Translations under genes and position numbers: made by a program
In this document: positions 1-34,691 of the stretch, in pieces
Layout: every line of letters starts with the position of its first letter
Position numbering within the stretch: position 1 is the stretch's first letter
The notes under the pieces: generated by a model
Database searches by the model: none
What the model was told of the DNA's origin: nothing
Seen by the model: the letters and a program-made list of their open reading frames with translations, nothing else
From: Promethearchaeota archaeon
Lineage (GTDB): Archaea > Asgardarchaeota > Lokiarchaeia > Sigyniarchaeales > SOKP01
DNA length: 34,691 bases
Direction: 5' to 3'
Assembly (NCBI GenBank): GCA_048938445.1
Contig: JBHLME010000040.1
Coordinates: forward strand, 1-34,691

Positions 1-353
1 CCTAATGATTTAAAAATATGAATTGAACTAGGAAATTCCCCAGTTGGATATAAAATTTCGCCCTTTTTTAATAAACGAGAGATAGTGTTTATACCAGATG
101 AAGTGTTAATCAAAAATGCAACTTCATTTAAATTACAATTCAAGTAATCAGCAACCATTTGTCTTGCTTTATCTAATTCTAAAAAATATTCATCCCAAAA
201 AATATCTCCATTAGTATGCAGATCTTGAAAATATTTAATTCCGGCGTCATATGCTGCTTTACTCATAGGAGAACCACCAGCGGCTTTTAAATGTATTGAA
301 TTTTCAAATAATGGAAATTGTTCCTTTCGAATTTCATCCCAATTAATATCCAT
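1..353 (-). CDS. Aminotransferase class V / cysteine desulfurase-like PLP enzyme, N-terminal part (runs off window)
   Basis: Not in ORF track; translated manually from ATG at 353: MDINWDEIRKEQFPLFENSIHLKAAGGSPMSK...ARQMVADYLNCNLNEVAFLINTSSG...EFPS. This is the typical NifS/SufS-like N-terminus (R..FP, AR..VA..L, E+AF..NTS, EFPS). Confidence 0.8.
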   Translation of the reverse strand, partial: MDINWDEIRKEQFPLFENSIHLKAAGGSPMSKAAYDAGIKYFQDLHTNGDIFWDEYFLELDKARQMVADYLNCNLNEVAFLINTSSGINTISRLLKKGEILYPTGEFPSSIHIFKSL

Positions 354-384
354 TTACATTATCACTTTGTTTTTTAATAAAAAA

Positions 385-984
385 TTAACTATAATCCCCT
401 TTTAAAATAAAAATGGCCATCCTACTAAAAAAATTTGGAAACCTTTCAGCTAAATTCATTCTTTTTTTAGGGAGATATACTTTTTTGAAAATTTCGAATT
501 TATTAAAATTGCATAGCATCAGAAACTTATTAACAGTAAGAATTTGCTGTTTTCCACCACTATTAAATCTATTTTTCATTGTATCTCCTCTATTTAGAGA
601 ACCACTTAATAGAAATGAGATTCTATTTTTCCAATATGCTAAATTTTCAAAGCTAATTATGCATTTCTTTCCAACTCTTAACATTTCTTGGATTAAGAAA
701 GCGGGTTTAGATATATGTTCTAATGTTTGGCTTAAAATGACGTAATCAAATGATTTATCTTGAAAATCCCTGAGTCCTTCATCTAGGTCTTCTTGCACAA
801 CGGAGATACCATATTCTAAACATTTCTTAATCGATTCAAGGGAAATTTCTATACCCAATCCATCTATTTTTTTCGAATCAATTAATTCTTTAAGTAATTC
901 ACCATTTCCACAACCTAAATCTAAAACTTTACTATTTGGTTTTATTAATTCAGAAATTATTTGAAGGTCCTCTCTTTTTAACAT
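385..984 (-). CDS. metW: Methionine biosynthesis protein MetW (SAM-dependent methyltransferase fold)
   Basis: VLDLGCGNGELL, DLDEGL.DF.DKSFDYVILSQTL, EMLRVGK motifs; directly downstream of metX. Confidence 0.88.
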   Translation of the reverse strand: MLKREDLQIISELIKPNSKVLDLGCGNGELLKELIDSKKIDGLGIEISLESIKKCLEYGISVVQEDLDEGLRDFQDKSFDYVILSQTLEHISKPAFLIQEMLRVGKKCIISFENLAYWKNRISFLLSGSLNRGDTMKNRFNSGGKQQILTVNKFLMLCNFNKFEIFKKVYLPKKRMNLAERFPNFFSRMAIFILKGDYS

Positions 985-1013
985 AAAATTTTTCCTCTAA
1001 CGTATGTAAGTAA

Positions 1014-2135
1014 TTAATATTCAATACTATTTAGAAAATTTGATACTAAAACTCGTAAGTCTTCGCAATCTATTAAAAATGAGTCATGTCCATAATTAAT
1101 ATTAATTTCAGCAAAACTCACTTTTACATTATTTGATTTTAAAGCAAATACGATTTCTTTTGCTTGAGAAGTTGGATATAACCAGTCAGATGTAAATGAT
1201 ATGATTAAGAGTTTTGAATTTTTAAGATGAGCAAAAGTCTTAAATAAACTTCCAAACTTTCTTAAATCAAAATAATCTATCGCTTTTGTTATGTATAAAT
1301 ATGAATTCGCATCAAATCGCTTGGTAAATGCCGTGCCTTTGTACTGCAAATAACTTTCGACTTGAAATTCTTCTGTAAATTGAAATATTAATTCAGGATT
1401 ATGTTGAAGACTTCGACCAAACTTTTTCTTCATTGATTCTTCACTTAAATAAGTTATATGTCCAATTTGTCTAGCTAGTCGTAATCCCTTATCAGGGGGA
1501 TAACCTGTGTAATAATTACCCTTATTCCAATTTGGATCAGAATAAATAGCTTGTCTTTGAACCTCATTAAATGCAATATTAAAAGTTGTAGCATAAGCGG
1601 CGGTTGCCATAGGTATTATTGATTCAGTGATTTCGGGATAACTTACAGCCCAATCTAATGCTTGCATTCCACCCATACTTCCACCTGAAACGGCTAAAAT
1701 TTTTTCAACACCGAGATGATCAACCAATAATTTGATAGATTTAACGATATCATGAATTGTAATTATGGGAAAATCAAGTCGGTATTGTTTTCTTGTTTGG
1801 GGATTAATAGATGATGGACCTGTTGAACCATAACAGCTTCCTAAAATATTAGCACAAATTATAAAATACTTGTTCGTGTCAAAAGGTTTGTTTGGTCCAA
1901 CCATCTCATCCCACCAACCCCCTATCTTGCTATTATCATTGTATACATGTGAACTTCCAGATAACGCATGAAAAATTATAATAGCATTATTTTTTAAAGT
2001 ATTTAATTTACCGTATATCTCATAAGCTAAAGTAAATTTAGGTAAAAATTTGCCTGATTCAAGTTCAAATCGATCATTCCAACGGAAATACTTTAGATTG
2101 GGTATTTTTTTTAAAATCTCATCAAATAATTTAAT
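1014..2135 (-). CDS. metX: Homoserine O-acetyltransferase MetX (start extended upstream of ORF track; non-canonical start codon)
   Basis: GGSMGG nucleophile elbow, RFDANSY, GHDSFL catalytic His. The frame stays open upstream of 1904 through LESGKFLP..LAYEIYG.LN..NAIIIFHALSG...GWWD up to a TGA at 2136-2138 that lies inside an AGGTGA SD. Confidence 0.9.
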   Translation of the reverse strand: MKLFDEILKKIPNLKYFRWNDRFELESGKFLPKFTLAYEIYGKLNTLKNNAIIIFHALSGSSHVYNDNSKIGGWWDEMVGPNKPFDTNKYFIICANILGSCYGSTGPSSINPQTRKQYRLDFPIITIHDIVKSIKLLVDHLGVEKILAVSGGSMGGMQALDWAVSYPEITESIIPMATAAYATTFNIAFNEVQRQAIYSDPNWNKGNYYTGYPPDKGLRLARQIGHITYLSEESMKKKFGRSLQHNPELIFQFTEEFQVESYLQYKGTAFTKRFDANSYLYITKAIDYFDLRKFGSLFKTFAHLKNSKLLIISFTSDWLYPTSQAKEIVFALKSNNVKVSFAEININYGHDSFLIDCEDLRVLVSNFLNSIEY

Positions 2136-2163
2136 TCACCTGACTTTCTTCTATATCTAAGTT

Positions 2164-2181
2164 GTAATTTAATTAAATTAC
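2164..2181. promoter_or_regulatory. Perfect 18-bp palindrome GTAATTTAATTAAATTAC between cysK and metX
   Basis: Exact self-complementary sequence about 25 bp upstream of the metX SD; AT-rich, so chance is not excluded. Confidence 0.35.
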
Positions 2182-2220
2182 TAATAATTTATCCTCTTAT
2201 AATAATTAAAAAAAAAGAAT

Positions 2221-3150
2221 TTATGCTTCAAATAAATCTGTTGATAAATATCTTTCTCCCGTATCTGGCAATATTACTACAAGATTTTGCCCTTTTTCAA
2301 ATTCGAGAGCAGCATTATATAAAGTTGCCCAAGCAGCTGCTCCAGAAGATATACCGACAAAGATTCCTTCTAATTTAGCTAATTTTCTTGAAGTTTCAAC
2401 AGCATCGTTATATTCTACTTTAATGACTTTATCATAGATGTGTGTATTTAATACATCGGGGACAAATCCCGCACCGATTCCTTGAATTTTATGAGGACCA
2501 GGATTTCCTCCAGATAATACAGGGGAATCATTTGGTTCCACCGCATAAATTTTCACATGCGAACCAACTTTTTTCTTTAAGACTTCACCAACTCCAGTAA
2601 TTGTACCGCCTGTTCCAATTCCTGCTACTACTCCGTCAACCTTTCCATCGAGATCTCTTAGAATTTCTTCTGCTGTTGTTTTTCGATGGACTTCTGGGTT
2701 AGCGATGTTTTTAAACTGTTGAGGGATAAAAACATTTTTTCCTTCATTACCTAACTCTTCAGCTTTTTCAATCGCACCTTTCATTCCTCCAGAAGCAGGA
2801 GTTAATATCAACTCCGCGCCATATGCTTTCAATATCTTTCTCCTCTCTAAGGACATGCTTTCCGGCATTGTTAAAATGAGTTTGTATCCCTTAGCTGCGC
2901 AAACTAAAGCTAATCCTATACCTGTATTCCCTGATGTTGGTTCTACAATGACAGAATCTCTATTTATTATACCTTCTTCCTCAGCTTTTTCTATCATTGC
3001 TAAACCAATTCGATCCTTAACACTCGCTCCGGGATTAAATGCTTCTATTTTAGCATATATATTTGGTTCAATACCTTCGGTGATTCGATTTAACTTGACT
3101 AATGGGGTGTTAAATATTGTTTCAGATATGTTATTATATATTTTTCCCAA
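2221..3150 (-). CDS. cysK: Cysteine synthase A (O-acetylserine sulfhydrylase)
   Basis: [14 protein letters not shown]-lysine motif, [33 protein letters not shown]. Start is most likely TTG 3150 (GGTGA SD 5 nt upstream) or ATG 3162, not TTG 3198, which is too close to the TATA box. Confidence 0.95.
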
Positions 3151-3200
3151 TTTATTCACCATTTTATTGTTGATTATCTTGAGTGATATAGTCGTCAATA

Positions 3201-3230
3201 TATTTATAAATAAAACTGCAAATTTTGCAC
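3201..3230 (-). promoter_or_regulatory. Putative cysK promoter: TATA (TTTATAAA) plus adjacent palindrome TGCAAAATTTGCA
   Basis: TATA at 3203-3210 on minus strand; inverted repeat at 3217-3229. Confidence 0.4.
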
Positions 3231-3301
3231 TGACTTCAAAAAAATATGATTTATTGTTGAAATCAAATAAAGTATTATTTTCAATGAGAGGTAGTAATAA
3301 T

Positions 3302-3715
3302 TTAAATTTGGAATGATAATTTATTTTGAATTCTTTTATCTTCTTGCACTAAATTCTCTATATTTTTTTCAAATAACTTCTGAAATTTAGATTCAACTTC
3401 TTTCCAAAATCCTTGAAGTACTATAGAATTTTTTGAATAATCCAATAAAGAAATAGTTCCTTCAATTCCTCTCAAAATGTCAATAACTTTAATTTTTCTA
3501 GCAGGTTTAGCCAACTTATATCCTCCTTGAGCACCTCTCATACTTTCGACCAATCCCGCTCTTTTAAGATTAATCAATAATTTTTCTAGAAATTTTTGAG
3601 GTATATTTTGAGCGTCAGCGATTTCTTTTATCTGAATATACCCCTTAAACTCATTTTTAGCTAATTCAAAAATTGCAGAAAGAGCATAATTAATCTTTTC
3701 AGAAAACACTCTCAT
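3302..3715 (-). CDS. Rrf2-family transcriptional regulator, cysteine-free CymR-like
   Basis: YAL.AI.ELA, EIA..Q.IP..FLE, GLVES.RGAQGGY.LA motifs; no Fe-S cysteines; ends in FQI; lies between cysE and cysK. Confidence 0.88.
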
Positions 3716-3792
3716 CTTAATATAATATGATTCATTAATTCTTATATTTATGATAATAGCAGGATAAAATTTAAATATAAACTTAAAATTTA

Positions 3793-4626
3793 TTAAATTC
3801 CACCACCATATTCACCAAAATAAATTTCAATTTCATCATTTCCATGATCTTCATTATTAAGTAATTTATCTTCAAGAAATTTAATTCTTGAGTTTAAAGT
3901 AGCAATAGTAATTGATAAAGGATCTGGTAAGTCTCCATGGGCTAAATCAATTTTTTTTATTTTATCTCCTTCCCTCGATATGATTTTTCCAGGTACGCCA
4001 ACAACTACAGAATTTGGAGGAACATCATTAACAACAACAGAATTTGCTCCAACTTTTACGTTATCTCCTATTGTGATTGGACCTAATAATTTCGCACCAG
4101 TACCTATAACAACGTTATTACCTATTGTTGGGTGTCGTTTTTTTTGCTCTAAAGATACTCCACCTAACACTACACCTGCATATAACGTGACATTATTTCC
4201 AATTTCTGCCGTCTCACCAATCACAACTCCCGCACCATGATCAATAAAGAAATCACTACCAATTTCGGCTCCAGGATGGATTTCAATTCCGGTCATCTCT
4301 CGAGCAATATCTGAAAGGTATCTTGGAATAAAAGGCATTCCGATTTTAGAGAAAAAATGTGCAATCCGATGAATAAGAACTGCTTTAATACCAGGATAAC
4401 TCGTGAGAACTTCTAGAAGCGTGTTCGCGGCGGGATCTTTATGAAATGCAGCACTTACATCAGATATAAAAAAATCTAAAATTCTTTGTAGATTCTTATC
4501 TAATTGTTCATGATCTAATTCCGTTGCTCTATAATCTAAATCTAAAATGCATTCTGCGCAATAAGGATGTCCATTTTTTCCACCTAAATCCTTACCACAA
4601 TTTAAGCAATGTAAAAATTTTTCCAT
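3793..4626 (-). CDS. cysE: Serine O-acetyltransferase with N-terminal CxxC..CxxC extension
   Basis: [39 protein letters not shown] hexapeptide-repeat motifs. Confidence 0.93.
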
Positions 4627-4873
4627 TTTTTATTACCAATATTTTCTTCTTATATTTGTCATATATACATGAGTTAACAACGTTTATAATTTCAAATATT
4701 TTTTCTTAATAAAACATAAGATTTCTTACATGTTTACTTATACTGAAGGTTAAATTTTAATAATTTTTTTTATGAATAATTTATCCACAAGCTTGAATTC
4801 CAAAAAACAATTTATTTCTTATAAAATAAATGTCCAAAATCTGAAATTAAATGAATAAAAATTTTGATATTAT

Positions 4874-5494
4874 TTATATTGTCTGTAAAGAAAGTCCTAT
4901 GTGCTTAGAAATCAAAGATTTTAAATCAGAATATTCATAGGCAACAGGAAATTCAGGATATTTCTTTATCAGATTATTTGGAGGTCGAAATAATATCCCT
5001 AATTCTGCTTCTTGAAGCATTTCTAGATCATTATATGAATCACCTATAGCTATTATTTCATAATTCAAATCTTTAAATGCTTGAATAGTTTTTAATTTCA
5101 TACAATCTAATCTTAGACAGTATTTCGAAATAATATTACATTCATCAACTTCTAGATTGTGGCAAAAAGCCGTAGGATATCCAAGTTTTTTCATAATTGG
5201 TTTAATAAATTCTATATAATTATCGGTAACAATTACTACTTGAAAAATAGATCGTAACCAATCTGAAAATTCTTTTGCGCCTGGTAAAAGATTTATATCT
5301 TTGATAATATTTTGGATATCAGTTAGTGTAATATTGTGTTTTTTAAGTAATGATAATCGTATATCCATTAATTTATTGAAGTCAGGTACATCTCTAGTAG
5401 TTAACATTAATTCTTTTATTCCTGTCCCTTTTGAAACAGATACCCATATTTCAGGAGAAAATACACCTTCAAGATCAACACATATAAGATACAT
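4874..5494 (-). CDS. thrH: Phosphoserine phosphatase/homoserine phosphotransferase (HAD family)
   Basis: DLEGVF.PEIW, TTRDVPDF..LM..R, GDSYND..ML..A..GILF.PP motifs. Confidence 0.88.
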   Translation of the reverse strand: MYLICVDLEGVFSPEIWVSVSKGTGIKELMLTTRDVPDFNKLMDIRLSLLKKHNITLTDIQNIIKDINLLPGAKEFSDWLRSIFQVVIVTDNYIEFIKPIMKKLGYPTAFCHNLEVDECNIISKYCLRLDCMKLKTIQAFKDLNYEIIAIGDSYNDLEMLQEAELGILFRPPNNLIKKYPEFPVAYEYSDLKSLISKHIGLSLQTI

Positions 5495-5690
5495 AACATT
5501 AAATTAGAATAATTCGATAAGAATTTTATATTTACAATTTATAAAAATTAGAACCGAATTTATTACATTTTTTAAGTCTCTTGAATATTTTTTTTACACT
5601 TCAATTAATTATTCTTTTTCTCAATACTTTTCAAGTGAAGAATGTATTTTTAGAATTATAACTATAGTTACAATTTTCCAATATGATTTA

Positions 5691-6371
5691 CTACTGATTA
5701 TTATTTTCATTTCTTAGCTGTCTTATTAACTTAAGATCTAATTCTCGCTCAGCAGTAATTTTTTGAATCATATCAGCTAATTCATTGATCATTTCACCAG
5801 GTATACCACATAAAAGCACGTTATCATCATATTCAGCATAAACTCTGGAACCTGTACATAGAAATGAAAAATTAATTTGTTGCCTTTTGATTACAAAAGC
5901 CGTTACATCACTACAAACTCCCGAAAGTGTACCCAATTCTATGAGCAAAGGTTTTTGAAACAATTTTGTATAAGCTTCGGTTATATCCATACAATTTCTT
6001 GGTGTTACTATCAATAAAACACAATCCACTTTTAGATCATCATACTTATTAGCGGGAAATAATAAAATATTTTCCAGACCTTTAAATTTTAATCGATTAT
6101 CAAACTCAATTTTTTCTGGTTCTTTTAATCCTAACATAATTTCACCGGTCACACAGGAAAAACTTCCTCTTTTCAATTTCAAGAATTCTCCTTTCGAGGC
6201 ACGTTTTACATATTCACAATATCTTTGGAGGTTGGTGACTTCTTTAAATTTTTCATATTTTTTTTCATGGATTTCATATTTAAATAATAATTTTATCCCG
6301 ACGGGGTCAGATCCCAATTTTAAAGAAAATTTTAATTTCTCAAAATTATTCATAAAGAAAATAAACCTCAT
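5691..6371 (-). CDS. DUF169-family protein
   Basis: PVGIK, RYCEYV..A..G, SC..G...LG, GVCSD, SFLC.GSR, LCGIP cysteine pattern; start may be ATG 6353. Confidence 0.7.
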   Translation of the reverse strand: MRFIFFMNNFEKLKFSLKLGSDPVGIKLLFKYEIHEKKYEKFKEVTNLQRYCEYVKRASKGEFLKLKRGSFSCVTGEIMLGLKEPEKIEFDNRLKFKGLENILLFPANKYDDLKVDCVLLIVTPRNCMDITEAYTKLFQKPLLIELGTLSGVCSDVTAFVIKRQQINFSFLCTGSRVYAEYDDNVLLCGIPGEMINELADMIQKITAERELDLKLIRQLRNENNNQ

Positions 6372-7381
6372 ATCGCATGTGCTTTAAAATATAAATCCTC
6401 TCTTCTTTTTACAACTAATATATTTGGAGGATCTGTTTTTTTTCTTCTAAAACTAATATTACCTTCATTTTCTATGAGATCTGAGTATCTCAAAGTTAAT
6501 TCCGCCGCAAATTTTAAAACATCTATATTATCTGTGCTCTTTACAACAGTTGTAGGCCCATTAACATCCATTGCTTCCATTATTATATCGTCATAGTTTT
6601 TTAATTGACTGAGGATTTTATTTTCGGCTTCATTTCTTCCTACAATAATTTTTAAACCATTATATCGAAAGTGTCTACCATATTTTAATATAGATACATC
6701 ATCCATCAATAAATCTTGATTGTGGTGTAAAAAATCCCTCATTCTCCTCGAAAAATTCTTATCCGTTAATAAACATCCTCCACAAGCATAATAATTTTCC
6801 AATAATCCATATTTCCTCGCTAATTCTAATTGAACCTTTCTACTACGCCCATTTATACCTTCTAATCTATCTCTATCTATTAATCCTTGTTGTTCCCATT
6901 CAGTAGGTTTTAATAATTTTGCGGATAATGGTCTAAGGAGTTTTCCCTCAAGTTCAGCTTCTTTTTCTACTATGTTAAGCGCCTTTAAAGTTTGAGATTT
7001 TGGTCTCTGATTAAGAACTTCTCCTGTAAATAAAAAATCTGCTTTAACTTGCTTTGCAAATATCTTGGCTTTTTTTAAAATATAAATTCTACAATCAATA
7101 CAAGGATTAAGATTTTTTCCATATCCAAACTTGGGTTGACGAATGATATCTAAATAATCATCTTCCTTTGGTAAAGAATAAATTTTCAATCCCAACTTGG
7201 TATAAAAAACATTGAGTCCACATTCAGAATTACTATAAATTTTATTGCATAAACAGAAAGGTGATGTGAAATTTAATCCAATTACATTAATATTTTGCAT
7301 CTGCATTAATTTGCAGGCAATTAAACTGTCCAAGCCTCCAGAAACTAATCCCAATCCTATTAATTTTTTTTTTTGACGCAT
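6368..7381 (-). CDS. PP-loop tRNA thiouridylase-like protein (ThiI/MnmA-like catalytic domain + C-terminal NFACT-R/DUF814-type domain)
   Basis: SGGLDS PP-loop, GYGKNLNPCIDCRI, TGEVL.QRP.SQ, GGCLLTD, GRHFR, VGRNE.EN. Confidence 0.8.
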   Translation of the reverse strand: MRQKKKLIGLGLVSGGLDSLIACKLMQMQNINVIGLNFTSPFCLCNKIYSNSECGLNVFYTKLGLKIYSLPKEDDYLDIIRQPKFGYGKNLNPCIDCRIYILKKAKIFAKQVKADFLFTGEVLNQRPKSQTLKALNIVEKEAELEGKLLRPLSAKLLKPTEWEQQGLIDRDRLEGINGRSRKVQLELARKYGLLENYYACGGCLLTDKNFSRRMRDFLHHNQDLLMDDVSILKYGRHFRYNGLKIIVGRNEAENKILSQLKNYDDIIMEAMDVNGPTTVVKSTDNIDVLKFAAELTLRYSDLIENEGNISFRRKKTDPPNILVVKRREDLYFKAHAI

Positions 7382-7398
7382 TTTTTATTAGTTCATCA

Positions 7399-7647
7399 TT
7401 AAATTTTTTTAATTTTTAAGATCCAGGTCTTCTTATCTTCGTCTAATTCTTTAATTTCGATAATTTCACCTATATTTTGGCGTTTACAGCTTGCTGGTAT
7501 ATTTTCGACTGCAGCAGGAAAATCCAACATTACTTCTAATATCTCTCCTTTGTCCATTTTTTCTAAATTTAATTTAGTATAAACAAAAGTCATCGGACAT
7601 ACTTTTCCTCTTATGTCTAATTTCTTTACATTCATATTATCATTCAT
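7399..7647 (-). CDS. tusA: Sulfur carrier TusA/SirA family protein (copy 1)
   Basis: LDIRGKVCPMTFV motif; start ATG 7647 (overlapping moeB stop) or 7635. Confidence 0.85.
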   Translation of the reverse strand: MNDNMNVKKLDIRGKVCPMTFVYTKLNLEKMDKGEILEVMLDFPAAVENIPASCKRQNIGEIIEIKELDEDKKTWILKIKKI

Positions 7648-8449
7648 GACATGCATCTCCAATCTTATAATCATAAGTATTTATTAAATCCACAGGATTT
7701 TCTCCACAAGCCTGACAATTTTCATTTCGAATAACCTTAATAAAACTAAAATGATAATTTAAGAAATCTACCATCAACATTCGATTTACAATTAAATCAC
7801 CTATATCTAGAATATATTTTATAACTTCATTCGCTTGAATACATCCAATCGCACCAGGGATCAATCCTATGACACCTGCTTGTGAGCAAGACATTGATTG
7901 TGTATTTTCTGAAATGTCACCAAAAATGCATCTATAACAAGTTGTTTTTTTTTGAGGAATGACTGTTAAAACTTGACCATTGAATCTTAAAACACCAGCA
8001 ATGGTAAATGGAATGCCAAGATGAACGCAAGCATCATTAATCAATAATTTTGTGGGTAAATTATCTGATCCATCTATTACAAAATCAGAATTTTTGAGAA
8101 CTTCTTTGACATTACTTGATGTTAATATATCATTAACGATTTGAATTTTAATATCGGGATTAAGTTGGGAAAGTTTCTCGTAAGCACTTTGAGTTTTCAT
8201 TTTATTAATATCTGAAGTATAGTGTAAAATTTGCCTTTGTAAATTCGATAAATCCACTCTATCAAAATCGACAAGTTTTATGTTGCCAATACCTGCAGCA
8301 GTCAGGTAATATGTTAAGGGAGAGCCAAGACCTCCACACCCTATTACTGTGATTTTAGAATCAAGCAATTTTTTTTGACCAATACCACCAACTTCTTTTA
8401 GAACTATTTGCCGAGAATACCTTTCGATTTGTTCTTCTGTAAAATCCAT
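7640..8449 (-). CDS. moeB: MoeB/ThiF/UbaA E1-like adenylyltransferase
   Basis: ERYSRQI, GCGGLG, D.VDLSNLQRQ, CYRC, SC..AGV, C..CG. Start corrected to ATG 8449 (MDFTEEQIERYSR). No rhodanese domain. Confidence 0.9.
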   Translation of the reverse strand: MDFTEEQIERYSRQIVLKEVGGIGQKKLLDSKITVIGCGGLGSPLTYYLTAAGIGNIKLVDFDRVDLSNLQRQILHYTSDINKMKTQSAYEKLSQLNPDIKIQIVNDILTSSNVKEVLKNSDFVIDGSDNLPTKLLINDACVHLGIPFTIAGVLRFNGQVLTVIPQKKTTCYRCIFGDISENTQSMSCSQAGVIGLIPGAIGCIQANEVIKYILDIGDLIVNRMLMVDFLNYHFSFIKVIRNENCQACGENPVDLINTYDYKIGDACHE

Positions 8450-8484
8450 AATAATCACATAAAAAATATCACATTTTAATTTAG

Positions 8485-8510
8485 ATGTAAAAATTGCACA
8501 TATATTTAAA
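8485..8510 (-). promoter_or_regulatory. Putative moeB-operon promoter: TTTAAATA followed by ATGT-N9-ACAT imperfect palindrome
   Basis: Minus strand reads TTTAAATATATGTGCAATTTTTACAT, 35-60 bp upstream of the moeB ATG. Confidence 0.4.
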
Positions 8511-8722
8511 TTCGGAATTTTGTTCATAAAAATTAATCATTTTTAATAGATGAATGAAGTCATAATCGAATATATGATATTCCCTAATTTTTTTCGTCGT
8601 AAGAGGAGCTTCTTCAACCTTATCATATTATATCACTTTTATCTTTTATTGGATTAAGATTTCATTCAATACTCTTTCTTTAATATACGGATTATATTTC
8701 GAGATTTTACTTTTTTTATTTA

Positions 8723-9655
8723 TTAATAGTGCTCTTTTTCAGGATGTATTATTCTTATAAATTTAAAATTAAAGATATCTTCAATTTCGAGTTTTTTTTT
8801 AATATAATTTAACTCGTATAATGTTTGTACAAATTTCATTGTAGAGTTAATCATTGATTCTGAAAGAGCTATACAATATTTTGGAGATATTTCTAATACA
8901 GATTTAATATAATCTTGAGTTAAAACTTTAAAGGAAGATGAAATCAGTTTTGCTGCATTTAATGGGTTATTTTGAAGTAAAATGGATGCCGTTTTATGAT
9001 ATTTAAGAAATTTTAAAACAATTTCAGGAGACTCTTTTATTATATCTTCATGAAAAAAAATTCCATAACTTGGATTGTATGGCCACAATCTATCAGGTGG
9101 TATGATGATGCGTGTTTTTTGGATTGTTGAACTAAATATTGCTAATGATGGAGTTCCTACACCTCCATCTAATAATCCTTTCTTCATGTCTAATGCAATA
9201 AATTCAGCTTGTGGATAATTTTTTACTTCTACCTTATTAAGTAAATTATATTTTATTAAATAGTAATTTATTATTACATCATGAATAGATCCCTTACTTG
9301 GAACTCCAATTCTCTTACCTTTAAAATTTTTTAGAACATTTTTTAGATTTACATCATTATTATTGAGAGAATTATATGAATCCTTCGCTATCATTAAAGT
9401 TCCTTCAACATGTCCACCTGCTACACATTTAATGGGTATACCATTATCAATACCAATTATAGCAGGAGGTAATCCCATATATCCTATATCTAATTTACCA
9501 TCATTAAATGCTTTAATCATTGATGGTCCCGTTCCAAATAGAATCCATTTAACCAAATTATTAAATTCTGCTTGAAATTCTTTATTGCACATCAAAATAA
9601 AGTTAGTATGGTAAGCAGTTGATAGATGACCTATTCTTAGTTCTTGTTTTTTCAT
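8723..9655 (-). CDS. NMT1/SsuA-type periplasmic-binding-fold protein lacking a signal peptide
   Basis: LRIGHLST, F.TGP.M..AF..G.LDIGYMG.PP, KGKRIGVP..GSIHD motifs; no hydrophobic N-terminus; no permease or ATPase adjacent. Confidence 0.75.
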   Translation of the reverse strand: MKKQELRIGHLSTAYHTNFILMCNKEFQAEFNNLVKWILFGTGPSMIKAFNDGKLDIGYMGLPPAIIGIDNGIPIKCVAGGHVEGTLMIAKDSYNSLNNNDVNLKNVLKNFKGKRIGVPSKGSIHDVIINYYLIKYNLLNKVEVKNYPQAEFIALDMKKGLLDGGVGTPSLAIFSSTIQKTRIIIPPDRLWPYNPSYGIFFHEDIIKESPEIVLKFLKYHKTASILLQNNPLNAAKLISSSFKVLTQDYIKSVLEISPKYCIALSESMINSTMKFVQTLYELNYIKKKLEIEDIFNFKFIRIIHPEKEHY

Positions 9656-9827
9656 CAAAAACCATATTGAAAAAAATTATTAATTATATCTTTCTAAGGT
9701 TATGTACATATTTTTAATTAATATTTACACCTTTTTATTTTTTTTTGGACATAATTAAATATATATTTGTTCAGTAATTAATAAAGTACAAGGAATAATA
9801 TAAAAAAATCAATAAAGAGGAAGATTA

Positions 9828-10115
9828 ATGTCAAGCATTAAAATTGAATTTTTATCTATACTTTCAGAATTTATAGATAGAGATGAATTGGAGATTCCCA
9901 TCCAAAATAAGATTTCATTAGATTCGTTAATTGAAAAAATGATTGAAAAATATGGTGATGAATTTAGAAATAGGATTTTGGATGATAATGGGAATTTGCA
10001 TAAATTTATATTATTAGCTATAAATGGTAATCAAATTACTTCCTCAGATGAGATGGACATTTTAATCCAAAGCGGTGATGAAGTATCATTTATTCCTGCC
10101 ATAGCTGGAGGTTAA
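9828..10115 (+). CDS. MoaD/ThiS/SAMP ubiquitin-like sulfur carrier
   Basis: Beta-grasp size; GDEVSFIPAIAGG C-terminal diglycine. Confidence 0.9.
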   Translation: MSSIKIEFLSILSEFIDRDELEIPIQNKISLDSLIEKMIEKYGDEFRNRILDDNGNLHKFILLAINGNQITSSDEMDILIQSGDEVSFIPAIAGG

Positions 10116-10246
10116 AATGTGTTAGTGTTTTTTTAAATCTTGTAAATATTTAAAATTTTTATTCAATTTTTAGATAACATATTATCCATTTATTAAAGGT
10201 ATTCATCGTTATCTTAGATAATAGTATTTTTTCTAAATTATTAATA

Positions 10247-10332
10247 ACTTTGCAGATTAAAGTTTCATAATTATTTATGATAATGTTCATGCTCAAAACT
10301 TTGCAATGCAAAGTAAAACGAACATTTAAATA
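10247..10332 (+). promoter_or_regulatory. Tandem operators ACTTT-N7-AAAGT plus TATA box for the ABC/wHTH cassette
   Basis: ACTTTGCAGATTAAAGT (10247-10263), perfect ACTTTGCAATGCAAAGT (10298-10314), then TTTAAATA at 10325-10332. Confidence 0.65.
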
Positions 10333-10578
10333 GTCACCTTAATATATATTAAATAGGAACTTGAGTTAGTTCCACTGGACAAGGGAAAAACAGTTGAATT
10401 CATTTATATTAAGGTCCCGTAATTCAATTTAGGAAGTTAAAGATTTATATTTAGAGGAATGCGACCTGAATTCGGTTTAAGCGGATATTTTTATTAGATT
10501 AAATATGTTCAGTTCAATTTAGATTAAATAAAAAAAATAGAATGAAAAAAATAATAAAAAAAATGGAGTATTAAGAAA

Positions 10579-10800
10579 ATGTTAAAATCAAGGATTAACA
10601 GGAGATATTTATTAGCAATTGGATCATTTTCATTACTAATCTCGATTCTTTTAGGCAGAATCGGAGCGGGTATTCCGATTATTGAATTTTTGGAAGGAAT
10701 GTTCATGGGGCTTTCATTAACATTAAATTTAGCAATACTAATAGAATACTCTATAAATAAGAGAACAGTTATGAATGAAAAAAAACAGATTGAGGTATAG
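10579..10800 (+). CDS. Small two-TM membrane protein
   Basis: Two hydrophobic segments; GGAG SD upstream; first gene of ABC operon. Confidence 0.65.
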   Translation: MLKSRINRRYLLAIGSFSLLISILLGRIGAGIPIIEFLEGMFMGLSLTLNLAILIEYSINKRTVMNEKKQIEV

Positions 10801-10804
10801 TAAA

Positions 10805-11635
10805 ATGAATAATAAATATGCAATATTAACAAAACAACTTTCAAAGGAGTTTGGTAGTTTAACTGCCGTGAATAAGTTAAACTTGAAAATTCCCTATGGT
10901 AAAACCTATGGTCTTTTAGGTCCAAATGGTGCAGGTAAGACAACTACGGTTAGGATGTTAAATGCTATAATAACCAAAACTGCAGGCAACGCATCAATTG
11001 GGGGTTATGATATTGATTCTCAAAGCAAACAAATAAAAATGATTTGTGGATTTCTTCCTGAATCACCAGGTTTATATCAAAAGCTCACTCCGAATGAGTT
11101 TTTAGATTTTATTGGAGAATTATATTATCTACCAAAACACGTCATCCATGGAAGAATTAAAGAACTTTTAGAACTTTTTGACTTAAAAGGGCGTGAAAAT
11201 GATCTACTTGAAGGATTTTCAAGAGGAATGAAGCAAAAAATATGTTTATGTGCTGCGTTAATACAGGATCCAAAGATTATATTTTTGGATGAACCTACAT
11301 CCAATTTAGATCCTGCAGCAGCAAGGATGGTCAAAGATCTTATTTCTTTATTAGCTAAAAAGGCAGATAAAACAGTATTCATATGTACTCATCTCTTAGA
11401 TGCAGCAGAGGAATTATGTGACATAATAGGAATTATTGATAAAGGTGTGCTTAAGGTAGAAGGAACACCCCAAGAAATCATTGAATCTGTTGGAGCTAGT
11501 GATCTTGAAGATGCTTATCTTAAAATCATGGGCGTTTCTCACATTGATGATTTATTGGGATGGAGAAAAAACCATGAATATGAACAAGATCTCAAGACTG
11601 TAAAAAAGAGTAAAAGGAAAAAATTAAAAATTTGA
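10805..11635 (+). CDS. ABC-2 type exporter ATP-binding protein
   Basis: Walker A GPNGAGKTT, signature FSRGMKQK, Walker B IIFLDEP, H-loop; start ATG 10805. Confidence 0.92.
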   Translation: MNNKYAILTKQLSKEFGSLTAVNKLNLKIPYGKTYGLLGPNGAGKTTTVRMLNAIITKTAGNASIGGYDIDSQSKQIKMICGFLPESPGLYQKLTPNEFLDFIGELYYLPKHVIHGRIKELLELFDLKGRENDLLEGFSRGMKQKICLCAALIQDPKIIFLDEPTSNLDPAAARMVKDLISLLAKKADKTVFICTHLLDAAEELCDIIGIIDKGVLKVEGTPQEIIESVGASDLEDAYLKIMGVSHIDDLLGWRKNHEYEQDLKTVKKSKRKKLKI

Positions 11636-13323
11636 GAGTGATAGAAGTGTTAAGCGAAGAATTAATTGAACCAGGGGTTCAAAGTGAACAAATTATTGAT
11701 TTTGTAGACTTCAAGCGACTTAAGAAGAGTCTTTGGATACCTATTGCTAAAAATGAGATTAGAATAAGAACTAGTGCTTTAAGAAACTATCGGAAGATGT
11801 TCTTTTTAGGATTATATGGGTTTCTAACTATTTGGGCATTTATCTTAGCACCTTTACTTTTTGATGCTTTTATGCCACAGTTAGCATCTATTGAGGAAAT
11901 TTCTAGCATTTTTTTACCAATGATTGGTGTTATAATAGAATTCTTGATGATGATGTTTTTTCTAATTTTACTTATGTATCCGATGAATATCGTGTATCGT
12001 AAAACTGAAATTGGCTTTAAAGAAACGCTATTGGCATCTCCAACCACGGCAGGTGATATTTTTATGGGGGAATTCATGGGGAAAATGCCGATCTATTTAA
12101 TAGCAGTCTTGATCTTTGCACCTATAGTTGTAGGTTTAGTAAATCCAATAATATCGCTTACATTTATCCAACAAGTAATAATTTATACTTGTATATTCGG
12201 GCTTGTATTCTTAGGAAACTTGATGGGGACCATTATGGCTTCTTGGATTGAACATAGAATCTCAAAGAGTGAGAAGGCTAGAGATATGGGTAAAGCTTTA
12301 ATCATGGTTCTAACGATAGTAATGATCATAATCATGTATTCGCTGATGTTTTTCTTCCAGTTTTTGTTCGAAAATCCTGGACTTAGAAATTGGTTAAATC
12401 TCTATCCTTCACTCTGGTTTTCTAACATAATTCAATTCACGATCGAACCTTCCTTAATAGAAACATATGTATTAGATATTTGGACGAGTTCATTATTAGC
12501 AGTAATTGTTCCACTAGTAATACTTTATATAGCGTATAAAAAAGCAAGCTCTTTTTATTCATTAGAAGGTAGTGTAGAGAAGGAATCAGCAATAATAAAA
12601 GAAGAAAATCTTTTTTACCGATTTATGAGAATAGTATCTGGTCGTAAATGGGGTGGATTGATCGTCACTCAGTACAAGCAATTACTTAGGAAGAAAGAAA
12701 ACATTGCAAGGATGGCCTTTAGTATAGGATTAGTTGGATTCATGGGTTGGTTCATGGGAAGCACTATGGATGATATATTTGGTTTGACCTTGGGGACCAC
12801 GCTTTTAACCACTCTTGGTGGTGCAGTTTTTAGCATAATGGTTGGTCATTTAATTTTCATAGACTCGAAAGATCTGGTATGGGTTTATAAAAGATCACCT
12901 CGAGGAATCAATAGTTTAGTCTATTCTTATTTCTTGATGCTATTGACATTAAACCTTCTCATTGGAATAGGATTTATAATACTTCTCTCAATATTTCTCA
13001 AGTTAGATCTCATAACTAGTATATTCTTCTATTTCACTTTTGTTGGTTATACTCAGATATGTTTCGTTCAAACAATTGGAATTCAATGCATATCACCCGC
13101 TTTTGAAATAAAAGGCAAAAATATGCAGTCCAATGCGATGATCTCCATGGTATTGATGCAAATACCGATGTTCTTGATCATCTTTGGTATGATAGGGCTC
13201 GATAGAATTATTCCCGTGGAAATACTACTATATGTCTTGTTAGGTATTACATTTTTAGTTAATACAGTAATCTCTGTTCCATTGTTCTTGATAGGATTAA
13301 AAAAACTAAATAAAATAGAATAA
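11632..13323 (+). CDS. ABC exporter permease (polytopic, two repeated halves)
   Basis: Many TM segments; overlaps the ATPase stop codon. Confidence 0.78.
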   Translation: MRVIEVLSEELIEPGVQSEQIIDFVDFKRLKKSLWIPIAKNEIRIRTSALRNYRKMFFLGLYGFLTIWAFILAPLLFDAFMPQLASIEEISSIFLPMIGVIIEFLMMMFFLILLMYPMNIVYRKTEIGFKETLLASPTTAGDIFMGEFMGKMPIYLIAVLIFAPIVVGLVNPIISLTFIQQVIIYTCIFGLVFLGNLMGTIMASWIEHRISKSEKARDMGKALIMVLTIVMIIIMYSLMFFFQFLFENPGLRNWLNLYPSLWFSNIIQFTIEPSLIETYVLDIWTSSLLAVIVPLVILYIAYKKASSFYSLEGSVEKESAIIKEENLFYRFMRIVSGRKWGGLIVTQYKQLLRKKENIARMAFSIGLVGFMGWFMGSTMDDIFGLTLGTTLLTTLGGAVFSIMVGHLIFIDSKDLVWVYKRSPRGINSLVYSYFLMLLTLNLLIGIGFIILLSIFLKLDLITSIFFYFTFVGYTQICFVQTIGIQCISPAFEIKGKNMQSNAMISMVLMQIPMFLIIFGMIGLDRIIPVEILLYVLLGITFLVNTVISVPLFLIGLKKLNKIE

Positions 13324-13521
13324 ATCAACACTATTTTTTTTTCTTCTTAAAAAATTATCAAATGAAAAATAACAAGAAATAAATTAGTTGAGGTTTAAAT
13401 CATGAACAGGTTATAATTAGTAAGAATAATATTAAATGTAATCTATATAGCATTATTCATTATTGGATATTATTAATAATCAATCAGATTAATGAATATT
13501 AAATGCATTTTAGTGAAAAGA

Positions 13522-14160
13522 ATGACATAAAATTTAGATCTTAAAAAAATTGAAAAAAAAACATGGCGTTCTTTTTTTGAGGATGGAATTTTTGAAATAT
13601 ATTTGGGATTATTGCATATAGGAGTAGGTATTGCATGGTCTTTCATTGATGTTGCACCTTTTTCAGTCTTTAATCTATTCGGGATTATTCTTATAGTCTT
13701 TGGATTTCTATTTTTTATTTTAGGAAAGAAATTCATCACCATTCCTAGAGTTGGTAAAATTAAATTCGGGAGGAAACGTAAGGTGAGAAAAATGAAAACC
13801 GTCATTATTTTAAGCGTGAATGTCATTTTACTCTTGATAATTTACTTATTTGGTTTATTATCACCACCAGAATATTTGATTTTTCCAAGCTGGTTTAATA
13901 GTTTAATCATTGGATTTTTATTTACGGGTGTACCAATGAGTATAGTTGCTTATTTTCTTGATTTTCCCAGATTATATATTATTGCATTTCAATGGAGCAT
14001 TACAATTTTTTTGTTAGATATGTTCTCATTAATTTTATCAGAACCCTTTAATATCATAATAACTTTTGCGATAAATGGATCAATCATGGTATGTATGGGA
14101 TTGTATTTCTTCATAAAATTCTTGATAAAATATCCATCACCTAAGAAGGAGGGAGAATGA
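13522..14160 (+). pseudogene. Membrane protein paralogous to 14164-14796, with nonsense codon at position 3
   Basis: ATG ACA TAA AAT TTA GAT... = MT*NLDLKKIEKKTWRSFFEDGIFEIYLG aligns with MAEKINLKDLERKAWKSFFQDGLWDIYFG of the neighbour; the ORF track starts only at 13603. Confidence 0.6.
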
Positions 14161-14163
14161 AAA

Positions 14164-14796
14164 TTGGCAGAAAAAATAAATCTTAAGGATCTTGAACGAA
14201 AAGCATGGAAGTCATTTTTCCAAGATGGATTATGGGACATTTATTTTGGATTAATATTGTTAGGACTTGCAGCAAGCCAATTATTATATCTTTTACCATT
14301 TCCTGAACTAATAAACTTGTTCATAGTGTTAATTCCAATTTATTCTATTGCAATGTTAATATTAACACTTGGGAAAAAATATATTACAACTCCCAGAATT
14401 GGAAAAATCAAGTTTGGATTAAAACGAAAAAAAATCAAGAAACGATTAGCAATAATAATATTAATTCAGGTGGGATTTACCGTGAGCATGGTAATTTTAA
14501 CAAGTCTAGGTTTGTTTTATTACTTACAAATTAATTCCTTAATACTCATGCTAATTATTGGATTATTATTCCTCACTTTTCCAATAGGAATCTTAGCTTT
14601 TTATTGGGATTATCCTCGATTATATATCTATGGTTTATTGGGAGGGATGGGTTTTTTTATTGCCGAATTGTTGCATCCAATTATCGGAGAACCGTTAAAT
14701 TTAATTTTACCTTATTCTTGTATCGCAACTAGTATAATTATTGTTGGTTTAGTTTATTTCTTAAAATTCCTTCATAAATATCCAAAAGTAAATTAG
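14164..14796 (+). CDS. Hypothetical 6-TM membrane protein associated with winged-helix regulator
   Basis: DGL.DI..G and KKYIT.PRIG.IKF motifs shared with the upstream paralog; TTG start. Confidence 0.75.
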   Translation: MAEKINLKDLERKAWKSFFQDGLWDIYFGLILLGLAASQLLYLLPFPELINLFIVLIPIYSIAMLILTLGKKYITTPRIGKIKFGLKRKKIKKRLAIIILIQVGFTVSMVILTSLGLFYYLQINSLILMLIIGLLFLTFPIGILAFYWDYPRLYIYGLLGGMGFFIAELLHPIIGEPLNLILPYSCIATSIIIVGLVYFLKFLHKYPKVN

Positions 14797-14806
14797 GTGA
14801 TATCAA

Positions 14807-15142
14807 ATAGAAAAAAAGGACACAGAATCCAAAGAGACTATATTTCAAGCAAAAGAAATAGATAAACTCATTCATGAGCCTGCACGTTTATCAATAATAG
14901 CGGTGCTTTATGTAGTCGAGAGTGCGGATTTTGTTGCCTTAAGAACTCAAACGGGATTGACAGATGGAAATTTATCAGCCCATCTTGCTAAACTTGAAGA
15001 GGCTGGCTATATAGAAGTTGAAAAGAAAACTAAAGCCAAAAAATCATTGACGATGCTTAAACTGTCTGAAAAAGGTAGGAAAGCGTTTGATGAATATCGT
15101 AAAAAAATGACTCAAGTTTTAACGGGTTTAAATGGAAAATAG
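14807..15142 (+). CDS. Winged-helix DNA-binding regulator (HTH_34/ArsR-like); likely ATA start
   Basis: Frame open upstream of 14903 through IDKLIHEPARLSII; TDGNLSAHL.KLEEAGYI motif; AGGTGA SD at 14795-14800. Confidence 0.85.
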   Translation: MEKKDTESKETIFQAKEIDKLIHEPARLSIIAVLYVVESADFVALRTQTGLTDGNLSAHLAKLEEAGYIEVEKKTKAKKSLTMLKLSEKGRKAFDEYRKKMTQVLTGLNGK

Positions 15143-15164
15143 TTTTTTTTAATAATTATATTAT

Positions 15165-15641
15165 TTAAGGGATAATAATTGAATGATCTTCCTTTATTCT
15201 ATCAAGTACTATTTCAGTTTTTACTTCTTCGACACCTGGAAGATTTCTGAGTTTACCAATTACGCTCATTGCTTGTTCATGACCAAGACATTTGAACATG
15301 AGAAAGATGGGATATTCTCCAGTTACGATATACGCGTATTTTATTTCATAAATTTGTTCGACTTGAGTCTTAATCTGTTCTAAGGGTTTTGTTGAATTTA
15401 CTCGTAAAGACGCTAAGACCATCTCATGATATCCTAATCTCCGACAATCTACTATTGCAGCATATTTTTTTATTAAACTATCCTCTAATTTCTTGATCCT
15501 TTCCCTGACAGCAGTTTGGCTTTTTCCCGTTTTAATTGAAATTTCTTTAATCGTGGTCTTTGCGTCTTCTTGCAATAATTCTAGAATCTGCCTATCAATA
15601 CCATCAAGGTTATCAATACTATCTATATTATTTGAAGTCAT
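15165..15641 (-). CDS. Lrp/AsnC family transcriptional regulator
   Basis: LD.IDRQILELLQEDAK, V.ERIKKLE HTH, VTGEY RAM-domain motif; divergent from the tusA-dsrE-hdr operon. Confidence 0.9.
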   Translation of the reverse strand: MTSNNIDSIDNLDGIDRQILELLQEDAKTTIKEISIKTGKSQTAVRERIKKLEDSLIKKYAAIVDCRRLGYHEMVLASLRVNSTKPLEQIKTQVEQIYEIKYAYIVTGEYPIFLMFKCLGHEQAMSVIGKLRNLPGVEEVKTEIVLDRIKEDHSIIIP

Positions 15642-15761
15642 ATGAATACACGTTTAGTTTAATTTACTACTTTCTTTAAATAATAATTAGTTTTTTTCAC
15701 TAATATTAATTTATTTTTTTTTCATAATATCTAATGAAATAATAATTTATAAATTTTTTTA

Positions 15762-15797
15762 CTAATAACATTTAAATATATAGAATTTTTATCTATT
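15762..15797 (+). promoter_or_regulatory. Promoter/operator of tusA-dsrEFH-hdr operon (TATA + ATAGA-N7-TCTAT palindrome)
   Basis: CTAATAACATTTAAATATATAGAATTTTTATCTATT; near-identical copy at 29709-29744. Confidence 0.7.
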
Positions 15798-15873
15798 CTT
15801 AGGATCGATTTTAGTTTAAAAAACCACGATCCATATAAAAAATAAAAAAAAATTGTTTAATAGATGATAAAAT

Positions 15874-16098
15874 ATGGCGGATATAACTCTTGATGCTAAG
15901 GGCAAGAAATGCCCAATGCCGGTATTAATGACAAAAAAAGAATTAAAAAAGTTAAATTCAGGTCAGACAATTGAGTTAATTGCTGATGACGTGGGTGCTT
16001 TAAAGGATGTACCTGCTCTCATAAAAAAAACAGGCGATGAAATTCTTGAGACTAATCAAGAAGGTGAAGTAATCACTTTTGTGATTCAAAAAGCATAA
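15874..16098 (+). CDS. tusA: Sulfur carrier TusA (copy 2)
   Basis: LDAKGKKCPMPVL motif. Confidence 0.92.
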   Translation: MADITLDAKGKKCPMPVLMTKKELKKLNSGQTIELIADDVGALKDVPALIKKTGDEILETNQEGEVITFVIQKA

Positions 16099-16126
16099 AA
16101 TTCAATTCAAGGAGGCATTTATTACC

Positions 16127-16495
16127 ATGACAACGTATACTTTTTTACTCTGCACGGAGCCTTACAAGTTCGAAGCAACAGACACGCTTCTAAAATTATG
16201 TGAGGCAATTATCGAGAAAGGTAATACCATTAAGGGTATTTTCACTTTTGGTAGTGGTGTATACAATATAAAAAAGGATATAAGCACGGGAACTTCTACG
16301 AGAAATCTTCCTGAAAAATTAGAAAATTTTTGCCAAAAATATGGAATAACGGTTGCAGGTTGTAGTACTTGGGTGGGATTAACAGGGATAAATGAAGAAA
16401 ATTTCATAAGTGCCGGAAAAGATGAAGGCTTGGGAGAATTATCAAATTGGTCCTATGAATCTGATAAATTAATTGTTTTTGGAGCAGGAGGTTAA
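16127..16495 (+). CDS. dsrE: DsrE/TusD family sulfurtransferase
   Basis: PY near N-terminus, IF.FG.GVYN, Cys in AGCST at the active-site position, GLGEL.....SDKLI.FG. Confidence 0.8.
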   Translation: MTTYTFLLCTEPYKFEATDTLLKLCEAIIEKGNTIKGIFTFGSGVYNIKKDISTGTSTRNLPEKLENFCQKYGITVAGCSTWVGLTGINEENFISAGKDEGLGELSNWSYESDKLIVFGAGG

Positions 16496-16500
16496 TAAAG

Positions 16501-16869
16501 ATGATCGAATCTGTAGTTATTATATGTGATAAATCACCAATCGGAAAAAATTCAGCAATAGAAGCAATTAGATTGGGATCAGGGTTTATGGGATTAGGTG
16601 AAGAAATTGACTGTAAAATTGTTTTTACAGGAGATGCGGTATATTTACTAAGTAAAAATGCAGATCCAACAGCGGTTGGAATGGATTCATATGAAGAAGC
16701 ATTAGAAATGGCAGATTTATCAGATTTAGAATTGAAAGTAATTGATACTAGTTTAAATGATGCGGGATTAACGAATGATGACTTGATTGAATACGAAAAT
16801 CTCAAAATTATTGATATTAATGATTTAGCAGAAATAATTGGAGGAGCAACGACTACATTTCGGTTTTAA
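16501..16869 (+). CDS. dsrF: DsrF/TusC family protein
   Basis: SP.G...A.EA.R, VF.GDAVY.L motifs; between dsrE and dsrH. Confidence 0.75.
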   Translation: MIESVVIICDKSPIGKNSAIEAIRLGSGFMGLGEEIDCKIVFTGDAVYLLSKNADPTAVGMDSYEEALEMADLSDLELKVIDTSLNDAGLTNDDLIEYENLKIIDINDLAEIIGGATTTFRF

Positions 16870-16883
16870 AGGAGGTTTATGAC

Positions 16884-17225
16884 ATGTTTGAAAAATTAAA
16901 TATAGTTTACTTGTATGGATATGGTCCTAATGAAAAGATTCACGTGGATACATTAGTTCCTTTGATAAAAAGTCAAAGTGCTAATGATACAAAAGTAGGG
17001 ATAGTATTGATACATGATGGTGTAATTATTGCTTCTTCAAAAAGAAAAATAGATAGTCATTTGAAAGAATTCATTGAATTACCTATTACGTATTACGTGA
17101 TGACTTCCGATTTAAAAGCACGTGGAATTGCACTAGATTCTATTAGCGCTAATATGAAAGCGATTGAATACGGGGACCTAGTAGATATCTTAGATTCTTC
17201 AGAGAAGATAATATCATGGATGTAA
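16884..17225 (+). CDS. dsrH: DsrH/TusB family protein
   Basis: LIHDGV, DLKARGI, I.Y.DLVD...II.W motifs. Confidence 0.8.
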   Translation: MFEKLNIVYLYGYGPNEKIHVDTLVPLIKSQSANDTKVGIVLIHDGVIIASSKRKIDSHLKEFIELPITYYVMTSDLKARGIALDSISANMKAIEYGDLVDILDSSEKIISWM

Positions 17226-17304
17226 TTTTAAAAATAATTTTTTTAAAGAAAATAGCCTTGAGCTAAAAAAAAAAACGAAAAATAAAACAAAAAACGTGAA
17301 AAAA

Positions 17305-17721
17305 ATGGTTGAAAATGTAAATTTTATTGTAAAAGATAAATCTTTTGAAAAATTTGCAATGATGATGATCCTGGGCACTACAGGAGACGCCATGGATGTT
17401 AAGATGAATTTTTTCTTTACTTTTTGGGGTTTAAACCTTTTAAAAAAGAAATTTAAACCAAAAGTAGCCGGAATGCCAACTCCTATGAAAGGTATGGGCG
17501 CAAAAATATTCTTAAAGAGAATGAAAAAATTCGGAATTGAAGATCCATGGGGTATGATCAAGGAAGCAGTCGAAAACGGTAACATGAAACTTTATCCATG
17601 CCAAATGACAATGGATTTAATGGGTATTAAAAAAGAAGAGCTACTTGATTTCGTAGAAGAACCTGTTGGAGCTGCCAGTTTTTTGGAAATGAGCGAAGGT
17701 GGAAGGATAGTATCATTGTAA
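17305..17721 (+). CDS. DsrE2-like (DrsE_2) sulfurtransferase
   Basis: FFFTFWGL.LLKK, YPCQMTMDLMG, VGAA.FLE motifs; start ATG 17305. Confidence 0.85.
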   Translation: MVENVNFIVKDKSFEKFAMMMILGTTGDAMDVKMNFFFTFWGLNLLKKKFKPKVAGMPTPMKGMGAKIFLKRMKKFGIEDPWGMIKEAVENGNMKLYPCQMTMDLMGIKKEELLDFVEEPVGAASFLEMSEGGRIVSL

Positions 17722-17735
17722 TTTTTTTTTTTTTT
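17722..17735 (+). terminator. T14 tract between dsrE2 and hdrC (possible internal archaeal terminator)
   Basis: 14 consecutive T immediately after the stop codon. Confidence 0.45.
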
Positions 17736-17751
17736 AATTTATTAAAATTAG

Positions 17752-18324
17752 GTGATAAAAATATCGGATGTTAAAGATAAAGAAGAAGAAACAAGACAAT
17801 TTAAAACTGATGATGATTTCGACTCACAATTTTTTAAAGATATTGAAAGAAAATCAAATATATGGTCATGCATCCAATGCGGAACTTGTACTGCTTCATG
17901 TGAAAGCGGTAGATGGACTGCACTTAAAACTCGTAATATTATTCGAAGAGTCGTGCTTGGAGATTTAGAAGTTTTAAAAGATCCTGATATATGGCTTTGC
18001 ACGACCTGTTATCAATGTTATGAGAGATGTCCCAGAGATGTTCGCCCGACAGATGTCATAATGGAATTAAGAAATTATGCTACGAAATTAGGAAATATCA
18101 GTCCTAATCATAGGGCAGTTGTAGGATATCTTAAAAATACGGGACATGCGGTCCCAATTAACGATAAAATTAGGCAACAAAGAGTCGAATTAGGTTTAGA
18201 AGAACTCCCACCAACATTATTTAAATATAAAGAGGCGGGAGATGATAAAGATTTAAAAAATATTGAAGAAAAAATGTTTGATTTACCCGAACCAAAAAAA
18301 GAAAAGAAGGAGGAGAAGAAATAA
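17752..18324 (+). CDS. hdrC: Heterodisulfide reductase subunit C
   Basis: CIQCGTCTASC and WLCTTCYQCYERCPR 2x[4Fe-4S]; GHAVP. The true start may be ATA 17761 because GTG 17752 lies inside the AGGTGA SD. Confidence 0.92.
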   Translation: MIKISDVKDKEEETRQFKTDDDFDSQFFKDIERKSNIWSCIQCGTCTASCESGRWTALKTRNIIRRVVLGDLEVLKDPDIWLCTTCYQCYERCPRDVRPTDVIMELRNYATKLGNISPNHRAVVGYLKNTGHAVPINDKIRQQRVELGLEELPPTLFKYKEAGDDKDLKNIEEKMFDLPEPKKEKKEEKK

Positions 18325-19242
18325 ATGGCAAAAGAGAATACATTTGCGTTTTTTTTAGGCTGTATTATGCCAAATCGTTATCCTCAAATTGAAAAGGCTA
18401 CAAAATTTGTAATGGAGAAATTAGGGTATGAACTTTTAGATATGGAACGTGCAGCATGCTGTCCCGCTCCAGGAGTATTTAGGTCATTTAATAAAGTGGA
18501 TTGGATGGTTCATGCTGCAAGAAATTTATGCATTGCTGAAAAAATGGATGCTGACATTTTAACTGTTTGTAATGGATGTTTTGGCACGCTCCAAGAAGTA
18601 AACAAGCGTCTTAAAGAAGATGAAACCTTGAGAATTAAAGTAAATGACAAGTTGAAACAAATAGGAGATTATGAATATAAAGGAACGATTGAAGTTCGTC
18701 ATATCGCAGAAGTGTTGGGGTATGATGTAGGTCCCTGGGGTATTGAAGATTTAATCGTCAGAAAAGTAGATTTAAAGGCTGCAGTTCATTATGGATGCCA
18801 TTTCTTGAAACCTACGAAGATAAGAGAAATTGCAAGTTCAGAAAATCCAACTCTTATTGAAGAATTCATAGAAGTAATGGGTGTAAAATCTGTTCCATTT
18901 AAAGAACAATTAACATGTTGCGGTGCGGGCGGTGGAGTAAAAGCCTATGATGGAAATTCAAGTATGACGATTTTCGGTGAAAAAATGAAAAATATAGACG
19001 AAGTGAAACCTGACATCATATTAGATATATGCCCTTTCTGCCATCTGCAGTTTGAAACCGGTCAAGATTACTTGAATAAGAATAAAAATTGTAATTATGA
19101 TTATCCTGTCATCCATCTCTCACAATTAACAGCCTATTGTTTAGGACTGGATCAAGAATTCATAGGTCTCAAGTATCAAATGATGGGAAAAGAATTCATA
19201 TTTGGTGGAGAGATGATTAACGAGAAGGAGGAGGCGATTTAA
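18325..19242 (+). CDS. hdrB: Heterodisulfide reductase subunit B
   Basis: FLGCIMP.RYP, CCPAPG, CNGC, HYGCH, CCGAGGG, CPFCHLQF (two CCG domains). Confidence 0.95.
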   Translation: MAKENTFAFFLGCIMPNRYPQIEKATKFVMEKLGYELLDMERAACCPAPGVFRSFNKVDWMVHAARNLCIAEKMDADILTVCNGCFGTLQEVNKRLKEDETLRIKVNDKLKQIGDYEYKGTIEVRHIAEVLGYDVGPWGIEDLIVRKVDLKAAVHYGCHFLKPTKIREIASSENPTLIEEFIEVMGVKSVPFKEQLTCCGAGGGVKAYDGNSSMTIFGEKMKNIDEVKPDIILDICPFCHLQFETGQDYLNKNKNCNYDYPVIHLSQLTAYCLGLDQEFIGLKYQMMGKEFIFGGEMINEKEEAI

Positions 19243-21276
19243 TTGACAGAAAAAGCACAAAAAGTAAAATCTAAAATAACAGAAGCTGATAAGAGTTCTA
19301 AGGAAGAAGAGGAAGAACCAAGAATTGGTGTTTATGTATGCCATTGTGGACATAACATAGCTGGTACGGTAGATGTTGCAAAAGTTGCTGAATATGCTTC
19401 AACTTTACCTAATGTTGTTGAAGCCAAACATTACATGTTCATGTGCTCAAAACCAGGAGTTCAACTCTTAAAAGATGCGATTAAAGAAAATGGAGTTAAC
19501 AGAACTGTCGTTGCTTCATGTTCAAAAAACCAACATGGAAGAACTTTTGCTAGGACAATTGAAGAAATGGGACTGAACAAGCACTTACACCAACAAGTAA
19601 ATGTAAGAGAATTTTGTAGTTGGGTTCATCAAAAAGATAAAAATAAAGCGACGGAAAAAGCAAAAAAGTTAGTAGAAGCTGGAGTGAACCGAGCACGAAA
19701 ATTAGAAGAAGTACAAACTAAACGAATTCCAACAACTAAAGCAGCACTAGTAATCGGAGGAGGAATAGCAGGACTTAGATCTGCTTATGATATGGCAGAA
19801 TTGGGAATTCCTGTTTATTTAGTGGAGAGAGAATCTACTATCGGGGGTCACATGACTCGATTAAACAAGACTTTTCCAACGAATGAATGTCCTCAATGTA
19901 GCATTTCTCCACTCACAAATGGTGTTGCGAACCATCCATTAATTACACTCTATACTAATGCTCAAATTAAAAATGTTGAAGGAACAATGGGTAATTATGA
20001 AATAGAAATTGAGATTAAACCTCGTTATGTGAAAGATAATTGTACATCATGTGGAGAATGTGCGGCAAACTGTCCCGTTGAGGTTCCATCTGAATGGGAC
20101 AAGGGGATGTCAACACGGGGTGCAATTTATAAAGCATATCCTCAAGCAATTCCCGCGACATATGTGAGAGATAAGAAAACATGCATTGAATGTAATACAT
20201 GTATTCGTGTATGTCCCGTTCAAGCAGTTGATTTTTCGATGAAACCTGAAACAAAAACTTTCAAGGTTGGTTCAATCGTCGTGGCTGCTGGTTATGAAGA
20301 ATATGACCCAAGTGAAATAGAGCCATACCATTATGGTCAAGAAGGTTATGAGGACGTGATCACGCAATTACAATTAGAACGCATACTCGGTCCAACCTCA
20401 TTGACTGGAAGTGAAGTATTGAGACCCTCTGATGGGAAAATTCCCAAATATATAGTAATGATACAATGTGTTGGAAGTAGAAACGAACAAGTTGGAAATA
20501 AATATTGTACTGGTGTCTGCTGTAAATTTGCAACGAAAAATGCAGGTATAGTTAAAGACATGTACCCTGATTCGGACGTGACCATTTGTTATATTGATAT
20601 GAGAACGCCTGGATTAAATTTTGAGGAGTATTATAAAGATACTCAAGAGAAAGGCGTGAGATTCATAAGAGGTCGACCTTCTGAGATTTTAAAAGATCCC
20701 ATTTCAGGGCAACTTTATGTCATTGTAGAAGATACATTAAGTCAAACTCCTTTAAGATTGAAAGCAGATCTAGTGGTTTTATCAGCAGCAATGGTACCAC
20801 CCCAAGGTATAGGTCCTTTAGGATCTAAATTGAAGATTTTGCGTTCAAAAGAAGGTTTTTTTAAGGAATTTCACATCAAGATGAATCCTACCGCAAGTAG
20901 TAAAGGTGGTATTTACTTGGCAGGAACTATCCAAGGTCCAAAAGATATATCAGAGACCGTGGCACACGCAGGTAATGCGGCTGCTCTCGCGGCTCAACCC
21001 TTAGTGAAAGGATACATTGAAAAAGAAATGCTCATTCCTTCAATAGATTATGATTTATGCATGGATTGCGGAATGTGTGTGACTGCTTGTAATCCTGCTG
21101 CAATTAGCATGAATGAAGAAGGACGCCCCGTAGTTAATGAAGTTGCGTGTCGTTCTTGTGGAATGTGTATGCCTGCGTGTCCTACAGGAGCTATTCAATT
21201 GTTAAATTTTAGTGATGATCAGTTATTAGATGAAATCATTCCAATTTCAGGTGGAGGTGTTGTTTGTAATGAGTAG
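19243..21276 (+). CDS. hdrA: Heterodisulfide reductase subunit A (bifurcating flavoprotein)
   Basis: RIGVYVCHCG.NIAG, GGGIAG, KTFPT.EC..C, inserted and C-terminal ferredoxins, QCVGSR...YC..VCC, QGPKDI. Confidence 0.95.
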   Translation: MTEKAQKVKSKITEADKSSKEEEEEPRIGVYVCHCGHNIAGTVDVAKVAEYASTLPNVVEAKHYMFMCSKPGVQLLKDAIKENGVNRTVVASCSKNQHGRTFARTIEEMGLNKHLHQQVNVREFCSWVHQKDKNKATEKAKKLVEAGVNRARKLEEVQTKRIPTTKAALVIGGGIAGLRSAYDMAELGIPVYLVERESTIGGHMTRLNKTFPTNECPQCSISPLTNGVANHPLITLYTNAQIKNVEGTMGNYEIEIEIKPRYVKDNCTSCGECAANCPVEVPSEWDKGMSTRGAIYKAYPQAIPATYVRDKKTCIECNTCIRVCPVQAVDFSMKPETKTFKVGSIVVAAGYEEYDPSEIEPYHYGQEGYEDVITQLQLERILGPTSLTGSEVLRPSDGKIPKYIVMIQCVGSRNEQVGNKYCTGVCCKFATKNAGIVKDMYPDSDVTICYIDMRTPGLNFEEYYKDTQEKGVRFIRGRPSEILKDPISGQLYVIVEDTLSQTPLRLKADLVVLSAAMVPPQGIGPLGSKLKILRSKEGFFKEFHIKMNPTASSKGGIYLAGTIQGPKDISETVAHAGNAAALAAQPLVKGYIEKEMLIPSIDYDLCMDCGMCVTACNPAAISMNEEGRPVVNEVACRSCGMCMPACPTGAIQLLNFSDDQLLDEIIPISGGGVVCNE

Positions 21277-21715
21277 CTGTGAAGAAAATGAATGTGAAGG
21301 ACAATATGAAAATATAGTTGTATTTATGTGTAATGAGTGCGGTCAAGGTTCTGCTAATACCGCAGGTGTTGGAAGGATGGCTTATGATCCAGCTGTGAGA
21401 ATTGTTAGAGTTCAGTGCACAGGTCAAGTTGGTCCAACTCAGATAATGGATGCGTTAAATAACGGTGCTGATGCAGTTGCTTGTGTTGGATGCTGTATTG
21501 GAGCTTGTCACTTCTTCAACGGTAATCTCTTATCAATGCGTAGAATCAAGTTAATGAAGAAGCTTTTTAAAGAACTTGGATATAGTGATCAATTCGTAAA
21601 TCAATATACTTCTAGAGCTGCAGAAGGAGAGACAGCAGTTGGAGATTTTGATGATATTGTAGAAAGATTATGTACGGCTATAAAAGATGGAGGTACGTTT
21701 GAAAATGTATGTTAA
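21269..21715 (+). CDS. mvhD: MvhD/FlpD [2Fe-2S] subunit
   Basis: F.CNEC, RVQCTG, GADAV...GC..G.CHF..GN; start ATG 21269 after GGAGGTG SD. Confidence 0.88.
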   Translation: MSSCEENECEGQYENIVVFMCNECGQGSANTAGVGRMAYDPAVRIVRVQCTGQVGPTQIMDALNNGADAVACVGCCIGACHFFNGNLLSMRRIKLMKKLFKELGYSDQFVNQYTSRAAEGETAVGDFDDIVERLCTAIKDGGTFENVC

Positions 21716-22946
21716 AATATTTCAATTTAATGGATGTAATAAATGTTTCAATGAAACTTTATTGTTAAAAAAGCAATCAGGTATGGATGTCGAATTAATC
21801 TCAAATCCAAGTACATGGAAGGAAGATAAGATTGACATTGCAGTCATAACTGGGTATTTATTACCCAAAGATAAGGATGTAATTGCGAAAATACAATCAA
21901 GTGCAGAAAAAATAATAGCATATGGTGATTGTACTACTACGGGTGGAATTTTTGGACTCGCCAACCAAAAAGGAGCCGAAGTCACACCTCTTTTAAAATA
22001 TATTCCAAGTGCTCTTAACATAAATGGTTGTTTGGCTGAAATTGAAGAATTAACAACAACGATTAAAGGAGAAGATAAACCTAAGTTGAAGATTTTATGT
22101 AAGGTTTGTAAAAGAAGATCAACTTGTGAATATTTAGATGAGGTCCTCAGGCAAATTGATCCATCTGAAGATGAAGAATCATGTTTTAATGATTTAGGTT
22201 TTCAATGTAATGGTTATATTGCCCTGGAATGTAAAGAAAGATGCGTTGACTATGGTACACAATGTCGTGGGTGTAAACCATTGGGAACACGATCAGGAAT
22301 TCGAATGTTGGGTATGTTTGGAACCTTGATGGGTAATGTTGAAGTTGCTACAGAAGCCTCTAAATATGGTGCCACGGATAAATTGGCAGATCAAGATGAT
22401 GATATGACCGCCAGTCTCCCAGATATTGTAGGAAATTTCTTTAGATTTACCCTTCCTACTTCAGGATTACCAAAAGGAAGAATTCCTTCAAAAGGAAGTA
22501 TTTTAGAGGATGTGTTTTCTGATAGACTTATTGAAGAATTCCCCCTCATAACAGGGTTACTTGGAGGAGATAAATCAATCTCAATAACACTAAGTATTAT
22601 CGAAGCCTATGAAAAGGGGACTGGTATCGAAGTTGGTGAACAAACAAAGAAATTCAGGGAAGAATTGCGAAATCTTGAAAAACAATTACAAGAAGCGATT
22701 AAATCTTCTGATGCTGATAAATATAAAGAAATCACTGATAAAATTAGAAATATTGCGGGAAACATGAATTTATCAAATGTCTTTTATGGTGGGTTTAAAA
22801 CACCAATCGAAGGAGCTGATAATTTTGAAGATTATAAAGCAAAACCTTTCGAAATTGTAGAAGGGACTTATAAAAATGGAATTGTCGAGTATAACATCGA
22901 TTCGACAGGCATAATTAAAGAAATAAAAATTAAGGAGGAAAAATAA
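21705..22946 (+). CDS. Divergent MvhG-like Fe-S protein (hydrogenase small-subunit fold) with C-terminal extension
   Basis: GCNKC, AYGDC...GGI.GL, INGC, LC..CKR, CF...G..C.G.....C...C......CRGC, RFTL as in MvhG/VhuG; about 150-aa helical tail. Confidence 0.72.
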   Translation: MYVKIFQFNGCNKCFNETLLLKKQSGMDVELISNPSTWKEDKIDIAVITGYLLPKDKDVIAKIQSSAEKIIAYGDCTTTGGIFGLANQKGAEVTPLLKYIPSALNINGCLAEIEELTTTIKGEDKPKLKILCKVCKRRSTCEYLDEVLRQIDPSEDEESCFNDLGFQCNGYIALECKERCVDYGTQCRGCKPLGTRSGIRMLGMFGTLMGNVEVATEASKYGATDKLADQDDDMTASLPDIVGNFFRFTLPTSGLPKGRIPSKGSILEDVFSDRLIEEFPLITGLLGGDKSISITLSIIEAYEKGTGIEVGEQTKKFREELRNLEKQLQEAIKSSDADKYKEITDKIRNIAGNMNLSNVFYGGFKTPIEGADNFEDYKAKPFEIVEGTYKNGIVEYNIDSTGIIKEIKIKEEK

Positions 22947-25399
22947 TGAGTTTTCAATTATTAAAAGAAGAAATAATTGATGCTGGACTTTGCCAAGGAT
23001 GCGGGAAGTGTGCAGGAACGTGTAAACATATAGAAATGGAAAATCTACGGCCTACACTTAAAGATTATTGCATTCTTGAACGTGAAGGAATAGATTGTGG
23101 TAGGTGTTATGAAGGATGCCCACAGGTCATTCAGAAAAAGTTTAAAGAACGAGATCCTTTAGAAATATATTCTCTTCGAAGTAAAGATCCAGAAATCCTA
23201 AAAAAAGCCGCAAATGGGGGTTTTATTACCACAATCGCTAAGGAACTGTTAGAAAGCAAGAAATTGGCAGATATAGTAATGGTTCAAAATGATGATGATA
23301 AGCCCATAGCAGATAAAGTATCCGATCCAAATGATGTGATTCAAAAAGCGGGTATCGTGTATGGAAGGTCTGGTGTTCTGGAAAAGTTAATAGAGTTAAC
23401 AGGAGAGACTTATGAACCTCTAGGTATAGTCGGTGTTCCATGTGAAATGCGAGGGGCAGCAGAACTAGAAGATAAGATGAAAATTGATATCTTAAAACTT
23501 GGATTATTTTGTAACTCAAGTATAAGAACAGATTTTACTGATAAGGGGCTTATATGCTCTCCATGCTGTGGTGGTTGCCCATCAGGAGTTAATGCTCAAG
23601 GTTACATCGCTCATATAAGAAATGCAGAATATCAGGAGGCAGTGGATTTAATTCGGGAAAATAATCCACTGCCTTCTATCTGCGGTAGAATTTGTACCCA
23701 TGAATGTGAACATAATTGCACGTTTATTGGCACTGATCATCCAGTTGCTATTCGAGAATTAAAAAAATTCGTTACAGAATGGGAGATGGAAAAAGGTAAA
23801 CAGAAAAAAGCTAAAAAAAAGCCAAAAGGAAAAAAAATAGCAATAATAGGTTCCGGTCCTGCCGGATTGACTGCTGCGTACTATTTAGCAAATAAAGGAT
23901 ATACTCCAACAATATTTGAAAAGTCTGATCAAACTGGAGGAATGTTAAGATTCGGTGTTCCACAATTTAGATTACCTAATTATGTCTTAGATTATGACAT
24001 TCAATCCATAAAAAACGCAGGAGTAGATATTATATTAAATAGGCCTTTTGGGCCCGAATTAACAATTGAAGATCTTAAAAAAGATGGGTTTGAAGCTGTT
24101 TTTATTGCTACTGGTCAGTACAAACCAAGAACTTTAAGTCTTGAAGGTGAAGATCTTCCTAATGTCTATGTTGCCATTAATTTTTTAATTGATAGAAAAT
24201 ATAGATATTGCGAGGATCCAGAAGAATTCAAAGGAAAGACAGTTGGAATTATTGGTGGAGGTCCTGTTGCCGTTGATGTTGCTCAAACGGCCTTGAGGTT
24301 AGGGGCAAAGAAAATACATCTTGTCGATATAGCAACCGAAAAAGATTTAGAGTTAGTCTTGAAAGATATCCCTGAAAATGAATTTGAGTTTATGGAATAC
24401 CATTATACGACTTCTACTTCTAAAATTACTAAAGGGAAAAAAGATCAAATCATATTAAATTGCTATAAAATTGAATGGAGCGATCCCGATGAATCAGGTC
24501 GACGCTCTTTGAACAAGATTGAAAATTCTGATTATGAGATACCTGTTGATGCAATAGTAATAGCTGTTGGACAAGCAGTTGATTTTGATTTAATTGATGC
24601 TGCCACGGATAAGAAAATTAAAAAAGAAAGGAATAAAATAATCGTAGATGAAATTACTTTTGAAACAAACATTCCTGGTGTATTTGCAGGAGGGGATATA
24701 ATAGCAAATTCTAAAGCTGTTGCCATCGCAGCAATTGCTCACGGAAAAGAAGCGGCAATCTCGATCGATCGATATCTGAAGGGAGAAGCTGTTAAAAAAG
24801 GACGTTTTAAGCAAAACAGGATGTTCTTTACTGGACCTAAAAAACCTCCAAAAGATTATTCGCTTAAAGCTTGCTTAGAGGAAGAAGAAAATATCTGGAG
24901 TTTTGAGAACGAAATTGATGCAATGTTTAATGAGGACATGGCATTAAAGGAAGCAAGGCGTTGTTTAAGCTGTAATCATTTTTGTGCTCATTGCCAAGAC
25001 TTTCCAGCTATATATTCAGATCTTACCGCAGGGGAGGTCGGCTCAGAATCAGGATTTACGACAGTTGTAGTATGGACGGAGCAGGGCAAGGAGATTGTCG
25101 AAAATGCAATTAAAAAGGGACTTTTTGAGGAAGGGAAAGTAAACATGGATGAATTGAAAACTGCTATCAAGATAAAATCAAAACGTGACCTTTTAACTTT
25201 TGAAAAAACACCAAGACAACGAGTTTTAGACTATATCACCATCCAAGGACCAAGTACAATTCAAAACATCTCTACAAAATTAAATTTAGAACCAAAACGA
25301 GTAAGACATGAAGCATTAAGATTAGTTCAATTAAATAAATTTGAAATGAAAATCAACCCAGAAATGGGAGAACCAATATTTTCGCTTATGTGCGAATAA
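22946..25399 (+). CDS. FrhB/FdhB-like protein with nested GltD/SudA-type FAD/NAD(P) oxidoreductase and C-terminal winged helix
   Basis: N-terminal ferredoxin + GGF.T + VGVPC + LGLFC (FrhB); CP...NPLP..CGR.C...CE..C, GSGPAG, GVFAGGD, EARRCLSC (GltD-like); C..C.DF....SD...G.VGS..G.T.V (FrhB resumes); wHTH-like tail. Confidence 0.8.
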   Translation: MSFQLLKEEIIDAGLCQGCGKCAGTCKHIEMENLRPTLKDYCILEREGIDCGRCYEGCPQVIQKKFKERDPLEIYSLRSKDPEILKKAANGGFITTIAKELLESKKLADIVMVQNDDDKPIADKVSDPNDVIQKAGIVYGRSGVLEKLIELTGETYEPLGIVGVPCEMRGAAELEDKMKIDILKLGLFCNSSIRTDFTDKGLICSPCCGGCPSGVNAQGYIAHIRNAEYQEAVDLIRENNPLPSICGRICTHECEHNCTFIGTDHPVAIRELKKFVTEWEMEKGKQKKAKKKPKGKKIAIIGSGPAGLTAAYYLANKGYTPTIFEKSDQTGGMLRFGVPQFRLPNYVLDYDIQSIKNAGVDIILNRPFGPELTIEDLKKDGFEAVFIATGQYKPRTLSLEGEDLPNVYVAINFLIDRKYRYCEDPEEFKGKTVGIIGGGPVAVDVAQTALRLGAKKIHLVDIATEKDLELVLKDIPENEFEFMEYHYTTSTSKITKGKKDQIILNCYKIEWSDPDESGRRSLNKIENSDYEIPVDAIVIAVGQAVDFDLIDAATDKKIKKERNKIIVDEITFETNIPGVFAGGDIIANSKAVAIAAIAHGKEAAISIDRYLKGEAVKKGRFKQNRMFFTGPKKPPKDYSLKACLEEEENIWSFENEIDAMFNEDMALKEARRCLSCNHFCAHCQDFPAIYSDLTAGEVGSESGFTTVVVWTEQGKEIVENAIKKGLFEEGKVNMDELKTAIKIKSKRDLLTFEKTPRQRVLDYITIQGPSTIQNISTKLNLEPKRVRHEALRLVQLNKFEMKINPEMGEPIFSLMCE

Positions 25400-25498
25400 A
25401 CTTTTTTATTTTTAAATATACTTTTCTTTTAATTTTTACTTTAATCAAGTAAATCTAAAGTAATTTAAAGATTAAAAAAATTAATGCAGGAATATCTT

Positions 25499-26239
25499 TC
25501 ATAGTTCTTTTAATAATTTTATTTTAATAAAAAACTTTTGAGCTGGTTCGGGCATTACCCATCCCATATAAATAGTTATAAAATTAAGTATTAAGAAAAT
25601 CCGTACAATAATTACCCCTATAGTTATCAAAGGAACGACGGCATCAAGTATAGCTAATATTGCATATGTTGTATAGCTTAAAAACAATATCTGGCCTTTT
25701 AATTTAACTAATGGATTATCAGATTTCATAGATCTCACTGAAACCCAAATTCCTGTTAATGTAATAGTCATGAGGATTAATATCAAAAATGTCATTACGA
25801 ATCCAAAATATTGTACATTCAAATGATATCGATCCAATTCACCTATTGAATGAGGGGTAAAGAAAAGCATTAATAAAAATCCTACCTGAAAAACACCTAA
25901 AATGACTGCGTAAACAACCAATAGAATCTTGTTTTTTCCTTCAAATAACAATATATTTAATGCAATTATCCAGGCATAGGTTAATATGGGGGCAAAAGCA
26001 TTTCCAAGGAAAAAATAGATTTGATCTGGAAGGGGTTGATTGAGTATGACATTGCTAAGAAAAGACACTGAAGAAGGCCACCAAGGACAACCAGCTCCTA
26101 ATAATGTAAGTCCTACAAAGATAAATGTTTTATCCTTATATTTAAAATATCTTAGTATCACTAATATTCCTATAATCATATTTGCAATAACATAAAGTAA
26201 GCTAAACAAACCTTCAATAAATTCATTTGGACCTAACAT
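25499..26239 (-). CDS. Hypothetical 7-TM membrane protein (paralog A)
   Basis: Seven hydrophobic segments; CPWWPSSVSFL motif shared with 27583-28335. Confidence 0.75.
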   Translation of the reverse strand: MLGPNEFIEGLFSLLYVIANMIIGILVILRYFKYKDKTFIFVGLTLLGAGCPWWPSSVSFLSNVILNQPLPDQIYFFLGNAFAPILTYAWIIALNILLFEGKNKILLVVYAVILGVFQVGFLLMLFFTPHSIGELDRYHLNVQYFGFVMTFLILILMTITLTGIWVSVRSMKSDNPLVKLKGQILFLSYTTYAILAILDAVVPLITIGVIIVRIFLILNFITIYMGWVMPEPAQKFFIKIKLLKEL

Positions 26240-26351
26240 TGACCATAATAAATAATTTGAGATAAGAGTTTTCTTAACTTTTAATATACTAATAAAAATA
26301 TTTAAATACTTATATAATTCGATTTTATCAATTATATATTAGATAGTATGG

Positions 26352-27212
26352 TTATAATAACCCAAAAAAATCAATCACTTTAGTAGGTCTGTTTAAATTA
26401 GTTGAAAAATAATTTTCAATAATATCCAATAGGAATTCTAAATAGGGAACTTGTATAGTAATCTTAAAAATATTATTTAAATAGAGCATTGCATCCTTTA
26501 TTCTAAATTGTTGACCTTTCTTCTGAGTTTGATGAAACTTGAGGATTTGATGTATAAATTTTTCAATTTTGTAGATTTCATTTTTAAGTAAAATCAAACC
26601 TGATACTTCATCATATTCCTCATAAAATTGATGTACAATAACTTGTTCGATTTTTAATTTTGAATTTTCAAGTATTCTTTTATCATCATTTATGACTTTT
26701 CTTCCATCAATTATTACATGATTCTTATAATTCTTTTTGCTTTTTTTATATTCTTTACGTGATAAAAAAATGATATCTAAATTGAATGTGTCTCCAAAAA
26801 TATACTCTAAAAATTTAAGATAATGAATATTTAAAAAATCCTGATCAGAAATATATAATAGTTTTCCACCCATTAGCACGACTCTAATAATATTTGCTAA
26901 TACTGAAGGCAAGAGATTTATTTTAATAAGATTAATATCAAAATTTTTTAGTCTATCATAATCATCTAATTCTGGAACAGTTATTTGTGGTAGCATGATT
27001 TTAAAATCACAGACATAACAATCCCTGATATCTAAATTATTATCTATATAAGTAATAAAAGAATGTTCACATATGGTATTTTCTGTGATATTCACTGCTG
27101 TAATCCCTCTTTCATTTTCAGTGACTTTATTTTTTTCTATATTAATTTGTCCTGAAGCTATGCATACTGGACATCGAACCTTAATTGCGACTGACTGATC
27201 CTTAGAAGACAC
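26352..27212 (-). CDS. Hypothetical protein with N-terminal CPxC...CxHSF putative Zn-binding domain (paralog A)
   Basis: RCPVC, CEHSFI.YID.NL..RD; same length (286 aa) as 28579-29439. Confidence 0.75.
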   Translation of the reverse strand: MSSKDQSVAIKVRCPVCIASGQINIEKNKVTENERGITAVNITENTICEHSFITYIDNNLDIRDCYVCDFKIMLPQITVPELDDYDRLKNFDINLIKINLLPSVLANIIRVVLMGGKLLYISDQDFLNIHYLKFLEYIFGDTFNLDIIFLSRKEYKKSKKNYKNHVIIDGRKVINDDKRILENSKLKIEQVIVHQFYEEYDEVSGLILLKNEIYKIEKFIHQILKFHQTQKKGQQFRIKDAMLYLNNIFKITIQVPYLEFLLDIIENYFSTNLNRPTKVIDFFGLL

Positions 27213-27582
27213 CTATCTATACCTGGTAATAATAAAGACTTATTTTATTAATATCATTTCAGGTATTTAAAAAATAGTGTTTTACCTATTTTTATTTTCG
27301 AAAAAATATAAGCAACGCATCAACAAACCTTAAATCTACCAAAAAAATAATTGATGGTATTAAAGAATTAGATTTTATGAAAAAAAATTGAAATTAAATT
27401 ATTAGATGCATTTTATTTTATTGATTCTACAATGAGTTATTTTATTTTTAAAACAAAAGAATTAATTTTTAAATTAAAATTGTAAATTTTTTCCTAAATT
27501 AATATTATATTATCTTTTTATGACCATAGCTAGGCTGTTAATATTCTATTATAAAAAAAATTAGGATTATATTCTAATTTCG

Positions 27583-28335
27583 CTATTTTTTTAAAATTTT
27601 GACCTTTCTAAAGAATTTTTGCATGAATTCAGGCATGACCCATCCAAAATAAAAGTCAATTGCAGAAATTATTAATAATGTTCTAACTATTATCACTCCA
27701 ATGACTTCTAATGGAACCCTGGTATCTATAGTAGCTGCAACACTCCATATAATAAAACCAATTAACATTAATTTTCCTCTTAACTGAATCACGGGTTTAT
27801 TCGCCTTCATTAGTTTCCTTGACATTAATAGTCCTGTTGTAAAGATTGTTATCACAATAATTATTAATAATACAAAAATGAATCCTTCGTATTCTGCGTT
27901 CAGATTTTTCTCATCCAATGAACCTATGAGGAGAAGAATTAAGTTAGGGGGTGCAACAAATAAAATCAGTAAAAACACGATTTCCATGACACTTAATAGT
28001 ATTGCATAACTTATTACAAATATTTTATTTTTCCCATCAAATAATAAAATATTCATTCCGATAATCCATGAAAACAAGAATAAGGGGATAAATGCATTTC
28101 CAATGAAAAAAAATACCTGATCAGGAATTTTGTATTCAAATAAAGCATGGCTGAGAAATGAAACAGACGATGGCCACCAAGGGCAACTAATTCCAGCGAC
28201 TGAGAGACCTATGAATATAAATGATTTTTCCTTGTATTTAAAATACCTTGAGATCAATAAAATACCTACTGATGTAGTACTAAAGACATAAAGCAAGCTA
28301 AATAATCCTTCAATGAATTCTTCTGGTCCTAGCAT
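27583..28335 (-). CDS. Hypothetical 7-TM membrane protein (paralog B)
   Basis: MLGP.EFIEGLFSLLYV start and GWVMPE end shared with paralog A. Confidence 0.75.
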   Translation of the reverse strand: MLGPEEFIEGLFSLLYVFSTTSVGILLISRYFKYKEKSFIFIGLSVAGISCPWWPSSVSFLSHALFEYKIPDQVFFFIGNAFIPLFLFSWIIGMNILLFDGKNKIFVISYAILLSVMEIVFLLILFVAPPNLILLLIGSLDEKNLNAEYEGFIFVLLIIIVITIFTTGLLMSRKLMKANKPVIQLRGKLMLIGFIIWSVAATIDTRVPLEVIGVIIVRTLLIISAIDFYFGWVMPEFMQKFFRKVKILKK

Positions 28336-28578
28336 TCATAGCACCTGTTATTTATAAAAAATATTTTCATAGAATATTAAGTACTACTAATCGTATTAAA
28401 ATGCTTGTATGTGATTTATAGATTATTAAAATATCTATATTTATCACTTAATACTTCATTTAATGCACCAAATGGTAAAAATATTACACAAAAAACTTAA
28501 AAATAATTTTTAGAGTGTTATTGAAATCTAAGAAATTCAATCTGGTAAAAAGAAATGAGATATTAAATTAAATGATAT

Positions 28579-29439
28579 TTAAATCAATCCAAAAAAGTCA
28601 GCCATCTTCGAGGGTCGATTTAAGTTTATTGCATAATAATTTTCTATAATTTCTAATAGGAAATTTAGATATGGAAGGGGAATGTTTGTATGGTAAATAT
28701 TATTTAAATGTTCTATCACTTGTTTTGTATCAAATTCTTCATCTTTATTTTGTTTTTTATGAAACCTTAGAATCTCATGGATAATCCTTTCAATTTTATA
28801 GATCTCATTTTTAAACATTATAAGACTCGAAATTTCATCATATTCCTTGTAAAACTGTTGAACAAAAGCTAGTTCGATTTTTAATTTTGATTGTTCAATG
28901 ATTTTCTCATCATCTTTTATGAGTTTGCCTTGATCCCATACTATATGATTTTTGTAATCCTTTCGATTTTTTTTAAATTCTTGGCGTGTTAAAAAAGTAA
29001 TGTCAAAATTGAAAACATCTCCAAATACATATTCTAAAAATCTGAGATAATGCTCATTTAAGAATTCATGCTCAGAAATTAGTGCGATTTTTTTCGCTAT
29101 TAGCACGGCTCTTATTACACTAGCTAGTAGTGTGGGCATTAGATTAATTTTAATGATGCTTAAATCAAAATTTTGTGGTGTTTCATAAAGTTTTTCTTCA
29201 GAAATTTCGATTTGTGGAATGTCAATTTTAAAATCACAAACAAACGAGTCTCTAACATCTAGGTTTTTATCAATATATGCTATAAAAGAGTGTTCGCATA
29301 TTACTTTTTCCGCTACATTAATTGCAGCTATGCCTCGAGTGCTCGTTTTTACAAGATTTTTTTCAACTTCTAGTTGACCTTTATGGTTGCATACTGGACA
29401 TCGTATTAAAATTTTAACTGTAAATTCATCAGAACTCAT
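28579..29439 (-). CDS. Hypothetical protein with N-terminal CPxC...CxHSF putative Zn-binding domain (paralog B)
   Basis: RCPVC, CEHSFIAYIDKNLDVRD, LNRP.K..DFFGL C-terminus shared with paralog A. Confidence 0.75.
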   Translation of the reverse strand: MSSDEFTVKILIRCPVCNHKGQLEVEKNLVKTSTRGIAAINVAEKVICEHSFIAYIDKNLDVRDSFVCDFKIDIPQIEISEEKLYETPQNFDLSIIKINLMPTLLASVIRAVLIAKKIALISEHEFLNEHYLRFLEYVFGDVFNFDITFLTRQEFKKNRKDYKNHIVWDQGKLIKDDEKIIEQSKLKIELAFVQQFYKEYDEISSLIMFKNEIYKIERIIHEILRFHKKQNKDEEFDTKQVIEHLNNIYHTNIPLPYLNFLLEIIENYYAINLNRPSKMADFFGLI

Positions 29440-29708
29440 TATTTATACCTTGTAATAAAAGAAATATATTGTAATTATAATGATATAGCTATTTAAAAAT
29501 TTAGTTTATAATTAAATAATCATTTTTTATGTTTCCTTACTACCCTAAGAGAAAAATGTTGGTTACAATTAGATTAAATAATAAATGTTTAAATGATATA
29601 ATATCTCATCATTTAGTGCCTACATTTATTAAATTTTATCTTTAAAAAATTTCTACATTTTAATTTTCTAGTTTAATCTAATATATTTATGAAATATAAA
29701 TATTATCG

Positions 29709-29744
29709 CTAGTAACATTTATATATATAGAACTTTTATCTATT
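29709..29744 (+). promoter_or_regulatory. Promoter/operator of tusA copy 3, near-identical to 15762-15797
   Basis: CTAGTAACATTTATATATATAGAACTTTTATCTATT, 33/36 identical by manual alignment. Confidence 0.7.
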
Positions 29745-29842
29745 AATATAGTAGTATTTAGTTAAAAAAACTATGATGAATTAAAATTATAAAAAAATAA
29801 TTTTTCAATAATATTCGAATATTATAAAAAGAGGCGTAATAA

Positions 29843-30079
29843 ATGAAGTATGATATGGAATTAGATGTATGTGGACTTGTGTGTCCTGTACCTGCTTTAA
29901 AAACCAAAAAACAATTGAGAACTATGAGACCTGGAACTGTTTTAAAGGTGATCACGGATTACAAACCCGCAAGTGAGTCCGTTCCACGAGATCTCGCAAA
30001 AACCAAGCATAAACATCTTGGAACAGAATTCATAGAAGATGATGAACAGTGGTATATTTACTTTGAAGCGGTAAAATAA
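29843..30079 (+). CDS. tusA: Sulfur carrier TusA (copy 3)
   Basis: LDVCGLVCPVPAL motif. Confidence 0.88.
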   Translation: MKYDMELDVCGLVCPVPALKTKKQLRTMRPGTVLKVITDYKPASESVPRDLAKTKHKHLGTEFIEDDEQWYIYFEAVK

Positions 30080-30108
30080 TACTATCAAATAAAATATGGT
30101 GATTCTTA

Positions 30109-30396
30109 ATGCGAAAAAAAAAAGTAAAAAAAAAAAGAAAAGAGATTCCATTGGAATTACAGATCAAAGCATTAGAATCATTCCGTAAAGATATGAAAGA
30201 TTTAATGGGTAAAACAATCAAAACCATGAATTCCACTGCAACCATTTTAAGAGAAAGTGTTCAAAAAAATATAAACAACGCATCAATTAATCTAAAATCT
30301 ACAAAAACTATTATTGATAATATAAAAGAATCAGAATTCTTAAAAAAGCAATCAAAATTTAGGATATTAGATGCGAATGATTTTATATTAATGTAA
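30109..30396 (+). CDS. Hypothetical basic helical protein
   Basis: GGTGA SD 6 nt before ATG; Lys-rich N-terminus; followed by T-tract. Confidence 0.6.
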   Translation: MRKKKVKKKRKEIPLELQIKALESFRKDMKDLMGKTIKTMNSTATILRESVQKNINNASINLKSTKTIIDNIKESEFLKKQSKFRILDANDFILM

Positions 30397-30558
30397 TTTT
30401 TTTTATCTCTTTTTATTTTTCTACTGAATAATTTATTTTTAAAATAAAAGGATTAATTTTTAATATAAACCTGTGAATTTCTTCTTTAATTAATCATAAA
30501 TACAGCTAAATTTGCTTTATTATTTAATTTGATAAGGATATAAATCAAAATAATTGAG

Positions 30559-32073
30559 ATGAAAATTTTGAGTATCGTAGAAAAGTTCAATACTTTAAAA
30601 GAGGGAGGTGTATATAAGTACCTCATTAATGGAGAATGGAAAAAATCAGGAACAGGAATAACCATTCCTATAAAAAATCCCTTTAATAATGAAGTTGTCG
30701 GAAATATTCAAGCTTGTTCTCAAGAAGAAGTTGATGAGGCAGTTAAAATTGCACGTGATAATATAGAATGTTGGATTGAAACACCATTGAACCAAAGAGC
30801 CGAAATTTTACGTAAATCAGCTAAAATAATCAGAGAATGGGCAGAGCCATTAGGAAAAATTCTAATGAACGAAATAGGAAAGCCAATAAAAAGTGCAATT
30901 TCTGAAATCGCAAGAACCGCTGATATATTTGATGGAACCGCAGATTTTGCATCGACCATAGGAGGCGAAACAATAATGGGAGATGCTTTTGAGGGATTTA
31001 CTCGTGAAAAAATTTCAATGACTTATAGAGTCCCATTAGGAGTAGTGTTATGCATTGGTCCTTTTAATTATCCTTTTAATTTAACGGGATCTAAAATAGC
31101 TCCAGCATTAGTTGCTGGAAATACGGTTGTAATGAAACCTCCTACTCAAGGAGCAATTACACCTCTACACTTTGGACTTATCTTAGAGGAAGCAGGACTC
31201 CCTCCAGGTGTCTTTAATATAATTACTGGACGTGGTTCTGAAATAGGAGATCATTTAACCAGTCATCCAGGAATTGACATGATTGCTTTTACTGGATCCT
31301 CTGAAACGGGTAAAAATCTTGCTAAAGTTGCAGGAATGAAACCACTTTTATTAGAAATGGGTGGAAAAGATGCTGCTATTGTACTTGATGATGCAGATAT
31401 TGAACTCACGGTCAAAGCAATAATCTCAGGAGCTTTTTCTTTTAGCGGTCAAAGGTGTACTGCTGTTAAAAGGGTTCTTCCCATGCCTAAAATTGCAGAT
31501 GCTCTAATCCAGAGAGTTGTTGAAGAAACAAATAAGCTTACAATTGGAGATCCCGCTGAAAACAAGACTATCGGTCCACTCATAAATTCAAAACAATGTG
31601 ATTATGTTCAAGGATTAATTGATGATGCGCTTCAAAAAGGAGCTACATTAATGTGTGGCAATAAAAGAGAAGGAAATATCATGTGGCCTACGGTTTTGGA
31701 TCATGTTACGACTGAAATGAGAGTTGCTTGGGAAGAGCCATTTGGACCTATTTTACCATTTATACGAATTCAAAATGCCGAGGAGGCTATTAAAATCTCA
31801 AATAAATCAGAATATGGATTACAGGGCATGATATTTACTGAAAATATTGATTTAGCGTTTAATATCGCTCAAGAATTAGATGTCGGGACAGTTCAAATTA
31901 ATGGAAAAAGTTCAAGAGGGCCTGATCACTTTCCATTTTTAGGAACAAAGTCATCAGGGCTTGGAACCCAAGGAATGAAATATTCGATTGAAGCAATGAG
32001 TCGTCCTAAAGCAGTTGTCATGAATTTAACAGAAAAAGGGAAATTGGTTCGTGAATGTGGGGTGCATAAATAA
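30559..32073 (+). CDS. gapN: NADP-dependent non-phosphorylating glyceraldehyde-3-phosphate dehydrogenase (aldehyde dehydrogenase family)
   Basis: PLGVVL.I.PFNYP.NL, KPPTQG, EMGGKD, SGQRCTAVKR, WEEPFGP, RGPDHFPFLG motifs characteristic of GAPN. Confidence 0.85.
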   Translation: MKILSIVEKFNTLKEGGVYKYLINGEWKKSGTGITIPIKNPFNNEVVGNIQACSQEEVDEAVKIARDNIECWIETPLNQRAEILRKSAKIIREWAEPLGKILMNEIGKPIKSAISEIARTADIFDGTADFASTIGGETIMGDAFEGFTREKISMTYRVPLGVVLCIGPFNYPFNLTGSKIAPALVAGNTVVMKPPTQGAITPLHFGLILEEAGLPPGVFNIITGRGSEIGDHLTSHPGIDMIAFTGSSETGKNLAKVAGMKPLLLEMGGKDAAIVLDDADIELTVKAIISGAFSFSGQRCTAVKRVLPMPKIADALIQRVVEETNKLTIGDPAENKTIGPLINSKQCDYVQGLIDDALQKGATLMCGNKREGNIMWPTVLDHVTTEMRVAWEEPFGPILPFIRIQNAEEAIKISNKSEYGLQGMIFTENIDLAFNIAQELDVGTVQINGKSSRGPDHFPFLGTKSSGLGTQGMKYSIEAMSRPKAVVMNLTEKGKLVRECGVHK

Positions 32074-32913
32074 ATGACTGGGTTAAAAAATAAAGTAATA
32101 TTCATCACTGGTGCAAGTAGGGGTATAGGAAAAGCAATCGCTATTAAGTGTGCTCAAGATGGTGCTAAAATCGCAGTTGTCGCTAAGACAAAAGAATCCC
32201 ATCCAAAGCTCCCAGGAACCGTGTATACTGCTGTTGATGAAATTGAAAATGCAGGAGGGCGAGCTATACCTTGTATCGCGGATATTCGATTTGAAGATCA
32301 AGTTCAAGCTGCTTTAGATGCAACTATTGATGAATTTGGAGGGATTGATATCCTCATTAATGATGCGAGTGCAATAAGTATCACGCCTACTCTTCAAACC
32401 TCAATGAAACGATTTGATTTAATGTTTTCTGTTAACGTTAGAGGGACTTTTTTATGTTCAAGATTATGTATCCCCTATTTAAAAAAATCAGAAAATCCAC
32501 ACATTTTAAACTTATCTCCTCCCCTTAATTTAGATCCTAAATGGTTCTCAAATCATTTAGCATACACGATGTCTAAATATGGGATGAGCATGTGCGTGCT
32601 TGGAATGGCAGAAGAATTTAAAAAAGATGGTATTGGGGTAAATGCACTATGGCCCCGGACGACAATTGCCACCGCTGCAGTGAAGAATCTATTAGGAGGA
32701 GAGAAAGCAATGAAACAATCAAGAACACCAGAAATCGTTGCAGATGCGGCATATTTAATTGTAAACAAAGTGAGTAGGGAATGCACAGGAAATTTTTTCA
32801 TTGATGATGAAGTATTAATTGAAGCAGGTATAACGGATTTAAGTAAATATTCATTAGTACCAGGAGCACAATTATTATCAGATTTTTTCTTATATGGAGG
32901 AGGAGAGACTTAA
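32074..32913 (+). CDS. Short-chain dehydrogenase, HSDL2-like
   Basis: TGASRGIG, HPKLPGT, PHILNLSPP, YTMSK catalytic motif, NALWPRT.IATAA. Confidence 0.88.
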   Translation: MTGLKNKVIFITGASRGIGKAIAIKCAQDGAKIAVVAKTKESHPKLPGTVYTAVDEIENAGGRAIPCIADIRFEDQVQAALDATIDEFGGIDILINDASAISITPTLQTSMKRFDLMFSVNVRGTFLCSRLCIPYLKKSENPHILNLSPPLNLDPKWFSNHLAYTMSKYGMSMCVLGMAEEFKKDGIGVNALWPRTTIATAAVKNLLGGEKAMKQSRTPEIVADAAYLIVNKVSRECTGNFFIDDEVLIEAGITDLSKYSLVPGAQLLSDFFLYGGGET

Positions 32914-32914
32914 A

Positions 32915-33970
32915 ATGAAAAAATCATGGATTTTATATGGAGCTAATGGTTATACTGGAATTTTATTAGCTAAAGAAGCAAAAGAAAACGGATTAAATCC
33001 GATAATTGCTGGGCGTTCAAAAGAAAAAATACATCCATTAGCAGAAAAGCTTGATTTAGAATATCTAATATTTGATTTAAATGATGAAGACAAATTAATT
33101 GACATTTTTCAGAATCAAGATTTAATACTGAACGCCGCAGGTCCATTTAAATATACAAGCAAATCAATCGTGAATGCATGCTTGAAATCTAAAGCACATT
33201 ATTTGGACATTACAGGCGAAGTTCCCGTTTTTGAAGAAAATTTTAAACTAAATCAACAAGCTATTGATTCCGAAATTGCTATAATTTCTGGTGTAGGATT
33301 TGATGTCGTTCCTACTGATTGTATGGCAAGTTATATCCACACTAAAATAGATAATCCAATAAAATTAGATATCGGAGTCGCAGGAGTAGATAATCTAAGT
33401 AGGGGAACACTAAAAACTATGATAGAATACTTTTCTTCGGGAAGTTTAATTAGGAGGGACGGAAATCTCATGTTAAAAAAGAAAGATGAGTATCTAGATA
33501 AAATTCGATTTTACGATAAAGACAGGAAAGTCTTAGCTGTAAGCTGGGGTGACTTGGCAACAGCATTTAAGACCACAAGCATACCCAATATTACCACTTA
33601 CATGCCTCCTTCTATGAGCTTATTAAAATTACTGAAATCCTCAGGAACAAGTCTAGATGGCAGTTCTCAAGGTTTTGATGAAAATAAACTCTTGAAATAC
33701 ATTGAAGATAACGTGTATGGACCAGATGAAAATGTTCGATCAGAAGGGACCTCACATATATGGGTATCTGTTTCTAATCAATCAGGAGATAAAGCAGAAG
33801 CTTGGCTTGAAACAATTGAACCATATCGATTTACTGTCCTGAGCGGAATTAAAGCAGTTGAAAAAGTCATTAATAGTAATCTTAAAGGTTCATTGACGCC
33901 CTCCCTAGCATTTGGAGCTGATTTTGTACTTGAATTTCCCGATACAACTCGTCATAATTCTTTAGATTAA
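32915..33970 (+). CDS. Saccharopine dehydrogenase-like NAD(P)-binding oxidoreductase
   Basis: YGANGYTG, NAAGPF, HYLDITGE, GFDVVPTD, TPS.AFG; start ATG 32915. Confidence 0.85.
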   Translation: MKKSWILYGANGYTGILLAKEAKENGLNPIIAGRSKEKIHPLAEKLDLEYLIFDLNDEDKLIDIFQNQDLILNAAGPFKYTSKSIVNACLKSKAHYLDITGEVPVFEENFKLNQQAIDSEIAIISGVGFDVVPTDCMASYIHTKIDNPIKLDIGVAGVDNLSRGTLKTMIEYFSSGSLIRRDGNLMLKKKDEYLDKIRFYDKDRKVLAVSWGDLATAFKTTSIPNITTYMPPSMSLLKLLKSSGTSLDGSSQGFDENKLLKYIEDNVYGPDENVRSEGTSHIWVSVSNQSGDKAEAWLETIEPYRFTVLSGIKAVEKVINSNLKGSLTPSLAFGADFVLEFPDTTRHNSLD

Positions 33971-34165
33971 TTCTTTTTTTTCAAGTAAGAATTTTCTAAA
34001 TTCTTGAATTTTATCCTTTTAAATTTATATTTTATAAAAAAATATTACAGTTTAATTTTACAGATATGTTAGTAATGTAATTCACATATTAAATCATAAT
34101 ACACAATTTTATGATTTTTATCATTCTCTAGAAATTTAATAAAATGAAAAATAGAGGTAAAAAAA

Positions 34166-34555
34166 ATGAAAACTGATACCGAAGAAAAGGAGTGGCATGA
34201 AAAACTTACAAAGGAACAATATGAAGTGCTTAGAAAAAAAGGCACGGAAAGACCATTTACCGGTAAATATTGGAACAACCATGAGGATGGCATTTATCGA
34301 TGTGCGGGATGTGGTGCAGAATTATTTTCTTCAGATACCAAGTTTGATTCTGGAACTGGTTGGCCAAGTTTTTCCGACGTTATGGATAATGAAAATATCG
34401 AATTGAAAGAAGATAGAAGTCATGGGATGATCCGGACAGAAGTTCTTTGTAAGAACTGTGGAGGTCATCTTGGACATTTATTCATGGATGGTCCATCACC
34501 GACAAATTGTCGCTATTGTATAAATTCCATATCTCTAAATTTTGATAAAAAATAA
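34166..34555 (+). CDS. msrB: Peptide-methionine (R)-S-oxide reductase
   Basis: GTERPFTG, CAGC, GWPSF, RTEV.C..C..HLGH.F.DGP, RYCINS. Confidence 0.95.
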   Translation: MKTDTEEKEWHEKLTKEQYEVLRKKGTERPFTGKYWNNHEDGIYRCAGCGAELFSSDTKFDSGTGWPSFSDVMDNENIELKEDRSHGMIRTEVLCKNCGGHLGHLFMDGPSPTNCRYCINSISLNFDKK

Positions 34556-34587
34556 TTATACGAGAACATTTTTAGAGAAATATAGAC

Positions 34588-34691
34588 ATGAGCCAACCAA
34601 AATTAAAAGTAATTGCTTACTCTGATTATATTTGTCCTTTTTGTTATATAGGATATCATCGCATGGAGCAGCTTAAAAAAGAATTTAATCT
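34588..34691 (+). CDS. DsbA/FrnE-like thioredoxin-fold oxidoreductase, N-terminal fragment (runs off window)
   Basis: Manual translation MSQPKLKVIAYSDYICPFCYIG... contains the SD.xCPFCYIG motif. Confidence 0.8.
   Translation, partial: MSQPKLKVIAYSDYICPFCYIGYHRMEQLKKEFN

Follow-up and report, generated by a model that had tools for sequence, protein, structure and literature searches.

Heterodisulfide reductase (Hdr) complexes are central to the energy conservation of anaerobic archaea, and Asgard archaea are the closest known relatives of eukaryotes. In sulfate reducers, FlxABCD-HdrABC is an NADH-linked Hdr system that contains the MvhD-like FlxD and the NfnA/SudB-type flavoprotein FlxA; the acceptor proposed for it is a protein disulfide (DsrC). 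In ElpABC-HdrABC, a subunit of the FrhB family and a dead catalytic remnant form a donor arm for F420H2, according to the available part of PMC12350162. For type III HdrA, the available parts of PMC12054007 and PMC9012536 propose that an inserted GltD domain uses NADH. The NfnL-like domain of NfnABC and StnABC is a non-bifurcating NADPH entry that feeds a chain of clusters (PMC12018979). FrhB of M. marburgensis ligates its [4Fe-4S] cluster by Cys104, 134, 192 and 195 and carries its F420 loop (163-IGKGK) within the segment between the second and the third of these cysteines, as given in the available part of PMC3591093.

Here, a stretch of 34,691 nucleotides of a Promethearchaeota archaeon (contig JBHLME010000040.1), termed the window, was analyzed with respect to the protein P0001, encoded by the last gene of an Hdr operon. 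We consider it rather likely that P0001 serves an Asgard electron-bifurcating complex of HdrABC and MvhD as the subunit for hydride input, with NAD(P)H as the donor to a nested module. This module probably gives the Hdr complex a nicotinamide-driven electron input.

Domain anatomy of P0001

The reading frame of P0001 is open and intact (ORF and translation). The stop codon TAA of the upstream gene overlaps its start codon ATG (TAATG), aaggagg lies 10 nt upstream, and a T-rich tract is located 3′ of its stop codon. The following features were assigned:

22946..25399, + strand: P0001, 817-aa FrhB-like::GltD/NfnL-like nested iron-sulfur flavoprotein (ORF, translation, Pfam)
22946..23125, + strand: N-terminal ferredoxin-like domain with eight Cys (16, 19, 22, 26, 42, 51, 54, 58) (alignment with the corresponding domains of Fsr and 8rja_E)
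23168..23383, + strand: FrhB_FdhB_N (PF04422), aa 75-146, with the GGF.T motif (Pfam, 46.2 bits; cut-off 22)
23420..23545, + strand: FrhB_FdhB_C piece 1, aa 159-200, profile positions 4-49, with C166 (VGVPC) and C189 (LGLFC) (Pfam, alignment)
23555..23797, + strand: Fer4_20, aa 204-284, profile positions 27-112, with Cys 204, 207, 208, 211, 246, 250, 254 and 258 (Pfam, 78.1 bits; cut-off 25.8)
23834..24745, + strand: Pyr_redox_2, aa 297-600, with the FAD Rossmann motif GSGPAG (aa 302) and the NAD(P)H Rossmann motif GGGPVA (aa 437) (Pfam, 96 bits; cut-off 26.1)
24908..24988, + strand: permuted first Fer4_20 element, aa 655-681, profile positions 6-33, F.NEID..F.ED.A..EARRC673LSC676 (profile scan)
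24929..25141, + strand: FrhB_FdhB_C piece 2, aa 662-732, profile positions 79-147, C680..C683-QDF...SDLTAGEVGS..GFTTV (Pfam)
25211..25387, + strand: C-terminal winged-helix-like tail, aa 756-814, common to long and short forms (AF2 model, Foldseek)

On the whole of P0001, FrhB_FdhB_C (PF04432) scored 62.8 bits (cut-off 23.3) in two separate stretches. With the ends scanned separately, profile positions 4-49 fell on aa 159-200 and positions 85-147 on aa 668-732; the 30-35 or so positions between them (about 50-84) are replaced by about 470 aa. Both halves are colinear with single solved chains of the FrhB family, for example 8rja_E (aligned over residues 6-191 and over 272-340) and 7np8_A of Fsr (over 7-169 and 247-325). 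The original prediction of a GltD/SudA-type module nested within an FrhB domain was thereby borne out: FrhB_FdhB_N, Fer4_20, Pyr_redox_2 and a split FrhB_FdhB_C flanking the latter two all scored above their cut-offs. The predicted landmarks were right within a codon (LGLFC ends with C189 at nt 23512, SPC..CP starts with aa 204 at nt 23555, EARRCLSC ends with C676 at nt 24973), and FrhB sequence resumes behind the module as proposed, at C680..C683-DF..SD..G.VGS.

Ligands of the FrhB cluster were assigned by chain alignments and by Cys104/134 of M. marburgensis FrhB (available part of PMC3591093), to whose cluster-ligand cysteines C166, C189, C680 and C683 align. Cys 166, 189, 673, 676, 680 and 683 are invariant in 9/9 rows comprising long and short forms, as are G91, G92, F93 and T96 of the GGF.T motif in the family alignment and all eight cysteines of the N-terminal ferredoxin-like domain (alignment A1). 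The latter domain is expected to bind two [4Fe-4S] clusters; modelled without clusters it was of poor quality (pLDDT below 50). With the full-length model, all Foldseek matches among those listed were to the inserted module, and the packing of the FrhB halves was not visible. The C-terminal tail was modelled with three helices and two strands (pLDDT 78-91); its counterpart in the short-form model matched wHTH proteins, among them 4lb5_B (58 columns, TMt 0.84) and MarR-like chains, and Pfam HTH matches were weak (E 0.014).

The inserted module and its nucleotide site

The whole inserted module (Fer4_20 plus Pyr_redox_2) comprises aa 204-681 and is a circular permutant, in which the RC..C element of Fer4_20 stands after the flavin domain and not first. 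This element gave an E-value of 3.5e-4 when a 56-aa piece was scanned alone and of 0.031 in a separate end scan, and it leads directly into the FrhB ligands C680 and C683. Since the module is permuted, its first and last segments both contribute cysteines to one cluster, and the cysteine cluster at its end is three residues away from C680. The canonical relative P0210 covers Fer4_20 positions 5-110 in one piece, and 13 other close relatives begin at positions 27-30. The permuted tail is kept in 12 of 14 stand-alone relatives and in NfnA (9n5u_A residues 571-595); FrhB domains were found in none of the 14 further relatives checked by Pfam. Among solved structures, the module is closest to the NADPH-entry domains of NfnABC/StnABC (9n5u_A, 9bov_A, 8oh5_C) and to NfnL. 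P0001 was rejected as a glutamate synthase small subunit proper, with scores below the cut-offs of TIGR01317 (216 vs 447.7), TIGR01318 (232.4 vs 483) and TIGR01316 (307.1 vs 471.8).

In GltD/NfnL-type proteins, YRR after the second Rossmann strand is an NADPH-type motif. At this position, following GGGPVA, P0001 carries HLVDIA (D461); the stand-alone relatives carry YRR..(E/D)(M/I)P(A/V) in 13 of 14 cases. The long-form rows (n=24) read (V/I)DI in 22 cases and VEI in one, and YRR is kept in one, the divergent P0122. This loss of YRR in 23 of 24 family members suggests, as far as sequence motifs indicate, the use of NADH. Against NADH counts the final Ala of the GGGPVA fingerprint, which points to NADP rather than NAD by the GXGXXG/A rule given in the available part of PMC12054007. 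The YRR of P0122 also counts against it.

The F420 site and the short forms

On comparison with Fsr (FDIKKGK), 8riu_B (FDIGEGK) and 8rja_E (FDVKKEG), no counterpart of the F420 loop was found in P0001, where the module occupies that segment. On the FAD side, GGF.T and a tyrosine (Y139) at the K-Y loop position are retained. Uninterrupted relatives devoid of the GltD module (short forms, 366-399 aa) constitute a well-supported clade and appear to derive from the long form by deletion; at the stretch of the F420 loop they are modelled with a low-confidence linker and no hairpin. In four cases they are probably located beside MvhG-like genes in the same kind of operon, so the scaffold probably works without the module and with another electron source.

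These findings bear on the proposal of two hydride ports. In such an enzyme, F420 would be the hydride partner of the FrhB-like FAD and NAD(P)H that of the module, and the protein would either link both pools to Hdr or act as an F420H2:NAD(P)+ transhydrogenase. The retained FAD-side motifs speak for it, as do the persistence of short forms, whose scaffold would need its own donor, and the complete set of F420 biosynthesis genes reported for Lokiarchaeota (available part of PMC8498797). It is weakened, however, by the missing loop segment (IGKGK in FrhB) of the long form and by the linker of the short form, and is regarded as a doubtful possibility in comparison with input from NAD(P)H through the module.

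Operon and gene neighbourhood

As had been predicted, P0001 adjoins MvhG-like, MvhD and HdrABC genes:

16127..17721, + strand: four DsrE/DsrF/DsrH/DsrE2-like (TusBCD-like) sulfur-carrier genes, directly 5′ of the Hdr genes (Pfam, NCBIfam)
17752..18324, + strand: HdrC (TIGR03290, 179.9 bits; cut-off 160)
18325..19242, + strand: HdrB with two CCG domains (TIGR03288, 373 bits; cut-off 345; Pfam CCG)
19243..21276, + strand: HdrA, 677 aa (NCBIfam HdrA2 and HdrA models over aa 27-665)
21230..21715, + strand: MvhD (FlpD) [2Fe-2S] connector (Pfam FlpD, 111 bits; NCBIfam VhuD and HdrA2 C-terminal matches)
21687..22946, + strand: MvhG-like small-subunit protein, 419 aa (Pfam Oxidored_q6; MvhG chains 9sw2_E and 5odc_E align to aa 99-263)

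The operon order is thus DsrEFH/E2, HdrC, HdrB, HdrA, MvhD, MvhG-like and P0001. All 13 cysteines of the MvhG-like protein are invariant (family alignment A3), and its conserved C-terminal extension of 156 aa gave no family match. A [NiFe] large subunit (MvhA) is missing, with no NiFeSe_Hases match among the window ORFs scanned. The HdrA was rejected as type III, as the HdrA models span nearly all of it and it has no GltD domain. The order from HdrC to P0001 is kept in L001 and L002, the two loci out of three that extend far enough upstream; L002 has the same four DsrE/DsrF/DsrH/DsrE2-like genes and L001 has DsrE2. A matching order with matching names, with expression values of 265-318, is listed for DSAG12_01145-01150 of strain MK-D1 (PMC7015854 Supplementary Table 4).

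This neighbourhood makes it improbable that P0001 is a stand-alone SudA/NfnL-type NAD(P)H:ferredoxin (or polysulfide) oxidoreductase only incidentally adjacent to Hdr. Such a function would agree with the Prokka name of the MK-D1 protein at the matching position, sulfide dehydrogenase subunit alpha (PMC7015854 Supplementary Table 4), and with NCBIfam, where unspecific NAD(P)-binding or GltA-like models matched best, although all of these scores are under the cut-offs (e.g., PRK12771, 394.9 vs 516). Besides the conserved gene order and the start codon overlapping the stop of the MvhG-like gene, the probable co-occurrence of long forms and MvhG-like proteins (at least 13 pairs) argues against it.

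Occurrence of the long form

Relatives of P0001 amounted to 7748 matches among 8000 scored candidates. The best 120 of the 7748, from many independent assemblies, are without exception 817-825 aa long, contain the same four Pfam families and are 71-100% identical; since length and families are shared, the architecture is real. A chimeric assembly, or a read-through joining an FrhB gene and a GltD gene, is therefore refuted and, with a single open frame and FrhB_C halves flanking the module in register, practically out of the question.

The family appears to be confined to Asgard archaeal MAGs, among which it is common. The original prediction had not recognized the architecture among characterized enzymes, and no description of a characterized enzyme with a nested FrhB::GltD architecture was found in the literature searched. 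That the family might be widespread and already described holds in its first part; the second is touched by the MK-D1 operon, but the protein is listed as uncharacterized in that supplementary table (PMC7015854).

Proposed function

As the NAD(P)H-fed input subunit of Hdr, P0001 would be built on a scaffold of the FrhB/FdhB/ElpB family, in which the ferredoxin domain holds two [4Fe-4S] clusters, another domain binds FAD, and C166, C189, C680 and C683 ligate a further [4Fe-4S] cluster. In this scaffold, the F420-loop stretch of about 30 residues would have been swapped for a permuted module of the NfnL/GltD type that holds FAD, two [4Fe-4S] clusters and an NAD(P)H Rossmann fold. Electrons from NAD(P)H, probably NADH, would enter at the module FAD, pass through the two module clusters and reach the FrhB cluster; the further way to the FAD of HdrA would lead over the clusters of the ferredoxin domain, the three of the MvhG-like protein and the [2Fe-2S] cluster of MvhD. 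Within the putative complex, this FAD would split the electrons to reduce ferredoxin and, at HdrBC, a disulfide that may sit on the adjoining DsrE-type proteins; the flow may also be reversed. To our knowledge, Asgard archaea mostly lack methyl-CoM reductase, which was counted against this explanation, as was the probable ability of the short-form scaffold to operate with the module absent.

A more far-reaching scenario, which we regard as speculative and rather unlikely as a whole, is that of a lineage-specific, nickel-free Asgard donor arm of Hdr, in which the graft of a permuted NfnL module into the F420 site of FrhB switched the donor from F420H2 to NADH. Together with a separate MvhADG-HdrBC hydrogenase and a shared cycling of disulfide/dithiol and ferredoxin, net electrons of NADH would reach H2 at low hydrogen pressure, filling the missing route of NADH reoxidation in Asgard archaea that live syntrophically and ferment amino acids. 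In this scenario, a later loss of the graft would have left the short forms with a fossil cluster.

P0001 represents a clear natural domain graft, in which a permuted module with both ends at one iron-sulfur cluster is placed in the substrate loop of another flavoenzyme, and the short forms provide natural deletion derivatives for comparison with the long form. An NADH-fed donor arm, if true, would tie Hdr-type bifurcation to fermentative metabolism and offer a testable route of NADH reoxidation in syntrophy. As the cultured MK-D1 expresses an operon of the same order and names, experiments are feasible if its protein is the P0001 orthologue.

Comparison with known systems

In the available part of PMC12350162, ElpABC-HdrABC of Methanothermobacter marburgensis (PDB 8rvu) is described as a nickel-free donor arm for HdrABC, in which an FAD/[4Fe-4S] subunit of the FrhB/FdhB family is combined with an MvhD-type connector and a catalytically dead remnant subunit, a plan also proposed for the P0001 operon. 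In structure, the short-form model matches ElpB (8rvu_E) as well (E 4.3e-10). In contrast to the role proposed for P0001, ElpB oxidizes F420H2, and it is described there without a nicotinamide module; the remnant is a truncated FdhA instead of an MvhG-like small subunit without MvhA, and the host is a methanogen instead of an Asgard archaeon. The solved FrhB-family chains best matching the P0001 halves share the N-terminal ferredoxin and FrhB-type domains, but their extra domains are arranged end to end and not nested, and the F420 loop is present.

Type III HdrA and the HdrA-NfnB fusions of ANME-1 and Bathyarchaeota (available parts of PMC12054007 and PMC9012536) resemble P0001 in that a subunit of an Hdr complex has a GltD/NfnB-like insert of ~500 aa within one iron-sulfur domain, proposed as an entry for NAD(P)H; the module's nearest relatives include such proteins (P0130, P0135). 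There, the insert is hosted by the inserted ferredoxin domain of HdrA, whereas here it is hosted by an FrhB-like subunit and HdrA is plain. By sequence and by fold, the module matches best the NfnL-like domains of NfnA/StnC (NfnABC, StnABC; PDB 9n5u, 9bov, 8oh5), and NfnA has the same permuted tail (F.EV...EA.RC..C) after the flavin domain. The large subunits of NfnABC/StnABC differ from P0001 in their NuoG/Fdh-like domains and NuoEF-like NfnBC partners; such domains were found neither in P0001 nor among the window ORFs scanned. FlxABCD-HdrABC is NADH-linked and includes an MvhD-like FlxD, as proposed here, but FlxA, unlike P0001, is no FrhB::NfnL protein; the name of this system is used in PMC7015854 as well, and MK-D1 has separate Flox clusters (PMC7015854 Supplementary Table 4).

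Domain architecture of P0001

The open reading frame at 22946-25399 (+), in a window with a G+C content of about 30%, encodes P0001, a protein of 817 aa in which an FrhB-like domain is interrupted by a GltD/NfnL-like module. The coordinates and motifs of the original prediction proved exact when checked against the P0001 sequence, and the four families that it had expected from an HMM scan were all found by Pfam.

Pfam matches in P0001
aa 75-146: FrhB_FdhB_N
aa 159-200: FrhB_FdhB_C, first stretch (profile positions 4-49, end scanned singly)
aa 204-284: Fer4_20
aa 297-600: Pyr_redox_2
aa 668-732: FrhB_FdhB_C, second stretch (profile positions 85-147, end scanned singly)

The FrhB_FdhB_C domain is therefore split, with about 30-35 profile positions absent between its two pieces, and its second stretch bears out the claim that the FrhB sequence resumes after the module. 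Both FrhB halves are colinear with single solved chains, e.g. residues 6-191 and 272-340 of 8rja_E, and likewise residues 7-169 and 247-325 of Fsr (7np8_A). Two parts that the prediction had not listed are an N-terminal ferredoxin domain of the Fsr/FpoF kind, which has eight cysteines, and a tail of some 60 aa at the C-terminus (25211-25387, +), for which three helices and a two-strand wing are predicted.

In the fold search with the full-length model every match listed was to the inserted module and none showed the FrhB halves. For the examination of the FrhB fold a short form, i.e. an uninterrupted relative, was folded in its place. This model matched FrhB-family chains at E-values of 2.7e-15 to 4.3e-10, with 4ci0_C giving the best TMt (0.62), its secondary-structure elements are those of the long model across the common parts, and its counterpart of the P0001 tail matched winged-helix proteins. 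The winged-helix-like tail is kept in long and short forms, and some relatives carry the JGI label 'predicted transcriptional regulator'; it may serve in docking, DNA binding or regulation.

Circular permutation and junction cysteines

The Fer4_20 match of P0001 begins only at profile position 27, and the first element of the profile (positions 6-33) sits C-terminal to the flavin domain at aa 655-681 (isolated-piece scan, E 3.5e-4). By these profile matches the inserted module is a circular permutant. The permuted tail, F.NEID..F.ED.A..EARRC673LSC676, is common to 12 of 14 stand-alone relatives, several of which terminate straight after RCLRC, and is found in NfnA of T. sibiricus at residues 571-595; one relative, P0210, has a canonical, unbroken Fer4_20 (positions 5-110). 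Searching PDB with the 56-aa tail as a single sequence gave NfnA as sole match at an E-value of 5.3, so that the Pfam profile was required to reveal the permutation. The ligand pattern of dihydropyrimidine dehydrogenase assigns its C...CP and RC..C pairs to the same cluster region. If this pattern applies, we infer that both module ends converge on one [4Fe-4S] cluster.

Excerpts of PMC3591093 name Cys104, Cys134, Cys192 and Cys195 as the [4Fe-4S] ligands of M. marburgensis FrhB. In P0001, C166 and C189 align to the first two and C680 and C683 to the last two, and C680 follows C676 three residues on. Since C676 lies this close to C680 and C683 and all six cysteines (C166, C189, C673, C676, C680 and C683) are invariant in the alignment of long (nested) and short forms, two adjacent clusters are predicted at the junction of the module and the FrhB part.

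Flavin and nucleotide sites

According to the same excerpts, a conserved loop of M. marburgensis FrhB, 163-IGKGK, adjoins the F420 ring between Cys134 and Cys192 (PMC3591093). Its counterparts in solved relatives are FDIKKGK (Fsr), FDIGEGK (8riu_B) and FDVKKEG (8rja_E). P0001 lacks the canonical F420 loop, since only 14 residues lie between C189 and the first module cysteine and the FrhB similarity picks up again at about C680. The FAD-side motifs are kept, with GGF.T still opening the buried helix and the K-Y loop retaining its Tyr, and the FrhB FAD may act as an internal relay or as a second port.

After the second Rossmann strand of the module, 13 of 14 stand-alone relatives carry YRR..(E/D)(M/I)P(A/V), where P0001 reads HLVDIA. 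Across 24 long-form rows this site is (V/I)DI in 22, VEI in one and YRR in one (P0122, a divergent long form). An acidic residue at this site, with both arginines lost, usually marks a preference for NADH over NADPH. The second Rossmann fingerprint of P0001 is GGGPVA, and its final Ala counts against NADH, as a rule quoted in the consulted part of PMC12054007 assigns such fingerprints to NADP. On these motifs, a preference of the module for NADH is somewhat likely.

Family and distribution

In a 90%-clustered collection the 120 relatives listed are 817-825 aa long, 71-100% identical and carry the four Pfam families in every case. The names given are those of Promethearchaeota, Lokiarchaeota, Hod-, Thor-, Heimdall-, Hermod- and Odinarchaeota MAGs, and the product names are generic. 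In an exhaustive HMMER search of 1.84 billion representatives clustered at 50% identity, the 150 matches listed comprise two Pfam-verified full-length nested proteins (P0121, 58% identity; P0122, 46%), four fragments that fit the long form, a single short form and 143 proteins matched over the module only. Among 14 of these 143 checked by Pfam, none has an FrhB domain (0/14). The module-only relatives include HdrA-NfnB fusions, one MvhD-split fusion, one CCG fusion and Fdh/StnC-like proteins (Pfam).

The permuted NfnL-like module is also found nested or fused elsewhere, in P0132 (1172 aa), P0127 (918 aa) and P0222 (1159 aa). In this set it lies C-terminal to a truncated FlpD/MvhD match (profile positions 1-83 of 123) within an HdrA-like protein, is fused to CCG (HdrB-like) domains, or is followed by a ferredoxin domain and MvhD. 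This suggests that the module is a recurrent plug-in cassette of Hdr-type proteins.

Short forms and direction of change

The short forms (n = 18, 366-399 aa) are 61-70% identical to P0001 aa 1-195, have the same ferredoxin domain and tail as the long forms, and bear Asgard names where names are given; 17 were used in the analyses, with P0299 excluded. A midpoint-rooted tree of 41 rows was built from the FrhB parts alone, after removal of the module columns. In it the short forms are a single clade (support 98/97) that falls in a starred set with 11 long forms, the other long forms, P0121 and P0122 lying outside, and a single change of state is enough to explain short versus long forms. With a midpoint root only, the direction of this change is not proven by the tree.

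The case for deletion comes from the linker of the short forms, part of which is homologous to the end of Fer4_20 in the long form (aa 257-286) and has the motif PVAIR.LK.F, common with stand-alone relatives. With an HMM of long-form aa 252-288, 15 of the 17 short forms outscored all 1700 shuffles (up to 51 bits), an HMM of aa 650-672 placed 4/17 above every shuffle, and a control HMM of aa 300-340 placed none (0/17). Against deletion was counted that, in eight short forms scanned with Pfam, FrhB_C forms a single stretch and Fer4_20 is detected in none at E <= 1. Also against it, scores for GltD remnants with HMMs from the 14 stand-alone relatives lay within the range of 1700 shuffles and were not significant. 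Because of the linker homology and the aa 252-288 result, the short forms are likely deletion derivatives of the long form that retained the four junction cysteines. Four of them could be paired with MvhG-like proteins by longest contigs of equal size (85254, 17466, 12442 and 3450), and these equal contigs suggest the same operon type as for the long forms.

Operon and neighbouring genes

The gene order is DsrE, DsrF, DsrH, DsrE2-like, HdrC, HdrB, HdrA, MvhD, MvhG-like and, last, P0001.

Features of the window around the P0001 gene
385-9658 (-): sulfur/cofactor neighbourhood farther upstream; MetW, alpha/beta hydrolase, PALP enzyme, Rrf2 regulator, hexapeptide transferase, DUF169, ThiI-like protein with NFACT-R_2, ThiF, NMT1
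16127-17721 (+): DsrE, DsrF, DsrH and DsrE2-like (TusBCD-like) genes, directly 5' of HdrC; all four in locus L002, DsrE2 in locus L001
25499-29439 (-): tandemly duplicated two-gene module in a stretch of 25-26% G+C
within 30559-33970 (+): aldehyde dehydrogenase (best match lactaldehyde dehydrogenase, below cut-off)
within 30559-33970 (+): SDR (PRK08278 above cut-off)
within 30559-33970 (+): saccharopine-dehydrogenase-like NAD(P) protein
34166-34555: MsrB, after the saccharopine-dehydrogenase-like gene

The ATG of P0001 overlaps the stop codon of the MvhG-like gene (TAATG) with aaggagg upstream, and a T-rich tract lies 3' of the P0001 stop. The HdrA and MvhD ORFs (19243-21715, +) overlap by 46 nt as listed, for which reason MvhD probably starts further downstream. 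In Asgard archaea these two proteins are often selenoproteins (PMC11227280); in the window both frames are open without TGA and so look like Cys forms.

Synteny was compared at three loci from a scan of genome contigs. L002 has 10/10 operon genes, its HdrC ORF being short and without Pfam match at the threshold used; L001 begins at a contig edge and runs from DsrE2 through the P0001 counterpart; L003 begins within the MvhG-like gene. The genes downstream of the P0001 counterpart vary between loci. In the window, the duplicated module encodes a membrane protein of about 250 aa (copies 52% identical) and a protein of 286 aa with the motif CPVC...CEHSF at its N-terminus (copies 57% identical), none of the four proteins matching Pfam or NCBIfam. 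The genes at 30559-33970 and MsrB are ordinary and unconnected with the nested enzyme.

By names and gene order DSAG12_01150 of the cultured strain MK-D1 matches P0001. In the consulted parts of PMC7015854 its operon, DSAG12_01145-01150, has expression values of 265-318 (Imachi et al., Supplementary Table 4), the Prokka label of DSAG12_01150 is sulfide dehydrogenase subunit alpha, and the real MvhA is at a different locus.

The MvhG-like protein, encoded directly upstream of P0001 at 21687-22946 (+), aligns to MvhG chains as far as aa 263. Its 13 cysteines are all invariant, and a conserved C-terminal extension of 156 aa (aa 264-419) belongs to no family. The window ORFs scanned encode no [NiFe] large subunit or MvhA partner. 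As a lead, by analogy with ElpA and FdhA, the extension may be a large-subunit remnant; an Atlas feature search reached NiFeSe_Hases-type clusters at only 0.84, the 44 matches of a PDB profile search included no large subunit, and Pfam gave no significant match. A three-chain complex prediction of the MvhG-like protein and the two FrhB halves with custom alignments scored 0.22 against a mark of 0.32, without controls, and was counted neither way.

Proposed mechanism and comparison with known systems

By analogy with the three closest systems that are characterised, P0001 and the MvhG-like protein are proposed to act together as a nickel-free donor arm. In Elp-Hdr, as described in part of PMC12350162, the FrhB-family protein ElpB stands in for the hydrogenase, together with an MvhD homologue and a catalytically dead remnant of FdhA, as an F420H2-driven donor arm. 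Type III HdrA and HdrA-NfnB fusions carry the same kind of module with HdrA as host and a proposed NAD(P)H entry (excerpts of PMC12054007 and PMC9012536), and the NfnL-like domain of NfnABC serves as a non-bifurcating entry point for NADPH into the cluster chain (PMC12018979). The hydride of the nicotinamide would enter P0001 at the module FAD, from which electrons would travel along the two module clusters, the FrhB cluster, the ferredoxin-domain clusters and the MvhG-like clusters, and then via MvhD to HdrA. The acceptor at HdrBC may be a sulfur species bound to protein, as suggested by the conserved DsrE-type genes and by the neighbouring ThiF, ThiI-like, PALP, hexapeptide transferase and MetW genes.

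The original prediction had not recognised the architecture among characterised enzymes, and a literature search that covered parts of PMC9012536, PMC11237513, PMC12054007, PMC10667645, PMC8498797 and PMC7015854, among others, likewise yielded no account of an FrhB domain with a nested GltD/NfnL module. Prior description extends to the operon, which is catalogued for MK-D1 in the part of PMC7015854 consulted, and stops short of the protein, which is left uncharacterised there. The parts and the logic, i.e. an FrhB-family donor arm and the insertion of a GltD-type module, are already known. New are FrhB as the domain that hosts the insertion, the junction based on the permutation, the replaced F420 loop, the NADH-type motif with its somewhat likely reading, and the deletion series, likely in its direction.
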